Shown here piece by piece: positions 1 to 64,000 of a stretch of 64,000 nucleotides of DNA (the stretch's first letter is position 1; each line of letters opens with the position of its first letter). The translations under genes were made by a program, and so were the position numbers. The notes beneath the pieces were generated by a model. The model ran no database searches. It was not told the DNA's origin and was given only the letters and a program-made list of their open reading frames with translations. Source of the stretch: Lachnospiraceae bacterium (GTDB lineage: Bacteria; Bacillota; Clostridia; Lachnospirales; Lachnospiraceae); NCBI GenBank assembly GCA_028696165.1, contig JAQVHQ010000011.1, forward strand, positions 1,866 to 65,865, given 5' to 3'.

Positions 1-924
1 CGCATCTTTCTTAAAAAAATATGTCAAAAATGGAATGGCACAGATTTCAGCAATTCCTGTCATCGTCAGAGTTCCTCCCATGACATAATCTGTAAGTGCC
101 TCTGTATCAGAAAGTCCCATAATACTGATTCCTATAAAAGAAAGAATCACTCCTCCAATAAGAGAAATAAGATTCAAAGCGCCGAAATGAATTCCCATTG
201 GATATAGAATTCGCCATACCTTATGAAACATTCCATCTTTTTTCTGCTTTTGTACATAGGTACGAATTGGTGGATTTTCAACAAAGAACTGCATCATCTC
301 TTCTACCGAATGTACCAGGTAATCAGCTCCTGCTGTGAGCAGTTCCACAGAACCGCCATAACCATAAGCAGCCCCCAAACAGGTTAGTCCGCTTTGCTTT
401 GCGCCGATTACATCTGCATCCCGATCTCCTACCATGATTACTTCATCACGATTCTGACTCATCCCCATCTTAAGCAGGGCCAGTTCAATCACATCGTGTT
501 TTTTCTCCCGGCTTCCATCCAATTCACTTCCCACAACCACATGAAAATACTGTCTGATATGAAAATACTCTAATACCCTGTTTACAAACACCTCCGGTTT
601 AGATGAAGCCACTCCCAGAAGAATCCCCTGGTTTCTTAGCTGTATCAGCATATTTTCAATATCCGGATACAGACGATTTTCATAAATTCCCACTGTAGAA
701 AAGCGTTCTCTAAACTTATCAACCGCTATGTTGCTCTGTTCCGGTGTCCATCCAGCATATTTTTCAAACTGTGCATGAAGCGGTGGGCCTACAAAACACC
801 GTAAATCCCGATAATCATCCACATGAATCCCATAAGCATCCAACGCATACTGAACACTTTTGGTGATTCCTTCTGCCGAATCCGTCAATGTCCCATCTAA
901 ATCAAATAAAACTGCCTTCCACAT
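1..924 (-). CDS. HAD-superfamily phosphatase (phosphoglycolate phosphatase-like) with hydrophobic C-terminal extension; C-terminus lies beyond the window edge
   Basis: Not in ORF track (no stop inside window). Manual minus-strand translation from ATG at 922-924: MWKAVLFDLDGTLTDSAEGITKSV (DxDGT motif), GVASSKPE, MVGDRDADVIGA; then membrane-like FHKVWRILYPMGIHFGALNLISLIGGVILSF; frame stays open to nt 1. Confidence 0.6.
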   Translation of the reverse strand, partial: MWKAVLFDLDGTLTDSAEGITKSVQYALDAYGIHVDDYRDLRCFVGPPLHAQFEKYAGWTPEQSNIAVDKFRERFSTVGIYENRLYPDIENMLIQLRNQGILLGVASSKPEVFVNRVLEYFHIRQYFHVVVGSELDGSREKKHDVIELALLKMGMSQNRDEVIMVGDRDADVIGAKQSGLTCLGAAYGYGGSVELLTAGADYLVHSVEEMMQFFVENPPIRTYVQKQKKDGMFHKVWRILYPMGIHFGALNLISLIGGVILSFIGISIMGLSDTEALTDYVMGGTLTMTGIAEICAIPFLTYFFKKDA

Positions 925-942
925 ATATTCTCCATTCGTTTT

Positions 943-1920
943 TTACTGAGCAAAATACTGATCAATTCCATTGGATATTCCCTGTACCATCTGATTCTGG
1001 TATGCATCATCCGCCATATTCAAATCATCTGAGGAATTGGTCATAAATCCCATCTCTACAATCGTAACAGGCATCTGTGCCCAATTGATTCCGCTCATAT
1101 TATTATACTGCTGTACTCCCAGGTTTTTAGCTCCGGTTGCTGCACAGAAGCTATCCACTACCATCCGGGATAAAGTATTGCTCTTTGCAATGATATCAGA
1201 AGACAGATAAGGATTGTCATTTCCCGGCGCCATAGTAAGCGTTCCACTCACCGAACTGTTGTCATCTCCATTGGCATGTATACGTACCAGGATTTCTGCA
1301 CCTGCTGCCGCAGCTATATCCGCACGCTCATGATTACTGATATTAACATCATGGGTCTCTCTGGTCATAACTACCTGATAGCCACGATTTGTCAGTTCAT
1401 CTCTCAATTTTAATGCTACCGCCAGATTCAGTTCATACTCATTCAATCCGGAAGCCGGTCCATAAGTTCCTGAGGACACCTTCGGTTTCGTAGTTCCTGC
1501 TCCAGGTCCGATTTCTTCCTGTTCACTGTTGCCATGAGCCTGATGTCCCGGATCTATGCAGACGATATGTCCACCTCCGGTAAGCGTAGTTCCCTCTGCT
1601 CTTGCAGCTGCACGTTCTTCAGCCTTAGCAGCAATATCATCCTGAGTTTCTTCTTCTGTCTCCGGTTCAGTAACTTCCGTTACCGGAACACTCTCCGGTT
1701 CTTCTACAGCTTCCGGTTTTGCTTCTTCCTCATGCTGGACAGTATCCGGCTGCTCATCTTTCGTCTCTTCTTCCACAGTCTCTGCCTGCTGCTCTTTCGC
1801 AGCTGCTGCTAATTCCTGGCTTCTCTTCTCCTGCTGCGTTCTCCAGAAAAACACACCGCCGCCAATTACTATAAGGGCGGCTGCGATACAGCCAATAATA
1901 ATTGCAATTTTCTTATTCAT
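943..1920 (-). CDS. N-acetylmuramoyl-L-alanine amidase (Amidase_3 type), membrane anchored
   Basis: 325-aa ORF; N-terminal TM helix, Glu/Thr-rich linker, C-terminal IDPGHQ, LNLAVALKLRDELTNRGYQVVMTR, RIHANG motifs typical of CwlD/AmiC-like amidases. Confidence 0.8.
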   Translation of the reverse strand: MNKKIAIIIGCIAAALIVIGGGVFFWRTQQEKRSQELAAAAKEQQAETVEEETKDEQPDTVQHEEEAKPEAVEEPESVPVTEVTEPETEEETQDDIAAKAEERAAARAEGTTLTGGGHIVCIDPGHQAHGNSEQEEIGPGAGTTKPKVSSGTYGPASGLNEYELNLAVALKLRDELTNRGYQVVMTRETHDVNISNHERADIAAAAGAEILVRIHANGDDNSSVSGTLTMAPGNDNPYLSSDIIAKSNTLSRMVVDSFCAATGAKNLGVQQYNNMSGINWAQMPVTIVEMGFMTNSSDDLNMADDAYQNQMVQGISNGIDQYFAQ

Positions 1921-1938
1921 AATAGCTCCTCATCAATC

Positions 1939-3702
1939 CTACATCCGCTCTGGGACTTCAAATCCCAGCACATCTACACATTTTTCCAAAATGTCGCGGC
2001 AGAGTATCAATAACTGGATCCATGATTTCTGCTGTTCTTCATTCTCCTCTGACAATATCTTAGTCTCATGATAAAAATGATTAAAAGCATTTGCCACATC
2101 ATAGATATAGGCACAAACCTTATGTGGAGCTTTATCTGCAAATGCACCTTCTATCACGCTTCCGTATTTCGCCATTTCCATCATCAGCGCTTTCTCACTG
2201 TCACTGGCTGCTGGTAAAATAGTACCTTCCGGCAGTTCTTTTGTCTCCATATATTTGTTTAAGATAGATTTAATTCTAACAGTTGTATATAAAATATATG
2301 GGCCGGTATCTCCCTCGAAAGAAGTGAACCGCTCAATATCAAAGATATAATCTTTTGATGCCTGGTTAGATAAATCGCCATATTTAATCGCCGCGAGTCC
2401 AACCATCTGTGCTGTCTTTCTGGCGTCTTCTTCCTTTACACTACGGTTATCTACGATTTTCTTGTACATCTCTTCGTTGATTTCTTCCAACAGATGTTCC
2501 AGACGCATGACACCACCTTCACGTGTCTTGAATGGCTTTCCGTCTTTGCCGTTCATAGTACCGAAGCCCAAGAACTGCAGTCTGGTATCCTCTTCTACTA
2601 ACTTGGTCTTTCTTGCACAGCGAAATACCTGTGTAAAATAAAGTTCCTGCCGTTTATCAACCACATAGCAGATCTCATCCGGATGGAACAATTTCATTCT
2701 CTCCACAATAGTCGCCAAATCTGTAGTATTATACAGAGACGCTCCGTCTGATTTTAAAATCATACAAGGTGGAATTTCCTTGGTATCCGTCTCTTCTTTT
2801 ACATCTACCACCAATGCACCCTGATCTAAATGCGCATAGTCATTATCCTTCATATACTGAACCATCTCAGGGATATATGGCTGAGCATCTGATTCCTTCT
2901 TCCATAAATCAAAGGAAACATTTAATTTCTCATAATTTTTCTTCAAATCATTCACAGAAACTGTCATAATATGATTCCAGAGAGCCATGTAGCCTGGTGT
3001 TCCCTGCTGTAAAAGATGCGTGGCTTCCATCGCCTGCGCCTTATACTCTTCATCCACTTTTGATTTTGCACTGGCTGCCGGATAGATTTCCTCTAATTCA
3101 CTGATAGTGAATGGAGCTTCCTTTGGATACTCACCGCTAAAATCCTCCTGAAAATAAACCAGTTCCGGTTTTCTCAACTTCAATTCTGTGATAATCAATC
3201 CCATCTGCAGACCCCAGTCTCCCAGATGCACATCACCAATCATCTTATGTCCCACTGCACGGCCCAGACGTTTGATACTTTCTCCGATAATAGCAGAACG
3301 CAGATGGCCTACATGAAGTGGTTTTGCAACATTCGGTCCACCATAATCCAGCATAATCGTCTGTGGATTCTCTGCCTGAGTTACAGACAGGTAAGTATCT
3401 GCTCTCATTTCATTTAAGTAGGCACTTACAAATGCTTCTTTTAATTTTAAATTAATAAATCCCGGATTTACTGCTTCCACACTGGAAAATACTTCGCTGT
3501 CAGCTAACTGTGCTACAACATCATTTGCTATCATAATAGGTGCTTTCTTGTATGCTTTTGCAGCTGCCATCGCTCCGTTACACTGATATTCACACAAGTC
3601 AGGTCTGTTTGAGATACCAACCTTTGCAAACTTTTCATCATATCCTGCTTTTTGAAAAGCGGCAATCATTTCACTGGTGATTTTTTCGCTGATTTTTTTC
3701 AT
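1939..3702 (-). CDS. argS: arginine--tRNA ligase
   Basis: 591-aa ORF with class-I synthetase HIGH-like PLHVGHLRS and ArgRS-wide similarity; start moved to second ATG (3702) because GGAGG lies inside the first codons of the longer ORF. Confidence 0.93.
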   Translation of the reverse strand: MKKISEKITSEMIAAFQKAGYDEKFAKVGISNRPDLCEYQCNGAMAAAKAYKKAPIMIANDVVAQLADSEVFSSVEAVNPGFINLKLKEAFVSAYLNEMRADTYLSVTQAENPQTIMLDYGGPNVAKPLHVGHLRSAIIGESIKRLGRAVGHKMIGDVHLGDWGLQMGLIITELKLRKPELVYFQEDFSGEYPKEAPFTISELEEIYPAASAKSKVDEEYKAQAMEATHLLQQGTPGYMALWNHIMTVSVNDLKKNYEKLNVSFDLWKKESDAQPYIPEMVQYMKDNDYAHLDQGALVVDVKEETDTKEIPPCMILKSDGASLYNTTDLATIVERMKLFHPDEICYVVDKRQELYFTQVFRCARKTKLVEEDTRLQFLGFGTMNGKDGKPFKTREGGVMRLEHLLEEINEEMYKKIVDNRSVKEEDARKTAQMVGLAAIKYGDLSNQASKDYIFDIERFTSFEGDTGPYILYTTVRIKSILNKYMETKELPEGTILPAASDSEKALMMEMAKYGSVIEGAFADKAPHKVCAYIYDVANAFNHFYHETKILSEENEEQQKSWIQLLILCRDILEKCVDVLGFEVPERM

Positions 3703-3940
3703 CTTATCCTCCATATTTTATCCTATTTTTATTTTAATAATTTTACATTTTTATACATCCTGTCATTCATACTTCTGAATCCAGTCTATCTTACAGTATA
3801 ACATTTTCTTATTCTATTGAAAAGTATTTCGTTTTAGTGATTTTGCATCAATTTTATCAGAATTCTCATTCCGGTCTGCATAAATTGCATTTTTTCAAAG
3901 GCTTCCTATATGCAGGCACCTAAAAAATGCATAGCAACTT

Positions 3941-3978
3941 AAAAGACGTCCATACCATTTAGGGGTATAAACGTCTTG
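3941..3978 (-). terminator. putative intrinsic terminator after degV-like gene
   Basis: minus-sense hairpin AAGACGT...ACGTCTT followed by short U run. Confidence 0.45.
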
Positions 3979-4028
3979 ATATCAAAATCATATATTATTC
4001 AAATACACTTTGACATAATACATCCGAA

Positions 4029-4901
4029 CTAATCTGCCAGTTTCTTCGTACAGGTTATGGCTATCGCGCCAGGTCCTATATGGCAGGAGATGCTCAGAGA
4101 CAATGGATTAACCACGATATCATGCTGTGGATAGAGCTTTTGCACTTCCTCTTTCCAGCTTTCTATCTCTGTACGGTCTGTTCCTGAAAATGCCATGGCA
4201 ATATGCATATTATCAGCATTCTCAGTTGCCTGGAACCGCTCTGTCATATCCTTGTGAATCGCATCTAACATGGTAGACTTTGCTGCCTTTAAAGTTCTGC
4301 TCTTTGCATAAGCATCAAGTTTTTCTCCCTGTATCTGTAAAACCGGCTTCAAACGAAGCAAAGTTCCCAGTGCTGCAGCTGCCGGTGTGATTCTTCCGCC
4401 TTTTTTTAAATAATACAGCGTATCCAATGTAATATAAATGCTTGAATCAGCGGCGGTATCTTCCAGATATCGGCGGATTTCTCTGGCGCTTGTCCCTGCA
4501 TCCGCCATGGTTTTCGCATCTATGGCCGACTGTCTCTGAGTGACAGATATACGCTTATTATCCACTACCTGAATTTTCCCATCGTAATCCTGAGCCAGCG
4601 CAATAGCTGTCTGACAGGAACTGCTCAATCCACTGGACATAGGGATATGAACGATTTCATCATATTCCTTTAACAAATTTTCCCACAATTCTGTCACATC
4701 TGCAATTGAGGGCATAGATGTTGAAATCTCAGCATTTTCACCTAGGTATTTATAAAACTCTTCCTGAGATAATGTAAGTTCCTCATAAAATAATTCTTCA
4801 TTAATATAAAATGGCATCGGTATTACATAAATGCCTAATTCTTTCGCTTCTGCCTGTGTGATTCCGCTATTGCTGTCTGTTACAATTGCTATTTTCCCCA
4901 T
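4029..4901 (-). CDS. DegV family fatty-acid-binding protein
   Basis: 290-aa ORF starting MGKIAIVTDSNSGITQAEAKELGIYVIPMPF, typical DegV N-terminus and length. Confidence 0.85.
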   Translation of the reverse strand: MGKIAIVTDSNSGITQAEAKELGIYVIPMPFYINEELFYEELTLSQEEFYKYLGENAEISTSMPSIADVTELWENLLKEYDEIVHIPMSSGLSSSCQTAIALAQDYDGKIQVVDNKRISVTQRQSAIDAKTMADAGTSAREIRRYLEDTAADSSIYITLDTLYYLKKGGRITPAAAALGTLLRLKPVLQIQGEKLDAYAKSRTLKAAKSTMLDAIHKDMTERFQATENADNMHIAMAFSGTDRTEIESWKEEVQKLYPQHDIVVNPLSLSISCHIGPGAIAITCTKKLAD

Positions 4902-4982
4902 CAGTTCCTCCTGGTTTTTTCATCCTTTAACTATAACATATATTAAGGATAGCCGCAATTACATTATTCTGGAAATCCTCTC

Positions 4983-5011
4983 TTGACATCTCTTAACGAA
5001 CACCTTATACT
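4983..5011 (+). promoter_or_regulatory. sigma-A type promoter of the TPP riboswitch-thiT unit
   Basis: TTGACA (4983-4988), 17-nt spacer, TATACT (5006-5011). Confidence 0.6.
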
Positions 5012-5021
5012 GTTCAAAGAA

Positions 5022-5176
5022 ACACGCTAGGGGCGCTTTTAGCTGAGATTGTTAGATAAATTAACAGACCCTCATTACTTGAACCGGATAATACCGGCGT
5101 AAGGAAGCTTATTGATAAAATATCCATTATCAAAAAGTCAAAGCACCCTCCACGTGAAAACGAAGGAGGTTTTTTT
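5022..5176 (+). promoter_or_regulatory. TPP (thi-box) riboswitch with terminator/RBS-sequestering hairpin
   Basis: CTAGGGGCGC...GCTGAGA...ACCCTCATTACTTGAACCGGATAATACCGGCGTAAGGAAGC matches thi-box core; expression platform CCTCC(5147-5151)/GGAGG(5165-5169) plus T7 run directly before ATG 5177. Confidence 0.85.
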
Positions 5177-5842
5177 ATGTTTTCATTTCTTGTTAACGTA
5201 GACGGCGGATTGACCACAGCCGGTTATGCCGTATCCATCATCGCAGCCATCGTGCTGCTGCTTGCTGCATGTTTTCTTGCAGGCAAGGTATCTAATTCTA
5301 AAAAGATGAGTGCCAAACAGATTACTTTCTGTGCGGTTGCCCTGGCACTGGCATTTGTCACTTCTTATCTGAAAATTTTCCCGCTTCCTTTTGGCGGCAG
5401 TGTGACTTTATTCAGCATGCTGTTTATCGTACTGATTGGTTACTGGTATGGGATTAAAGTTGGTATTCTTACCGGTTTTGCTTATGGTATCCTGCAGTTT
5501 GTCCAGGAACCCTATGTACTATCACTGTTCCAGGTATGCTGTGATTACCTTTTGGCATTTGCTGCACTGGGATTATCCGGACTCTTTACTAAGTCTAAAA
5601 ATGGACTTTTGAAAGGATATCTTGTGGCGATTTTTGCCCGCGGGTTCTTCCATGCTTTAGGCGGCTACCTGTACTGGATGTCCTATATGCCGGAGAACTT
5701 CCCAAAATCGCTGACTGCTGTATATCCTATCGTTTACAATTACAGCTATATCCTGGCAGAAGGAGTTATAACCATTATTGTCATCAGTATACCTGCAGTT
5801 AAGAAAGCATTGGAACAGGTAAAACAGACTGCACTTAGTTAA
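5177..5842 (+). CDS. thiT: thiamine transporter, ECF S-component ThiT-like
   Basis: 221-aa polytopic membrane ORF directly behind TPP riboswitch; GGSVTLFSML motif resembles ThiT/YuaJ family. Confidence 0.7.
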   Translation: MFSFLVNVDGGLTTAGYAVSIIAAIVLLLAACFLAGKVSNSKKMSAKQITFCAVALALAFVTSYLKIFPLPFGGSVTLFSMLFIVLIGYWYGIKVGILTGFAYGILQFVQEPYVLSLFQVCCDYLLAFAALGLSGLFTKSKNGLLKGYLVAIFARGFFHALGGYLYWMSYMPENFPKSLTAVYPIVYNYSYILAEGVITIIVISIPAVKKALEQVKQTALS

Positions 5843-5866
5843 TATTTCTTCCCCATATAAACTTTC

Positions 5867-5916
5867 GGACAGGACACAACAGTCACCTGCTGTTGTTGTT
5901 CCTGTCTGTTTTTTTA
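5867..5916 (+). terminator. intrinsic terminator after thiT
   Basis: GACAGGACACAACAG...CTGTTGTTGTTCCTGTC hairpin followed by TGTTTTTTTATTTTTT. Confidence 0.7.
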
Positions 5917-6157
5917 TTTTTTCTATTTTTCTTTCAAACTTTCCCCTTCATCTTTTTTCACTCAGAAAAATTTCTTCTATTCACCACTGGCAGGAGTAAA
6001 AGTTTTCTCTTCTTCCAAAACAAATCGCCAGGGACTTTTTCTTAGAAGAAGAAAAATGTATACGGTCAGATTACAGATTTACAGTTGTCAAGCAAATCAA
6101 GAAATGATATGATTACGATAGTTATTTTATATTATTATAAGTGATATTAATATAGCA

Positions 6158-7333
6158 ATGAATCAGGAAAGGTATGGTAAACACATGACTACAAACGAAA
6201 AAGCATTACAACTCCATGAAGAATGGAATGGGAAATTAGATACTACTTCCAAGGCTCCAATTAAAAGCCGCGAAGATCTGGCATTAGCTTACACTCCAGG
6301 AGTTGCAGAACCCTGTAAAGTAATCGCCAAAGATCCGAAAGCAGCATATAAATACACAATAAAGTCCAACACAGTAGCTGTTGTCTCTGACGGAAGCGCA
6401 GTTCTTGGGCTTGGCAACATCGGTCCGCTGGCTGCTATGCCTGTTATGGAAGGAAAAGCAGTACTCTTTAAAGAACTTGGCGGAGTAAATGCATTCCCTA
6501 TCTGTCTGGACACTCAGGATACCGAAGAAATCATCAAGACCGTTGTCAACATCGCCCCGGCATTTGGCGGTATCAACCTGGAAGATATCTCCGCTCCCCG
6601 CTGCTTTGAAATTGAAAGCCGTCTGAAAGAGCTTCTGGATATCCCGGTATTTCATGATGACCAGCATGGAACTGCTATCGTAGTATTAGCAGGAACTATC
6701 AATGCTATGAAGGTCACAGGACGCACAAAGGAAAATTGCCGTGTTGTAGTAAATGGTGCCGGTTCTGCCGGAATCGCCATCACGAAACTTCTGCTTACCT
6801 ATGGTTTTAAAAATGTTATCATGTGTGATAAATCAGGCATTTTAAATAAAAAATCTGCTGACTTAACATGGATGCAGAAGGAAATGATGGATGTCACTAA
6901 CTTAGCTCAGGAAGAAGGCACTCTTGCCGATGCACTGGTAAATACAGACATCTTCGTAGGTGTTTCCGCTCCTGGTATCGTAACTGCTGATATGGTAAAA
7001 ACCATGGCGAAAGATGCTATTATCTTTGCAATGGCCAATCCGGTACCTGAAATCATGCCTGATGTTGCCCGCGAAGCCGGAGCTGCTGTGGTTGGAACCG
7101 GACGTTCTGATTTTCCAAATCAGGTCAATAATGTTATGGCATTCCCTGGCATCTTTAAGGGTGCTTTAGAAGGTCGCGCAAAGCAGATTACAGAAGATAT
7201 GAAGCTGGCAGCTGCACTGGCCATCGCTTCCCTTGTACCGGAAGAAGAATTATCCACAGAAAATGTAATGCCAGCTGCACTGGATCCACGTCTTCGTGAT
7301 ACCGTTGCACAGGCTGTAAAGGATTTGATCTAA
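6158..7333 (+). CDS. NAD(P)-dependent malic enzyme (oxaloacetate-decarboxylating malate dehydrogenase)
   Basis: 391-aa ORF; LALAYTPGVA, VVSDGSAVLGLGNIG, FHDDQHGTA, VVNGAGSAG motifs of short bacterial malic enzymes; true start may be ATG 6185. Confidence 0.88.
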   Translation: MNQERYGKHMTTNEKALQLHEEWNGKLDTTSKAPIKSREDLALAYTPGVAEPCKVIAKDPKAAYKYTIKSNTVAVVSDGSAVLGLGNIGPLAAMPVMEGKAVLFKELGGVNAFPICLDTQDTEEIIKTVVNIAPAFGGINLEDISAPRCFEIESRLKELLDIPVFHDDQHGTAIVVLAGTINAMKVTGRTKENCRVVVNGAGSAGIAITKLLLTYGFKNVIMCDKSGILNKKSADLTWMQKEMMDVTNLAQEEGTLADALVNTDIFVGVSAPGIVTADMVKTMAKDAIIFAMANPVPEIMPDVAREAGAAVVGTGRSDFPNQVNNVMAFPGIFKGALEGRAKQITEDMKLAAALAIASLVPEEELSTENVMPAALDPRLRDTVAQAVKDLI

Positions 7334-8287
7334 TTGATAAAAAAATGGGGTGAAAAGCCATATTATTCCTTCAGCTATATGCTGAAGGAACGATTTGGTG
7401 AAAAGATATATAAACTGGCGCTAAATGGCGGTATGAGCTGTCCAAACAGAGATGGTACACTGGGACACAGAGGCTGTATCTTCTGCAGCATGGGTGGTTC
7501 CGGAGATTTTGCCGGAAACGCTGCTGATTCTATCACTGCGCAAATCGAATCACAGAAACAACTGATTTCGCAAAAACGTCATGCAGGAAAATATATTGCA
7601 TATTTTCAAGCTTACACAAACACTTACGCTCCGCTTCCCTATCTGGAGCGTATTTTTACGGAAGCGCTCAATCATCCGGACATCGCTGCTATTTCTATAG
7701 GCACGCGTCCAGATTGCTTAGATTCAGATATTATTCAGATGCTTTCCTGTCTAAATGCCCAAAAGCCTGTGTGGGTGGAACTCGGACTTCAGACCATTCA
7801 TCCTCAAACAGCAGCATATATACGACGCGGCTATGACCTGGCATGTTTTGAGCAGGCAGTCAGTATGCTTCGGCAGCATAATCTGGAAGTTATTGTCCAC
7901 ACCATCATCGGACTTCCTGGCGAAGGTCGAAAAGAACTTCTGGAAACTATTGACTATCTTAATCATGCAGACATACAGGGAATCAAACTCCAACTGCTGC
8001 ATGTGCTGAAAGATACTGATCTGGCCACAGATTATTTGAATGGCAAGTTCGAAGTTCTTACAAAAGAGGATTACCTGCAACTGGTTATAGATTGTCTGGA
8101 ACATCTCTCACCTGAGATTGTCATCCACCGGGTTACCGGAGATGGACCAAAGAATCTACTGATTGCGCCAACCTGGAGCAGTGCCAAGAGAAGTGTACTA
8201 AATGATCTGCATCGGAAAATGAAAGAAGAAAATGCCTGGCAGGGCAAACACTATGCAATGGAGGAAACATCATGGCAGAACCTTTGA
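7334..8287 (+). CDS. TIGR01212-family radical SAM protein
   Basis: 317-aa ORF; CPNRDGTLGHRGCIFC cysteine motif and N-terminal YYSFSYMLKERFGEKIYKLALNGG; only in-frame start that keeps the conserved N-terminus is TTG at 7334, abutting the malic enzyme stop. Confidence 0.8.
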   Translation: MIKKWGEKPYYSFSYMLKERFGEKIYKLALNGGMSCPNRDGTLGHRGCIFCSMGGSGDFAGNAADSITAQIESQKQLISQKRHAGKYIAYFQAYTNTYAPLPYLERIFTEALNHPDIAAISIGTRPDCLDSDIIQMLSCLNAQKPVWVELGLQTIHPQTAAYIRRGYDLACFEQAVSMLRQHNLEVIVHTIIGLPGEGRKELLETIDYLNHADIQGIKLQLLHVLKDTDLATDYLNGKFEVLTKEDYLQLVIDCLEHLSPEIVIHRVTGDGPKNLLIAPTWSSAKRSVLNDLHRKMKEENAWQGKHYAMEETSWQNL

Positions 8288-8784
8288 CTTTATATAAATT
8301 AATGGTGCTTTATATGCTGGATAAAGTTACATTTCCACTGACTAATAATCAAATTTCCGAGTTTATCCTGACCCAGGGATACACCGACTATTTTCATGTA
8401 CAGCAGGCATTATCCGACCTGGTAGAAACCGAATTGATTCATATGGACACCATCCGCAACACGTCCCAATACCGTCTCACTGAAAACGGAGCGGAAACTT
8501 TGTCTTTCTTCGGCAAGGAAATATCTCCTGACATAAAAAAAGACATAGATAATTTTCTCCAGGAAAACGCATATGAATTGCGCAACGAAGTCAATACAAC
8601 TGCTGACTACTATCTAAATTCCGAACAGGAATATTGCGTTCGCTGCAAAGTACACGAACGCAATCAGGACTTAATCGACCTGACAATAACCGTGCCTACA
8701 GAAGATGCAGCAATACACGCCTGCGATAACTGGAAGAAAAACAGTCAGAAAATCTATGCAAGTGTGATTGCCAATTTATTATGA
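8272..8784 (+). CDS. DUF4364 family putative transcriptional regulator
   Basis: 170-aa ORF overlapping upstream gene by 16 nt; LYKLMVLYMLDKVTFPLTNNQISEFIL resembles DUF4364 winged-helix proteins commonly paired with TIGR01212. Confidence 0.65.
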   Translation: MAEPLTLYKLMVLYMLDKVTFPLTNNQISEFILTQGYTDYFHVQQALSDLVETELIHMDTIRNTSQYRLTENGAETLSFFGKEISPDIKKDIDNFLQENAYELRNEVNTTADYYLNSEQEYCVRCKVHERNQDLIDLTITVPTEDAAIHACDNWKKNSQKIYASVIANLL

Positions 8785-8870
8785 TTTTATATTAATCTAT
8801 ACATTTTTTCTAAAAAAGGAAAATCATATCTTTAAAATCCACTTCGTCATCTTAGATATGTAAGTATTTA

Positions 8871-8919
8871 AAGACATGCCAAAAGAAGTCTGCCTGACTC
8901 CTTTTGGCATGTCTTTTTG
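8871..8919. terminator. bidirectional intrinsic terminator between convergent DUF4364 gene and rarA
   Basis: AAGACATGCCAAAAG / CTTTTGGCATGTCTT 15-bp stem flanked by A run and T run. Confidence 0.75.
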
Positions 8920-8949
8920 TATTTCTTATTGCCAATGTAGTTCACAATG

Positions 8950-10278
8950 CTAAATCTCTCCCGGTCTATTCCTCAGATGTTCCAGACGTTCTTTTATCAC
9001 CTTCTCATATCCATTCTCAGAAGGTTCATAGAATACAGCATCTGCAATTTCATCCGGCAGATACTGCTGTTTCACATAATGTTCCGGATAACTGTGGGCA
9101 TACTGGTACCCAATACCATGTCCAAGCTTCGCAGACCCCTTATAATGGGAATCCTGCAGATGAACCGGTACACTGGTCTTCTTCGTTCTTACCGACTCCA
9201 TAGCCGCAAATACAGCCTCACAGGCAGCATTGCTCTTAGGTGCAGATGCCACATAAGACACAGCCTGCGACAAAATAATCTGAGCCTCCGGCATACCGAT
9301 ACGCTCCACAGCCTGAGAAGCCGCCACAGCCACCTGCAGCGCCTGAGGATCCGCATTCCCCACATCTTCCGAAGCGCAAATCATAATACGGCGCGCGATA
9401 AACTTAATATCTTCACCCGCATACAACATCTTCGCCAGATAATACACCGCCGCATCCGGATCGGTCCCCCGCATACTCTTAATAAACGCTGAAATCGTAT
9501 CATAATGCTGATCCCCGGTCTTATCATAACGTACAACCCTCTTCTGAATACACTCCGAAGCAGTGGCCAAATCAATCCGAATCTTCCCATCAGCCCCCGG
9601 CTTCGTAGACAAAACCCCCAGCTCAATCGCGTTCAAAGCCGCTCTCGCATCCCCACCGGCAACATCCGCCAAAAACTCCCTGGCATCCGGTTCCAAGACA
9701 GCCCCATAGGCCCCCAGCCCTCTCTCTTTATCCGTCACCGCACGGTCAAGCAGAGTCATAATCGCATCTTTATCCAAAGACTTCAACTCAAAGATAATAG
9801 ACCTGGAAATCAAAGCCCCATTCACCTCAAAATAAGGATTCTCCGTAGTAGCTCCAATCAAAATCAAAGTTCCATCCTCCACAAAAGGAAGCAGATAATC
9901 CTGCTGTCCCTTGTTAAAACGATGAATCTCATCAATAAACAAAATCGTCTTCTTCCCATACATCCCCAGCGAATCCTGAGCCTCTTTAACCACAGCCTCC
10001 ATATCCTTCTTCCCAGCCACCGTAGCATTCAGCTGCGTAAAATTAGCACTGGTAGTATTTGCAATCACCTTAGCCAAAGTAGTCTTCCCCGTCCCCGGAG
10101 GTCCATAAAAAATAATAGAACTAAGCTTATCCGTAGTAATTGCACGATACAGCAGCTTATCCTTCCCAATAATATGCTCCTGCCCCACAACCTCTTCCAA
10201 AGTCCTTGGTCTAATCCTTGAAGCCAAAGGAGATTCATTCTCCAACTTCGTCTCTTTCATATAATCAAACAAATCCAT
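8950..10278 (-). CDS. rarA: replication-associated recombination protein A (AAA+ ATPase)
   Basis: Walker A GPPGTGKTT, FIDEIHRFNK, MgsA C-terminal similarity; start set to MDLFDYM (10278) which has a GGGAGAA RBS. Confidence 0.9.
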   Translation of the reverse strand: MDLFDYMKETKLENESPLASRIRPRTLEEVVGQEHIIGKDKLLYRAITTDKLSSIIFYGPPGTGKTTLAKVIANTTSANFTQLNATVAGKKDMEAVVKEAQDSLGMYGKKTILFIDEIHRFNKGQQDYLLPFVEDGTLILIGATTENPYFEVNGALISRSIIFELKSLDKDAIMTLLDRAVTDKERGLGAYGAVLEPDAREFLADVAGGDARAALNAIELGVLSTKPGADGKIRIDLATASECIQKRVVRYDKTGDQHYDTISAFIKSMRGTDPDAAVYYLAKMLYAGEDIKFIARRIMICASEDVGNADPQALQVAVAASQAVERIGMPEAQIILSQAVSYVASAPKSNAACEAVFAAMESVRTKKTSVPVHLQDSHYKGSAKLGHGIGYQYAHSYPEHYVKQQYLPDEIADAVFYEPSENGYEKVIKERLEHLRNRPGEI

Positions 10279-10426
10279 AATTTCTCCCTTACCAAAACTA
10301 CAATATAACAATAAAATCATATGTAACCATTCTCATGATAAGCTCATACATAATATAAACTTTCATCCAACTTCCACTCTATCTTACAACGAAACAAACG
10401 TTCGCACAAGCATTTTCTAATATTAA

Positions 10427-10795
10427 CCCCCATACTCCCTCAATCCCCGTGCCATTAAAATGGCACGCGCCCTCACTGCCACCCACAATCCAAGCCCCTA
10501 ACCCCCATGCTCCCTCAACCCCCGTGCCATCAAAATGGCACGCGCCCTCACTGCCACCCACAATCCAAGCCCCTAACCTCCATACTCCCTCAACCCCGTG
10601 CCAAAATGGCACGTGCCCTCACTGCCACCCACAATCCAAGCCTCTAACCCCCATACTCCCTCAACCCCCGTGCCATCAAAATGGCACGCGCCCTCACTGC
10701 CACCCACAATCCAAGCCCCTAACCCCCATACCACCTCAACCCCCGTGCCATCAAAATGGCACGTGCCCTCACTGCCACCCACACAACCTCCCTCA
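10427..10795. repeat. 75-bp tandem repeat, 4 full plus 1 partial unit, C-rich on + strand, each with an internal 8-bp hairpin
   Basis: units at 10427, 10502, 10577 (71 bp), 10648, 10723; unit CCCCCATACTCCCTCAACCCCCGTGCCATCAAAATGGCACGCGCCCTCACTGCCACCCACAATCCAAGCCCCTAA. Confidence 0.95.
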
Positions 10796-10828
10796 ACCAC
10801 CACAACCCCGCCTCCAGCCCGAACCCAG

Positions 10829-11107
10829 CCAGCCAGAAAGCCTTACTAAGTAGCAAAACAGGCGGTGTTTATGGATATCAGAATCAGCTGATGAGTATCT
10901 TAGTGCGAAGGCACCCAAGTTTATGGGACGAAATGGTGCTTACAAAGCACCATTTCGAAGGCATCCTGAGGCAGGTATGCATCAGCATACCTGCCGAATA
11001 TGCCTGATTCCCATAAACTTGGGTGCCTTCACACTTAGATACTCACAGCGCAATGACCTATCCATAAACACCGCCTGCTTTGCTACTTAGTAAGGCTTTC
11101 TGGCTGG
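10829..11107. ncRNA. unclassified ornate structured element, family copy 1 of 3 (strand unresolved)
   Basis: 49-bp outer helix with one mismatch, GCTG/CAGC mini-helix, 35-bp second helix, two inner hairpins, invariant GTATGCATCAGCATAC at 10975-10990; same architecture at 21170 and 52907. Confidence 0.55.
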
Positions 11108-11122
11108 CGTCCCTCCCCCCAT

Positions 11123-11794
11123 TCACCGAAACACCATCTCCTCCACCGTAACAAACTCATACCCCCCTTCCCACAAATCCCTCACAATACGCACTGCCGC
11201 CTCCACCGAAGTCTCAAAAGAATCATGCATCAAAATAATATCCCCACCCTCCACCTGTCTCTCCACCCGTTCCACAATCGCCTCCGTATTCTGAAGCTGC
11301 CAATCCATAGAATCCACACTCCAAAAAACAGGCACCATACACACCGTATACTCCAAATCCTCCTTCCACTCCCCATAAGGCGGCCGCACAAAGCAAGGAT
11401 ACTGCCCCGTAATCTCAAAAATCTGATTACCCGTCCGTTCAATCAATTCTACAGCCTTTTCATCGCCCACCGCTTTCATAGAAACATGCTCATAAGTATG
11501 ATTGCCAATCAAATGTCCGTCCGCCTTCATTTGACGAATCACCTCTTCGTGTCCGGTAATATTTTGCCCAAGCAAAAAGAAGCTGGCTTTTACGCCAAGC
11601 TTCTTAAGTTCTGTTAACAATTCACTTGTATAAACACTGGGACCATCATCAAAAGTAAGAGCAACCTGCATATTCTCTCTCGTAACGGTCATTCCATCTG
11701 TCTGTTCCGTCTTCTGTCCGTAATATCCCGACATATAACATATAAATCCAACTAAAAAAGCCAAAAAGGTTTTATACAAAACGCTCCTCTTCAC
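11123..11794 (-). CDS. polysaccharide deacetylase family protein (NodB domain)
   Basis: 223-aa ORF, N-terminal TM, VALTFDDGP, GNHTYEH, LMHD motifs. Confidence 0.85.
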   Translation of the reverse strand: MKRSVLYKTFLAFLVGFICYMSGYYGQKTEQTDGMTVTRENMQVALTFDDGPSVYTSELLTELKKLGVKASFFLLGQNITGHEEVIRQMKADGHLIGNHTYEHVSMKAVGDEKAVELIERTGNQIFEITGQYPCFVRPPYGEWKEDLEYTVCMVPVFWSVDSMDWQLQNTEAIVERVERQVEGGDIILMHDSFETSVEAAVRIVRDLWEGGYEFVTVEEMVFR

Positions 11795-11815
11795 ACAAAT
11801 ACTCTTTTGTTTTCT

Positions 11816-12487
11816 CTATTCATCTATATGCGGTTCCAATGGATGATAGAATTTCTGCATCTGTTTTTCCAGATTATACAGACGTTTCGAATATCTTTTC
11901 ATCTCATCCGAACGAAGCGCTTCTTCCTCCCCATCAAGCGGCTTATAGCAAAGCTGATGTTCCATGCTCGCCCACCAGTCCATACCTATTGTACGAATCT
12001 GAATCTCCACCGGAAGATAGGTTGCTTCCTCTTGTGTTGGGATTTTAGAACCTATTACCATGTGATAACTGCGATATCCATTTCCTTTGGGGTTCTTCAC
12101 ATAGTCCTTCTCTTTTAACACAATCACATTTTTTAATTTCTTAATATCTTCTACGATTGCATATATCTCTTCTATATAAAAGCAGATAACACGAACTCCA
12201 GCCAAATCACCAATTCGATTAACCGCATTAATGCAGGTTGGCTCTAAGTTCTTTCTTTGCATTTTATCCGCAATACTTGCATAGCTCTTAACACGAGCCT
12301 CTATACTATGTATCGGACTTCTGCCGTTTCGTTCTTTGTAATTTCCATCCAGCTGGCGCAGACGATTCTCCATCGATTTGCACACCCGCTCATATGGTTC
12401 TATCAGATTGTCATAGCTTTCTTTGGAAAAATTACTTTTTCGATATTCCTCCGGGATATTCAATCTGCATTTCTTCATTATCTTCAT
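11816..12487 (-). CDS. small alarmone synthetase (RelA/SpoT-domain GTP pyrophosphokinase, RelQ/RelP type)
   Basis: 223-aa ORF; DLAGVRVICFY, GYRSYHMVI, VEIQIRTIGMDWWASMEHQLCYK. Confidence 0.85.
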   Translation of the reverse strand: MKIMKKCRLNIPEEYRKSNFSKESYDNLIEPYERVCKSMENRLRQLDGNYKERNGRSPIHSIEARVKSYASIADKMQRKNLEPTCINAVNRIGDLAGVRVICFYIEEIYAIVEDIKKLKNVIVLKEKDYVKNPKGNGYRSYHMVIGSKIPTQEEATYLPVEIQIRTIGMDWWASMEHQLCYKPLDGEEEALRSDEMKRYSKRLYNLEKQMQKFYHPLEPHIDE

Positions 12488-12768
12488 ATTAATTGATTAC
12501 CTTCTTTGTTTCCCTTTCTTTCCTTATCCCATTTTCTATTTTCATGGAATCCTATCCTGCCAGTAAATTCAAGTACGCATTGGCATACGTATATTATAAT
12601 AGCAGTCTTTTGTAAATCCCCCATTACATTATTGTTAAATCCATGAAAAATCCCCTGAAACATCAAGTCTCAGGGGTCTCTTACGTAGTATATGAAAGTG
12701 CATCTGCACTCTCTCACAAAATCCGTTTAACAAATCCTGTGTATACAATATATCAATACAGTTAAAAA

Positions 12769-13125
12769 TTAAGCTATTTTGCTTTTAGCTAATTCTGCAA
12801 GTGTTGCGAATCCTTCTGCATCATTTACAGCCATTTCAGCTAACATTTTTCTGTTCATGTCGACATCAGCTAATTTTAATCCATACATAAATTTGCTGTA
12901 TGATAATCCGTTGATACGAGCTGCTGCATTAATACGAGCAATCCATAACTGTCTGAACTGACGTTTTTTCTGTTTTCTTCCAGCATATGCGCTTGTTAAA
13001 GCTCTCATAACTGACTGTTTTGCTACTCTATACTGTTTTGATCTGGCACCTCTGTAACCTTTAGCCAGTTTTAATGTTCTGTTATGTCTTTTTTTAGCGT
13101 TTAATCCGCCTTTAATTCTTGCCAT
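12769..13125 (-). CDS. rplT: 50S ribosomal protein L20
   Basis: 118-aa [32 protein letters not shown]. Confidence 0.97.
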
Positions 13126-13150
13126 TCTTATTATCCTCCTTCACTCTATC

Positions 13151-13348
13151 TTATAAATAAGGTAAAATTTTTCTCATGTTTCCTGCGTTTGTTGCATCGA
13201 TAACGGTAGATTTTCTAAGATTTCTCTTTCTCTTCTGAGATTTCTTTGTTAAGATATGGCTCTTATAGGCTTTATTTCTTACTAATTTACCTGTACCTGT
13301 CTTTTTGAAACGTTTTGCAGCAGCTCTGCTTGTTTTAATTTTTGGCAT
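13151..13348 (-). CDS. rpmI: 50S ribosomal protein L35
   Basis: 65-aa [25 protein letters not shown]. Confidence 0.97.
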
Positions 13349-13383
13349 TTTATATTTCCTCCTTAAATTATAATCATTCTATT

Positions 13384-13890
13384 TTAACGTTTTACAGTTA
13401 AAAACATCATCATGCTTCGGCCTTCCATCTTAGGAGCCTTCTCCATCACTGCAATGTCTGACAATTGTTGCGCAAACTCATCTAAGATGTGTCTGCTGCT
13501 TCCAATATGAGCCATCTCTCTTCCACGGAAACGCAGGGTAACTTTTACTCTGTCTCCCTTGGTTAAAAACTTACGGGCAGCACTTACTTTTGTGTTTAAA
13601 TCATTACTGTCGATGTTTGGTGAAAGTCGTACTTCTTTGATCTCGATGGTTTTCTGCTTTTTCTTTGCTTCTTTTTCTTTTCTGGCTAATTCATATTTGT
13701 ATTTGCCATAATCAATAATCTTACAAACCGGTGGTTTTGCGTTTGGGGCAATTTTTACCAGGTCTAATCCTGCGTCGATTGCCATCTGCATAGCTTCTTT
13801 TGACGCAACAATTCCAAGCTGTTCTCCATCTGCGCCGATCAGGCGAATCTCACGGTCTCTAATTTGTTCGTTAATCATTAAATCGCTAAT
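13384..13890 (-). CDS. infC: translation initiation factor IF-3, probable AUU start
   Basis: ORF INEQIRDREIRLIGADGEQLGIV...; GGAGGTG (13898-13904) sits 7 nt before ATT at 13888-13890 but 19 nt before the first ATG (13878). Confidence 0.9.
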   Translation of the reverse strand: MSDLMINEQIRDREIRLIGADGEQLGIVASKEAMQMAIDAGLDLVKIAPNAKPPVCKIIDYGKYKYELARKEKEAKKKQKTIEIKEVRLSPNIDSNDLNTKVSAARKFLTKGDRVKVTLRFRGREMAHIGSSRHILDEFAQQLSDIAVMEKAPKMEGRSMMMFLTVKR

Positions 13891-13904
13891 AGTAGTGCAC
13901 CTCC

Positions 13905-14048
13905 ATAAATTAAGAAATTAAAAATAGGTAGATAGTCAGACTATCCACCTAGTATATGTTTAAGATTTCTCTTATAATCATTACTTTATTAACCCGAGTC
14001 GCTTTGTGCGCTAAGGTGAGAGTGGATACTCTACTTTCTTTACCGAAC
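13905..14048 (-). promoter_or_regulatory. infC-rpmI-rplT leader, probable L20-type autoregulatory leader with attenuator hairpin
   Basis: about 145-nt leader between promoter and infC RBS; attenuator AGGTGGATAG-TCTGA-CTATCTACCT plus ATTTTTA at 13918-13950 (minus sense); position matches Firmicute L20 leaders. Confidence 0.5.
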
Positions 14049-14054
14049 TGTTGT

Positions 14055-14084
14055 ATCTTATCATGGATTGTGGGGTGTTGTCAA
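14055..14084 (-). promoter_or_regulatory. sigma-A type promoter of the infC operon
   Basis: minus sense TTGACA (14079-14084), 18-nt spacer, TAAGAT (14055-14060). Confidence 0.55.
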
Positions 14085-14122
14085 GGGGTGATTTTAAAAA
14101 TATTTTTTTTCCAAGGCGGACG

Positions 14123-14303
14123 CAGCGGTTCCATACGGGCGAAAGTTGCGGAACGTGGGCAACGCCAGGGTGAACTATCTGTTAACTTCGACTAAGACGC
14201 TCGGGAACGCCCTCGCGCCTAAGTCTTCGTAAACAGAGGATTTCACCCTGGCTAAGAGCGCCCACTGAATTGTTCCGCGACTTTCGCCCGTATGGAACCG
14301 CTG
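14123..14303. other. 181-nt nested imperfect palindrome (possible structured RNA, + sense favoured)
   Basis: outer arms CAGCGGTTCCATACGGGCGAAAGTTGCGGAAC / GTTCCGCGACTTTCGCCCGTATGGAACCGCTG (32 bp, one T.G), inner arms GTGGGC..GCCAGGGTGAA / TTCACCCTGGC..GCCCAC. Confidence 0.5.
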
Positions 14304-14413
14304 CTGATTTTGGTTGGGACTTTATTTTTTTCTTTCCTTTGTGGTTATATTTAACGGTTATATTTATTGCTTATTTCCTTATTGCTCTTATATTTTACAA
14401 TTTTTCGTTATAT

Positions 14414-14478
14414 TTATTCTTTACGCCTATTCTTTACGCCTATTCTTTATATCTATTCTTTATATCTATTCTTTATAT
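14414..14478. repeat. 13-bp tandem repeat x5 (CTATTCTTTACGC / CTATTCTTTATAT) in T-rich leader region
   Basis: direct reading of consecutive 13-mers. Confidence 0.9.
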
Positions 14479-14629
14479 TTTATTATTTTTATTTTTTACA
14501 GTTGTATTTTTTGAATGGTATGTGGGGGTACTTTTTTTATCTGATATATGGTATACTGATAGTCTCTGGTATGGTTTTATTTTTACTTGTGTGCAGAGAT
14601 TAACTTTTTTTATTTTTAGGAGGATTATT

Positions 14630-15352
14630 ATGAAGAGAACTTTTTTAGTGCGATATATGGTACTTCCGCTGTGTATATCTGCTTTGTTATTTGGTGGATG
14701 TGGCAATGTTGAGGACGGTAAGAAGGATGATACTGCTGTAGTTGCGGAGAATACGGATAAAACTACGGATGGCGGGAAAGACGATACAAAGGATGATTCT
14801 ACATCAAACAGTGAGACGAAGGCTGAAGAAAAGAAAGATGTTCCTTCTAATTCTGATTTGAATCTGGAAGAGACGAATCCGGATGTTTTGACTATGGGAG
14901 AAGGAAGTAACATCACTGAAGTGGGGGAAAAGATTGATGGCAGTACTGCTTCTGTTCATAAGGTTGGCGATGTGATTTCTTTTGAGAAGGACGAAGTTGT
15001 TCAATATACTCTTACGATTAATTCCATTGCTGTTACTGACCGCAGAAATGATTATGCAGATACAAATCCGGAGAAGGTTGTTTTGATTGATTATACTTAT
15101 AAAAATGTTGCTTATGAAAGCGAAGTTTTTTTAGATAATATGAGTTTTAAACTGGCTGACACTGCGGGTGGTGCCTGCCTGTATTATGCTATTGGTTCTG
15201 ATAAGCAGGCGCTTCCGGTTGCAGTTGGTGCTGATTGTAATATGGAAATTGCTTATGGAGTGAGTGCTTCAGATACAAAAGTAACCTTATACTATACTGA
15301 TTTGTTCTGTGGTAGTAATGAGATGGTTGCTGTAGAAGCTGATTTGAAGTAG
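14630..15352 (+). CDS. putative lipoprotein, function unknown
   Basis: AGGAGG RBS 6 nt upstream; MKRTFLVRYMVLPLCISALLFGGCGN lipobox; Asp/Thr/Lys-rich linker then beta-rich domain. The 14270 start in the ORF track is read-through of the repeat region. Confidence 0.75.
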   Translation: MKRTFLVRYMVLPLCISALLFGGCGNVEDGKKDDTAVVAENTDKTTDGGKDDTKDDSTSNSETKAEEKKDVPSNSDLNLEETNPDVLTMGEGSNITEVGEKIDGSTASVHKVGDVISFEKDEVVQYTLTINSIAVTDRRNDYADTNPEKVVLIDYTYKNVAYESEVFLDNMSFKLADTAGGACLYYAIGSDKQALPVAVGADCNMEIAYGVSASDTKVTLYYTDLFCGSNEMVAVEADLK

Positions 15353-15480
15353 CTGGGACAGTCTCACAGTCTCACCAGAAAATCTAGCTCTGCCCTCACG
15401 TAACTATCAACATATCTTATATCAGTTTTTTCTGTTTGCGCAAAACTTGAAACAGTCCCGTATAACCACTAAACTCTAAA

Positions 15481-15518
15481 AACCAGGTTACACTAAACTG
15501 CTGTGACCTGGTTTTTTG
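15481..15518. terminator. bidirectional intrinsic terminator between lipoprotein gene and DUF1540 gene
   Basis: AACCAGGTTACA...TGTGACCTGGTT stem with TTTTTT downstream and AAAAA upstream. Confidence 0.75.
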
Positions 15519-15576
15519 TTCTTTCCATATTGTCGTGTATACGTAAAGTTGTTCATTAAGATCAATTTATTTAATC

Positions 15577-15888
15577 TTATTTATACGTACCACACTTAGT
15601 TTCCATGCAGTCGCAGGCATTGCAGCCACAGATATCGATAGCATCTGCATGGCACTCTTCCTGGTCATTGTGGACGCAGGTACAGGCTTCACACTGTACT
15701 TGTGTGTAGGCGCTGGCGGTCTCTCCTGTGCTGTTGGATGCAGAATCATGACCGCGTTCTTTGAAACTTGCGCAGCAGGTTTCGTCAGATGTCTGTGCAT
15801 CTTCTCCGCCCACCTGGATATCTGCTTTGGAACAATATTCATTTTTGTTATACACACATTTAACTGCGGAACAATTTAATAATGGCAT
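15577..15888 (-). CDS. DUF1540 domain-containing cysteine-rich protein (two repeats)
   Basis: MPLLNCSAVKCVYNKNEYCSKADIQVGG and VQCEACTCVHNDQEECHADAIDICG match the DUF1540 pattern; GGAGG 7 nt before ATG 15888. Confidence 0.7.
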   Translation of the reverse strand: MPLLNCSAVKCVYNKNEYCSKADIQVGGEDAQTSDETCCASFKERGHDSASNSTGETASAYTQVQCEACTCVHNDQEECHADAIDICGCNACDCMETKCGTYK

Positions 15889-15967
15889 ATACAAACCTCC
15901 TTTTTTTAATTTCCCGGTTAGTATATGCCATTATTTTTATTCTATTCGTATTGTACTTTATACGCTT

Positions 15968-17935
15968 TTATTTTTTTGTTTCTTCTTCCTGCATTTCCTG
16001 ACGGATTTCCTTGGTTCTGATTTCCTTACAGATTGCATCAATGAATTCATCTAAGTTCTTCTGTCCTTCATCTCCTAAGAAACGGCTTCTGACAGATACT
16101 ACATTCTGCTCTTCTTCCTGTGCTCCTACTACAAGCATGTATGGAAGTTTTGCAAGACGTGCTTCACGGATTTTATAACCAATTTTCTCAGCTCTCTCAT
16201 CCATTGTAGCTTTGATGCCATTAGCTCTTAACTGTTCTAATACTTTTGCTCCATAATCATGGAATTTTTCTGAGATTGGAAGAATACGTACCTGTTCAGG
16301 ACACAGCCATGTAGGGAATTTACCAGCGTATTTTTCAATTAACCATGCAAGGGTTCTCTCATAGCATCCCATAGATGTTCTGTGAATGATGTATGGACGT
16401 TTTTTCTCGCCGTCTTTATCTACAAATGTCATATCAAAACGTTCTGCCAGGAACATGTCCAGCTGAATCGTAATCATAGTATCCTGTTTTCCGTATACAT
16501 TCTTAGCCTGAATATCTAATTTCGGTCCGTAGAATGCTGCTTCTCCTGTTACTTCTGTATAATTGATGCCGATGTGATTTAAAATCTGGCGCATCTTATC
16601 TTCTACCTGATCCCAGAGTTCACGATTTCCCATGTATTTATCCATGTTATCCGGATCTGCTAATGATAATTCATAAGTTACGTCTTCCTCAAGCCCTAAT
16701 GTTTCCAGACAATATTTGGCCAAATCAACGCATCCCCTGAATTCATCTTCCACTTGGTCCGGACGAACAATCAGATGTCCCTCAGAGATAGTAAACTGAC
16801 GCACACGAGTCAATCCATGCATTTCTCCTGATTCTTCATTTCTAAATAAAGTAGATGTCTCACCATAACGGCATGGTAAATCACGATAGCTCTTTGGTGA
16901 CTGTTTGTATACATAGTACTGGAATGGGCATGTCATAGGACGGAGTGCAAATACTTCTTCGCCTTCCTTTTCCTCATCCCCTAATACAAACATTCCTTCT
17001 TTATAATGATCCCAGTGATCTGAGATTACATACAAATCTTTTTTCGCCATAAGTGGAGTTTTCGTTCTCATATAACCACGGCGTTCTTCTTCATCTTCTA
17101 TCCATCTTTGAAGTGTCTGAATCATAGCAGCACCCTTAGGCATCAGTAACGGAAGTCCCTGTCCGATTACATCAACTGTAGCAAACAGTTCCATCTCTCT
17201 TCCTAATTTGTTATGGTCTCTTTTCTTTGCTTCTTCCATCTGCTGCAAATATTCTTTTAATTCATCCTTTTTCGAAAATGCAGTACCATAAATACGTGCA
17301 AGCATCTTATTCTTCTCACTGCCTCTCCAGTAAGCTCCTGAAGAAGAAGTCAGTTTAAATGCCTTGATTCCCTTGGTGCTCATCAGATGCGGTCCTGCAC
17401 ACAAATCTGTGAAATCTCCCTGTGAATAAAATGAAATGGTTGCATCTTCCGGTAAATCCTGAATCAGTTCAACCTTATATGGTTCACCTTTTTCTTCCAT
17501 AAATGCAATTGCTTTTTCTCTAGGGAGTTCAAATCTTTCAATCTTTGCTCCTTCTTTGATGATTTTTTTCATTTCTTTTTCAATTGCATCTAAATCATCT
17601 CTTGAGAAAGATTCGCTCTCAAAATCATAATAAAATCCAGTATCAATAGATGGACCAATAGCAAGCTTTGCATTTGGATACAATCTTTTAACAGCCTCTG
17701 CCAGCACATGGGAAGTAGTATGACGAAGTGCAGCTAAGCCAGCGGGATCATTGGCAGTTAAAATGCTTAATTCACAGTCAGCATCTACTACTGTTCTTAA
17801 ATCCACTACTTCTCCATTTACTTCTCCAGCGGTCGCAACACGTGCCAGACCTTCGCTGATATCCTGTGCAATCTCATATACAGACATTGCCTGTGCGTAT
17901 TCTTTTACTGATCCATCTTTTAATGTAATCTTCAT
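15968..17935 (-). CDS. thrS: threonine--tRNA ligase
   Basis: MKITLKDGSVKEY TGS start, HTTSHVLAEAV, class-II motifs; start set at 17935 (GGAGAA RBS); longer ORF in the track runs into the T-box leader. Confidence 0.95.
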   Translation of the reverse strand: MKITLKDGSVKEYAQAMSVYEIAQDISEGLARVATAGEVNGEVVDLRTVVDADCELSILTANDPAGLAALRHTTSHVLAEAVKRLYPNAKLAIGPSIDTGFYYDFESESFSRDDLDAIEKEMKKIIKEGAKIERFELPREKAIAFMEEKGEPYKVELIQDLPEDATISFYSQGDFTDLCAGPHLMSTKGIKAFKLTSSSGAYWRGSEKNKMLARIYGTAFSKKDELKEYLQQMEEAKKRDHNKLGREMELFATVDVIGQGLPLLMPKGAAMIQTLQRWIEDEEERRGYMRTKTPLMAKKDLYVISDHWDHYKEGMFVLGDEEKEGEEVFALRPMTCPFQYYVYKQSPKSYRDLPCRYGETSTLFRNEESGEMHGLTRVRQFTISEGHLIVRPDQVEDEFRGCVDLAKYCLETLGLEEDVTYELSLADPDNMDKYMGNRELWDQVEDKMRQILNHIGINYTEVTGEAAFYGPKLDIQAKNVYGKQDTMITIQLDMFLAERFDMTFVDKDGEKKRPYIIHRTSMGCYERTLAWLIEKYAGKFPTWLCPEQVRILPISEKFHDYGAKVLEQLRANGIKATMDERAEKIGYKIREARLAKLPYMLVVGAQEEEQNVVSVRSRFLGDEGQKNLDEFIDAICKEIRTKEIRQEMQEEETKK

Positions 17936-18039
17936 TTTTTCTCCTTTTCTTATAAAAGCATTTACAATTGTTCTCTTAAATTTAAGCTGAGGAACTGTTT
18001 CCGCAGACATTTATCTCTTATAAAATTATTTATCCTGAG

Positions 18040-18343
18040 AGAAGATAAAGCCTCCAGCGGATTGCATTCAACATAAAAAACGCCCCTCCCTGCATTAAAT
18101 ATATACAGGAAGGGGCGACAAATTCGCGGTTCCACCCTTCGTTGTCCTTCATTACCAAAGACATCTCAATTGCGATTATAACGGCATCACCGGACCTGAT
18201 TAAAGGTCACTCCGAGGTGGTCTTCCACTGCTTCCCATCAAGATACTTTCACCATATGTACCTCTCTCTGGTATGTTCCACAACTTACTTTCCTCATCCT
18301 TGTGTTAGCTTATTGAAATATATTATCTATGTTTCTCATCTGT
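18040..18343 (-). promoter_or_regulatory. T-box leader of thrS
   Basis: minus sense AAGGGTGGAACCGCGAATT (T-box sequence, 18131-18149) overlapping terminator GTCGCCCCTTCCTG...CAGGGAGGGGCG plus TTTTTT (18075-18129); stem I with AGAGA and GTGA motifs; candidate specifier ACC (Thr) in GAGUGACCUUU. Confidence 0.85.
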
Positions 18344-18349
18344 ATGTTC

Positions 18350-18378
18350 ATTATAGATGTGTATTTTTAGATTGTCAA
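18350..18378 (-). promoter_or_regulatory. sigma-A consensus promoter of the thrS T-box leader
   Basis: minus sense TTGACA (18373-18378), 17-nt spacer, TATAAT (18350-18355). Confidence 0.75.
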
Positions 18379-18406
18379 GGCACTTTTCGCAGTATTTCCC
18401 AATGGG

Positions 18407-18497
18407 ATTTCTCACGGGTATTTCTCATGGGTATTTTTCATGTACATTTCTCATGCACATTTCTCGCACACATTTCTTGCACATGTTTCTCACGCAC
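18407..18497. repeat. 13-bp tandem repeat x7 (ATTTCTCAYGNRY)
   Basis: ATTTCTCACGGGT ATTTCTCATGGGT ATTTTTCATGTAC ATTTCTCATGCAC ATTTCTCGCACAC ATTTCTTGCACAT GTTTCTCACGCAC, abutting the HD gene stop codon. Confidence 0.9.
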
Positions 18498-18498
18498 A

Positions 18499-19251
18499 TT
18501 ATTTGTAAAAAAGTATGTTACGAATATTTTCCAGAATTTCTATGGTACTAGAATTATCTGATTTAAAACATGCCAATTTCCACATATACCCCTGTTCCAT
18601 TACCATCATCTGGCTTTCCGGATATACAAGTCCGAAAAATAAGGATAAGTGTCCTATCAAATGATCCACCGGTGTCTTCTTCAAACTTCTAAGAACCGTA
18701 TGCCCTTCCAAAAAAGCCTCATACACAGCTGGCGTTACAGATGCCTGTTTTAATTCCTCTGATGTCACATTATATATGTTCTCCATCCCCGTCTCATAAT
18801 TAGCCCGAAAGATATCTATCTTATCCGCATCGCGAATAACCTGAGCAAACAATTTTTCTCTGTTATTCAAATTTACAGGAATCTCATAGCGATTATGACA
18901 GCGTATCGCCATTTCCATCAATTCGTATTTAGAGGTATCCGGTTCAAACCATTCAATCAGGCCCTCTTTAAAAAGAAGATCCGCGCCAAATTCCGCATGG
19001 TCAATCGATTCTGAATCCATAAAAGTATCATATCTTTTCAGCTGTTCGAACCGTCCAATATCATGCAGCATCCCGATCTCCCAGTTTAACTCACAATCAT
19101 CCCCGGAAAGCTTCAGCGACCTTGCAATTCTAGCTGCATTTTCTGCAACTTTCTTTGTATGAATATATTTCAATTGTATCTTAGCATCAGACAAATCATA
19201 CGCCGCAGTATAACTATCAAATGCCTGTTCCACATGCCCTCTTGTATCCAT
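18499..19251 (-). CDS. HD domain-containing phosphohydrolase
   Basis: H..(LHDIGR)..DHAEFGA..RDADKID metal-binding pattern; start at MDTRGH (19251) preceded by GGAGGAAGA. Confidence 0.75.
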   Translation of the reverse strand: MDTRGHVEQAFDSYTAAYDLSDAKIQLKYIHTKKVAENAARIARSLKLSGDDCELNWEIGMLHDIGRFEQLKRYDTFMDSESIDHAEFGADLLFKEGLIEWFEPDTSKYELMEMAIRCHNRYEIPVNLNNREKLFAQVIRDADKIDIFRANYETGMENIYNVTSEELKQASVTPAVYEAFLEGHTVLRSLKKTPVDHLIGHLSLFFGLVYPESQMMVMEQGYMWKLACFKSDNSSTIEILENIRNILFYK

Positions 19252-19327
19252 TCTTCCTCCATCTTGACATAGGAGCAATCAACATAAACAATACGAACAG
19301 TCGAAATCTGCCTCGTTGCTTTTGCTA

Positions 19328-19432
19328 CTACTACTTTTATATCTACTACTTTTATATCTACTACTTTTACTCCTGTTGCTTTTACTCTTGTTGCTTTTAC
19401 TCTTGTTGCTTTTACTCTTGTTGCTTTTTCAC
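19328..19432. repeat. 15-bp tandem repeat x7 (CTACTACTTTTATAT drifting to TTGTTGCTTTTACTC)
   Basis: seven consecutive 15-mers read directly. Confidence 0.9.
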
Positions 19433-19689
19433 CATAACCACATTCATGATACAACAAGCTGCCCCACCTTTCAGCAAAAATACTCCTGTTCTCAATAAAA
19501 TTTTTATTACTTTTCATTAGACGTCTTAAGCACCTACATCATCAAACGAACCAAGTATATCATCCATAATAAAATTTTTCAACACCACCAACTCACCTCA
19601 GATAAGTTAGCGGTTTAACTGCATACTTCTTATAATTCACAACTCCGCTTTTTACCTTTCGCCTTATATCATACAGCTTAACTCTGCAC

Positions 19690-20760
19690 ATGAACTTCCC
19701 ATCCACCACTACGTATCATATTGGATATTTTTTCTTCTACATATGTACTTTTCTCTGGCCTTTACGTATCAAATTAGACAAACTTGCTTCTGTGCACGTA
19801 CTCCCCACCGGCTTTTACGTATCATATTAGACAAACTTGCTTCTGGATACGTACTCCCCGCCGACTTTTACGTATCATTTCGGCATTTCTTACTTCTGAA
19901 TACGTACTTGCATCCTGAATTTACGTGTCATTTCGGGCTTTTTTGCTTCTAGATACGTACCTGCAGCCTGAATTTACGTATCATTTCGGACTTTCTTGCT
20001 TCTGGATACGTACCTGCAGCCTGTATTTACGTGTCATTTCGGACTTTCTTGCTTCTGGATACGTACCTGCAGCCTGTATTTACGTGTCATTTCGGACTTT
20101 CTTGCTTCTGGATACGTACCTGCAGCCTGTATTCACGTGTCATTTCGGACTTTTTTGCTTCTGGATACGTACCTGCATCCTGAATTTACGTATCATTTCG
20201 GACTTTCTTGCTTCTGGATACGTACCTGCAGCCTGAATTTACGTGTCATTTCGGACTTTCTTGCTTCTGGATACGTACCTGCAGCCTGTATTTACGTGTC
20301 ATTTCGGACTTTCTTGCTTCTGGATACGTACCTGCAGCCTGTATTCACGTGTCATTTCGGACTTTTTTGCTTCTGGATACGTACCTGCAGCCTGTATTTA
20401 CGTGTCATTTCGGACTTTCTTGCTTCTGGATACGTACCCGCACCCTGAATTTACGTGTCATTTCGGACTTTCTTGCTTCTGGATACGTACCTGCAGCCTG
20501 TATTCACGTGTCATTTCGGACTTTTTTGCTTCTGGATACGTACCTGCAGCCTGAATTTACGTATCATTTCTATATTTTTTGCTTCTGGATACGTACTCCC
20601 ATCCTGTTTATACGTATCATTTCGACATTTTTCATTTCTGGATACGTACTCCCATCCTGTTTATACGTATCATTTCGACATTTTTCATTTCTGGATACGT
20701 ACCTGCATCCTGAATTTACGTATCATTTCGGACTTTCTTGCTTTTGGATACGTACTCCCA
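19690..20760. repeat. 53-bp satellite, about 20 units, 18 well-phased units from 19796 to 20749
   Basis: unit ACGTACCTGCAGCCTG[T/A]ATT[T/C]ACGT[G/A]TCATTTCGGACTTT[C/T]TTGCTTCTGGAT; degenerate units at both edges. Confidence 0.97.
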
Positions 20761-20937
20761 TTCAATATTCACCTATCAAACAGCCAACTTCCTTATATGT
20801 ACATGCAAGAACAATCTTTTTTCATAGCAATAGCTATACAAACCTTCCAATTCCCACATTCACCCACAAACTCAGCTTTTAACCATCCTACATCCACAGG
20901 CCCCGTGCCCACGGCACGCGATTTTCCACCACAACCT

Positions 20938-21140
20938 AATCCCCTCGCACAACACAAATCCCCCTCTCAACACAATCCTCTTCACAACACAAATCCCCCT
21001 TCACACCGCAATCCCCTTCACACCGCAATCCCCTTCACACCGCAATCCCCTTCACACCGCAATCCCCTTCACACCGCAATCCCCTTCACAACACAATCCC
21101 CTTCACACCGCAATCCCCTTCACAACATATATCCCTCCCC
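20938..21140. repeat. 18-bp C-rich tandem repeat, about 10 units (CACACCGCAATCCCCTTC)
   Basis: five perfect units 21002-21091 flanked by degenerate ones; GGGG every 18 nt on the minus strand. Confidence 0.9.
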
Positions 21141-21169
21141 ACCACCACAGCCAACACCGTCCATCCCAT

Positions 21170-21460
21170 CCGTAAGACTTTACAGCCGGCCAAAAGGATG
21201 GGGAAACTGCTGCTTTTCCCGGTCATAAAATGCGCTGATGAACTTCTTAGGGCGAAAGAGCCGACTACACAGGAATGAAAGGTGTTTACCAAAACACCTT
21301 TCAAAGGCACCCTGAAGGTTGTATGCATCAGCATACAGCCTGAATGTGCCTGGCTTCCTGCGTAGTCGGCTCTTTCACCCTTAGAAGTTCACAGCAAATG
21401 TTCCTGACCGGAAAAAGCAGCAGCTTCCCCATCCTTTTGGCCGGCTGTAAAGTCTTACGG
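21170..21460. ncRNA. unclassified ornate structured element, family copy 2 of 3
   Basis: 35+21-bp outer helix, GCTG/CAGC, 35-bp P2 with T.T and C.A mismatches, hairpin loop TTACCAAA, invariant GTATGCATCAGCATAC at 21321-21336. Confidence 0.55.
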
Positions 21461-21490
21461 ATGAACACACCCCACCTAACCTTCAACCCA

Positions 21491-22042
21491 CTACTTTCTC
21501 AAATAAGCCTCGCGCCCCTCTTCATAAAGATTCCTACCCTCGCAGTCAATAATAACCACCAAAGGCATATCCTCCACATAAAGCTTCCGCAAAGCCTCCG
21601 CACCCAAATCCTCATAAGCAATCAACTCACACTTCTTAATGCACTTTGCCAACAAAGCTCCCGCTCCGCCAATTGCACCAAAATAAACACCACTATACTT
21701 CTTCATGGCATCCACCACTTCCGGCAATCTTGCTCCTTTTCCAATCATTCCTCGGGCACCAACAGACATCATCGTCGGTGCATAAGCATCCATACGCCCG
21801 CTGGTAGTAGGTCCAGCTGATCCAATCACCTGACCCGGTTTTGCAGGTGTCGGTCCCACATAATAAATCGTAGCATCCGCAGGATCAAAAGGAAGCTTCT
21901 CCCCTCTCTCCAATGCCTCACACATCCTCTTGTGCCCTGCATCTCGAGAAGTATAAATAGTCCCTGTCAGATAAACACTATCCCCTGCATGCAGTGTCTT
22001 TGCCAACTCTTCCGTCAATGGAAGCTGTATATGTCTCTCCAT
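21491..22042 (-). CDS. class-I (Fe-S) fumarate hydratase / L(+)-tartrate dehydratase family, beta subunit
   Basis: 183-aa ORF, GTIYTSRDAGHKR, GPTTSGRMD, GKG motifs of FumA C-terminal domain proteins. Confidence 0.85.
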   Translation of the reverse strand: MERHIQLPLTEELAKTLHAGDSVYLTGTIYTSRDAGHKRMCEALERGEKLPFDPADATIYYVGPTPAKPGQVIGSAGPTTSGRMDAYAPTMMSVGARGMIGKGARLPEVVDAMKKYSGVYFGAIGGAGALLAKCIKKCELIAYEDLGAEALRKLYVEDMPLVVIIDCEGRNLYEEGREAYLRK

Positions 22043-22885
22043 TTAAATCACCTCCGTCTTATGTCTTGTAACATGACAATTAATATTAATCGCACATGGC
22101 ATACCCGCAATATGGGTCGGCAATGTTTCAATATTTAACCCAATCGCAGTAGTTTTTCCCCCAAATCCCTGCGGTCCGATACCAAGTTCATTAATTTTCT
22201 CAAGCATCTCTGTCTCTAAATCTGCATAATAAGGATCTTCATTAGAAGAATCAATCGGACGCATCAAAGCTTTCTTAGCCAGCAATGCAGCCTTATCAAA
22301 TGTTCCTCCAATACCAACTCCCACCATCATAGGCGGACACGGATTAGGTCCGGCTGTTTCCACTGTCTCAATGATAAAATCTTTAATTCCCTGAAGTCCT
22401 GCAGAAGGTTTGAACATACGGATTGCACTCATGTTCTCACTTCCAAAGCCTTTCGGTCCCAATGTAATCTTTATCTGTTCACCTGGCACAATTTCTGTGT
22501 AAACCATAGCTGGTGTATTATCCCCAGTATTCCCCCGGCGAACCGGATCTTTTACCACTGATTTTCTCAAATATCCTTCTTCGTATCCTTTACGCACACC
22601 TGCATTGATAGCCTCAGTCAAATCACCGCCTGCGATATGCACATCCTGTCCAATCTCTAAGAAAACGCATGCCATACCTGTATCCTGGCAAATCGGTACA
22701 CACTGCTCATCAGCAATTTCAAAATTCTCAATGATTTTATCCAGAACACCTTTCGCGATTTCTCCATCTTCACAGTCTCTGCATTTTTTTATCGCACATT
22801 TCACATCCTCCGGCAAATGTTCGTTTGCCTCGATACAAAGTCTTGCTACAACTTCAGTAATCTGACTTGCTTGAATTTCTCGCAT
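22043..22885 (-). CDS. class-I (Fe-S) fumarate hydratase family, alpha subunit
   Basis: [27 protein letters not shown] motifs; start at MREIQ (22885) with GGAGG RBS; abuts the beta subunit gene. Confidence 0.85.
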
Positions 22886-23060
22886 AGTAACCTCCATATA
22901 GTTCACATTTTATTTGCATATATTCCTAAATTTGAAATATGACTTTAACATTTAAAACACATCTTTATCGTATTCACCACAAGTTATCTGCGCACCTTTA
23001 CCTTACACAAGCATTCTGGTATAAGTAAACACTTCTGTACATTTACCGCAAGATGACACA

Positions 23061-24875
23061 TTAATCGAATTTTATCTGCCGACATCGATTTAAACAGGCC
23101 ATCATCTCCTGTTTTCGCGGCCAGGCCAGATTTGCTGTCTGACGATTTTCATCAGCTAACACAGACAGACCTTCTGTCTCCATTTTACTCTGAATTTCTT
23201 CCACAACCTCTTGCAGCGTTCCAGTTGGATGTTTCTTTATCATCCACATCAGAAGATAGCCTAATGCAGACACCTGTTCTGAATCCACCAATTGTTCTAC
23301 ATAGCGAAGGTCAGTAACCTCATGCTGAATCATTACTCCATCCAGCCCCATCGTCTTCATCTTCACACGGGAATCTCTGTCTGAACCTCTTGATGAACCT
23401 CTGACAGACCCTCTTGATGCATCCATATACCTTGGTTTTCCCGTAAACTTCGGCATAACAAACTCCTGCTCTGATGTTGCGCACAAAATATCAGAAGCAT
23501 AGGCCGCAGCCTTCTCCTTCGCAAATTCTGTAATATCCTTCGGCTTATAAGATTCCATTTGTATAATCTTATCTGCCTTATAAAAATATGCGCCGGAACT
23601 TCCTGCGACCAGAACAGTCGAAATCCCACACTTCTTAGATAAATCTTCAATGCGGTCTAAAAACGGAGTAATTGGTTCCGCCTCCTGACAAACCACCTGC
23701 TGCATCAATCCATCCCGAATCATAAAGTTTGTAGCACTGGTATCTTCATCCATCAACAGTGTCTTTGCTCCCGCTTCCATGGCTTCCACAACATTCGCAG
23801 CCTGTGATGTACTTCCACTGGCATCTTCGCTCACAAATTCTACTGTATTTTTTCCATTCGGCAGATGTGAAATAAACAGTGAAATATCATCCTTATGTAT
23901 ACATCGTCCATCCTCTGCGCGAATCTTGACAGCCGTATCATCCGTAACTATATACTCACGCCCATCGCCTGGAATATGCGTATATACGCCTAATTCCAAA
24001 GCTTCCAGAAGTGTGGATTTTCCGTGATACCCGCCACCCACAATTAATGTAATTCCCTGTGGAATTCCCATTCCGCATATCGTTCCACGATTTGGAAGAT
24101 CTAGTTCTATTTCCATAGACTTAGGACTCTCAAATAAAACAGCCTCCTTCATGGGGCGGGATGAAACACCCGTTTCTCTAGGTAATATTGAACCATTTGC
24201 CACAAAAGCAGTAAGTTTTTTCTTCTTTAATTCCTGACGAATGGTATATACATCTACAGTAACACCAATCCATGATTTAAGTTTTGGTTGATTTACATTC
24301 TTATATAAAAGTGCCTGTTCCACACATTTAGGAAGATAGTCATAAAAAATCTTTTGTAATTCTTTAGAATCTATTGTACGGCCTCTTGCAGGGAATCCCA
24401 CTTCCATCTGCATCCGTACCGTTCCATCTTTTGCAGATACCTGGCAGGCTGTCCGTTCTAATATCTCCTGTCCGCAATGGCTTATCTGCATGGCTCCGCT
24501 TTTTCCGGAACCCTTTGCCTTACGCTGAAACTTTCCAATCTCCTGAGCAAAAGCCCGCAGGATAAAATCTTGAAGTGCCACACGTTTTTGTTTACTTAAA
24601 AGCACACCATTCTTTTCTTCATCGTATGTCTGACCGCTTAAACCATCCTTGTTCTGACTCTGAACAACCCGATAATAATCTTCCGGGAAACCCGCTCTAG
24701 TACCATTAACAGTCACACTAACCTTTGATGGTGCGGCAAACGGGTCACCCTGTACGTGATCTATGTTCAGGATAAACATGCCAAAATCATAACTACCACG
24801 CGTATCTTTATATGCCGGATAACTCTTACGGTCTATCCTGTCTAATAAATTTCTTAAATCTTCCTTCGATTTCAT
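23061..24875 (-). CDS. ABC-ATPase domain-containing protein (COG3044-type predicted ATPase of the ABC class)
   Basis: 604-aa ORF; N-terminal LLDRIDRKSYPAYKDTRGSYDF...IDHVQGDPFAAPS and Walker A GGGYHGKST. Confidence 0.65.
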   Translation of the reverse strand: MKSKEDLRNLLDRIDRKSYPAYKDTRGSYDFGMFILNIDHVQGDPFAAPSKVSVTVNGTRAGFPEDYYRVVQSQNKDGLSGQTYDEEKNGVLLSKQKRVALQDFILRAFAQEIGKFQRKAKGSGKSGAMQISHCGQEILERTACQVSAKDGTVRMQMEVGFPARGRTIDSKELQKIFYDYLPKCVEQALLYKNVNQPKLKSWIGVTVDVYTIRQELKKKKLTAFVANGSILPRETGVSSRPMKEAVLFESPKSMEIELDLPNRGTICGMGIPQGITLIVGGGYHGKSTLLEALELGVYTHIPGDGREYIVTDDTAVKIRAEDGRCIHKDDISLFISHLPNGKNTVEFVSEDASGSTSQAANVVEAMEAGAKTLLMDEDTSATNFMIRDGLMQQVVCQEAEPITPFLDRIEDLSKKCGISTVLVAGSSGAYFYKADKIIQMESYKPKDITEFAKEKAAAYASDILCATSEQEFVMPKFTGKPRYMDASRGSVRGSSRGSDRDSRVKMKTMGLDGVMIQHEVTDLRYVEQLVDSEQVSALGYLLMWMIKKHPTGTLQEVVEEIQSKMETEGLSVLADENRQTANLAWPRKQEMMACLNRCRQIKFD

Positions 24876-25026
24876 TGCTCATACACCTTCATTTCTTTTT
24901 GTTTAGTAAATGTTCGTGATTATCGTTCTTTTTTATTTTCAACCCTTATCAATTTCAACCTCATACTATTTCAGTCTATACCGATTGCAGCCATATATCA
25001 ATTCTCTGTCTATATTAGCTTCAAAT

Positions 25027-25884
25027 CTATTTTCTTTCAAGGTAGCTTTTCAGCTGGTCACATACCTCTTCATACTCCGTAAACAATAATGTCTGAAAGC
25101 CAAATTTCTTTGCTGCATCAAGATTGTCCTGTAAATCATCCATATAAAGTGCATGCTCCGGTTCTATTCCATACTCCTTTATCAATGTCTGATAAATATA
25201 CGGTTCCGGCTTAATCTGCTGCCACTGATAGGACCAGATACATCCGTCCATCAGTTTTATAAAATTCATGCTATCCTTTGTCTTCTCAAAAGTACTTCTT
25301 GCATAATTCGATAATATGTAGGTCTTATATCCTCTCTTTTTCAAAGAGTCAATCCAGCCATATGCATAGTCCCTCACCCGTATTGTCTTCTCTAACTGAT
25401 GAAATACCTGTGTGATTTCTTCTCGTCTTGAAGGATTATTCTTTACAAAGCTTTCTAAAAGTTCTTCATCTGTTAATATTCCCCTGTCCATCTCGTTCCA
25501 CTGTGGACTTAAGAACATTGCTTTCGCTACATCCCGAATAGTATCCTCATCATACTTTAATTCATCTCTAAGCAGGGTATCCCACTCAAAATCAACCAGC
25601 ACTCTACCCACATCAAATATCAAACATTTAATTTCGGGCATCTCGTTCATATTTCTCTGAATGGTCTCCTTCATCTCATCAACTTCTTTATTCTTCTTTA
25701 TGTAATTCGCCACCATAGTAAGTGCATATAGAAATACCGGCACAGCTATTGTACAAAACAGCGATGCCATAAACCATTGGGATGCATTTGGCTTATTGCT
25801 CATGGCAAAAAACAATGTAGACCCATACATAATAAGCAGCAGTGCTACTCCAACCAGTGCCAAAACCTGTTTTACTTTCTTCAT
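25027..25884 (-). CDS. HAD-IA family hydrolase with two N-terminal TM helices
   Basis: LIFDVGRVLVDF (DxG motif I variant), ILSNY, MDDLQDNLDAAKKFG. Confidence 0.65.
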   Translation of the reverse strand: MKKVKQVLALVGVALLLIMYGSTLFFAMSNKPNASQWFMASLFCTIAVPVFLYALTMVANYIKKNKEVDEMKETIQRNMNEMPEIKCLIFDVGRVLVDFEWDTLLRDELKYDEDTIRDVAKAMFLSPQWNEMDRGILTDEELLESFVKNNPSRREEITQVFHQLEKTIRVRDYAYGWIDSLKKRGYKTYILSNYARSTFEKTKDSMNFIKLMDGCIWSYQWQQIKPEPYIYQTLIKEYGIEPEHALYMDDLQDNLDAAKKFGFQTLLFTEYEEVCDQLKSYLERK

Positions 25885-26369
25885 CTAGGTAATTCTCCTT
25901 TTTCTTCTGCTTTCGCTATTTCTTCCACTATATCTTTCGGCAGCTGTGTCTTTTGGGCTGTATCGGATATACTCATACCCTGTTTTAGAAATCTTCTTGC
26001 CACATAAGACAGGGACTCGCCCACTTCTATGACATGGTTATCCGGGTCATAAATCCGCACAACTCTCTGGCCCCAGTCATGTTCCATCAGCTTATTTACG
26101 TAGCTGATATTCCAGGTGCTTTTATCTAATCGTTCGAGAAAAGTATCCATATCATTTTCCTCAAAATAAAGTTCGGCATCATGGTTTCCATATTGAATCG
26201 TCTGTTTTATAAATGTTTCCCACACATTCTGCTCCTGAAGCACCAAGCCTTCGGTTAATATCACATTTTCGCCGAAATCCGTAACTATATCCAACCCAAA
26301 TAATTCTTTGTAAAACCGTTTGGATATCTGAATGTCTTTCACAACAATAAGAATATTTTTTAACTTCAT
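25881..26369 (-). CDS. VOC/glyoxalase family protein
   Basis: MKLKNILIVVKDIQISKRFYKELFGL typical VOC start; GGAGG RBS before ATG 26369; 4-nt overlap with the downstream gene. Confidence 0.6.
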   Translation of the reverse strand: MKLKNILIVVKDIQISKRFYKELFGLDIVTDFGENVILTEGLVLQEQNVWETFIKQTIQYGNHDAELYFEENDMDTFLERLDKSTWNISYVNKLMEHDWGQRVVRIYDPDNHVIEVGESLSYVARRFLKQGMSISDTAQKTQLPKDIVEEIAKAEEKGELPR

Positions 26370-26497
26370 ACTCAATTTTCCTCCCCACATATGTGAATTG
26401 TATATGTGAATTGTATTGATATGCAAATTACATTATCACGATAAGTGAATACAGGCAACATTGTTCACAGCTTGCTCATATTCAGGATTTCACGCTT

Positions 26498-27205
26498 TTA
26501 CTTTTGAAAATTGTTTTCTAAAATCAATTGGCTTAATTGGGTGAACTCAGCTGCGGACGGAATATCATGAGATTTTTTCTCATATTTTGCATATTTTTCA
26601 AATAACACACCATGCATTCCGCACTCCCGGGCACCTGCTACATCTTTGTCTGGATGATCGCCAACAAATATGCATTCACTTGGCAAACAGCCTGCTTTTT
26701 CCAGACAAATTTCAAAGAAATGTAAATCCGGCTTTTCTACCCCGGTCTCTTCACTGGTCACCAGGTAGTCAATATATGGAAATAATTCTAGACATTCAAT
26801 TTTCTTATACTGCACTTCCGCAGTCATATTCGTACCTATTCCAATGGAAAATCCCGCTTCCTTAAGTCCCTGCAGAAATTCGGTAACCTCCTGCATTGGC
26901 TTCATATTTTCATAGAAGAAATCCCAATACATATCGAACATCACTCTGGCATGAGGGTATATGGGCTGTTCTAACAATTCAAGCATAGTTTGATAACGAA
27001 TCAACCGGTTATGAAGAGCTGCCTCCTCATGGTTAATTCTCCTACGTATTAGTTGCTGCGCACGCCGAAAGCAAGTGTAGAATTCGTCCGCTGATATATC
27101 AAAGCTATTTTCACAGTATTTCTGTAGTATATCTAATCCTGCATGATCTAAAGTATCATAGTCATATAGGGTATTGTCCAAATCAAAATATATGGTTTTA
27201 ATCAT
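26498..27205 (-). CDS. HAD-IA family hydrolase
   Basis: MIKTIYFDLDNTLYDY, GIGTNM, FVGDHPDKDVAGA. Confidence 0.75.
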   Translation of the reverse strand: MIKTIYFDLDNTLYDYDTLDHAGLDILQKYCENSFDISADEFYTCFRRAQQLIRRRINHEEAALHNRLIRYQTMLELLEQPIYPHARVMFDMYWDFFYENMKPMQEVTEFLQGLKEAGFSIGIGTNMTAEVQYKKIECLELFPYIDYLVTSEETGVEKPDLHFFEICLEKAGCLPSECIFVGDHPDKDVAGARECGMHGVLFEKYAKYEKKSHDIPSAAEFTQLSQLILENNFQK

Positions 27206-27581
27206 GTGTGTTCCTTCCAACATTTCTCCGCGAATGCAGTTTTCTGCTTATATTGTTCTTTGCACGTGTATTATTTTAACATATATTCAAGCTATTTTAA
27301 ATGATGTTTCTACTTCTATTTGCTTTGTTCCAATAAATTTACACTTACCTAGAACAAATAGTCTCATTTTATCGCTTTTGACCAAGAGGCGGGGCATATA
27401 GAAGCGAAAATGAAACAGTGCCCAATTAGTGGCAATATAGAGAATAACTTCGTGTGGACGGGGCATATACAGTACAAATAACTTCAGCTGCCCCTTTCTG
27501 AGGTCTATAGTGTACCCAATACAGTGGACACGGTAAAATCGGTTTTATTCCCATTATTCTCCATATACGTTTCTTAATCCT

Positions 27582-27636
27582 AAAAAATGCCACAGTAGAT
27601 TGCTTCTCCGAAAAGAAGTATCACTACTGCGGCATT
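27582..27636 (-). terminator. intrinsic terminator after GH13 gene 1
   Basis: minus sense ATGCCGCAGTAG...CTACTGTGGCAT followed by TTTTTT. Confidence 0.75.
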
Positions 27637-27718
27637 TATCTTATTATGTTTACATAATTTACATACACTTCACAACCAGTTTGACTCATCTTGTCCTTAA
27701 CTGCATTTTATATTTCTT

Positions 27719-29389
27719 CTATACATACAAATATGCAATCGCCTCATAAGGACGCAGCATTTTGTCTTCCATTGTTCCATCATTTTCATAATTGGAAATA
27801 TACAGTTCAGACTTCTTAACTTCAATTTCCTTTGGAAGAGTAAACTTCTGCTCTTCTTTGGTAAAATTCAATACCACAAGCATCTTCTGTTCTCCCAACT
27901 GTCGTGTGTATACATAAAGATCTGGATTTTCTTTATCATATTCACAAAATGAACCATATACCGCCACATCATATTTATGACGCTGCTGAATCAATTTCTG
28001 CATATAATGGAAAATCGAGTCCGAATCAGCCCTGGATTCTGCTGCATTAATCTCGCGATAATTTTCATTCATCTTAAGCCAAGGTTTGCCGGTGGTAAAT
28101 CCACCGTTAGCACTGTCATCCCACTGCATTGGAGTTCTGGCATTATCTCTGCCAATATATTCAATTGCTTTCATCAATTCATCCGGATTAGCATTGCCGT
28201 TGACTACTCTGTCATCCCAGGCGTTTCGTATCTGGATGTCCTGATAATCTTCAATGGAATCATACTTCACATTTGTCATGCCCAGTTCTTCACCCTGATA
28301 GATGTAAGGCGTACCCTGCATAGTCATAATCATGGTATAAAGCATTTTAGCACTTTCCTTGCGATACTTTTTGTCATCACCCCAACGGGATACACTTCTT
28401 GGCTGGTCATGATTGGCAAGATAGAGACTGTTCCATGCCAATCCTTCCAATTCTGTCTGCCATTTACTCATAATCTTCTTAAATGCCACCAGGTCAAATG
28501 GTCTCAGATTGAATTTATCTCCGTTAATATACTCCATAGTAACATGTTCAAATTGAAAAACCATGCTCATCTCACTGCCATCTGCAGCTGCATATTTCTT
28601 TGCTTCTTCTACGGTCACTGCAGAAGTCTCTCCAACAGTCATCATGTCTTTATATTTTGACATAACCTTCTGGTTCATCTCATTGAAAAATTCATGAATT
28701 CTTGGTCCATTTTGATAATGTTCTTCACCTATGTTTGCTCGGTCTGTCTTTCCGTCCGGAAGTCCTGGTGTCTTAGAATACATACTTGCCACATCAAGTC
28801 TGAATCCATCTACACCTTTCTGCATCCAGAAGTCCATGATATCATATACTTCATCTCTTACTACCGGATTTTCCCAGTTTAAGTCTGGTTGTTTCTTAGA
28901 GAAGATATGCAGGTAATACTGGTCTGTATTCTCATCATATTCCCATGCACTTCCGGAGAATCTTGAGGTCCAGTTGTTTGGCTCTTTACCATCTTTTCCA
29001 TCGCTCCACATATAGTAGTCACGATATGGGTTATCTTTTGATTTTCTGCTCTCTACAAACCATTTGTGTTCATCTGACGAATGATTCACAACTAAGTCTA
29101 CAATCAGGCGAATCCCACGTTTGTGCATTTCTTCCTGCATCTCATCAAAATCTTCCATGGTTCCAAATTCTTCCATGATGCCTCTGTAATCAGAGATATC
29201 ATAACCATTGTCGTCATTTGGCGATTTGTAATGAGGAGACAGCCATACTGCGTCAATTCCTAATTCCTGTAAATAATCCAGACGGGAAGTAATTCCCTTT
29301 AAATCTCCGATTCCATCACCGTTGGAATCCTGAAAACTCCTTGGATATATTTGATATACTACCGCTTCTTTCCACCATTTTTTGTCCAT
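27719..29389 (-). CDS. GH13 oligo-1,6-glucosidase / alpha-glucosidase (paralog 1)
   Basis: 556-aa ORF; WWKEAVVYQIYPRSF, DLVVNHSSDEH, GFRLDVA, VGE, NHDQPR conserved GH13 regions. Confidence 0.9.
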   Translation of the reverse strand: MDKKWWKEAVVYQIYPRSFQDSNGDGIGDLKGITSRLDYLQELGIDAVWLSPHYKSPNDDNGYDISDYRGIMEEFGTMEDFDEMQEEMHKRGIRLIVDLVVNHSSDEHKWFVESRKSKDNPYRDYYMWSDGKDGKEPNNWTSRFSGSAWEYDENTDQYYLHIFSKKQPDLNWENPVVRDEVYDIMDFWMQKGVDGFRLDVASMYSKTPGLPDGKTDRANIGEEHYQNGPRIHEFFNEMNQKVMSKYKDMMTVGETSAVTVEEAKKYAAADGSEMSMVFQFEHVTMEYINGDKFNLRPFDLVAFKKIMSKWQTELEGLAWNSLYLANHDQPRSVSRWGDDKKYRKESAKMLYTMIMTMQGTPYIYQGEELGMTNVKYDSIEDYQDIQIRNAWDDRVVNGNANPDELMKAIEYIGRDNARTPMQWDDSANGGFTTGKPWLKMNENYREINAAESRADSDSIFHYMQKLIQQRHKYDVAVYGSFCEYDKENPDLYVYTRQLGEQKMLVVLNFTKEEQKFTLPKEIEVKKSELYISNYENDGTMEDKMLRPYEAIAYLYV

Positions 29390-29472
29390 GATTTTTCCTT
29401 TCTAATCGCACAATATTTTATTCAATCACACCCCGGTGCATTATACCCTCAGTTCATCACACATACTAATAA

Positions 29473-29625
29473 CATACAGATACCGATAGCATACACATAC
29501 CGATAGCATACAGATACCGATAGCATACACATACCAATAGCATACAGATACCAATAGCATACACATACCAATAGCATACACATACCAATAGCATACACAT
29601 ACCAATAGCATACACATACTAATAT
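29473..29625. repeat. 17-bp tandem repeat x9 (CATACA[G/C]ATACC[G/A]ATAG) between the GH13 paralogs
   Basis: units phased from 29473; the first six alternate CAG/CAC giving a 34-bp higher-order period. Confidence 0.9.
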
Positions 29626-29700
29626 AGTACATCTAAACTGCTTCATAATCCACCGAAAGCCACATATTTTTTAAGATAATATTTTACGCATACATAGTAA

Positions 29701-29731
29701 CGAAAAGGATGGATATTTCCATCCATCCTTC
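29701..29731 (-). terminator. putative intrinsic terminator after GH13 gene 2
   Basis: minus sense AAGGATGG...CCATCCTT followed by TTCG; weak U tract. Confidence 0.45.
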
Positions 29732-29734
29732 CGC

Positions 29735-31405
29735 TTATTCATACAAATATACAACAGCTTCATAAGGCCGAAGACATTTATCCCCTATTTTCCCATCATT
29801 TTCATAGTTCGATATGTATAATTGTGATTTATTATATTCTATTTCTTTTGGTAAATGAAATTCTTTTTCTTCACCTGTAAAGTTCAATACAACAAGCATT
29901 TTCTGACCATCAAGCTCACGTGTATACACATAGAGCGATTCATTTTCCTCATCATACTCGTGAAAAGAGCCATATACAGCCACTGCGTTTTGCTTTCTCA
30001 GTTTTATCAATTTCTGCATATAATGGAAAATAGAATCTGGATTATCCAGTGATTCTTTTGCATTAATCTCTGTATAATTCCTGTTCATCTTCAGCCAGGG
30101 AGTTCCTGTCGTAAATCCACCATTCTTACTGTCATCCCACTGCATTGGTGTCCTGGCATTATCCCGTGAGATGACGCTGAGTGTATCCAGCATTTCTTCC
30201 GGCGACACCATACCAGTTAATACGCGTTCTTTCCAGATAGTCCGGACATTTATATCCTGATAGTCTTCAATGGATGTATACCCTGCATTGGTCATTCCCA
30301 GTTCCTCTCCCTGATAAATATAGGGTGTTCCCTGCATGGTCATTATCATCGTATACAGCATTTTAGCACTTTCATTTCGATACTTCTTGTCATCGCCCCA
30401 TCGGGACACACTTCTTGGCTGGTCATGATTTGCCAGATACAGGCTGTTCCATGCCAGACCGTCTAATTCAGTCTGCCACTTACTCATGACTTTTTTAAAT
30501 TCGCTCATCTTAAATGGTTTCAAGCTGTATCTGTCACCGTTTTTATATTCAAGATTAACATGCTCGAACTGAAAAATCATTCCCAATTCCTGCCTGTCTG
30601 TTCCAGAATACTTTTTGGCATCCTCTACAGTTACCGCTGCAATCTCACCAACTGTCATAATGTCATCATATTGAGATAACACTTTTTCATTCATCTCTTT
30701 AAAATATTCATGAATTCTTGGTCCATGGAGATAATATTCCGCTCCCACGTTAACATTATTCAAATCTCCATCAGGCAGTCCCTCGGTTTTAGAATAAGAA
30801 CCTGCGGCGTCTAATCGAAATCCATCCACACCTTTTTCGATCCAGAACTTCATCATATCATAGATTTCATCTCTGACTTTAGGATTTTCCCAATTCAAAT
30901 CAGGCTGTTTTGGAGAATATAAATGCAGATAGTATTGATTTGTCTCCCCATTATAATCCCACGCTTTTCCAGAAAATCTGGACACCCAGTTGTTCGGCTC
31001 TTTTCCATCCTTGCCATCACGCCATATATAGTAATCTCTATATGGATTATCTTTGGATTTCTTGCTTTCCACAAACCACTCATGCTCATCTGAAGTATGA
31101 TTCACCACTAAATCAATGACCAGATGAATACCACGTTTACGCATTTCCTGCTGCATCTCGTCAAAATCTTCCATCGTACCAAATTCGTCCATGATATCCC
31201 GGTAATCCGAGATATCATAGCCATTATCATCATTTGGCGACTTAAAATGCGGAGACAACCACACAGTATCAATACCTAATTCCTGCAAATAATCTAATCT
31301 GGAAGTAATTCCCTTCAAATCTCCAATTCCATCTCCGTTGGAATCCTGAAAACTTCTTGGATATATTTGATATACAACTGCTTCTTTCCACCATTTTCTG
31401 TCCAT
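29735..31405 (-). CDS. GH13 oligo-1,6-glucosidase / alpha-glucosidase (paralog 2)
   Basis: 556-aa ORF colinear with paralog 1, same length, long identical peptide stretches. Confidence 0.9.
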   Translation of the reverse strand: MDRKWWKEAVVYQIYPRSFQDSNGDGIGDLKGITSRLDYLQELGIDTVWLSPHFKSPNDDNGYDISDYRDIMDEFGTMEDFDEMQQEMRKRGIHLVIDLVVNHTSDEHEWFVESKKSKDNPYRDYYIWRDGKDGKEPNNWVSRFSGKAWDYNGETNQYYLHLYSPKQPDLNWENPKVRDEIYDMMKFWIEKGVDGFRLDAAGSYSKTEGLPDGDLNNVNVGAEYYLHGPRIHEYFKEMNEKVLSQYDDIMTVGEIAAVTVEDAKKYSGTDRQELGMIFQFEHVNLEYKNGDRYSLKPFKMSEFKKVMSKWQTELDGLAWNSLYLANHDQPRSVSRWGDDKKYRNESAKMLYTMIMTMQGTPYIYQGEELGMTNAGYTSIEDYQDINVRTIWKERVLTGMVSPEEMLDTLSVISRDNARTPMQWDDSKNGGFTTGTPWLKMNRNYTEINAKESLDNPDSIFHYMQKLIKLRKQNAVAVYGSFHEYDEENESLYVYTRELDGQKMLVVLNFTGEEKEFHLPKEIEYNKSQLYISNYENDGKIGDKCLRPYEAVVYLYE

Positions 31406-31433
31406 TATTGTTGTTCCTCTCGCTTTGTAAGTG

Positions 31434-32264
31434 CTACTCTTTTACAGCTCCATTAGCAATACCTGCAACAATCTGCTTCTGGAATAATAAAACTATAATC
31501 AAGGTAGGAATAATTACCACAATCGCGGCAGCCGTAATCTGACTCCAGAAGATACTATATTCATCTCGAAGATATCCGATACGAACAGGTACAGACTGCA
31601 TACTTTCTGTAATGTTCAATGTACAAGATAACAAATACTCATTCCATGCTGCGATGAATGTAATGATTCCTGTTGCGAAAATACCTGGTGCTGAAATCGG
31701 GAAAATAATTTTCCACAAGATACCCCATGCAGAACATCCATCCAATTTTGCTGCTTCTTCCAGTGACAACGGAACCTGTTTAAAATGTGTTACCATAATC
31801 CATACAGCACTTGGCAATGTAATTGTACAATACGCCAATGAGATGAAGTATGAGTTCAACCAGCCCAATTGATAATACATATTAAAAATAGGACCAATAA
31901 CAATCATCTGTGGGAACATAGATACTGCAAGGATAAGTCCCATCAAGATGCTCTTGCCTTTAAATTTAAATCTTGCGATAACATAAGCTGACATAGACGC
32001 AACAATAACAACATATAATGTAGTCAATGATGCAATAACAAAACTGTTTCTGATAGCTCTAAAAATATGTTTTTCAAAAATTACTGTAATATAGTTCTCT
32101 ATCGTTGGATTGTTTGCAATAATATTATATGCTCCAGCTCCGTGAATCTCAACTTCCGGTTTAAATGAAGTAATCAAAATCCAAAGGAACGGGAAGATAC
32201 TAATTAATAAAAAGACAATGATGAAAGCCCAGCAAACAACATTAAATACTTTACTCTTACTCAT
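31434..32264 (-). CDS. carbohydrate ABC transporter permease (MalG-like)
   Basis: 276-aa six-TM ORF with EAAKLDGCSAWGILWKIIFP EAA loop. Confidence 0.88.
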   Translation of the reverse strand: MSKSKVFNVVCWAFIIVFLLISIFPFLWILITSFKPEVEIHGAGAYNIIANNPTIENYITVIFEKHIFRAIRNSFVIASLTTLYVVIVASMSAYVIARFKFKGKSILMGLILAVSMFPQMIVIGPIFNMYYQLGWLNSYFISLAYCTITLPSAVWIMVTHFKQVPLSLEEAAKLDGCSAWGILWKIIFPISAPGIFATGIITFIAAWNEYLLSCTLNITESMQSVPVRIGYLRDEYSIFWSQITAAAIVVIIPTLIIVLLFQKQIVAGIANGAVKE

Positions 32265-32278
32265 TATGTTCTCCCCTC

Positions 32279-33502
32279 CTAATCATTTTTCAAAACATCT
32301 GCGCCAAGAACTTTGACATATAGAATTGCAATAGCCGCAACACAGACAAACATACCGATAACAATAGTTGAACCGTAACCATAATTACTCTGGTTGAACA
32401 TTAACTTATATGCATATACAGATAAAGTCTCTGTACCATTTCCAGGTCCACCATTTGTCAAAATTGCGATCAAATCATATACTCGGAATGCATCCAGTGT
32501 TCTGAATAATAAAGCAACCAGAATACTTGGTTTCATCAAAGGCAGTGTAATAGAGAAAAATGTCTTAACCGGTGAAGCGCCATCGATAGAAGCACTTTCA
32601 TATAATCCTCTGTCAATAACCTGCAAACCTGCTAACAGAAGCAGTGCCATATATGGTGTTGTCTTCCATACATCGGAAAGAACTGCTGATGCCATAGCTC
32701 CATTAACGGTCAGAAGCATGCTGGCCTGACTTGAAATCAATCCAATTGACTCAAATGCCTTAGAAATAATACCATAACTACCATCGTACAAATAACTCCA
32801 GATCAAAGCAGAAACCGCTGTTGGTATCGCCCATGGAATCAAAGCAATGGTTCGAATAATACCAATTCCTTTCATCGCCTTATTCATAATCAATGCCAGA
32901 CACATACCTAATACAAATTCAATCGATACAGACAATGCCATAAAGATCAATGTATGTGCTAATGCCGCCCAGAAACGGCTGTCCTGGAACAATTTTGCAA
33001 AGTTTGCAACACCCGTGAAGTTACTTTCAACAATACAGGTAGACAAGTTTTGAAGAATCGTATCTATATTCTCTCGATTATAGAACTCAACGTCCGGGTA
33101 CTTATCATATATCGCCTTGACATCCACGGTGGTTTTTTCAATAAAGCCTTTAATCGTTTCGGTTTCTTCTGCACTCATATTACGAGTGGTAGTCTCACCG
33201 TCATACTGATTCATTACCTCAGTTACACTATCCATAATTTCAGTAAATGCAGCCTGATCTTCTTCTGAGACCATAGTAATATCTGCACTTATGAAATAAT
33301 TTACATATTGACAATCCTCTACAAGTAAAGATGTATTTAATTTTTCATTCATATAAAAACTGTTGTATTCCTGATCATTGGTCCGGTAATCAAACAATGT
33401 ATACATACACGAAGTGATAATTGGATAAATGGAAAACACACCAATAAAACACAGCAAAGGTATGATAAATATGAATTGCTTAAAAGTCATTCTCTTAACC
33501 AT
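32279..33502 (-). CDS. carbohydrate ABC transporter permease (MalF-like) with large extracytoplasmic insertion after TM1
   Basis: ESASIDGASPVKTFFSITLP EAA loop; start at MVKRMTF (33502) with GGAGG RBS. Confidence 0.85.
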   Translation of the reverse strand: MVKRMTFKQFIFIIPLLCFIGVFSIYPIITSCMYTLFDYRTNDQEYNSFYMNEKLNTSLLVEDCQYVNYFISADITMVSEEDQAAFTEIMDSVTEVMNQYDGETTTRNMSAEETETIKGFIEKTTVDVKAIYDKYPDVEFYNRENIDTILQNLSTCIVESNFTGVANFAKLFQDSRFWAALAHTLIFMALSVSIEFVLGMCLALIMNKAMKGIGIIRTIALIPWAIPTAVSALIWSYLYDGSYGIISKAFESIGLISSQASMLLTVNGAMASAVLSDVWKTTPYMALLLLAGLQVIDRGLYESASIDGASPVKTFFSITLPLMKPSILVALLFRTLDAFRVYDLIAILTNGGPGNGTETLSVYAYKLMFNQSNYGYGSTIVIGMFVCVAAIAILYVKVLGADVLKND

Positions 33503-33576
33503 GTAAACCTCCTTTAAATTTAAATAGGGATTGTTACAGTTAATATACAGTAACAATCCCTAATATAATTTACTAT

Positions 33577-34875
33577 TTATTGATATTGATCAAGTAAACT
33601 CTGAACCTCTGTAGCGGTAGAATCTAAATCAGCTTCATCAGACAGATATTTATGAATTGAAATCTGTAATGCATCAGATAATTCTGCATAATTTCCTGAA
33701 CTTGGTCTTGCAATGGTGTTTTCCAAAGCTTTTAAGAATCCAGGTTTAGATAAAAGTTCATTATTTGCTAAGATATTTTCATTAGTAAGATAATCATTGT
33801 ATCCAGGTACATAACCACCAGTTGAACAGAATGCATCCTGACCTTCTGTAGCTGCATATTTCAGGAATTCCCAAGCGCCTTCTTTGTTCTCACTGTTAGA
33901 GTTAATAGCGAGTAACCATCCACCGATACAAGAACCACCTGGAAGTGGAGCGATGTCAACCTGATCAGCTTTAACTGTAGTTTCATCAGTTAATAATCCC
34001 CAAGCTCCTGGCCATCCTCTATCAAATACTGTAGTACCATTAATCAAAGCGTTGTTACAATCTTCTTCTTTATATAACAGAATGTCTTCTGGTGTATAAT
34101 CAGAATCTGCAGCTGTCTTCATTAATTCTAAACCATGAGAGATATCTGTGAAGTTTGATGTCCATTCATTACTGTTACAGATAAGACCTTCGTACTGAGC
34201 TGACTGATAAGTTAAACCATATTCAGTTCCGCCCTGGCCTTTATATTTCTCTGCCATAGCAAGTAAATCTTCAAATGTATAATCGCCAGCTACAAGTTTT
34301 GCTGAATCTTCAGCGGATACGATATCATTTCTGAAATATAAGCATCCGAAATCTGGGAACAGCGGAACTGCATAGCTCTTAGCATTGTATGTACCAGCCT
34401 GCATAGAACCTGCATTAAAGTCTGCTGCTGTTAATCCAGCGTCCATCAAATGAGTATCTAATGCTTCCAGGTAACCTGCACCTGCTAAATCTCCTGCCCA
34501 AACTGTATCAATACAAACAACATCATAATCTGAACTTCCTGCCTGGAATGATGTAATCATCTGACTCTTAACATCACCAGAATCCTTAGGAGCGATTACC
34601 CAGTTAACTGTATATTTATCCTGAGAAGCTTCAAATGCTTCAATAAGTGCTTCTACTGCACCGTTACCACCATCCTGTTTGTAGAATGTGATTTCTGTCT
34701 TTCCTGAATCATCTGCTGATTCCTCTTCGCCTTCTGCTGGAGCTTCCTCTTCTGCGCCTTCTTCTGCAGCTGGTTCTGTGCTTGCCTCTGAGCTTGATGC
34801 ACTACTTCCACAACCAATAATTGTAGAAGATACCATGATCATTGCTAACGTAAATGCAAGATACTTTCTTTTCAT
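33577..34875 (-). CDS. ABC transporter extracellular sugar-binding lipoprotein
   Basis: MKRKYLAFTLAMIMVSSTIIGCGSS lipobox, Glu/Ala-rich linker, SBP family-1 like body. Confidence 0.85.
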   Translation of the reverse strand: MKRKYLAFTLAMIMVSSTIIGCGSSASSSEASTEPAAEEGAEEEAPAEGEEESADDSGKTEITFYKQDGGNGAVEALIEAFEASQDKYTVNWVIAPKDSGDVKSQMITSFQAGSSDYDVVCIDTVWAGDLAGAGYLEALDTHLMDAGLTAADFNAGSMQAGTYNAKSYAVPLFPDFGCLYFRNDIVSAEDSAKLVAGDYTFEDLLAMAEKYKGQGGTEYGLTYQSAQYEGLICNSNEWTSNFTDISHGLELMKTAADSDYTPEDILLYKEEDCNNALINGTTVFDRGWPGAWGLLTDETTVKADQVDIAPLPGGSCIGGWLLAINSNSENKEGAWEFLKYAATEGQDAFCSTGGYVPGYNDYLTNENILANNELLSKPGFLKALENTIARPSSGNYAELSDALQISIHKYLSDEADLDSTATEVQSLLDQYQ

Positions 34876-34989
34876 GTTGTTTCCTCCTTTTATGTTCGAA
34901 TACGTTCATATAATATTTTATTGAATTTGCTTATTCCATTAATTTATTTTTTATGTTTTTATATGAACTTTATTCGTGTTTATGAATTT

Positions 34990-35018
34990 ATAATACCTCT
35001 TTAGTTTCTTTTTGTCAA
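34990..35018 (-). promoter_or_regulatory. sigma-A type promoter of the sugar ABC/GH13 operon
   Basis: minus sense TTGACA (35013-35018), 17-nt spacer, TATTAT (34990-34995). Confidence 0.6.
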
Positions 35019-35090
35019 TATTCCATTGTTTTTTTAGAATCTTTTCGTTACTTTAACTAAATTGTAATTGATTTCATTGTGAATTAACAC

Positions 35091-35150
35091 AAGAATACGG
35101 ATGATTTTATGAACGTTCATTCATAAAATCATCCGTATTCTTTCTTTTTA
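35091..35150 (+). terminator. strong + strand intrinsic terminator (23-bp perfect stem) with no annotated + strand gene upstream
   Basis: AAGAATACGGATGATTTTATGAA (35091-35113), loop CGTTCA, TTCATAAAATCATCCGTATTCTT (35120-35142), then TCTTTTTATTATTTTTTT. Confidence 0.65.
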
Positions 35151-35190
35151 TTATTTTTTTCACGAAAATCACATGGATTATATCCATTTT

Positions 35191-35979
35191 TTATTTTGAC
35201 AATTCCTCATCTGCAAGAACAACTTCAACCCCGGCATTCCTTATTTTCTCCAATTCATCAGGATTGGCAGCTGACGTTGTCACCAACATATCAATTCTTC
35301 CTATATCCACGCTTTTATAGTTTTTCACGCGGCCAACTTTACTTCCGTCTGTTACTACAATCTTCAATCCTCTGCAGCGTTCCAGCATCATAGAAAAGAT
35401 TGTGGTTTCCTGAAATGCCGATGTTGTAATCCCATACTCGGCACTGATTCCATTTACACCCATAATTGCCATCTCGGCAAAGATCTCTTCTATCAGCCTT
35501 GTAGAAAACTCTCCCAAATAAGATTTAGTTACATTATTAAACATGCCGCCGGTACAAAGCAGGTCACAATTGCTGTTCTCAAGAATTCGTCCTGCAAATG
35601 CATTATTGGTTATCAACACAATATTTTTGTCCGTCAGATTCTTCAGCACTTCCAAAACAGTAGTTCCCGAATTCATGAAAACACTTGTCTTTTCTTTTAC
35701 TAATCCAGCCACATATTCTCCGATTGCTTCTTTTTCTTCACGATGTATCACTGTTTTCTCTTCAAATTTCTGCAATGCATTATTTTCTTTAATCTTAGCT
35801 CCTCCAAAGAATCTTGTAACTTCTCCTTTGGCTTCCAGGAATTCCAAATCACGTCTTATAGTCAATTCAGAAACTTCAAAATAATCGCTTAGTTCTTTTA
35901 CCTGCACCTGTGTATTTTCCTTCAGCATTTTTAAGATACAAGTTCTTCTTCTCTCAATAACATGCCTGCTCTGTTTCAT
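35191..35979 (-). CDS. DeoR/GlpR family transcriptional regulator
   Basis: 262-aa ORF; N-terminal HTH VKELSDYFEVSELTIRRDLEFLE and C-terminal DeoR sugar-phosphate sensor domain. Confidence 0.88.
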   Translation of the reverse strand: MKQSRHVIERRRTCILKMLKENTQVQVKELSDYFEVSELTIRRDLEFLEAKGEVTRFFGGAKIKENNALQKFEEKTVIHREEKEAIGEYVAGLVKEKTSVFMNSGTTVLEVLKNLTDKNIVLITNNAFAGRILENSNCDLLCTGGMFNNVTKSYLGEFSTRLIEEIFAEMAIMGVNGISAEYGITTSAFQETTIFSMMLERCRGLKIVVTDGSKVGRVKNYKSVDIGRIDMLVTTSAANPDELEKIRNAGVEVVLADEELSK

Positions 35980-36260
35980 ACGCTAAACTCTTACGAATAA
36001 AAAATCCGCCCTTTCTTTTTTATAATGTGTCTATTTTAATATGAATTTAATTCATTTTTCTGTCTTTGATATGGCTTATTATAGCATGTTTTCCCATTTA
36101 TTGTAACATTTTCATAGGTTTCGTCCTTTAATGTGTTTGATTTTTATATTTTATGAATTTTATGTTGTAATCACTTTTTTCTTATGATATTCTTAGGTTG
36201 TTTAAACCATTCTTACATATTGAATTTGCTTATTCTATTATCCAAAGGAATGGTGAAATT

Positions 36261-37745
36261 ATGAATTATTTAGTAATCGATGTTGGTACATCCAGCATGC
36301 GTGGAGTCCTTTATAACTGTGATGGAAAAGTCTTGTATTCCCATCAGCTTACCTATCATGTAATTTATCTAAACGATATACTTGCCGAGCAAAATCCCCA
36401 GGACTGGGAATCCGCTTTATATAGCATTATTGCTAAAGTATATGGCTATTGCCAGACCTCCGGTCTTAGTATCTCTGCTATTTCTCTCACTTGCCAGCGT
36501 TCTTCCATCATCCCTGTAGACAAAGATGGAACTCCTCTTTCCAATGCCATCATGTGGATGGATAAAAGAAATCAGGATATTTGTCAGGAATTATCCTCTA
36601 TAAACTCATTTATCTTCCAGAAAACCGGTGCGACCTTAAATACTGTATTTTCAGGAAGCAAGATGACCTGGGTTAGAAGAGCTGAGCCTGAAATCTACAA
36701 ACGCACGTATAAATTTCTCACTATAGCAGATTATCTGACCTATCTTATGACTGGCGAGTTTAAAACAGATCATACCTATGGTGGCCGTTCTTTGCTCATG
36801 AATCTTTACAGTAAAAAATGGGACCCCGAATTGTTGGACATTTTCGAAGTAGACGAATCGAAGCTATGTGAACTCGTTTCACCTGGCAGTATCATCGGAT
36901 ATACCACTTCCGGTTTTCTTTCTAAAACCGGAATTCCTGTTGGCACACCTTTAATAAGTGCCGGTGGTGACCAGCAGTGTGCTGCTTTAGGACAAGGTTT
37001 ATCTTCACAGGGTACTTTAGAAATCACAGCCGGCACAGGTGCATTTATCCTCGCATACAGTGATTCGGTTCCATCAGATTTAGCGATGAATACCATATGC
37101 GGGCCGCATGCAATACCGGGTAAATATGTATTAGAATCCAGTATTCTCTCATGTGCTTCGCTTTATAACTGGTGTATCAATGCATTTCTGGATTCATCTT
37201 CAAAAGATTCCAAGACAGCCATCAAGCAGTTGAATGTTCTGGTAGAAAATACCCCGGCTGGTTCCAATGGATGTATATCTCTTCCATTTTTCCAAGGCAG
37301 AGGGACCCCTGACTGGAATTCAAAAGCCACTGGTTCATTCATGAATGTAACTCTAAAAACCACAAAAGGAGATTTCGTCCGTTCTATCCTTGAGGCAATT
37401 GTATATGAGTTATCCCACAACATCAACATTCTGGAATCTTATTTAGGCGAAGCAAAACAAATATATTTAGGCGGCGGCCTTTCCCGTTTTTCTCTGTTCA
37501 ACCAGATTCAGGCCGATGTATACGAAAAAGAACTATTGCTAAATGACAACGGCGAACAAACAGCCTTAGGTGCCTATCTCAGTGCTGCAGTTACTATGCA
37601 TCGTTTCTCCACTTATGAGGAAGCAGTTTTATTCATTCAGCAAGAGCAGCATTTTGAAAAATATGTACCTGATTCAGCGAACAGTATCATTTATCACGCT
37701 CAGAAAGAAAAATCCACAAGATACTACAATATATTGTACAAATAA
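36261..37745 (+). CDS. FGGY-family carbohydrate kinase (xylulokinase/L-xylulokinase-like)
   Basis: MNYLVIDVGTSSMRG N-terminal ATPase motif, GGDQQCAALG, GGLSRF; start at 36261. Confidence 0.85.
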   Translation: MNYLVIDVGTSSMRGVLYNCDGKVLYSHQLTYHVIYLNDILAEQNPQDWESALYSIIAKVYGYCQTSGLSISAISLTCQRSSIIPVDKDGTPLSNAIMWMDKRNQDICQELSSINSFIFQKTGATLNTVFSGSKMTWVRRAEPEIYKRTYKFLTIADYLTYLMTGEFKTDHTYGGRSLLMNLYSKKWDPELLDIFEVDESKLCELVSPGSIIGYTTSGFLSKTGIPVGTPLISAGGDQQCAALGQGLSSQGTLEITAGTGAFILAYSDSVPSDLAMNTICGPHAIPGKYVLESSILSCASLYNWCINAFLDSSSKDSKTAIKQLNVLVENTPAGSNGCISLPFFQGRGTPDWNSKATGSFMNVTLKTTKGDFVRSILEAIVYELSHNINILESYLGEAKQIYLGGGLSRFSLFNQIQADVYEKELLLNDNGEQTALGAYLSAAVTMHRFSTYEEAVLFIQQEQHFEKYVPDSANSIIYHAQKEKSTRYYNILYK

Positions 37746-37823
37746 ATTAGTCTTATATCAAAATAGAGGAAATAGTGTGACTTACATGTTTACACCTTTT
37801 CCTCTATTTATTATCTCTTTTCT

Positions 37824-40208
37824 TTATTCTGCTGTCACGAACTCCGTCAAACATCCTAACAGTTCTTCATCAATCTCCATAGCCTGAAGCTGACTAAGTA
37901 CTGACAGTCTGTTTTTATTCTTACATACCAGACTATATATCTCATTCTTCACAGCAAATGCAATCTCTGCCTGATTCAGGAAATCAAATAATCTCTTTTC
38001 CATCTCATTATCCGTTCTCTGAACCGGTTTTGCAAAGGAAATGCAGATTTCTTTCTTTACATCACAGTTATCCACTGATATTTCCAGTACATTATTCGAC
38101 AGATCATATTCCACCGCTGCATCCATCTTCTCCTGTCCACAGGCAACAGATACTTCGCTGCCTTTGCAGTTATGAACACGTACCTTGTAGCTTCTCTTAG
38201 CCGGAAGCAGATTTGTATCACCTGCTGCAGGCAGGATTACAACCGTGGAAGTTTCCTGATTCCATTTAAATTCTGTAGTTACGCACTGGTTCTGTTCGTA
38301 TTCTTTCGTCTCATTATCGTCCTCATACATAGTAAAGCCGGCATCTGCGCCCGGATAGATATCCAGTACAAGGCTCTTTGGATTCTCCAGTGCATCTGTG
38401 CCAAATATTTCCTTCGTAGTCGGAATGATTGTACCATCTTTTACCAGAACAGGAATCGTTTCCAGGGAACGATACATGGTGATATAGCGACCACCAATAT
38501 ATTGCATACCGGTAAAGATATCTGTATAGTGTCCCTCCGGAAGCCATACTTTAACCTTGGCCACATTCAAGTCTTTGATACAGCTCTCCGTAATAGGCGC
38601 TACGATCATCTCTGTACCAAAATAATACTGGTTTTTCACTTCATAGCTTTCCGGCGCTTCCGGATATTTATAGTACATTGGCTGTACCAGTGGTTTATTT
38701 TCCTTATATGCCAGATAATTCATGGTATATAAGTACGGAATCATCTCATGGCGCAGGCGCAGGAAGCGATTCATCATCTGATGAACCTGCTGGTTGTATC
38801 TCCATGGTTCTTTGCCATTGAATTCATCCTTTGTACTGTGCAGACGATTAATAGGTGAGAATACACCATACTGCAGCCATCTTGCAGCCATCTCATCATT
38901 CTTATAGCCCTTCATATGTCCGCCGATGTCATGACTCCACCATCCATATCCGATGTTAGATGCAGTATTGGTAAAATATGGCTGAAAATCAAGAGATTCC
39001 CATGTCATATGGGTATCGCCTGAGAATCCTACCGGATATCTGTGGGAACCTGGTCCTGCATATCTTGAAAATGTAATTGGTCTCTTTCCATCTCTTCCGC
39101 TGTCCAGGAAATGATAATGATTCAGCATCCACAGAGGATCCAGACCTTCGATTTTACTGTTAGATCCCTGCTGCCAGTCCAGCCACCAGAAATCAACACC
39201 TGCTTCTTCATTGGGATGATGAAGCACATCAAAATAAGCCTTCATAAATTCCGGTGATGACACGTCAAAGTTAATGGGCTCTTCCTTACTTGCATCCACA
39301 TGAAGCGCCTCAGCCATCTGTTCATACATTTCTTCATAAGCTCTTACCCCGTCAGCAGGATGCACATTTAATGTGATTTTCATGCCGCGCTTGTGAAGCC
39401 ATTCCATAAATCGTTTGGGATCCGGGAAAAAGTCCTTGTTCCATGTGTATCCGGTCCATCCGCTTCCGTATTTTGGGTCCACGTCAACCAGATGCCAGTC
39501 CATATCTACCACAGCTACGGAAAATGGAACTTCTTCTTTTTCAAAACGGTTCATCAGCTCCATATAGCTGTCTTCGGTATATTCATAATAGCGTGCCCAC
39601 CAGTTTCCCATAGCATAACGTGGAAGCATAGGTGTCTTGCCGCACAAATGATAGAAATCATTCAGACATTTCAAATAATCGTGTCCATATCCAAAGAAAT
39701 ACACATCCTGGATATTTTTCTTTCTAGGCTCTACCCAGCCATCTTCTGTAATAATCAGTGATTTGCTGTCATCTAATACAGAGAATCCAAATTGTGACAT
39801 CAGTCCATGTTCTAATTCACAGGCACCATCCACATGATCCAGTGTACGTGCGGTACCGCCTAAATCATGGATTTCTTCCCCATAATGCCAGATGCTGTGG
39901 TAATTACTGATATTCCCCATAACCTGAATAGATAAACCGTAAGACTTAAACTCCTGCTTATTATAATTCAACTGTAATGAATTAGTTCTAATCTGCAGTT
40001 CATCCTCAGTCTCGATAATCTTATATGCAACCGGTGCAAAGTCTCGATTTAATACTGACTGGGTTGCGCGGTCTTCAAATACTCCGTCCTCACTGTACTC
40101 CAAACGAATAAGCTGTTCGGTCAGTAATGTAATTCTGTATTTCTCCCCCTGAATTACATTTTCCGGATTGCATTGCGGTGCTGTTTTTAGCTGATAGATT
40201 TTGTCCAT
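37824..40208 (-). CDS. GH31 alpha-glucosidase/alpha-xylosidase family protein
   Basis: KITLNVHPADG, DFWWLDWQQG, GFSGDTHMTW, WSHDIGG motifs; start at MDKIYQL (40208) with AAGGAGAAGG RBS. Confidence 0.88.
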   Translation of the reverse strand: MDKIYQLKTAPQCNPENVIQGEKYRITLLTEQLIRLEYSEDGVFEDRATQSVLNRDFAPVAYKIIETEDELQIRTNSLQLNYNKQEFKSYGLSIQVMGNISNYHSIWHYGEEIHDLGGTARTLDHVDGACELEHGLMSQFGFSVLDDSKSLIITEDGWVEPRKKNIQDVYFFGYGHDYLKCLNDFYHLCGKTPMLPRYAMGNWWARYYEYTEDSYMELMNRFEKEEVPFSVAVVDMDWHLVDVDPKYGSGWTGYTWNKDFFPDPKRFMEWLHKRGMKITLNVHPADGVRAYEEMYEQMAEALHVDASKEEPINFDVSSPEFMKAYFDVLHHPNEEAGVDFWWLDWQQGSNSKIEGLDPLWMLNHYHFLDSGRDGKRPITFSRYAGPGSHRYPVGFSGDTHMTWESLDFQPYFTNTASNIGYGWWSHDIGGHMKGYKNDEMAARWLQYGVFSPINRLHSTKDEFNGKEPWRYNQQVHQMMNRFLRLRHEMIPYLYTMNYLAYKENKPLVQPMYYKYPEAPESYEVKNQYYFGTEMIVAPITESCIKDLNVAKVKVWLPEGHYTDIFTGMQYIGGRYITMYRSLETIPVLVKDGTIIPTTKEIFGTDALENPKSLVLDIYPGADAGFTMYEDDNETKEYEQNQCVTTEFKWNQETSTVVILPAAGDTNLLPAKRSYKVRVHNCKGSEVSVACGQEKMDAAVEYDLSNNVLEISVDNCDVKKEICISFAKPVQRTDNEMEKRLFDFLNQAEIAFAVKNEIYSLVCKNKNRLSVLSQLQAMEIDEELLGCLTEFVTAE

Positions 40209-40342
40209 ACCTTCTCCTTTTCTATTAACCATTGTATTTCTGCGCCATATTGAGGTTATTTTATTCTACGGCGGCTTTCTTTTACAGATATTATACTATA
40301 GCATGATTGATATCTGTGAGGTTTTGTTGAATACCATTAGCC

Positions 40343-40381
40343 AAAAAGTCATGCATTTCATACCTCCATGAAAAACATGAC
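40343..40381 (-). terminator. intrinsic terminator after the ula-like operon
   Basis: minus sense GTCATGTTTTTCAT..ATGAAATGCATGAC followed by TTTTT. Confidence 0.65.
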
Positions 40382-40397
40382 TCTCTGGGGAGTGGAA

Positions 40398-41447
40398 TTA
40401 TTTTGTCAATGTATACATTGCAATTTCATCTATCTCTCTGTTTGTGGAAACCAGTATATCCTTGCCGTCCTTTACATAATGATAAACATTTGCCGGACCA
40501 CAGTCTTTGTCCAGGATTTCGCACTGATAGGCAGCATTATCCTTATTATAGGTAAAGCAAAGCAGATTACGTTCTCCTTTTCGATGGCCTACAACCAGCG
40601 ATGGCTGTCCACAAAGCATTCCACCGAAGATAGCGTGGGTAAACTCAGCAGATTTTTCATACTCATATACCTTTTGGTAACTGCCGGCGATTTTTTTATA
40701 AATGCGAATAGCCGGTCCGTGAAACGGTGCAAGTACGGCCAGTTCTTTCTCTCCATCCTCATCAAAATCAACTAAAACTGCATCGCTTGCAGGAGCATCA
40801 ATCAACTGTGTAATCGTCCACTTCTCTCCTTTAGATGCCGGAGGCACAAACTGGAATACTCCATTATCAGAAGAAATAATGCTTGTCTCAATACCGTTGT
40901 CCATCACTTTATAATAGCCATGATTTTTTAGCATATTCTCTTTAATCACTTCAAGTTCAAGTGGATGCTGTTCGTCAAAAGTACTTAAATCATCCGGAAG
41001 TACAGCTGCATATACTTTCCCCGGTGTTCTCCAATCGTCTTTATATTCATGGTCAGATTTAAGGGCGCATGCGATTAAATAGCGTGTGTTATTGCGCGTA
41101 ACGATATCGAATCTATGTACAAATGGCAGATTTACCAATGTCTGCACGTCCCATTTTCCAGCTCCATCTGGTGTAACAACCACGATTTTAGCTTCTTTCG
41201 AATCATTTGGCGAATAGAACTTGTGCGTTGCCAAAAACTGGCCGTCAGTACCTGGTACATAGACCATACTCATAACTCCGCCCGGTTCTTCCCATACGGT
41301 ATCTTCTTCTTTTCCTTCTTCGTCAAATAAAATACAGCGGTCCACTTTCTCTGCTGCCACTAGAAAATGTTTCTTTCCGCCATAAGTAAGCGGTGCAACA
41401 GAGTAGCATTTATTTAAATTTGCTATTACCTTTTTCTCAACGTTCAT
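40398..41447 (-). CDS. hypothetical protein, repeat-rich beta-strand (propeller-like?) fold, no recognisable family
   Basis: 349-aa ORF, last gene of the ulaG-like/ulaE-like operon; no signal peptide, no motif I can name. Confidence 0.6.
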   Translation of the reverse strand: MNVEKKVIANLNKCYSVAPLTYGGKKHFLVAAEKVDRCILFDEEGKEEDTVWEEPGGVMSMVYVPGTDGQFLATHKFYSPNDSKEAKIVVVTPDGAGKWDVQTLVNLPFVHRFDIVTRNNTRYLIACALKSDHEYKDDWRTPGKVYAAVLPDDLSTFDEQHPLELEVIKENMLKNHGYYKVMDNGIETSIISSDNGVFQFVPPASKGEKWTITQLIDAPASDAVLVDFDEDGEKELAVLAPFHGPAIRIYKKIAGSYQKVYEYEKSAEFTHAIFGGMLCGQPSLVVGHRKGERNLLCFTYNKDNAAYQCEILDKDCGPANVYHYVKDGKDILVSTNREIDEIAMYTLTK

Positions 41448-41480
41448 ATTTTTATAAACCTTCCTTTTAGAATATGATTT

Positions 41481-42341
41481 TTATGCCAGCCACTCTGCAA
41501 CTTGCTGCTGCATCAGTATCTCTGTCATCATATTATTGGCAAAAGACAAATCCTCTTTCCATTTTGGACTGCCAGTGTACCAGAACTCTGTGACATATTT
41601 TCTCACGCCTAATTCCCACGCCTTTTCAATAGCCTTCTGGAAATTCACATGACCAGTTCCAAATGGAATTTCACGGAATTTTCCTGGAACTGTCTCTTTA
41701 AGATGCATAGCAACCAGATGTCCTCTGCCCGTTTCCAGGTCTTCCAACACATCTTTGCCCTCCGCCAGTGCAGCATTGGTAATATTACCGATATCCGGAT
41801 ATACATTCAGATAGCAGGAGCTCATTTTATTTACGTACTTCATAGCTTTTGCCACGCTGTTCATAAACTCGGTTTCCATGGTTTCAAATCCCATCACGAT
41901 ACCTGCAGTCTCTGCCATCTCCACTGCTCTGGCAAGATTTTTAGCAAAACGTTCCTTTGTAGTTTCGTCAGAATTTTCATAATATACATCATACCCTGCC
42001 AACTGAATAATGCGGATACCCAAATCATCTGCCAGGCAGATAGCCTTCTCCATGATTTCCATACCTCTTTTCCAGACCGCTTCCTCGCTGCTTCCCAGTG
42101 GATACTTTCTATGTCCGCTCAGACACATGGTCCGAATGGGCATCTGATGTTTCTGCATTAACTGCACCAGCTTAAGTCGTTCTTCCTGAGACATGTCCAG
42201 ACGAGATAATTTCTCATCACTTTCATCAATACTTATTTCAATAAAATCAAATCTGGCCTCTTTTGCTGCCAGCATTTTTTCCTCCCATGACAACTCCGAT
42301 GGCATGGACTTTTCATATAAACCCAGTGAATATGATTTCAT
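41481..42341 (-). CDS. L-ribulose-5-phosphate 3-epimerase family (UlaE/SgbU-like, xylose-isomerase TIM barrel)
   Basis: LGLYEKSMPSELSWEEKMLAAKEARFDFIEISIDESDEKLSRLD closely parallels the UlaE/SgbU N-terminus; 286 aa. Confidence 0.8.
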   Translation of the reverse strand: MKSYSLGLYEKSMPSELSWEEKMLAAKEARFDFIEISIDESDEKLSRLDMSQEERLKLVQLMQKHQMPIRTMCLSGHRKYPLGSSEEAVWKRGMEIMEKAICLADDLGIRIIQLAGYDVYYENSDETTKERFAKNLARAVEMAETAGIVMGFETMETEFMNSVAKAMKYVNKMSSCYLNVYPDIGNITNAALAEGKDVLEDLETGRGHLVAMHLKETVPGKFREIPFGTGHVNFQKAIEKAWELGVRKYVTEFWYTGSPKWKEDLSFANNMMTEILMQQQVAEWLA

Positions 42342-42356
42342 AATTATCCCCTCTGT

Positions 42357-43460
42357 TTATAAGCAAGATCTAAAAGGAATGTTCTGAGGAGCCTCGAAGC
42401 AGTCTTCAAAACCTCTTCTGTGATGATATGCACGTTTATCCTTGTCTGTAGGATATACATATTTTCCGCCAACTTCCCAGAAAAATGGATGGAACTTATA
42501 ATCCAGACGATCTTTCTTCATATCATAAAGAACACGAATTTCATTTACATCTGCCATAAAGTTAGACCATACATCATAGTGAATCGGAATAACAACCTTA
42601 GTTCTTAAAGCTTCTGCCATACGAAGGATATCACAGGAAGTCATCTTGTCAGCCATACCAACCGGATTCTCTCCATAAGAACCAAAAGCCACATCGATAT
42701 CATAATCTTTGCCATGTTTAGCAAAATAGATAGAATAATGAGAATCCCCACTATGATAAATATTTCCTCCTGGAGTTTTGATTAAGTAGTTAACAGCCTT
42801 CTCATCCATATCAGTAGGACAGATACCGGTAAGTTCTTCTCTGTCAGCTGTCGTCACATCTGTTGTAACTAAACAGGTTCTGTCAAAAGAATCCAAAGCA
42901 ACAATCTCAATATCCTTAATTTTAATCACATCACCCGGTTTAACCACAACACAACGGTCGGCCGGAACGCCCCACTTCATCCATAAATCTACAGACTTCT
43001 GAGGTCCGATGAATGGTACTGGAATAGTCTCACCCTTCTCATTTACTGTAGTCATACCACTTTTGATAACATGAGAAGCATATTCAGCGCTCATGTGATC
43101 CTGATGATAATGAGTAGCCAAAACAGCATCTACCTGTTTCACAGCAAAAGGATCCAGAACAAAAGGAACCGCTCTTAAGTTAGGCTGCATAGCACGGGCA
43201 CCACACATATTTGCCATCTGATGACCTTCTGCCATCTTGCCATTGCCATGAGTACGTTTACCATTACCGCACCATAAATCCACAGTAATATTGCATCCTC
43301 CCGGAGTCTTAAACCACATACCGGTACAACCCAGCCACCACATAGCCACAGTTCCCGGAGCAACAACCTCCTGCTCAATCTCCTCATTCAACCAGGTACC
43401 CCATTCAGGGAAAGTACCTAATACCCAACTCTCCTTAGTAATTTCATCAATTTTACTCAT
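42357..43460 (-). CDS. UlaG-like metallo-beta-lactamase (L-ascorbate-6-phosphate lactonase family)
   Basis: [47 protein letters not shown] and [16 protein letters not shown], colinear with E. coli UlaG as I recall it. Confidence 0.85.
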
Positions 43461-43679
43461 TTTACGTCCTCCATAAGATTTATTCTTGTTCTTTTTAGAT
43501 GTTTAATCATCCTTAAGTATTCATATAAAGTTCTATAGTTGCATATTACCATGTTTTATGATTGTTTTCAATGCTTTTATTATCGTTTTTAAATTATTTT
43601 GTCTTATAAATGAACGTACAGTGTTGTTTTACGAACTTTATTATTCTTATATCGGACCTTTTTACGCATGTATAGCAGC

Positions 43680-43727
43680 AAAAAAGAACCTTGTGCAGGA
43701 AATATCTCCACACAAGGTTCTTTTTTG
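43680..43727. terminator. bidirectional intrinsic terminator after purA
   Basis: AGAACCTTGTG...CACAAGGTTCT flanked by an A run and a T run. Confidence 0.75.
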
Positions 43728-43745
43728 TTTTTTGATTTTATAATT

Positions 43746-45023
43746 CTAACGATAGATAATGTCTTCTCTGCCAGGTCCATTAGAAACCATAGTAATCGGG
43801 AATCCGATTCTTTCTTCGATAAATTCCACATATTTTCTACAGTTTTCAGGCAGATCTTCATACTTACGAATACCACGAATATCCTGATTCCATCCTGGCA
43901 GAACCTCGATAACCGGTTTTGCTTTTTCTAACTGGCTGGTTGTTGGAAATTCCGTAGTAACTACTCCGTCGATTTCGTATCCAGTACAAACCGGAATCTC
44001 TTCCAGGTATCCCAATACGTCTAATACGGTAAATGCTACATCTGTAGTACCCTGCATTCTGCAGCCATACTTAGAAGCAACAACATCAAACCATCCCATA
44101 CGTCTTGGACGTCCGGTAGTTGCACCGTACTCTCCGCCATCTCCACCACGTCTTCTCAACTCATCAGCTTCATCGCCGAAGATTTCAGATACAAATGCAC
44201 CTGCTCCAACAGCGCTTGAATAAGCCTTACATACTGTGATGATTTTTTTGATTTCATATGGTGGTACACCTGCTCCGATAGCACCATAAGCTGCTAAAGT
44301 AGAAGAAGAAGTTACCATTGGATAAATACCATGATCCGGGTCTTTCAAAGAACCGAGCTGGCCTTCCAGCAAGATTTCTTTTCCTTCTTTCAGTGAATTC
44401 CACAGATATAAAGAAACATCATCCACATATGGCTCAACCATTTCTTTATATGACATTAATTCATCATAAATCTTAGCTGGCTCTAATAATGGCTTATGAT
44501 ATAAATGTTCCAACATAACATTCTTAGTCTCGCAAACACGAGCCACTTTCTCTTTTAACGCAGCTTCCTCAGCAAATAACTCACTTACCTGGAAACCAAT
44601 CTTTGCATATTTATCAGAATAAAATGGAGCAATTCCTGATTTGGTAGAACCAAAGGATTTTCCAGCCAGACGCTCTTCTTCATACTGATCAAATAAAATA
44701 TGATAAGACATAACCATCTGTGCACGATCCGATACTTTAATCTTTGGCATTGGCACGCCCTTATCTACAATACTCTGAATCTCGTTAAATAAAACCGGGA
44801 TATTTAATGCCACACCATTGCCGATTACACTTGTGGTATGGTTATAAAATACTCCTGAAGGTAACGTATGCAACGCAAATTTACCATAGTCATTTACGAT
44901 GGTATGTCCTGCATTTGCTCCACCCTGGAAACGGACGATAATATCAGCTTCTTTAGCCAGCATATCAGTAATCTTACCTTTACCTTCGTCTCCCCAGTTT
45001 GCTCCTACTACTGCTTTAATCAT
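43746..45023 (-). CDS. purA: adenylosuccinate synthase
   Basis: MIKAVVGANWGDEGKGKITD P-loop start, GGANAGHT; start at 45023 with GGAGGAA RBS. Confidence 0.95.
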   Translation of the reverse strand: MIKAVVGANWGDEGKGKITDMLAKEADIIVRFQGGANAGHTIVNDYGKFALHTLPSGVFYNHTTSVIGNGVALNIPVLFNEIQSIVDKGVPMPKIKVSDRAQMVMSYHILFDQYEEERLAGKSFGSTKSGIAPFYSDKYAKIGFQVSELFAEEAALKEKVARVCETKNVMLEHLYHKPLLEPAKIYDELMSYKEMVEPYVDDVSLYLWNSLKEGKEILLEGQLGSLKDPDHGIYPMVTSSSTLAAYGAIGAGVPPYEIKKIITVCKAYSSAVGAGAFVSEIFGDEADELRRRGGDGGEYGATTGRPRRMGWFDVVASKYGCRMQGTTDVAFTVLDVLGYLEEIPVCTGYEIDGVVTTEFPTTSQLEKAKPVIEVLPGWNQDIRGIRKYEDLPENCRKYVEFIEERIGFPITMVSNGPGREDIIYR

Positions 45024-45238
45024 ATGAATTTCCTCCACACATTTTATGCTATTTCATTCGTGCGAAAATGAAGTCTCTTACGCACTTACCTGTATAGTAT
45101 ACTACATTTTATAACATAAGTACAATTAATATTGTTTATGTTTGATATAATTTCATCTTATGTGTATTATCATCTGAACAAGATACCCTATGTCATACAA
45201 CTTAATATATCAAAAAATCCATATTCGCTGCAATATCC

Positions 45239-46123
45239 TCACAAAATCATGAGTGACATCAGTTTCTGCGCTGCTGTGGACATCTTATTTCTGCCTTCAC
45301 TTACAATACAAAAGCTTCTTTTAGGAATCGCTTCTTCAAATTCCAATTGAAATAATTCGCCACTTTCCAGATATGGCAAAGCAAAGTCCTTGACCACACT
45401 GGCCACTCCCAGATTTCTCAAAGCAAACTGAACTAACATATCGCTGGTTGCCAGCTCTATCTCTGAATTTACAGATACTCCATGCTTTTTAAGGAAGTTC
45501 TCCACATATCTTCTGGTACTGGTGTTACCCTCCAGAGAAATCAGCGGCAGTTCTTTCAATTTTTCATAGGAAAGGATTCTTCCCTGTAAGTCTCGAAACT
45601 TTTCTCCTGCCACATAGATATCTTCTATTTCCCGTACTTTTGTTATCTGAAATTCATGTTTGCTGCTGACAGGTGAACTGACTACTCCAAAATCAATCTT
45701 CCCATTTTGCAAAAAGCGAAGAGTCTCCGGGGTTGGCGCATTGGTTACCTGAATCTTTATTTTGGGATATTTTTCATGAAACGACTGTAGAAACGGAAGC
45801 AAATAAAACTGCAGCGTCATATCACTGGCACCGATGCGTAATTCGCCTGCCTCTAAGTTCATCATCTCCATCAACTTATTTTCTCCGTTTTTGATTGTTT
45901 CATACCCTTGTTCTACATAAGAGAAAAGCTGTTCGCCGGCTATTGTATGAGATACCCCCTTGGGAGTCCTCACAAAAAGTGTAGTTCCCAATTCCGATTC
46001 CAATTGCTTGATAGCCTGACTGACTGCAGGCTGTGAGACAGATAAAGCTTCAGCCGCCGATGTGATACCGCCAGTCTTTGATACATAGTAGAAAATCTTA
46101 TAATATTCCAGATTAATGTTCAC
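45239..46123 (-). CDS. LysR family transcriptional regulator
   Basis: 294-aa ORF; N-terminal HTH GGITSAAEALSVSQPAVSQAIKQLE. Confidence 0.88.
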   Translation of the reverse strand: MNINLEYYKIFYYVSKTGGITSAAEALSVSQPAVSQAIKQLESELGTTLFVRTPKGVSHTIAGEQLFSYVEQGYETIKNGENKLMEMMNLEAGELRIGASDMTLQFYLLPFLQSFHEKYPKIKIQVTNAPTPETLRFLQNGKIDFGVVSSPVSSKHEFQITKVREIEDIYVAGEKFRDLQGRILSYEKLKELPLISLEGNTSTRRYVENFLKKHGVSVNSEIELATSDMLVQFALRNLGVASVVKDFALPYLESGELFQLEFEEAIPKRSFCIVSEGRNKMSTAAQKLMSLMIL

Positions 46124-46257
46124 TTTATAGAAGTTCCTTTCTTCTAGAGGACAATGTTATTTTCCATAAATCAAGGCAGGCAGAAATCATAAAAACACTT
46201 CGTTTTTTACCATTTCTGCCTGCCCATTTACTATTTATTCATCAAAAGTTCAAATCA

Positions 46258-47691
46258 CTAGACATTAATCTCTGCGGTCATGCCAAGGAGGTCTTTATTT
46301 TCTTCCAGCATTGGATTAATTACGTTCTTTAAGAAGGTATCTACCTGTTCTTTTGCTCTTCCTACATATTTGCTTGGATCCATTGTTTTCTGAAGATCTT
46401 CTAAGCTCAAGTTAAATGCAGGATCTGCTGCGATTAATTCCAGAAGATTATTGTCTTTTCCTTCTACTTTTACGTTCTTGCCTGCTTCCATAGAAAGTTC
46501 GCGAATTCTCTCATGAAGTTCCTGTCTGTCTCCGCCAGCTTTTACGGCATCCATCATAATATTTTCTGTTGCCATGAATGGAAGTTCTGACATAAGACGT
46601 TTTTCGATAACTTTTGGATATACAACCAGGCCGTCAACAACATTTAAACATAAGTCTAAAATTCCGTCGATTGCAAGAAATCCTTCCGGAACGCTGAGAC
46701 GCTTGTTGGCAGAATCATCTAAGGTTCTCTCAAACCACTGGGTTGCTGATGTAATAGCCGGGTTCATAGCGTCTACCATCACATAACGGGATAAGGATGC
46801 GATTCTTTCGCTTCTCATAGGATTACGCTTGTAAGCCATAGCGGATGAACCAATCTGGCTCTTTTCAAATGGTTCTTCTACTTCTTTAAGATGCTGAAGC
46901 AGACGAATGTCATTAGAGAATTTGTGTGCGCTGGCTGCGATTCCTGCCAGTACATTTACCACTCTGGTGTCTACTTTACGGGAATAGGTCTGTCCGGATA
47001 CCGGATAGCACGCTTCAAATCCCATCTTCTGTGCGATCATTGGATCAATCTTATCGATAGTCTCCTGATTGCCGTCGAATAATTCAAGGAAGGAAGCCTG
47101 AGTTCCAGTAGTACCTTTAGAGCCCAATAATTTCATAGTAGAAATCACATGATCTAAATCTTCTAAATCCAGCATAAACTCCTGCATCCAGAGGGTTGCT
47201 CTCTTACCAACTGTTGTTGGCTGTGCAGGCTGGAAATGTGTAAATGCCAGTGTTGGAAGTGCTTTGTGCTCATCTGCAAATTTTGCTAATTCTGCAACTA
47301 CATTTACTAATTTCTGTTTCACTAATTTTAAAGCCTCAGTCATAATGATAATATCAGTATTATCGCCTACATAGCAGGAAGTAGCTCCCAGATGAATAAT
47401 TCCTTTTGCTTTCGGACACTGTACTCCATATGCATATACATGAGACATAACATCATGACGCACTTCTTTTTCTCTCGCTTTAGCCACATCATAATTGATA
47501 TCTTCTGCATGAGCTTTTAACTCGTCGATCTGTTCCTGGGTAATAGCAAGTCCCAATTCTTTCTCTGTCTCTGCCAGGGCAATCCAGAGTTTTCTCCATG
47601 TACGGAATTTCTTATCCGGTGAAAATATATACTGCATCTCCTTGCTGGCATAACGCTCAGACAATGGACTCTGATATCTATCTGTACTCAT
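46258..47691 (-). CDS. purB: adenylosuccinate lyase
   Basis: 477-aa ORF; YQSPLSERYASKEM start, fumarate-lyase signature GSSAMAYKRNP. Confidence 0.95.
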   Translation of the reverse strand: MSTDRYQSPLSERYASKEMQYIFSPDKKFRTWRKLWIALAETEKELGLAITQEQIDELKAHAEDINYDVAKAREKEVRHDVMSHVYAYGVQCPKAKGIIHLGATSCYVGDNTDIIIMTEALKLVKQKLVNVVAELAKFADEHKALPTLAFTHFQPAQPTTVGKRATLWMQEFMLDLEDLDHVISTMKLLGSKGTTGTQASFLELFDGNQETIDKIDPMIAQKMGFEACYPVSGQTYSRKVDTRVVNVLAGIAASAHKFSNDIRLLQHLKEVEEPFEKSQIGSSAMAYKRNPMRSERIASLSRYVMVDAMNPAITSATQWFERTLDDSANKRLSVPEGFLAIDGILDLCLNVVDGLVVYPKVIEKRLMSELPFMATENIMMDAVKAGGDRQELHERIRELSMEAGKNVKVEGKDNNLLELIAADPAFNLSLEDLQKTMDPSKYVGRAKEQVDTFLKNVINPMLEENKDLLGMTAEINV

Positions 47692-47716
47692 GGTTTTCTC
47701 CTTTTAACTTATCATA

Positions 47717-49159
47717 TTATTTGTCGTAATCTCCACGGATATCTTCCGTTGGCGGTTCCATCGGATACTTTCCGGTAAAGCATCCCTTACAGATTGGAAG
47801 GCCTTTGACCAGTTCTTCTAAGCGTTCCACACGCAGATAACCCAATGTATCTGCACCAATAATCTGACGAATATCTTCGATAGAACGATTATATGCAATC
47901 AGCTGCTCTCTTGCCGGCACGTCGGTACCAAAATAGCAAGGCCACAAAAATGGTGGTGAACTTACTCTCATGTGTACTTCTTTAGCACCTGCATCTTTTA
48001 GCATGCTGACAATACGGTCACTGGTTGTTCCACGAACAATGGAATCATCAATCATGATAACACGTTTTCCGGCTACCGCTTCTTTTAAAACATTTAATTT
48101 TACCTGAACACTGGATTCACGGCTGCTCTGCTTTGGTTTAATAAATGTACGTCCTACGTAACTGTTTTTTACAAATGCAGTACCATAAGGAATCCCCGAT
48201 TCCAGTGCATATCCCATAGCTGCTGCATTACCTGATTCCGGGACGCCTACAACCAAATCCGCATCCACCGGTGAATCCTGTGCAAGGAATCTTCCTGCCT
48301 GAATACGTGATGCATAGACACTCACTCCATCAATATGACTGTCTGGTCTTGCGAAATAAATGTATTCGAAGATACATCTTGCTTCCTGCTCCTGTGGCAG
48401 ACAAAGGCTGGTATCTGACTGAATACCTTCCTTCGTGATAGATACGATTTCACCCGGACGCACATCACGCACGTATTCTGCACCGATGGTATCCAGTGCA
48501 CAAGTCTCTGAAGTAATGATATAAGCATTATCTCTCTTACCAATTACCAATGGTTTGAATCCATAAGGATCTCTTGCACCAATCAGTTTTCTTGGTGACA
48601 TAACAATGAGGGAATATGCGCCCTTCATCTTGCGCATAGCTCTTCCTACCGCTTCTTCAACAGTCTTTGACTTCACACGTTCTCTGGCGATATGATAAGC
48701 AATTACCTCTGTATCAATCGTAGTCTGGAAAATAGCACCATCATATTCTAACTCCTTGCGAAGTTCCAGTGCATTAATCAGATTACCATTATGAGCCAGC
48801 CCTAAGGTACCTTTGATATAGTTCAATACTAAAGGCTGTGCATTTTCGCGGGTACTGGCACCGGCAGTGGAATAACGCACATGACCCACACCGATATCGC
48901 CCTTTAACTTAGCAAGTTCATCTCCGACAAAGACTTCATTGACCAGGCCCATTCCTTTATAGGAACTTACTTTACCTTTAGGTCCTAGTGTATCGCTTAC
49001 GGCAATACCGCAGCTTTCCTGGCCTCTGTGCTGCAGAGCCAGCAATCCATAGTATATACTGGAGGCTACGTCATTTCTATCCATATCATAGATACCGAAG
49101 ACGCCACACTCTTCTTTGATTTTATCTGTTACTTCTGTCTGTTCATATATATTGTTCAT
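47717..49159 (-). CDS. purF: amidophosphoribosyltransferase (start uncertain; propeptide before Cys)
   Basis: CGVFGIYD Ntn active-site Cys, PRT motif VIMIDDSIVRGTT, C-terminal Fe-S cysteines; alternative starts at 49195 and 49210. Confidence 0.92.
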   Translation of the reverse strand: MNNIYEQTEVTDKIKEECGVFGIYDMDRNDVASSIYYGLLALQHRGQESCGIAVSDTLGPKGKVSSYKGMGLVNEVFVGDELAKLKGDIGVGHVRYSTAGASTRENAQPLVLNYIKGTLGLAHNGNLINALELRKELEYDGAIFQTTIDTEVIAYHIARERVKSKTVEEAVGRAMRKMKGAYSLIVMSPRKLIGARDPYGFKPLVIGKRDNAYIITSETCALDTIGAEYVRDVRPGEIVSITKEGIQSDTSLCLPQEQEARCIFEYIYFARPDSHIDGVSVYASRIQAGRFLAQDSPVDADLVVGVPESGNAAAMGYALESGIPYGTAFVKNSYVGRTFIKPKQSSRESSVQVKLNVLKEAVAGKRVIMIDDSIVRGTTSDRIVSMLKDAGAKEVHMRVSSPPFLWPCYFGTDVPAREQLIAYNRSIEDIRQIIGADTLGYLRVERLEELVKGLPICKGCFTGKYPMEPPTEDIRGDYDK

Positions 49160-49213
49160 CAACGAATTAACCTTTCTTCCTGCAGCTGCTGCCATCTGTT
49201 CTATTCGCAACTA

Positions 49214-49924
49214 TTATGCTAAGCCTAAACGTTTGAATACTTCGTTATAAGCTTCTTCTACATTACCTAAATCACGACGGAAACGGTCTTTGTCAAGTTT
49301 TTCATTAGTTTCTACATCCCACAGTCTGCAGGTATCCGGTGAAACTTCATCTGCTAAGAGGATTTTTCCATCTTTATCTTTACCAAACTCGATTTTGAAA
49401 TCAATTAATTTCATTCCTGCATTTAAGAAATACTCTTTTAAGATTTCGTTTACTTTCAATGTATATTCTTTAATGGTGTCAATCTCTTCCTGGGTAGCCA
49501 GTCCTAAAGCTAAAGCATAAGAGTCATTGATAAATGGATCGCCTAAATCATCATTTTTGTAACTGAACTCTAAGATAGGGCAAAGAAGTGCAGTTCCTTC
49601 AGCAACTCCCATTCTCTTAGAAAAGCTTCCTGCTGCAACATTACGCACAATTACTTCCAATGGAACGATGCTTACTCTCTTAACAGCGGTCTCACGGTCA
49701 CTTAATTCCTCAACCAAATGAGTTGGAACGCCAGCTTTTTCAATCATCTTAAATACATGGTTAGTCATACGGTTATTGATAGCGCCTTTTCCTACGATAG
49801 TACCTTTTTTCTCGCCGTTAAATGCTGTTGCATCATCCTTATAATCAACGATTACTACCTCAGGATCCTCTGTTGTCCAAACCTTTTTTGCTTTGCCTTC
49901 GTACATTAACTCTTTTTTCTCCAT
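49214..49924 (-). CDS. purC: phosphoribosylaminoimidazole-succinocarboxamide synthase
   Basis: 236-aa [14 protein letters not shown]..., [22 protein letters not shown]. Confidence 0.95.
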
Positions 49925-49988
49925 GGATTGTCACCTGTCCTTTTCTTCATTTTATATGTTAACTCTATGTTAAACGTATTCCTTATAA

Positions 49989-50017
49989 ATTATAATACAT
50001 CCACATGTGAAAAGCAA
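49989..50017 (-). promoter_or_regulatory. sigma-A type promoter of purC-purF-purB
   Basis: minus sense TTGCTT (50012-50017), 17-nt spacer, TATAAT (49989-49994). Confidence 0.55.
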
Positions 50018-50042
50018 TAATATGGAATTTAGAAGTTTACAC

Positions 50043-50082
50043 AAAAAATGCCGGTGAAATCTTACATTCACCGACATTTTTT
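50043..50082 (-). terminator. intrinsic terminator after the amino-acid ABC operon
   Basis: minus sense TGTCGGTGAA...TTCACCGGCA followed by TTTTTT. Confidence 0.75.
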
Positions 50083-50760
50083 CTAAAACTTTCCGAGGAA
50101 CTCATTCAATCTTTCATGGTGAGAAGAAAATACTTCTTCCGAAGTTCCTTCAACAGCAATCAGCCCACCATCCATAAAGATTACATGATCTGCCACATTC
50201 TTAGCAAAATTCATCTCATGGGTAACAATCACCATGGTCATCTTCTCTTCTGCCAGCTGACGGATAACTTTTAAGATTTCTCCAGTCAGTTCCGGATCCA
50301 AAGCCGACGTCGGTTCATCAAAAAATAAGATATCCGGTTTCATAGCTAATGCTCTGGCAATAGAAACCCTCTGCTGCTGTCCACCAGAGAGCTGATATGG
50401 ATAAGCTTTTTCTTTATCCTCAAGTCCCATCTTCTTCAACAATACTCTGGCCTCTTCCATCACCTCAGATTTTTTTCTCTTCTGAACCCGAAGCGGTGCA
50501 TCTGTAATATTCTTCAACACAGTATAATGAGGAAATAAATTAAAGTTCTGAAATACCAGCCCGAAAGTACCATTATACAGAATCTCACCCTCATCCTGGG
50601 TCTCCAAACCGGTAGCACAGCGAAGTAAAGTGGATTTTCCTGAACCGGAAGGTCCGATAATTCCCAATACTTCTCCCTCTTCAACCGTCAGCGAAATATC
50701 TTTCAGTACACTTAAACCATCAAAACTTTTTTTGATATGTCTCATTTCCAATAAACTCAT
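50083..50760 (-). CDS. amino acid ABC transporter ATP-binding protein
   Basis: GPSGSGKST Walker [16 protein letters not shown] signature, [12 protein letters not shown]. Confidence 0.92.
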
Positions 50761-50770
50761 GATATTCCTC

Positions 50771-51421
50771 CTAACGATAATAGTTTAATTTTCTCTCAAT
50801 AGTATTCATCACAACAGCCACCAGCAGATTAAATATGTAATAGAAAAGTGCTGCCACCACAAATGGCATCATTGTTGTCTGCGAACTGGCGATCTGCTTT
50901 GCAATAGTAAACATCTCTGATACAGCCAGTACAAATGCCAGTGATGTATCTTTAACCAGTGTGATTACTTCATTGGTAATGGATGGAAGAATTCTCTTGA
51001 CTACCTGGGGAAGTATAATATGTATAAAAGTCTGGGCTTTACTATATCCCAATAATTTTGCAGCCTCATACTGTCCCACTGGCATAGATTCTATTCCGCC
51101 ACGATATATTTCAGCAAAATAAGCTGCATAATTAATAGCAAATCCAATAAGTACTGCTATAATACTGTATGATTTTGTAATACGAACGCCAAATATAAAA
51201 TATGGTCCGAAGTATACCACCATCAGCTGCAGCATCAACGGGGTTCCTCTCATAATTGAAATGTATGCGCTGGAAAGCCACCGAAGCACAGTAATCTTCG
51301 ACATTCTTCCAAAGCATATCACCAATCCCAACGGCAGGGAAAAGACCAGCGTCAGTACAAATATTTCTATAGACACCAGCATTCCACTGGAAAGCTGCTG
51401 CAACATAACTGATAAATTCAT
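50771..51421 (-). CDS. amino acid ABC transporter permease (HisM/GlnP type)
   Basis: 216-aa ORF with [23 protein letters not shown] loop. Confidence 0.88.
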
Positions 51422-51561
51422 GGTTACCTCCTTTAGACAAAAAAGCCGAGTGCCTTACAACAGAAAATGAAAATACCTGAACGGTATCTTCATTTTCTAT
51501 GACACATTATATTCTTGTAATTGCTGTCTTTTATAATTTGTATAAACTTATAATAATTCTT

Positions 51562-52446
51562 TTACTTACCTAAGCAAAGCATCGCTGGATCGATTCCGTA
51601 TTTAACTGCAATCTCTTCAAATTCTCCGCTTTCTACCATCTTCATCAGTTCTGCCTGAACAGCATCTTTTAAAGCCTCATCACCTTTACGGAATCCGATA
51701 CCATACTGTTCTGTATAGAATGGCTCGTCAAGGATTACATATGCGCCTTCTTCTCTCTGTTCCAGCTGATACTGTGCAACACCGATATCAATAGCAACAG
51801 CATCTGCAGCACCTGATTCCATGTTCATAAATGCTGTATTGTAATCCGGGTTCTCAGTTAAAGAAGCGAAACTTGCTGTCAAATCAGCACAATCTTCTCC
51901 ATTTAAAGCTTCCAAAGCTGCTGAAGCTGCCTGAACTACTACATTCTTACCTGCTAAATCTTCCAGAGAAGTAATTCCGGAATCAGCAGCAACCACCATA
52001 ACCTGAGTATTATCTACATATGGATCAGACCATGTATACATATCCTCACGATCCGGAGTAATCGAAAATCCATTCCAGATACAATCTATAGTTCCAGATT
52101 CTAATTCCATATCTTTAGAATCCCAGTTAATAGGTTTCTTTTCTAATGTCCATCCCAATGCATCACAAACTGCCTGAGCACAATCTAAATCAAAACCAAC
52201 ATACTCTCCTGAATCATCCATATAACCATATGGTGGATATTCTGCATCAAAACCAACAATAAAAGTATCACGCTCAGCAGATGTATCTTCAGCTGCCGCT
52301 TCTTCTGTTGCTTCCTCTGACTCTCCTTCTGAAACCGGTGCTGTCTCTGAAGTGGTTGTCTTTGCACTATCACTGCTTCCACATCCCATAACCATGACTG
52401 AAACCATCGTTGCTGATAATAATATACTAATCACTTTTTTCTTCAT
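51562..52446 (-). CDS. amino acid ABC transporter substrate-binding lipoprotein
   Basis: AAGGAG RBS then MKKKVISILLSATMVSVMVMGCGSS lipobox; SBP family-3 body (FIVGFDAEYPPYGY). The 503-aa ORF in the track is read-through of the upstream non-coding DNA. Confidence 0.88.
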   Translation of the reverse strand: MKKKVISILLSATMVSVMVMGCGSSDSAKTTTSETAPVSEGESEEATEEAAAEDTSAERDTFIVGFDAEYPPYGYMDDSGEYVGFDLDCAQAVCDALGWTLEKKPINWDSKDMELESGTIDCIWNGFSITPDREDMYTWSDPYVDNTQVMVVAADSGITSLEDLAGKNVVVQAASAALEALNGEDCADLTASFASLTENPDYNTAFMNMESGAADAVAIDIGVAQYQLEQREEGAYVILDEPFYTEQYGIGFRKGDEALKDAVQAELMKMVESGEFEEIAVKYGIDPAMLCLGK

Positions 52447-52520
52447 AATCCTACTCCTTTTCTTCCTGGTAATCTTTAATACAAAAATAGACTTTGTGTT
52501 TATCACAATGTCACTCTGCC

Positions 52521-52550
52521 ATTCTATCACACTAAAGTCGAAAGTGTCAA
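52521..52550 (-). promoter_or_regulatory. sigma-A type promoter of the amino-acid ABC operon
   Basis: minus sense TTGACA (52545-52550), 18-nt spacer, TAGAAT (52521-52526). Confidence 0.55.
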
Positions 52551-52605
52551 TGAGAGACGGACATTTCGGGAAAAATGTTAGAAGCGGGGGGGATGGCAGG
52601 GGGAC

Positions 52606-52752
52606 GCAGGAGAAGAGACGGGGGCGGGGCAGAAAACGCGTCGTCCTCCTCAGCTGCCGAAACCCCGGGCATGCGGCTCCCGCCTTTGCCCGGCGGCGAT
52701 CTTCGGACTCCTTTGGCTTGACTTTCTGCCCCGCCCCCGTCTCTTCTCCTGC
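52606..52752. repeat. GC-rich 30-bp perfect inverted repeat with 87-nt GC-rich spacer
   Basis: GCAGGAGAAGAGACGGGGGCGGGGCAGAAA (52606-52635) / TTTCTGCCCCGCCCCCGTCTCTTCTCCTGC (52723-52752); spacer holds the nested hairpin CCGGGC...GCCCGG. Confidence 0.9.
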
Positions 52753-52906
52753 TGTTTGTTGGCGATAACTGGGAAAGGCGAGATAACATTTGTTCCCTGG
52801 TGGGGATGCCCTTTGGGTGGTTGCGGGCGTGACTGTGTGGATTGTCTGTTTTTTATATTCGTGATATGTTGTGTTGATAAATATATGCGTACTTAACAAT
52901 AAGCAG

Positions 52907-53193
52907 CCGTAGCACGAAGAACACCCATCTGACTGCGGAAAAGTCGAGTTTTTATGGATATGGGATGAGCTGATATACATCTTGATGCGAAAGAACCGGT
53001 TACAGCCGGGCGACGGGTATTTACCAAAATACCCGTCGAGGACGCTCTGAGGCGTGTATGCATCAGCATACACACCGAATGCGGCCGCTCCCGGCTGTAA
53101 CCGGTTCTTTCACATCTAGATGTATACAGCAAAATCCCCCTATCCATAAAAACCGACTTTCCCGCAGTCAGATGGGTGTTCTTCGTGTTACGG
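52907..53193. ncRNA. unclassified ornate structured element, family copy 3 of 3
   Basis: about 57-bp outer helix, GCTG/CAGC, 36-bp P2 with T.T and C.A mismatches, hairpin loop TTACCAAA, invariant GTATGCATCAGCATAC at 53056-53071. Confidence 0.55.
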
Positions 53194-53198
53194 CGTCC

Positions 53199-54893
53199 TC
53201 ACTCCACCTTCTCCAATCGCCCCACAACAATCTTCCTAAGCATCTCCACCTTCTCTTCAGCCTCTGCTGCATTCTTCCCCCTGGTATAAATATAAATCTT
53301 AATCTTTGGTTCCGTTCCCGAAGGTCTGACTGCAAACCAGCTTCCATCTTCTAATAGAAACTTCAGTACATTTGAAGGCCCTATATCTTCATATCCGTTA
53401 ATATAATCAATTTCCTTTGCCACCTTAATCCCATCATATTCCATTAATGGATTCTCGCGATAGGAAATCATCATACGTTCAATTCTCTTAGCCCCCTCTA
53501 TTCCATCATAAATCAGTGAAATCTGAGCTTCTTTGTAGTATCCATATTGCCTGTAAATATCTTCCAGCACATCTAACAAACTTTTCCCCATCTTTTTATA
53601 ATATGCCGCAGCTTCACACACCAGCATAGAAGTACTTACTCCATCTTTATCTCTCACAGCTTCACTGGGAGCATAACCGATACTCTCTTCATAGCCAAAT
53701 AAATAACGATATCCTTCCTGTTCCATAACCGGAATTTTTCCACAGATATTTTTAAATCCTGTCAGGGACTCATACATCTTTACTCCATGCTGTTTTGCTA
53801 TTTCTTTTCCCAAATCTCCCGTTACGATAGATTTTACCATTGCTCCATTATCAGGAAGACTTCCCTTGGTCAAAAGTCCTTCTAATATATAGTTAATCAG
53901 CAGTACCCCTGCCTGATTTCCATTAATCGGAACATAGTCTCCCTGCTTATTTCTTACTTCCATAGCAAAACGATCGCTGTCTGGATCGGTTGCAATAAGA
54001 ATATCTGCCGATTTTTCCCCGCCTAATTTTTCAGCATATTTGAATGCTTTTGTATCTTCAGGATTCGGATATCCTACCGTAGGAAAGTCTCCGTCCGGGT
54101 GCTCTTGTTCAGGAACCACAGATACATTAGCAAAGCCTCTTCTTTTTAATATCTTTTGCACAGGTATACTTCCAGCTCCATTTAATGGTGTATAGACAAT
54201 AGACACTGTCTTATCAAGATCTTCTTCTCTTGCCATAGCCAGTCCTTCCACCATTTTCAAATAAGCTTCATCCATTTCTTCGCCTAAGTACTCCAACAGA
54301 TTTTTCTCTGCTGCGCTGTCCAATGATATGCTTTTGATATCCTCAAACATATCGACCTGTGTGATTTCTTCTGTCATCCCATCTGCGATATACTCGGCAA
54401 CCTGTGCGCCGTCTTCCCAATAGACTTTGTACCCGTTATATTCTTTGGGATTATGGCTTGCCGTAATATTAATTCCCGCTGATGCACCTGTTTTTCTTAT
54501 GGCAAATGATAGTTCCGGTGTTGGTCTAAGGGATGGAAACAGGTAGACTTTTATGTTATTTCCAGCAAGAATCTGTGCGGCATACTCTGCAAATTCCCGG
54601 GAATGATGGCGGCTGTCGTATGCTATTACTACGCCTTTATGCATACAGTCTTCGCCCTGCTTTTTCATATAGTCAGCAATGCCCTGGGTAGCTTTTCCAA
54701 CGGTATACCTGTTCATCCGGTTAATTCCAGCTCCCATTTTTCCTCTAAGGCCAGCCGTGCCAAAGGATAAGGGTTTATAGAATCTCTCTTTAATCTCCTG
54801 CTCATCCTGCTTGATGGCAAGTAATTCTTTCTTTGTATCAGCATCCAAATTCTTGTTGTTCAGCCATTCTTCATATATCTTTACTGCATCCAT
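53199..54893 (-). CDS. phosphoglucomutase / phosphomannomutase family protein
   Basis: 564-aa ORF; active-site TASHNPKEYNGYK, metal loop ATDPDSDR, GYEESIG. Confidence 0.92.
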   Translation of the reverse strand: MDAVKIYEEWLNNKNLDADTKKELLAIKQDEQEIKERFYKPLSFGTAGLRGKMGAGINRMNRYTVGKATQGIADYMKKQGEDCMHKGVVIAYDSRHHSREFAEYAAQILAGNNIKVYLFPSLRPTPELSFAIRKTGASAGINITASHNPKEYNGYKVYWEDGAQVAEYIADGMTEEITQVDMFEDIKSISLDSAAEKNLLEYLGEEMDEAYLKMVEGLAMAREEDLDKTVSIVYTPLNGAGSIPVQKILKRRGFANVSVVPEQEHPDGDFPTVGYPNPEDTKAFKYAEKLGGEKSADILIATDPDSDRFAMEVRNKQGDYVPINGNQAGVLLINYILEGLLTKGSLPDNGAMVKSIVTGDLGKEIAKQHGVKMYESLTGFKNICGKIPVMEQEGYRYLFGYEESIGYAPSEAVRDKDGVSTSMLVCEAAAYYKKMGKSLLDVLEDIYRQYGYYKEAQISLIYDGIEGAKRIERMMISYRENPLMEYDGIKVAKEIDYINGYEDIGPSNVLKFLLEDGSWFAVRPSGTEPKIKIYIYTRGKNAAEAEEKVEMLRKIVVGRLEKVE

Positions 54894-55191
54894 AACTTTT
54901 CTGATACCTCCTGTAATATTTATAATCGGGAAAATTTGACAGTTCTTTCTACATATATTTGGTGATTTTAAATAATCGGTCTCTATTGGCCAAAAGCTGC
55001 CACTATTTTATCCTTTAGAACCATGTATATTTTCAAACATATAATACACTGATTTTAACTCTTATATCCTATAATTATTCCTATTATTTTTATCATATCA
55101 CAAATTTATAATATATATCACTGTAACTTTCATACGCTCAGAATTTTTCTGTTTTTCTTCATGCAATCATTCCAAATAATTCCCGAAATCG

Positions 55192-55231
55192 CAAAAAAGA
55201 GATTTGTCTACATCAATATAGACAAATCTCT
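55192..55231 (-). terminator. intrinsic terminator after crcB
   Basis: minus sense AGAGATTTGTCTA...TAGACAAATCTCT followed by TTTTTTG. Confidence 0.8.
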
Positions 55232-55242
55232 TTGCAAAATCT

Positions 55243-55611
55243 TTAAGCGGTAATCATCTCTCCTGCAAAAACTGCTAAGACTGACAGCGCAATACTACAT
55301 ATCATATATACAGCTGCCAAAAGGGTCTTCCCGGATGACATCATATTGGAACTTTCTAAAGCAAACGTGGAAAATGTTGTAAAACCGCCACATACTCCAA
55401 CTCTTAAGAACAAAGACAGTCGATCATCTATCTGATGCCCATGCACTGCTGCCCCTGCTATAAGCCCGATCAAAAATGCTCCCAGAATATTCGTGAGCAG
55501 TGTTGCGAAGGGAAATCCTCCTCTTCCCTGTATAGAAGACAGGCTTAAAAGATATCTTAAAACAGCACCTATTGCACCACCTGCACCTATGATACAGCAA
55601 TTTATAATCAT
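55243..55611 (-). CDS. crcB: fluoride ion channel CrcB/Fluc
   Basis: 122-aa four-TM ORF; GAVLRY, GGFTTFSTF motifs. Confidence 0.9.
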   Translation of the reverse strand: MIINCCIIGAGGAIGAVLRYLLSLSSIQGRGGFPFATLLTNILGAFLIGLIAGAAVHGHQIDDRLSLFLRVGVCGGFTTFSTFALESSNMMSSGKTLLAAVYMICSIALSVLAVFAGEMITA

Positions 55612-55651
55612 CAGACTTCCCTCCCCAGTAACCAGCTAATCTGCCGCTCGG

Positions 55652-56830
55652 TTAAATTTCTTTTCCTTTAGTAGCAATCGCATGAACAATAAATGGTACA
55701 AACAATGTTATAAATGCAGCATATCCCAGATAAGCATATCCTTTCTTAACTACAGCCATCAGACCAAACTGTGCAATAGCAAATGCAAGGAAGGTAAACA
55801 CTAAGGTAAAGATTGCATTTCGTACCAGATGACCTTGTTTTCTCTGGTCTTCTGTCGCCATACGTCTTTCGATGGCATTTACACAACGGGTTACAATTCC
55901 GGAAATCATATTAACTGCCGTTGATATAGCACCGAGGATGATTAAGATAGAAATAATTGGTGTTAAAATACCGGAAGCTACACCATTCTGTACAAGTACA
56001 AGCATAGGAACAGAGGCTGTCGCTAAATCTGCTACAAATGCAACAGCCAGCAGTCCAATAATAGACAATTCCATTGCTCCAAAGTTACATAAGAACATGG
56101 CAATTGCCGATTTATTAATCTGTTTTGGATCGGTTACTGGCTCCACATGCTGATACATAACTGACACAGAAGCCAGCTGGAAGAAGAAATACAGAACAGC
56201 CGACCACAGTGCAGGTCCAAAAGCACCTGTTTCTGAGGACAGCACCGCCATCTCTCCCGAAGTCATTTTTCCGATGGCATCTGTAATCGCGTCCCACTGA
56301 ACCACAATATTCGGAACCAGTACAACCACCAGACCGATAATAATTAACACACTTAAAGTAGAAGCACATTTTCGAACTACACTGGTGCCAAATAATGCAA
56401 TCACAAAAATAAATACTGCAATAATTAATGTACACATCCAATAAGGAATTCCAAATAAAGTATTAATGGTAGAACCGCCAGTTGCAAATGCCGCTGCCGA
56501 AGCTGTGCCAATCATAATCAGATAGCAGACCTCATATAAATTGGACATTACCGGACGGGTTTTGCCATACAGACTATCCGAAAAAGTTCGATAATCGTAA
56601 GTTTTATGCTTGTAGGCATAACGCATACCATACCAGAAAAACAGTGCGTATAATCCCTGTGTCAGAATTGGCAGAATCAAACACCAGATTCCGAAATTGA
56701 TAAAATACTGATAAATCTGAGCCCCGGAAGCAAATCCGCCTCCAAACTGGGTGGTAAATGCCACAAAAGCCATTCCCATCACCAGGGGCATCTTATTTTT
56801 GTCTACTAATAATGTTTTTTTCTCACTCAT
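55652..56830 (-). CDS. polytopic membrane protein, putative transporter (YkvI-like?)
   Basis: about 390 aa, 11-12 predicted TM segments, TTQFGGGFASGAQ near the N-terminus; family assignment tentative. Confidence 0.45.
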   Translation of the reverse strand: MSEKKTLLVDKNKMPLVMGMAFVAFTTQFGGGFASGAQIYQYFINFGIWCLILPILTQGLYALFFWYGMRYAYKHKTYDYRTFSDSLYGKTRPVMSNLYEVCYLIMIGTASAAAFATGGSTINTLFGIPYWMCTLIIAVFIFVIALFGTSVVRKCASTLSVLIIIGLVVVLVPNIVVQWDAITDAIGKMTSGEMAVLSSETGAFGPALWSAVLYFFFQLASVSVMYQHVEPVTDPKQINKSAIAMFLCNFGAMELSIIGLLAVAFVADLATASVPMLVLVQNGVASGILTPIISILIILGAISTAVNMISGIVTRCVNAIERRMATEDQRKQGHLVRNAIFTLVFTFLAFAIAQFGLMAVVKKGYAYLGYAAFITLFVPFIVHAIATKGKEI

Positions 56831-56932
56831 GTTTCTTCCCCTTTGTATCATTCGATTTTTGTAAATCTCTTTTCTATATTTTTTCTCAGTCAGATCCAGC
56901 GGATATTCTAAATCCGTTTCGCTGCATGACAG

Positions 56933-58351
56933 CTATTTATTATATTCAATCACCTTACCAGGATTTAATATGAGCTTATCATCAAAAGCCAGCTTTATCG
57001 CTTTATACAAGGCAATCATCCTTGGCCCTACGAATTCCTCTAAAAATTCCAGGCGACCATTTCCGATTCCATGTTCTCCTGACAATTGTCCGCCCAGTTC
57101 CTTTGACAGCGCATACAACTCTGTCAGACAGGCGTGGGTGGCACTTTTCCACTCTTCATCGCTCATCTTTGGACCACGAAGCATCTCTGTATGGATGTTT
57201 CCATCTCCGCAGTGTCCGCATGGTTCTACCCTGATTCCATGAGAAACAGCGATTCGCTTCGCTGCCTTAACATACTCTGCAATGCGTGCTCTTGGAACTA
57301 CCACATCACACTCTTCCTGAGATACCGAGTCTGCTTTCATGCCCTCTAAGATACCGCCACGTACTGCCCATATAGATGCTGCACGTTCCGGTGTTGCTGC
57401 GATACAGCAGTCGAAAGCGCCCTGAGCTAACGCTGCCTGAGCCGCTGCATCAACGGCACTGTCTAATTCCTGCTGACTAGAAGCATCGTACATGACAATC
57501 AACACTGCCTCTCCCTGTTTTACAGGGAAGAGTTTGTTCAAATTGCGTTCTACGATATCAATTAATTCCCTCTCCAGAAATTCAATTGCCGTAGGCACAA
57601 ATGGCAAATCCAGCACTTTGGGAACCATATCTGCGCAGGCCTCCAGACTTGGGAATGGCATAACCAGCGTTGCCGAACAGGTCGGTGCCGGAAGCAGTTT
57701 TAAGGTAACTTCCGTAAGAATACATAACGTTCCTTCTGAACCGATAATCAAATCTTTCACATCATACCCGGTAGTATTTTTCACAACATTTGATGAAAAA
57801 TTCATAATAGAACCATCGGGCATAACTGCTTCTATACAGCGTACAAAATCTCTGGTCAAACCATAGCGTACCGCTTTCATACCGCCGGCATTGGTGATGA
57901 CATTACCGCCAATGGATGCAGTCTTCTCTCCCGGGTCCGGTGGATAGAAGAGTCCTTCTGCTGCCGCTGCTGCCTGGATATCGATAAGCAACGCACCCGG
58001 CTGGGTAGTAACTGTCTGATTCTTATGATCGATTGGAAATATCTTATTCATACGCATAATGGACAACATGATACCACCATATTTACAGGTAGCTCCTCCT
58101 GCCAATCCGGTTCCTGCTCCACGACAGACAACCGGAATATTCTGCTCATAGGCATAGCGCATGATAGCAGATACTTCTTCTTTATTCACTACTTCTACAT
58201 ATAATTCCGGTGGAAATACCCCGTATTCAGGCATCTCATCTTTATAATACTCATTTGCGATTTCTTCTCCCACCCATACTCTATCTTTGGCAGTCACCGA
58301 ACGGATAAAGTCGAAATCTTCCCGGGTCATCTTCTTGTATGGATATGCCAT
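56933..58351 (-). CDS. FAD-binding oxidoreductase, GlcD/LctD-type (probable lactate dehydrogenase partner of EtfAB)
   Basis: 472-aa ORF; FAD_binding_4 region PVVCRGAGTGLAGG, C-terminal GEHGIG; directly downstream of etfBA. Confidence 0.8.
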   Translation of the reverse strand: MAYPYKKMTREDFDFIRSVTAKDRVWVGEEIANEYYKDEMPEYGVFPPELYVEVVNKEEVSAIMRYAYEQNIPVVCRGAGTGLAGGATCKYGGIMLSIMRMNKIFPIDHKNQTVTTQPGALLIDIQAAAAAEGLFYPPDPGEKTASIGGNVITNAGGMKAVRYGLTRDFVRCIEAVMPDGSIMNFSSNVVKNTTGYDVKDLIIGSEGTLCILTEVTLKLLPAPTCSATLVMPFPSLEACADMVPKVLDLPFVPTAIEFLERELIDIVERNLNKLFPVKQGEAVLIVMYDASSQQELDSAVDAAAQAALAQGAFDCCIAATPERAASIWAVRGGILEGMKADSVSQEECDVVVPRARIAEYVKAAKRIAVSHGIRVEPCGHCGDGNIHTEMLRGPKMSDEEWKSATHACLTELYALSKELGGQLSGEHGIGNGRLEFLEEFVGPRMIALYKAIKLAFDDKLILNPGKVIEYNK

Positions 58352-58355
58352 GACT

Positions 58356-59546
58356 CTACTCCTCCTTCTGCTTTCTGACCAATTCTGTCAATTGTGGTAC
58401 TACCTGATACAAATCATCTACGATGCAGTAATGCGCCACATTGAAAATCTGTGCATCCGCATCATTATTAATCGCCACAATACACTCAGAACCTGTCATA
58501 CAGGAAGTAAACTGGATAGCACCGGATACACCACAGGTAATGATTAATTTAGGACGTACCGTACGTCCGGAAAGACCAATCTGATGAGCGGTATCACCAT
58601 ATCCATTCTCCACCATAGGCCGTGTAAATGCCAACTGTCCGCCTAAAGCGTCAGCCAGTTCCTGACACATAGCCACATCTTTTTCATTTCTTACGCCTCT
58701 TCCGGCAACCACGAGAATATCTTCATCTTCTATATTCTTGCTCTTATCAATTACCCTGGAAGAAAGAATCTCAATGGCCGATTTTGTCATCTCTGCCGGA
58801 ATATCACACCGTACAATCTCCCCTGAAGGCTGTTTTACTTTCAATGCTTTATCCATAACTCTGTAACGCACGGTAGCAAATTGCGGTCTGGATCTTGTAA
58901 TGGCTATCTGTGCCATAATATTACCGCCAAATGCAGGTCGTATCTGCACCATGTCTGTATTGTCCTTGATGTCCAGGGTAGTGCAGTCAGCAGTCAACCC
59001 TGTGTGAAAACGGGTAGACAATCTGGGGGCCAGTGATCGTCCCAGCGCAGTCGCACCTATCAGTACAGAACTTGGTTTTGTTATGGCTATGCAATCTGCC
59101 ACCGCATCGGTATAACAGTCAGCCCGAAAACCTTCAAATCCTTCGTCTTCATAGACATACACTTTATCCGCTCCATAGGCGAGCAGCTTTTTCGCATTTT
59201 CCTCTGTTCCTGCGCCTCCAACGATGACACAATTCACTTTAAACTGAACCTTTTTTGCCATCTTGCGTGCTTCTCCCAGTAGTTCATAAGCAACCGGATG
59301 GATATCTCCACGTTCCTGTTCAACAAAAATCAGGAAATCTTTCCATTTACTCTTATCGAAAGAATTTGCTTTCTGTTCGAATTTAATGGCCTTTTCCGGA
59401 CACTGACGTACACACAGTCCGCACATACGGCATTTTTCATCTACAACGATGCCTTTTTCTTCTATCACTAATGCCCCAAATGGACATTTTTCCACACAGA
59501 TTCCGCACAGACTACACTTCTGTGCATCGAATTTCATTATCTCCAT
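58356..59546 (-). CDS. etfA: electron transfer flavoprotein alpha subunit with N-terminal 2x[4Fe-4S] ferredoxin domain
   Basis: CSLCGICVEKCP and CRMCGLCVRQCP clusters followed by an EtfA body (IVAINNDADAQIF). Confidence 0.88.
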   Translation of the reverse strand: MEIMKFDAQKCSLCGICVEKCPFGALVIEEKGIVVDEKCRMCGLCVRQCPEKAIKFEQKANSFDKSKWKDFLIFVEQERGDIHPVAYELLGEARKMAKKVQFKVNCVIVGGAGTEENAKKLLAYGADKVYVYEDEGFEGFRADCYTDAVADCIAITKPSSVLIGATALGRSLAPRLSTRFHTGLTADCTTLDIKDNTDMVQIRPAFGGNIMAQIAITRSRPQFATVRYRVMDKALKVKQPSGEIVRCDIPAEMTKSAIEILSSRVIDKSKNIEDEDILVVAGRGVRNEKDVAMCQELADALGGQLAFTRPMVENGYGDTAHQIGLSGRTVRPKLIITCGVSGAIQFTSCMTGSECIVAINNDADAQIFNVAHYCIVDDLYQVVPQLTELVRKQKEE

Positions 59547-59558
59547 CTTACCGTCCCC

Positions 59559-60347
59559 CTATAGTATCTTCTTATCCGTCAGGATAGTAAAAAGTTCTTC
59601 TGCTTTTTGGGCAGCATCACCTTCCAGATATACTTGTTTTTCTATTTCCGGCGGTGCGAACATACGCTCCACCGATGTAGGGGATCCAATCAGCCCATAA
59701 CGGGTCAGATCATGGTCCGGCATATCATCAAATCCTATGATTCTTACCGGACGTTCTTTCGTTGCACATTTCAAAAGATAAGAAGGCAGTCTTGGAACAC
59801 ACATATCTTTATCTACTGTTATCAGACATGGATATGGAAGTTTCGATACCTGTGATACACTGACTAAGTCCTGTCTCACACTGATTGCATGCTCATCTGC
59901 ATCCACAATCTCTGCCACCCAGGCTGCATGGGGAATACCCATATGTTCTGCGATTGCAGGACCTACCTGTGATGTATCGCCATCTGTGGTCTGCTTTCCA
60001 CATATAATCAAATCTGCTCCGCCTATGACCTGAATGCCCTGGGACAATGCATAAGAAGTAGCAAGTACATCGGCTCCTGCAAATTTCCTGTCTGACAAAA
60101 TCACTGCATCATCTGCACCCATAGTATAGGCATCACGCATCATTTCCTCTGCCTGAGGAGGCCCCATGGTCAATACGGTAACCGTTCCACCTGTTTTTTC
60201 TCTTAAACTGAGAGCTGCCTCTAAGGCAAATAAATCATAAGGATTCGTTCTTGTCTCTCCGGACAAACGTTTCATAGCACCTGTCTCCGGGTCAATGTCT
60301 ACCTTGGTCCCAGCCGGTACCTGTTTCATACAAACTACTATTTTCAT
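59559..60347 (-). CDS. etfB: electron transfer flavoprotein beta subunit
   Basis: MKIVVCMKQVP start, 262 aa, typical EtfB. Confidence 0.9.
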   Translation of the reverse strand: MKIVVCMKQVPAGTKVDIDPETGAMKRLSGETRTNPYDLFALEAALSLREKTGGTVTVLTMGPPQAEEMMRDAYTMGADDAVILSDRKFAGADVLATSYALSQGIQVIGGADLIICGKQTTDGDTSQVGPAIAEHMGIPHAAWVAEIVDADEHAISVRQDLVSVSQVSKLPYPCLITVDKDMCVPRLPSYLLKCATKERPVRIIGFDDMPDHDLTRYGLIGSPTSVERMFAPPEIEKQVYLEGDAAQKAEELFTILTDKKIL

Positions 60348-60461
60348 GTTTCCAGCTTCTTTCGTACTTTTTTGCTTTAAACAGTTAAAGCGCCGTAAAT
60401 TATTATAGCACTACGAATAAATGTTGTCGAGGTTTTTTTAGGTTTTTATGAATTAATGCAC

Positions 60462-60519
60462 AAAAAAAGAACTGAAATGGCAATATTATTAGTTAAATAA
60501 CATTGTCATTTCAGTTCTT
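60462..60519 (-). terminator. intrinsic terminator after the diguanylate cyclase gene
   Basis: minus sense AAGAACTGAAATGACAAT...ATTGCCATTTCAGTTCTT (18-bp stem) followed by TTTTTTTG. Confidence 0.8.
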
Positions 60520-60528
60520 TTTCGTCTT

Positions 60529-62067
60529 CTAGCGTTCTTCCAGCCTCTGATTTTTTATGGCATACATACGCTCATCCGCCAGTTTAAACAGTTCTCTCAC
60601 ACTGCCCGCTTCTGAATATTTACAAAATCCAATGGAAGTTTCCATATGGTGACCTGGAGCGAATGTGGCACAGTCTATGGCACTTATCGCCTCATGAATT
60701 CTATCTCCCATCTCTTCTGTGGTGATACTCTCCGGTGCATGCAAAACAATAAATTCATCTCCTGCCAACCGGGTGACCACATCGAATTTTGGTATACAGC
60801 TTTTCAATGCCTTTGCAGTCTCCTGAAGTGCCGTATCTCCAGCCGAATGTCCATAATAATCATTGATTCTTTTAAAGTGATTTAAATCCAGGAACAGAAT
60901 AGAGAAATCCCCGCCTTTCATTACGTATTTATGCTCCCAATTATCCAGAAGTTCTCCTAACTTTCTTCGATTAGGCAGCCCTGTCAGTTCATCATAATGG
61001 GCCAGATAATCTAACTTCTGCTGTGCATCTTTTAAAGTACTGGCATCATGCAGGGATAATATAAATACTTCATATTCCTGATTTCTCGTAGTAGTTCGGG
61101 TAATAGAACAAAAAAGCGGGATATGATTAGAAAGAATCAGGTCTAATCCAGAGCCTCTTTTTTTATTTGATTTTTCAAAATCTACTAATAATTCCCTGCC
61201 TTCCTGACATAAGTTATCAGTAAAGTAAGTTCCTTTTGCTTCTTCCAAATCCAGAATCCTTTTTGCCTCTTCATTTACATATAAGATACGCCATGAAATA
61301 TCCGTAATCAACATGGCATCCATACTGCTCTCGAAGATACTCCCCGGATCCATGGCCAGTTCAATATGCATCAAATCATGTTTGCTTAATTCATTCTGAT
61401 ATCCTATGAGAAACACCATCGTCGCTATAAAGCTAAGCGGCGGCCAGTACGTAGTAAAATGAGGGACTACATAGATAGTTAAAATGCCCACAAATACAGC
61501 TACGGCATCCAATATTATAAATTCTGTAGAAAGCATACGAACATCTTTGCCCTCCATGCGTCTCTGCCACAGATATAGCCGGATTAACGCAACTCCCAGA
61601 TATAATCCCAATTCCACATATAGCGCATATGGCCAGAAGCTGGTAAATGACTGCTGATAAGTCCAGCCCAGTCCGCTTGTACTTTGTACCAGTTCATCTG
61701 CAAGTGTATAAGAATTGCCAAAGACAGTCATACAAGTATACACAGCTGCCGGCGTCCACCAGAGCAACTTACGAATCCATGTGTTTAAATACTTTTGAGC
61801 ATCCTGACACATGACCAGAAAATAGTATGCTGTAACCGGAATAAATCCACTATAACCAAATCCGCCCAGTCTCAGCCAGAACCATGCCTGCTCCTTTGTC
61901 TCTGCCACGTAGAAGAAAGCATCACAGAAGGCCCACCACCCCAGGCATGCAAAAACTCCCAGAGAGACCTGAACCAGAAGATCATTCTTACATCCAACTG
62001 CCCGTCTTGCCAACAGGACAAAATATAAAATCCCTGTGATCACCGCTAAAAATGACACAATATTCAT
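60529..62067 (-). CDS. membrane sensor diguanylate cyclase, GGDEF domain with AGDEF active-site variant
   Basis: 512-aa ORF; about 7 N-terminal TM helices, PAS-like linker, YDELTGLPNRR, RLAGDEF (codons at 60751-60765). Confidence 0.85.
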   Translation of the reverse strand: MNIVSFLAVITGILYFVLLARRAVGCKNDLLVQVSLGVFACLGWWAFCDAFFYVAETKEQAWFWLRLGGFGYSGFIPVTAYYFLVMCQDAQKYLNTWIRKLLWWTPAAVYTCMTVFGNSYTLADELVQSTSGLGWTYQQSFTSFWPYALYVELGLYLGVALIRLYLWQRRMEGKDVRMLSTEFIILDAVAVFVGILTIYVVPHFTTYWPPLSFIATMVFLIGYQNELSKHDLMHIELAMDPGSIFESSMDAMLITDISWRILYVNEEAKRILDLEEAKGTYFTDNLCQEGRELLVDFEKSNKKRGSGLDLILSNHIPLFCSITRTTTRNQEYEVFILSLHDASTLKDAQQKLDYLAHYDELTGLPNRRKLGELLDNWEHKYVMKGGDFSILFLDLNHFKRINDYYGHSAGDTALQETAKALKSCIPKFDVVTRLAGDEFIVLHAPESITTEEMGDRIHEAISAIDCATFAPGHHMETSIGFCKYSEAGSVRELFKLADERMYAIKNQRLEER

Positions 62068-62186
62068 GATATATCCTCGTTTGCATTAAATATTTTATGA
62101 ATTATCGCACAAATCATTCATATATTTAATTATAGCGCACATTTTACTCTTATACAATGGTAAAACTTTTTGATCTTATTCCTATA

Positions 62187-62987
62187 TCAGATTGGCATAT
62201 TTTTTCTTTTGAACACCTGACCAGCTATTATATAGCAGAGGATGCCCACCCCATACATAATCCCGCAAGTTATCCACGCCATTTGCTCATTACTGATTAA
62301 ACCATCCACATTGAATAAGGTCATGGGTGTTGCATATTTTAACTTTTCAAATTTGTCTCCCACCTGGGAAATCATCTGTACTAGTAGAGCATAAATAACA
62401 ACAGCAGAACTAAAACCAAGCGTCACCTTCGTCTCATTAAATACACAGGAAGTCAAAAAACATACTCCCCCGAACATGACCCACAGGCCAAAGAGACCTG
62501 CATTGGCCCGGAGAAATCCCGGAATGTCCAAATCTCCCGGAAACATAAAGTGACTGGTGATTAAAACTACTGCCAACACAAATATTTCCAAAATCAACAG
62601 ACTGCTTACCATAAATATCATCTGAGTGCGTACTATCTTACTTCTCTTTTCCGGTACTGCCAGCAGATATACCATGGAGCCATTATCTATGTATTTGGCA
62701 ACCAGGCGGTTAGCTAATATGATAATGTAAACTGCCGGAAACGCTGTTAACAGAATCCCATATAGATAACCTGTAACAAATTCAAGAAGTGTAGTACCCA
62801 CATCTGCCATTCCAAATGCTGCAAATACCTCAGGCATACTCTCAGCCATGGTTCTCAAGCTGTCTCCCATCTCAGGGTCAAACATAGATATAATCATGAT
62901 TGCGTACATAGTTAATACTCCCATGAATATAATCAGCATAACCCAATTGCTCTTCCATTCTTTCTTATATAAAGTCAGATTAATCAT
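62187..62987 (-). CDS. ABC-2 type transporter permease
   Basis: 266-aa six-TM ORF overlapping the upstream ATPase gene by 8 nt. Confidence 0.75.
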   Translation of the reverse strand: MINLTLYKKEWKSNWVMLIIFMGVLTMYAIMIISMFDPEMGDSLRTMAESMPEVFAAFGMADVGTTLLEFVTGYLYGILLTAFPAVYIIILANRLVAKYIDNGSMVYLLAVPEKRSKIVRTQMIFMVSSLLILEIFVLAVVLITSHFMFPGDLDIPGFLRANAGLFGLWVMFGGVCFLTSCVFNETKVTLGFSSAVVIYALLVQMISQVGDKFEKLKYATPMTLFNVDGLISNEQMAWITCGIMYGVGILCYIIAGQVFKRKNMPI

Positions 62988-63873
62988 GCTTATTTCCTCC
63001 GTAAAAGTGTAAGAAGAAGTCTTCCAGGGACTGCGTATGAATAGACATATCTGTTATGGTGTAGACAGACGCCTTTTTTATAACCCTGTCTATATTCATA
63101 CCCACGTGAACACTCACCGTCCTATCAGCTATTTCGGTCTCTTTATCTTCAAAGTCATCACAAAATCCTCTCGCCATACTCGCATCAGCAAATGTAATCT
63201 CCATCTTTTTCTTCTTTCCAGAGCAAAGCTTTTCCATGGAATCTACTGCAACCAGTCGTCCCTCACGAATTATGGCTGCCCGGTCACAAGTACGCTCTAT
63301 CTCCTCAAATATGTGGGAAGACATCAATATGGTTTTTCCCCGTTTTTTCTCACTTAATATCAAATCCACAAAGCGATTCTGCATCAAGGGATCCAGACCG
63401 CTGGTGGGTTCATCTAATATTAAAATGTCCGGATCCTGCATGAATGCACAGACAATTCCGATCTTTTGCTTCATTCCCTTTGACATCTTCTTAATCTTGC
63501 CACTGGCATTCAGCTCAAATTGTTCCATAAGTTCCGGCGCCCTGCCCAGATCCTTCATTTTCTTCATCTTCGCTGAAAATCGGATAAATTCCATACCATT
63601 CATGGAATCCATAAATGTGATTTCTCCCGGCAGATATCCCAATGATTTCTGAATCTTATCTGCATGCAGGAAACAATCTTTTCCCAGTATCTTAACCTTC
63701 CCGCTGTCTGGTTTGATAAATCCTAAGAGCTGGCGAATAGTTGTAGTCTTGCCCGCCCCGTTAGGTCCTAAAAACCCTAGAACTTCTCCTTGTTCTACGT
63801 TAAAGCTCAAATCAAAGACTCCTCTGTTGTGTCCATAATCCTTGGTAATGTGATTGATTACAATAGTATTCAC
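62980..63873 (-). CDS. ABC transporter ATP-binding protein (ABC-2 exporter ATPase)
   Basis: GPNGAGKTT Walker A, MSKGMKQKIGI signature-like, ILILDEPTSGLD; start placed at GTG 63873 (AGGAGG 8 nt upstream) rather than the ATG at 63921. Confidence 0.85.
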   Translation of the reverse strand: MNTIVINHITKDYGHNRGVFDLSFNVEQGEVLGFLGPNGAGKTTTIRQLLGFIKPDSGKVKILGKDCFLHADKIQKSLGYLPGEITFMDSMNGMEFIRFSAKMKKMKDLGRAPELMEQFELNASGKIKKMSKGMKQKIGIVCAFMQDPDILILDEPTSGLDPLMQNRFVDLILSEKKRGKTILMSSHIFEEIERTCDRAAIIREGRLVAVDSMEKLCSGKKKKMEITFADASMARGFCDDFEDKETEIADRTVSVHVGMNIDRVIKKASVYTITDMSIHTQSLEDFFLHFYGGNKHD

Positions 63874-64000
63874 TATAGATACTCCTCCTTGTAAGTAAGC
63901 TGCCGTAACATGGTCATCCACTGTTTAAATTCCTTCATCATAGATTTTAACTCTATTGGCTGATTTATCATCTTAAGCTGGTGCATATATCCATCTGCCA
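63873..64000 (-). CDS. 3' end of an upstream co-transcribed gene (small regulator?), N-terminus outside the window
   Basis: manual translation ...ADGYMHQLKMINQPIELKSMMKEFKQWMTMLRQLTYKEEYL*, stop TAG overlaps the GTG start of the ATPase gene (TAGTG). Confidence 0.4.
   Translation of the reverse strand, partial: ADGYMHQLKMINQPIELKSMMKEFKQWMTMLRQLTYKEEYL

Follow-up and report, generated by a model that had tools for sequence, protein, structure and literature searches.

Long hairpin elements behind genes of a few uncultured Clostridia: a proposed extragenic palindrome family with pairing kept on both strands

Which strand of a long palindrome, if either, is the functional one? The question is raised by a 297-nt interrupted palindrome at positions 21167–21463 of a 64,000-nt stretch of a Lachnospiraceae genome (assembly GCA_028696165.1), the whole of which we call the window. 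A sequence-only reading of the same element, which it placed at 21170–21460, had treated it as copy 2 of a three-copy family, had noted that its strand cues conflict, and had concluded that the strand could not be settled from sequence alone. The three copies do form one family, and the conflict at the level of motifs is real and persists in 16 homologs, but the conclusion was too pessimistic, as an asymmetric foot and the gene context give the element an orientation. Copy 2 is delimited by inverted repeats (I1 and I6) and by its folds, and matches the family profile on the minus strand (nhmmer E 3.7e-53). The canonical GGACGC foot is absent from copy 2 itself, and its strand was assigned via the foot of the family and gene context: the gene for the beta subunit of fumarate hydratase (21491–22042, minus strand) has its stop codon 27 nt upstream of the element in minus sense. 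A second assembly of the same species (GCA_028692155.1) is identical across copy 2.

Copy 2 is built from four helical parts. The 59-nt arms of P1 (21167–21225 and 21405–21463) are 97% complementary and contain two A·C-type mismatches in the plus-strand fold (A·C 21206/21424 and C·A 21218/21412). The left side of the P1/P2 junction (21226–21238) carries a conserved GCTGAT, of which GCTG pairs with CAGC at 21393–21396 with one base bulged (alignment column 248, at the start of helix 7). The 37-nt arms of P2 (21239–21275 and 21355–21391) are 92% complementary and hold a conserved CTTAG/CTTAG module with a T·T mismatch at 21248/21382 (A·A in minus sense), a recurrent C·A at 21253/21377 (U·G in minus sense), and an A·C at 21269/21361. 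P3 (21278–21303; helix 10) closes a conserved loop that reads ACCAAA on the plus strand and UUUGGUAA in minus sense. P4 (21306–21352) contains an invariant CTGA/GAAT internal loop, with tandem G·A on the plus strand, and an invariant apical 16-mer (21321–21336); this 16-mer, GTATGCATCAGCATAC, has exactly three occurrences in the window, where 0.06 would be expected. Copy 2 is predicted to fold very stably as plus-strand RNA (MFE –219.6 kcal/mol; z –24.9 versus shuffles), as minus-strand RNA (–233.1 kcal/mol; z –22.6), and as minus-strand DNA (–140.7 kcal/mol; z –24.4).

Multiple results support pairing as the property under constraint. First, in an alignment of 16 copies of this 290-nt type (334 columns; 59% mean column identity), RNAalifold found 118 consensus pairs, 100 of them with compensatory double changes. 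Second, 90.9% of cells in this structure were paired, compared with 66.9% in shuffles and ~42% with slid partners, and the covariation score was 0.658 compared with 0.216; the observed values were reached in 0 of 500 shuffles. Third, the arms within each copy are 91–98% complementary despite the low identity between copies. Pairing is thus actively maintained in each diverged copy, and compensatory change is the means by which structure is kept in every one of them. By contrast with nearly all other helices, the GTATGC/GCATAC stem never covaries, and the six pairs of helix 9 in P4 are without any variation. Read in minus sense, upper P4 is ATTC, five variable bases, GTATGC, (T)TGAT, GCATAC, five variable bases, and TCAG, and is otherwise invariant. 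Apex and foot are constrained at the sequence level. We also considered a kissing interaction between CAUCAGC of the P4 apex and GCUGAUG of the junction, which share 7 nt of complementarity and are both invariant; covariation gave it no support, and the variant apex CAUCAAGC is uncompensated.

Comparison of strains gave no consistent signal of stem hypermutation. A strain variant of copy 2 (L016) differs at 2 of 51 nt of P1 versus 4 of 2170 nt of flanking genes, and a variant of copy 3 (L026) at 0 of 145 nt versus 0.46% in the flank. The two changes in L016 are plus-strand C>T at window positions 21424 and 21434; one repairs the A·C at 21206/21424, and the other makes a T·G.

How widespread are such elements? 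A scan of a genome collection with the P4 apex pattern recovered 11 true copies, ten in the Clostridia MAG SAAH01 (isolate INTA.CYC.029) and one in the Lachnospiraceae MAG JAQVCW01 (isolate STD2_98). The distribution appears narrow, three genomes among 185,579 species representatives, a lower bound because the scan demanded the exact apex. Including copies with the variant apex GTATGC-TTGAT-GCATAC, the superfamily comprises 20 elements of 148–424 nt, all of them intergenic hairpins, and it accounts for all palindromes of more than 90 nt in the window and the SAAH01 and STD2_98 loci; ten loci fetched from other genomes contain none. A solo 5′ half of a 290-nt-type element (L001, 668–765, minus strand; nhmmer E 2e-9, model positions 2–99) looks like a decayed or truncated copy.

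Searches of other collections were negative. The apex pattern matched only feoB coding sequence in metagenomes (L013 and L014), and nothing real in viral contigs; in these two false positives and the one other that pattern scanning produced, from the genome scan (L010), the 16-mer with short flanks encodes G-M-H-Q-H-T. No match was found by blastn against 72,556 plasmids and 50,697 phages. At the gathering threshold, the only Rfam 15 match in the window is a TPP riboswitch elsewhere (5019–5122, plus strand, 68.2 bits, upstream of a plus-strand gene at 5177–5842), and scans of both strands of the elements at permissive E-values gave only sub-threshold microRNA-precursor and snoRNA noise. A literature search for a Clostridia palindrome family returned nothing specific. 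The window is chromosomal, as it carries thrS, infC-rplT, fumAB, and pgm, and thus differs from the plasmid or conjugative-element context of an sso or single-stranded-DNA promoter.

The members of the superfamily are united by an asymmetric foot. Each element is a single long, nearly perfect hairpin whose stems covary freely. On one strand, which we call the G-strand, a G-rich leader is followed by GGACGC(C), then by the stem, and then by (G)GCTGT, with a G/T-rich tail, for example TGTTTGTTGG, behind it. The shared core of the foot, GGACGC(C)...(G)GCTG, is present in 18 of 20 elements; AC-GCC pairs with GGC-T-GT, and the T is bulged. The G-strand is the window minus strand for copies 1–3, and variant feet occur in copy 2 and in L008. 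Three subfamilies keep this foot as their interiors vary, differing in the apical module; the 290-nt type has P3 and P4 with an invariant 34-nt core. A CTAAG/CTAAG module with a central A·A is present in 14 of the 16 290-nt-type copies and in the 185-nt subfamily.

Five superfamily hairpins lie in the window. Copies 1–3 have an identical layout and a single orientation. Copy 1, which includes a foot reading GGACGCC...GGCTGG, spans 10826–11112 (palindrome 10828–11108, minus strand) and starts 14 nt past the stop codon of a polysaccharide deacetylase gene (11123–11794). Copy 3, also with its foot, spans 52906–53198 (palindrome 52906–53194, minus strand); its hairpin starts 4 nt past the stop of a phosphoglucomutase gene (53199–54893), with GGACGCC immediately after the stop codon. 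A 184-nt hairpin of the second subfamily (14119–14304, plus strand; foot GGACGC...GCTG with CTAAG/CTAAG A·A modules) lies in the spacer that precedes the infC promoter and L20 leader and has homologs in the SAAH01 MAG (L003, 7101–7285; L007, 6788–6968). A 148-nt hairpin of a third type (52603–52752, plus strand; foot GGACGC...GCTGTTTGTTGG) is convergent with copy 3. No co-oriented gene precedes either plus-strand hairpin.

The neighborhood has other features. The L20 leader match (13914–14042, minus strand; upstream of infC-rpmI-rplT) scores 50.9 bits, just under the gathering value of 58.7, and a promoter-like site lies at 14084–14055. The thrS leader (18081–18378, minus strand) has a perfect consensus promoter (18378–18350) and a strong terminator-like hairpin (18117–18081), with no T-box match at the Rfam gathering threshold. 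Intergenic tandem arrays are unusually numerous (units of 53 nt ×17, 17 nt ×10, 75 nt ×4.9, and 17 nt ×9.8, with further arrays of 13–15 nt) and occupy 19657–20804, 20930–21135, 10424–10783, 29459–29624, 14394–14478, 18392–18500, and 19315–19428. Three of them are on the G-strand 3′ side of hairpin elements (copy 1, copy 2, and the hairpin at 14119–14304); read in minus sense, the units of 75 nt and 17 nt are rich in G and poor in C, and a small hairpin, CGTGCCAT...ATGGCACG, lies within the 75-nt unit. A 17-nt array also separates two paralogous 556-aa genes (27719–29389 and 29735–31405, minus strand), which are 2016 nt apart and 71–77% identical in nucleotide sequence.

Do the base pairs themselves favor a strand? 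RNA families that act as a single strand show far more G·U than A·C, and an RNA-only constraint should favor G·U on one strand. The sequence-only reading had counted nine A·C or C·A mismatches against two G·T on the plus strand of the three copies, and had taken the excess to favor a minus-strand RNA, in which these mismatches become G·U pairs. Listing isolated mismatches in the plus-strand folds reproduces the count: A·C 10858/11078 and C·A 10906/11031 in copy 1; the four of copy 2 described above, split evenly between P1 and P2 as that reading also had it, together with T·G 21319/21338 in P4; and A·C 52939/53161, C·A 52988/53112, C·A 53053/53074, and G·T 52912/53188 in copy 3. Three of the nine are indeed one recurrent C·A position seen once per copy. 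The excess itself is a small-sample, genome-specific effect that disappears with 16 homologs. Copies in the window lean to minus-sense wobbles, whereas those in SAAH01 lean slightly to plus-sense wobbles, and so the 9:2 ratio is genuine without generalizing.

The same reading had proposed comparing G·U with A·C in a larger alignment, and had held that equal frequencies would argue for a palindrome acting at the DNA level. With 16 homologs the frequencies are nearly equal. Standard pairs fill 90.9% of cells in minus sense and 89.4% in plus sense over identical column pairs, and Watson-Crick pairs alone fill 86.2%. Core helices contain 40 wobbles in minus sense and 32 in plus sense, alongside 22 transversion mismatches and 1010 Watson-Crick pairs; without four recurrent positions the counts are 22, 15, 21, and 982, respectively. 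Per-element symmetric counts give 35 interior G·U pairs on the G-strand and 49 on the C-strand, and, by MFE, 7 of 20 elements fold more stably on the G-strand. By the proposed standard, this near-parity indicates a strand-symmetric pairing constraint and thus points to a DNA-level component.

The recurrent wobble positions divide evenly, two favoring each strand. Columns 105/233 (U·G 9, C-G 3, U-A 2, A-U 1, other 1, with U·G in all three genomes) and 192/198 (U-A 8, U·G 8) act as typical wobble sites when read in minus sense. In P4, columns 143/165 (8 of 16 copies) and 144/164 (7 of 16) act as tandem wobbles on the plus-sense strand, and nearly all of these copies are from SAAH01; the T·G at 21319/21338 of copy 2 is the window example of the first of these positions.

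Motifs had been the case for a plus-strand RNA. As the sequence-only reading maintained, the P4 loop contains tandem G·A in plus sense, and CTGA/GAAT is invariant in 16 of 16 homologs; CUGA opposite GAAU thereby places tandem G·A pairs, whose sheared geometry is assumed, beside a stem as in a k-turn. The likeness to a k-turn (Kt-7 or box C/D type) goes no further, because the loop is symmetric (4×4 in SAAH01; 5×4 in the window copies) and the 3-nt bulge is absent. The resemblance to a C-box at GCUGAUGA, a sequence found in copies 1 and 2, also fails in the family: UGAUGA occurs in just 5 of 16 homologs and RUGAUGA in 0 of 16, because the base before UGAUGA is C or U. Box C/D RNA (RUGAUGA with a CUGA D box) was rejected on these counts, and the last bases of the putative C-box belong to the covarying helix 7. 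A hammerhead reading of CUGAUGA...GAAA was likewise rejected, as stem II cannot form and Rfam returned no match.

The arrangement of genes supplies the orientation that base pairs do not. We scored a gene end as abutting when a co-oriented ORF of at least 80 aa ended at most 80 nt upstream of the G-strand 5′ foot. Such an ORF ends 4–71 nt before the foot in 14 of 20 elements (13 of them at 4–57 nt); the mirror arrangement was found in 1 of 20, with a doubtful ORF of 104 aa (binomial p = 0.001), and with ORFs of at least 120 aa the test gave 11 versus 0. Where a gene ends just upstream, its sense strand is the G-strand; for copies 1–3 that gene encodes a polysaccharide deacetylase, fumarase beta, and phosphoglucomutase, respectively. 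Three convergent ORF pairs (L003, L011, and L012) have one co-oriented element per ORF, and the bias therefore follows genes, with replication direction alone being insufficient. Convergent element pairs also occur in L007 and at 52.6–53.2 kb of the window, but there just one member abuts an ORF end. No abutting gene end was found for six elements (14119, 52603, L005, L007 6236, L008, and L011 2219), and those in L005 and L008 sit upstream of promoters. G-strand flanks are 35–38% G and 11% C. Of the 20 elements, 12 have SD-like pentamers in the G-strand 5′ flank and 9 in its 3′ flank, and the opposite strand has no such pentamer; these properties hold even where local genes run in the opposite direction. 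Promoter scans of both strands found no conserved promoter. Thus, base-pair statistics pick no strand, and the abutting genes suggest minus as the probable sense strand of copy 2.

What do related genomes carry at these positions? The lineage stands apart: outside the species, the closest PGM relative shares 64% identity and has no element, and genomes with FumB homologs of 91–93% identity have different synteny and no element. In two distant relatives without elements, an intrinsic terminator follows fumB (L019, CCACCCTGAAGCTTTGGCCAAAGGGTGGTTTTT) or pgm (L027, AAAAGCCCGGATATTCGGGCTTTTTT), and this comparison shows the element occupying the position of these predicted terminators. Canonical terminators are also used elsewhere in the genome of the window. 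A stable hairpin shortly after a stop codon is present in 14 of 20 elements; a U-tract 3′ of the stem is absent, with a mean of 3.45 T in the first 10 nt and G/T-rich tails.

Taken together, these results lead us to favor, at slightly less than even confidence, a REP/BOX-like family of extragenic palindromes, each co-transcribed in minus sense as a 3′-end hairpin and with Watson-Crick pairing kept on both strands. The family would originally have spread as mobile DNA. Given its position, each element would be transcribed in minus sense together with the upstream gene and form the 3′ end of that mRNA, where so stable a hairpin could impede both read-through and 3′ exonucleases; the invariant apex and foot are candidate protein contact sites. 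Watson-Crick pairing on both strands probably reflects hairpin formation or correction at the DNA level, besides any role as RNA. If the elements do act as 3′-end RNAs, they would stand in for canonical terminators in an uncultured lineage. Several observations count against this explanation: wobble use shows no strand preference and there is no U-tract; a stem of ~120 bp with an invariant apex far exceeds the needs of termination; the tandem G·A loop and purine-rich junction are more RNA-like on the plus strand; six elements follow no gene; and the canonical foot is missing from copy 2.

The strongest rival, which we regard as possible but unlikely, is a single-stranded-DNA element whose hairpin is the substrate of a structure-specific DNA enzyme, such as an HUH/RAYT-type transposase or a recombinase. 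The enzyme would recognize its substrate by the asymmetric foot together with the mismatch modules; RNA would have no part in this, and position and orientation would result from targeting of terminator regions. Equal retention of Watson-Crick pairs on both strands, with G·T and A·C equally rare, is what such an element would predict, and a conserved foot around interior "cargo" that varies over three subfamilies also fits, as do conserved mismatches and bulges that recall the extrahelical bases of attC sites. The loci agree as well: phyletic distribution is narrow, and the window shares no flanking genes with the loci of other genomes, so copies at the different loci of each genome are dispersed rather than orthologous. 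The half-element in L001 is a weak hint. Against mobility by this route, near-identical copies, the mark of recent transposition, are missing at 59% mean column identity, and all diverged copies keep their pairing, which neutral decay of selfish copies would not produce. At convergent pairs, orientation is linked to genes and not to replication. No longer autonomous version with the same foot was found within 6 kb of elements in the sequence examined, and in this limited sampling none of the copies had a transposase or recombinase gene next to it.

Target-site duplications give little help to a single-stranded-DNA element. The longest flanking direct repeat averages 4.4 nt, compared with 4.1 nt in controls, and a general duplication is therefore absent. 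A MITE was rejected on the same ground and because the whole element, not its ends only, is palindromic. Two elements without an abutting gene end are flanked by longer direct repeats, 8 nt in L005 (CCAATACA; 4579–4586 and 4882–4889) and 7 nt in L008 (CCCACAC, flanking 3596–3869). Repeats of at least 7 nt occur in 2.1% of control flank pairs, and the p value for L005 and L008 is ~0.065, a weak hint in favor of mobility; these repeats may be target-site duplications or chance.

A broader and rather unlikely proposal is that the hairpins are substrates of an undescribed structure-specific system of Clostridia, either a single-stranded-DNA class like attC or REPINs or a new class of 3′-UTR RNA. 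An enzyme or RNA-binding protein would read the foot (GGACGCC / GGC-U-GU, with its bulged base) and the CUAAG/CUAAG A·A modules, and a long hairpin with exchangeable apical "cargo" would be installed or maintained directly behind stop codons. Single-stranded-DNA substrates would point to an as yet undescribed enzyme, and a new class of large structured 3′-UTR RNA would have a dedicated protein partner.

Two further rivals are less likely than the single-stranded-DNA element. A double-stranded or cruciform site for a nucleoid- or topoisomerase-type protein, a role in binding or topology once proposed for REP/BIME, would use the 6-N4-6 palindrome GTATGC-NNNN-GCATAC as its operator. We consider it improbable: it accounts for a strand-symmetric pairing constraint and for a GTATGC/GCATAC stem that never covaries when almost all other helices do, but an operator needs neither the non-palindromic center (TGAT; TTGAT in three copies) nor the flanking loop, both of which are invariant, other subfamilies keep the foot without this apex, and a symmetric cruciform leaves the strong gene-linked orientation bias unexplained. 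Least probable of all is a non-coding RNA of the plus strand (C-strand), antisense to the upstream gene and using the P4 tandem-G·A loop and C-rich, G-poor flanks (as an anti-SD-like CCUCC or for Rho loading). In its favor, the tandem G·A of CUGA/GAAU, invariant in all 16 copies, exists in plus sense alone, the P4 tandem wobbles favor plus sense in about half of the copies, the C-strand fold is more stable in 13 of 20 elements, and flanks are G-depleted on that strand. Against it, scans found no conserved promoter, and the transcript would run directly into the 3′ end of the gene upstream. The C-box is unconserved and the loop is no k-turn; the P4 wobbles are nearly confined to one genome; and in 9 of 16 copies the recurrent C·A at columns 105/233 would leave a mismatch.

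To return to the favored reading of a co-transcribed 3′-end hairpin family, how does it compare with known systems? Extragenic palindromes are well known in Proteobacteria and in a few Firmicutes. BOX (boxA-boxB-boxC of Streptococcus pneumoniae), ERIC, and Correia repeats are modular intergenic repeats, transcribed with neighboring genes, in which terminal modules pair around a variable middle into a long, stable hairpin, and BOX occurs in Firmicutes. The elements described here have no sequence similarity to these repeats, whose copies are conserved in sequence rather than covarying, and lack the TIRs with TA duplications of Correia and RUP. Integron attC sites are likewise hairpins defined by structure rather than sequence, with conserved foot motifs and conserved unpaired bases, and follow an ORF in fixed orientation; however, attC sites are 57–141 nt long, have RYYYAAC/GTTRRRY cores, and form cassette arrays beside an integrase, whereas our elements have a GGACGCC/GGCTGT foot, are longer, and are dispersed after housekeeping genes with no integrase nearby. 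Assignment to attC was therefore rejected on core sites, length, and cassette arrays. Rho-independent terminators share the position a few to tens of nucleotides after a stop codon and a G+C-containing hairpin, but have stems of 5–15 bp, compared with a total of ~120 bp here, where there is no U-tract and the apex and foot motifs are conserved.

The closest likeness is to the REP/BIME and REPIN sequences of Enterobacteria and Pseudomonas, which are extragenic palindromes that form hairpins in single-stranded DNA or mRNA, lie mostly at gene 3′ ends, and carry a short foot motif. REP elements reportedly act as context-dependent terminators and as stabilizers of upstream mRNA (bioRxiv 10.64898/2026.03.23.713779), and REPINs persist through vertical inheritance (PMC3116915). 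The elements studied here are also extragenic palindromes with a foot motif but are not near-identical short units: REPs are ~20–40 nt and REPINs ~100 nt, with highly similar copies, whereas our elements are 148–424 nt, have three to four helices, and are ~59% identical with pervasive compensatory change. No RAYT (Y1 HUH) gene was seen in the sequence covered, which amounts to 64 kb from this genome and a further ~88 kb from the SAAH01 and STD2_98 MAGs. The elements also break short-read assemblies, as contigs from other samples (L016–L018 and L026) end at or inside them. Extragenic palindromes at gene ends are thus already known as a kind (PMC3116915; bioRxiv 10.64898/2026.03.23.713779). What is distinctive here is a combination of much greater length, multiple helices, individually covarying copies, and one foot across differing interiors. 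Three traits are unusual: each copy is conserved as structure, with 100 of 118 pairs covarying despite little common sequence; one asymmetric foot recurs across subfamilies whose interiors differ; and the elements fill the terminator position behind housekeeping genes.

Follow-up and report, generated by a model that had tools for sequence, protein, structure and literature searches.

The hairpin that lies directly behind the phosphoglucomutase (PGM) gene in this Lachnospiraceae genome, here called copy 3, belongs to an oriented family of repeats with a strongly covarying structure, which we term family A. The preferred site is 4-65 nt past the stop codon of a co-oriented gene, at the end of an operon and upstream of the next promoter. 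Our leading but tentative reading is that copy 3 is a dispersed, insertion-derived hairpin repeat that may act as an mRNA 3'-end hairpin. In Proteobacteria, such palindromic repeats (the REP/REPIN, ERIC and Correia elements) have been studied in depth, but they have received hardly any attention in gut-type Clostridia; family A has remained undescribed so far, and is known so far from few gut-type Clostridia. The analysis started from a stretch of 64,000 nt, referred to below as the window, and was extended to related loci in other genomes.

Long hairpins in the window

A family-A profile search of the window returned exactly three copies, all on the minus strand, with E values from 1e-57 to 1e-62 (4.9e-62 for copy 3; Table 1). 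A first-pass annotation had placed these copies right after the stop codons of the PGM, polysaccharide deacetylase and fumarase beta genes, in the same orientation relative to the upstream minus-strand gene. Both the coordinates and the co-orientation hold, with stems that start 4, 14 and 27 nt past the respective stops. A 16-nt sequence from the apex, GTATGCTGATGCATAC, occurs exactly three times in the window, and with up to 3 mismatches allowed it has 4 matches (the three copies and one weak match), compared with 0.56 expected from shuffles. The weak fourth match (12573-12588), which lies in an intergenic region downstream of rplT and upstream of the next gene, was dismissed as a chance occurrence.

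Table 1. Hairpins and associated features of the window; hyphens within foot sequences mark the stem boundaries
Feature	Position	Strand	Description
Family-A copy 1	10828..11108 (stem 11108 to 10828)	-	281 nt; 14 nt past polysaccharide deacetylase stop (11123); E = 1.4e-60
Family-A copy 2	21167..21463 (stem 21463 to 21167)	-	297 nt; 27 nt past fumarate hydratase beta stop (21491); E = 4.2e-57
Family-A copy 3	52906..53194	-	289 nt; ~104-bp main stem and three-way-junction apex
5' foot motif GGAC of copy 3	53195..53198	-	Abuts PGM stop TGA (53199-53201); nothing else between stop and stem
Apex hairpin P2 of copy 3	53040..53088	-	Conserved 4x4 internal loop AUUC/UCAG; invariant GTATGCTGATGCATAC (53056-53071)
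Apex hairpin P3 of copy 3	53012..53037	-	Covarying stem; conserved loop UUUGGURA
3' tail of copy 3, TGCTTATTGTT	52895..52905	-	Family consensus TGKTTGTTGG
Family-B hairpin	14122..14304	+	183 nt; foot GGCGGAC-GCAGC...GCTGC-TGATTTTGGTTGG
Family-C hairpin	52606..52752	+	147 nt, perfect 30-nt arms; foot GGGGGAC-GCAGG...CCTGC-TGTTTGTTGG
Promoter-like site of downstream solute-binding-protein gene	52521..52550	-	TTGACA-18-TAGAAT, TG-extended; beyond both hairpins
Tandem array, 75 bp x 4.9, G-rich	10424..10783	-	Downstream of copy 1; genome-specific, not a family feature
Tandem array, 17 bp x ~10-11, GGGG-bearing	20930..21135	-	Downstream of copy 2

On the minus strand, the PGM stop TGA (53201-53199) is followed by GGAC, by the hairpin itself (53194 to 52906) and by the tail TGCTTATTGTT. 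The predicted fold of copy 3 has a free energy of -220.9 kcal/mol (z = -25.6 against shuffles). A CUA(A/G)G/CUAAG box with an A.A mismatch and a bulged U ahead of CAGC recur in the main stem of all copies, and 7 of the 12 full copies retain a further recurrent feature of the stem, a U.G pair in GUGAAAG/CUUUCGC. Resemblances of the apex to a K-turn, a loop-E motif or a hammerhead were considered by eye and rejected, the required GA pairs or CUGAUGA core being absent. The PGM protein ends at the same position as 40 homologues; the stop codon is therefore native, and donation of the stop by the element can be ruled out.

The first-pass annotation had also described a module rich in G tracts behind each copy. 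Such modules do exist, but they turn out to be the element's own tail, genome-specific arrays or an element on the opposite strand. Thus, the GC-rich inverted repeat at 52606-52752, which had been taken as the minus-sense module of copy 3, is an independent family-C hairpin on the plus strand. It lies tail-to-tail with copy 3 across a gap of 153 nt, and its own G/T-rich tail (52753-~52850) is what appears as a C-rich stretch when read in minus sense. Of the repeat arrays, the 75-bp repeats behind copy 1 were confirmed, and the unit behind copy 2 was corrected from 18 to 17 bp. Copies in the INTA genome (see below) mostly have no downstream G-rich arrays. The large G-rich arrays are genome-specific, and the only general companion of the element is a short G/T tail of 10 nt. 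The statement that no U tract follows the outer helices was half true: among the first 8 nt of the tail, U occupies 6 in the family consensus, 5 in copy 3, 3 in copy 1 and 1 in copy 2. Intergenic tandem arrays are abundant across the window in general.

In a terminator scan for stem-loops with loops of 3-8 nt, the intervals that separate the PGM and deacetylase stops from the promoters behind them yielded no other convincing site, the only entry being a weak internal hairpin in the 5' arm of copy 3. As the stem and loop sizes of the elements lie far outside the norm, they are not themselves called as terminators. Canonical terminators are used elsewhere in the genome, for example after rplT.

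Relatives in other genomes

The apex pattern was run against 185,579 species-representative genomes and matched in two MAGs, at nine loci in 'Clostridia bacterium INTA.CYC.029' (INTA) and at one in 'Lachnospiraceae bacterium STD2_98'. When the 8-kb blocks around these matches were inspected, four further copies were found, three of them with one extra nucleotide in the apex loop (GCTTGATGC) and the fourth an internally deleted remnant of 100 nt (L001:761-662). In total, family A has 3 members in the window and at least 14 in the two other Clostridia MAGs. The element set analysed below comprises the window and the loci found by pattern, and is a biased sample of three genomes. The remnant at L001 is of the sort expected from the birth-and-decay dynamics of a repeat family.

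The host genes in the window encode PGM, polysaccharide deacetylase and fumarase, and those elsewhere encode PhoU, ClpB, transketolase, LeuRS, a P-type ATPase, melibiase, a SpoU methylase and a histidine kinase. Because the host genes differ between genomes, the family must have reached new sites independently in each lineage.

Database searches produced no recognised relative. Rfam 15 returned zero matches for family A (at gathering thresholds and at E <= 10) and for family B (E <= 1), and for family C only generic miRNA-precursor hairpin models, far below their thresholds. Likewise, there was no match to the element in phage and plasmid collections searched with blastn, nor in pattern scans of a viral contig collection. 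Literature searches on REP- and MITE-type elements in these bacteria turned up no earlier description, and the core 16-mer appeared in no paper. Identification as a CRISPR, retron msd, SRP RNA, 6S RNA or Y-RNA was rejected on the grounds that the element is multi-copy, has no adjacent system genes and is negative in Rfam.

Covariation and strand polarity

An alignment of 12 full family-A copies was used to analyse 86 consensus pairs, and compensatory changes, in which both sides differ and pairing is kept, were found at 68 of them. Overall, 93.1% of the cells pair, compared with 37-45% when the partners are slid by 1-3 columns, and none of 500 shuffles equalled the observed values, as befits a structure under constraint. 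The local apex hairpins covary independently (helices 4 and 6), with changes on both sides in 8 of the 12 pairs of helix 6, which is the P3 stem. The unpaired nucleotides and non-Watson-Crick features are conserved across the three genomes, and the stems covary.

Family-A elements are 264-424 nt in length with stems of 86-162 bp, the 162-bp stem being that of the STD2_98 copy. Over the outer ~55 bp of the stem, copies resist alignment with each other, including those from a single genome, and yet each copy is nearly perfectly self-complementary. The large size of the elements is unusual, and so is the contrast of a conserved, branched apex with outer stems that pair almost perfectly but cannot be aligned; the short asymmetric foot that is found on unrelated hairpins (see below) is a further unusual trait.

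The family-A profile is strongly polar, scoring 189-238 bits in the sense direction and at most 15 bits in antisense. G-U pairs number 16 in the sense fold and 2 in antisense for the window copies, and 36 and 39, respectively, for the INTA copies. Several INTA copies fold better in antisense, and G-U and A-C mismatches occur in the INTA set at about the same frequency. The counts of G-U and A-C mismatches are ambiguous, singling out no RNA strand clearly.

A common foot on unrelated hairpins

The window and the INTA loci were scanned with the pattern 'GAC + arm ... complementary arm + TG', and every long inverted repeat in them was found to have the same boundaries, GGAC-GC...GC-TGKTTGTTGG. 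The GGAC motif occupies positions -4 to -1 in 16-17 of 19 elements. The stem opens with GC(C) and closes with (G)GC, and the foot is G-C clamped in 17 of the 19; copy 2 is without the GGAC/GC foot. In the tail, T at +1 is present in 16, G at +2 in all 19 and G at +9 in 17, counts in which one of the 19 rows (L010+) was mis-extracted and the other 18 tails are correct. Among the 18 correct tails, 8 have at least five U in the first 8 nt, and the rest have 1-4. The conserved ends consist only of the 2-3 bp at the base of the stem and the non-complementary flanks.

On this sequence evidence, families A, B and C form a superfamily with a common foot and interchangeable interiors, in which hairpin lengths range from 147 to 424 nt. 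The family-B hairpin of the window is homologous to one in the INTA MAG (L003:7104-7287) and contains several CUAAG/CUAAG A.A-mismatch motifs, and a promoter-like site ends ~8 nt before its GGAC. Families B and C have the foot of family A without its apex, so that a functional core common to all three cannot lie in the apex. Loci of related Clostridia and Lachnospiraceae, ~120 kb in all, yielded no hairpins of the foot-defined superfamily.

Placement and orientation relative to genes

All 20 elements are intergenic. Among the 19 that could be scored in the three genomes, 13 start within 4-65 nt of the stop of a co-oriented gene, with gaps of 4, 9, 14, 14, 15, 17, 21, 25, 26, 27, 28, 46 and 65 nt. 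The first-pass expectation that copies elsewhere would be tied to gene 3' ends is thus upheld for the majority, but it fails for six elements: the family-B and family-C hairpins of the window, the L001 remnant, L005, L007 and L009-. The element at L005 is antisense and lies behind a PFOR gene already equipped with a canonical terminator, L007 lies in a divergent intergenic region, and L009- is antisense between co-directional genes. The trinucleotide TAG immediately precedes the leader in 9 of 19 copies, and TGA, ATG, TTG or AAG precedes the others.

The elements often occur in pairs. Tail-to-tail pairs with gaps of 87-470 nt are present at five loci (the window, L001, L003, L009 and L010), and no head-to-head or tandem pairs were found among the loci examined. 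At two of these loci each gene of a convergent pair has an element of its own, LeuRS and the P-type ATPase at L003, and the SpoU methylase and the histidine kinase at L010. Nearly all of the genes in the window are on the minus strand, and orientation relative to transcription had on that account been considered inseparable from orientation relative to replication. This difficulty has been removed by the finding of both orientations within 500 bp, in the window and at L003, L009 and L010. Since both coexist within a few hundred bases, orientation tracks the neighbouring gene and not the direction of replication.

Insertion at the tktC-HD site

At one locus, the site of an element could be compared with its empty counterpart. 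In L006, the INTA copy separates the gene for the transketolase C subunit (tktC) from an HD-domain gene. In two relatives, namely GCA_018374355.1 and a group of ENA/Logan contigs, the synteny tal-tktN-tktC-HD is kept with no element, and the tktC-HD spacer is only 123-126 nt in both. INTA and these relatives all lie at about the same distance from one another (tktC 89-91% and HD 81-83% identical). In the alignment of filled and empty sites, homology ends a few bases past the stop codon, and it begins again with the -35 box of the HD promoter. Between these points lies a segment of ~314 nt specific to INTA, which consists of TTAGGCGGAC, a hairpin of 285 nt and TGATTAACAATACTTTGTG. The GGAC leader and the TG tail both fall within this segment and hence travel with the element. 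When L006 was compared with L024, L025 and L027, no direct repeat longer than ~2-4 nt was found at the junctions of this one site, whose boundaries are placed to within a few nt. As judged from these alignments, the element was shown to have arrived by insertion, its foot motifs included, with no evident target duplication at the one comparable site.

Other routes to an empty site were less productive. The closest PGM relatives outside the species of the window are only 64% identical and are not syntenic, and GH4 homologues, at 85-92% identity, are likewise not syntenic; neither set provided a usable site. A Ruminococcus gauvreauii-like outgroup could not serve to polarise the tktC-HD site, because it has no tal-tkt block at all. 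No convincing uninterrupted target of the form GGAC-TG plus G/T-rich sequence was found in the sequences collected here.

Comparison with known repeat systems

On the comparisons that follow, the element is best read as a kind of dispersed extragenic palindromic repeat similar to REP and ERIC. Like the REP/BIME and REPIN-RAYT systems of Enterobacteria and Pseudomonas, the elements described here are extragenic, multi-copy and lineage-restricted, show compensatory changes in their arms, and are frequent at the 3' ends of operons or between convergent genes, often as inverted pairs. The E. coli REP consists of GTAG and then a stem starting with GCC, and a tetranucleotide is likewise found at the hairpin foot here (GGAC-GCC... 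as against GTAG-GCC...), although the architectures are analogous only. REPs stabilise the upstream mRNA and, when located within ~15 nt of a stop codon, disturb translation termination. The differences from REPs are substantial. The present elements are ten times longer (264-424 nt, compared with 20-40 nt per REP and ~100 nt per REPIN), they have a conserved three-way-junction apex, and several unrelated interiors are carried on one foot. Unlike those of a REPIN, their ends (5' GGAC and 3' TGKTTGTTGG) are not reverse complements of each other, and their profile is strongly orientation-specific. Furthermore, the hosts are Lachnospiraceae and other Clostridia, and no RAYT was found among ~40 proteins scanned.

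A second group for comparison includes ERIC/IRU, Correia (NEMIS), BOX, RUP and bcr1, which are also dispersed intergenic repeats of 100-300 nt that form long RNA hairpins if co-transcribed. Correia RNA is processed via RNase III and ERIC RNA via RNase E, with orientation-dependent effects on mRNA processing and stability. MITE-like repeats, however, have conserved terminal inverted repeats, whereas the stem termini are the least conserved part of the present elements, the outer stems being wholly different between copies and yet almost perfectly paired. MITE-like repeats are also usually flanked by a target-site duplication, in contrast to the one site that could be compared here.

The PATEs of the IS200/IS605 group and other HUH elements resemble our elements in their lack of target duplication, hairpin-centred recognition and asymmetric ends, and possibly also in insertion 3' of a short motif (the TAG before the leader). 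A PATE has separate subterminal hairpins at each end, however, whereas a single hairpin spans the whole element here; moreover, no TnpA or TnpB is encoded nearby, and orientation is matched to the adjacent gene, not to any one replication strand.

Finally, there are parallels with Rho-independent terminators and 'retroregulator' stem-loops. These include the position at the end of an operon, the sense orientation, a G-C rich foot that is followed in the consensus by a U-rich tract (UGUUUGUU), and the lack of any other convincing terminator-like site before the next promoter at copies 1 and 3. The elements differ from such terminators in having a stem of 86-162 bp with a branched apex, as opposed to 5-15 bp, and a tail that is interrupted by G and is U-poor in half of the copies. 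They also differ in their conserved 5' GGAC, in belonging to a mobile repeat family and in the antisense orientation of some copies.

Possible roles and modes of spread

According to our leading reading, a family-A element that is co-transcribed with the upstream gene would form a very stable RNA hairpin. The G-C clamped foot and the U/G-rich tail that immediately follows it (UGUUUGUU-like) would constitute a non-canonical and probably factor-assisted terminator, and the hairpin would also block 3'-exonucleases. In this way the upstream mRNA could have its 3' end set and made more stable by the hairpin, and the promoter that follows could be insulated, with a tail-to-tail partner doing likewise for transcription from the other side. 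The elements might spread by a single-strand DNA mechanism that is specific for the hairpin foot, in the style of REP/RAYT or IS200/IS605, with the enzyme supplied in trans from outside the window. If the hairpins do end transcripts, they would represent a new type of terminator or insulator that is gained by insertion. Several properties of the elements sit uneasily with a 3'-end function. Six of the 19 elements are not behind a co-oriented gene, and half of the tails are U-poor. The INTA copies fold equally well or better in antisense, which is unexpected for a stem selected purely as RNA. In addition, a near-perfect stem of 86-162 bp with a conserved junction exceeds the needs of termination or stability, and would be a substrate for RNase III.

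The elements could instead be purely selfish hairpin transposons that move as single-stranded DNA (REP/REPIN-RAYT-like or derived from IS200/IS605), with only incidental effects on mRNA, a possibility that we consider the main rival and somewhat less probable than the 3'-end function. An HUH or other hairpin-binding enzyme would then recognise the foot on one DNA strand and move the element without target duplication, as is seen at the tktC-HD site, and the unrelated interiors of families A, B and C would have only the foot in common. The position behind stop codons would reflect tolerated insertion, or insertion behind a target such as TAG, the trinucleotide found before the leader in nearly half of the copies. 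The perfection of the stems would be due to palindrome correction at the DNA level and not to RNA selection, and the symmetric mismatch spectrum of the INTA copies (G-U and A-C about equal) points in that direction. The decayed remnant, the clustering of elements in pairs, the exceptions to the gene-orientation rule and the restriction to a lineage, with none in the ~120 kb of related loci, also fit a selfish element. The common foot, the lack of a duplication, the mismatch symmetry and the remnant are all well accounted for in this way. A scan of ~40 proteins from the loci and part of the window, however, revealed no Y1/HUH or other transposase, and the apex rather than the termini is the most conserved part. 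There is also no sign of recent transposition, since no two copies have outer-stem sequence in common. Finally, a single-strand mechanism that depends on the replication strand does not predict the match between orientation and adjacent gene, which holds even at convergent pairs. A 3'-end function and selfish single-strand movement need not be mutually exclusive; REP and ERIC elements are mobile and are also active on mRNA.

Somewhat more speculative is the proposal that the foot (GGAC, a GC-hairpin-GC and TGKTTGTTGG) defines an unrecognised class of mobile hairpins, whose structured interiors are selectively maintained and which a dedicated enzyme places behind stop codons in the orientation of the gene. 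Such a class could be a domesticated system of terminator or 3'-end cassettes or, equally, a new system of hairpin-foot-specific single-strand DNA transposition in Lachnospiraceae. If the foot is the recognition site of an enzyme, a new mobilisation or processing activity would be implied.

It seems improbable that the element is a structured RNA with a specific partner, in which case it would serve in regulation or processing, or as the precursor of a small RNA, and not as a passive 3' hairpin. The platform for such a partner would be provided by the AUUC/UCAG internal loop, the GCUGAUGC and UUUGGURA loops, the CUAAG/CUAAG A.A mismatch and the bulged U. Candidate partners would be a dsRNA-binding protein or RNase, or RNase Y cutting between GG and AC upstream of the hairpin, and a stable hairpin RNA could be released. 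The joint pattern of covarying stems with conserved unpaired and non-Watson-Crick features over three genomes is what suggests this role, along with the independent covariation of apex helices 4 and 6, the retention of the U.G pair in most of the full copies, the promoter-like site ahead of the family-B hairpin and the sense-strand G-U bias of the window copies. Nonetheless, families B and C have the foot without the apex, Rfam contains no relative, no consistent promoter precedes the copies that have no upstream gene, and strand bias is absent from the INTA copies.

An attC-like recombination site of a gene-cassette system would also be a folded single-strand site right behind the stop of a co-oriented ORF, with structure conserved above sequence and with bulges and mismatches that tell the strands apart, but this reading is effectively refuted by the length (264-424 nt, as against 57-141 nt for attC), by a foot without RYYYAAC/GTTRRRY core sites, by neighbours that are core housekeeping genes and operons with no cassette arrays and no integrase nearby, and by the empty-site comparison, in which the element alone was inserted and not a gene plus site.

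Consequences for metagenome assemblies

Pattern scans of metagenomes gave 0 matches, likely because contigs assembled from short reads stop at the element or ahead of it. Same-species contigs from other samples illustrate the effect: L015 and L020 end inside the apex, and L017-L019 end 15-78 nt past the stop codon. The coincidence of contig ends with the apex or the start of an arm shows that short-read assemblers break at the palindrome. Since assemblies break at exactly these points, the elements are systematically under-represented in metagenome contigs, and they give rise to contig ends right after genes.

Assembly breaks and leaders of the element

De Bruijn assemblies are broken by the element, and it will therefore be under-represented among metagenome contigs. 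Among short-read contigs of the window's species from other samples, two end inside the branched apex of the element (L015:4696-4840 and L020:5696-5836), and three more (L017-L019) end 15-78 nt past the upstream stop codon.

At two element-bearing loci, the leaders that run from the stop codon to the GGAC of the foot (L008:2213-2240 and L010:6967-6984) have stops in every reading frame. In L008 these lie in the 7-nt repeat GTAGTGA, present three times, and in L010 in TAAGATAGTGAATAG. Of 19 elements, 9 have a TAG immediately 5' of their G-rich leader.

Intergenic repeats of the window

Intergenic minisatellites are unusually abundant in the window's genome (see table). The 53-bp array shares one long intergenic region with copy 2 and the 17-bp array that accompanies it, and the plus-strand ORFs listed there are probably repeat artefacts. 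Each unit of the 75-bp array (10424-10783, minus strand) contains one small hairpin, CGTGCC-N3-8-GGCACG, with a G run after it; the hairpin recurs at about 20904-20918 (minus strand), where the 17-bp array that follows copy 2 ends. This hairpin may be another small repeated module.

Features annotated in the window
Feature	Position	Strand	Remarks
TPP riboswitch	5019-5122	+	68.2 bits, above the gathering score
Ribosomal protein L20 leader	13914-14042	-	50.9 bits, E = 3.6e-9; slightly below the Rfam gathering score of 58.7
Long ORF	14270-15352	+	adjoins the family-B hairpin
Tandem array, 13 bp x ~6	14394-14478		intergenic
Tandem array, 13 bp x ~5-6	18392-18500		intergenic
Tandem array, 15 bp	19315-19428		intergenic
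Tandem array, 53 bp x ~17-20	19761-20755		~1 kb
Tandem array, 17 bp x 9.8	29459-29624		intergenic

Family-B hairpin and leader RNAs

The family-B hairpin, which has the same foot with another interior, lies immediately upstream of the promoter of the infC-rpmI-rplT operon, on the opposite strand. The operon is preceded by the L20 leader, which includes a terminator-like hairpin at 13951-13925. The long ORF next to the hairpin had no match in Pfam or NCBIfam; its listed TTG start falls within the 3' arm of the family-B hairpin, and so its real start is probably further downstream. Elsewhere, the TPP riboswitch is directly followed by a gene for a ThiT-type thiamine transporter (5177-5842).

Other features of the INTA MAG and its relatives

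In Ruminococcus gauvreauii-like genomes (L030/L031) the HD gene lies directly 3' of recR, in contrast to the INTA tktC-element-HD site (L006) and to the relatives that lack the element there (L024-L027). By this comparison, the LacI-tal-tktN-tktC block is an insertion that the INTA lineage has in common with the two relatives. The INTA MAG also carries an AT-rich perfect palindrome with 39-nt arms and a 6-nt spacer (L007:754-837), which lacks the GGAC/TG foot and is unrelated to the element.
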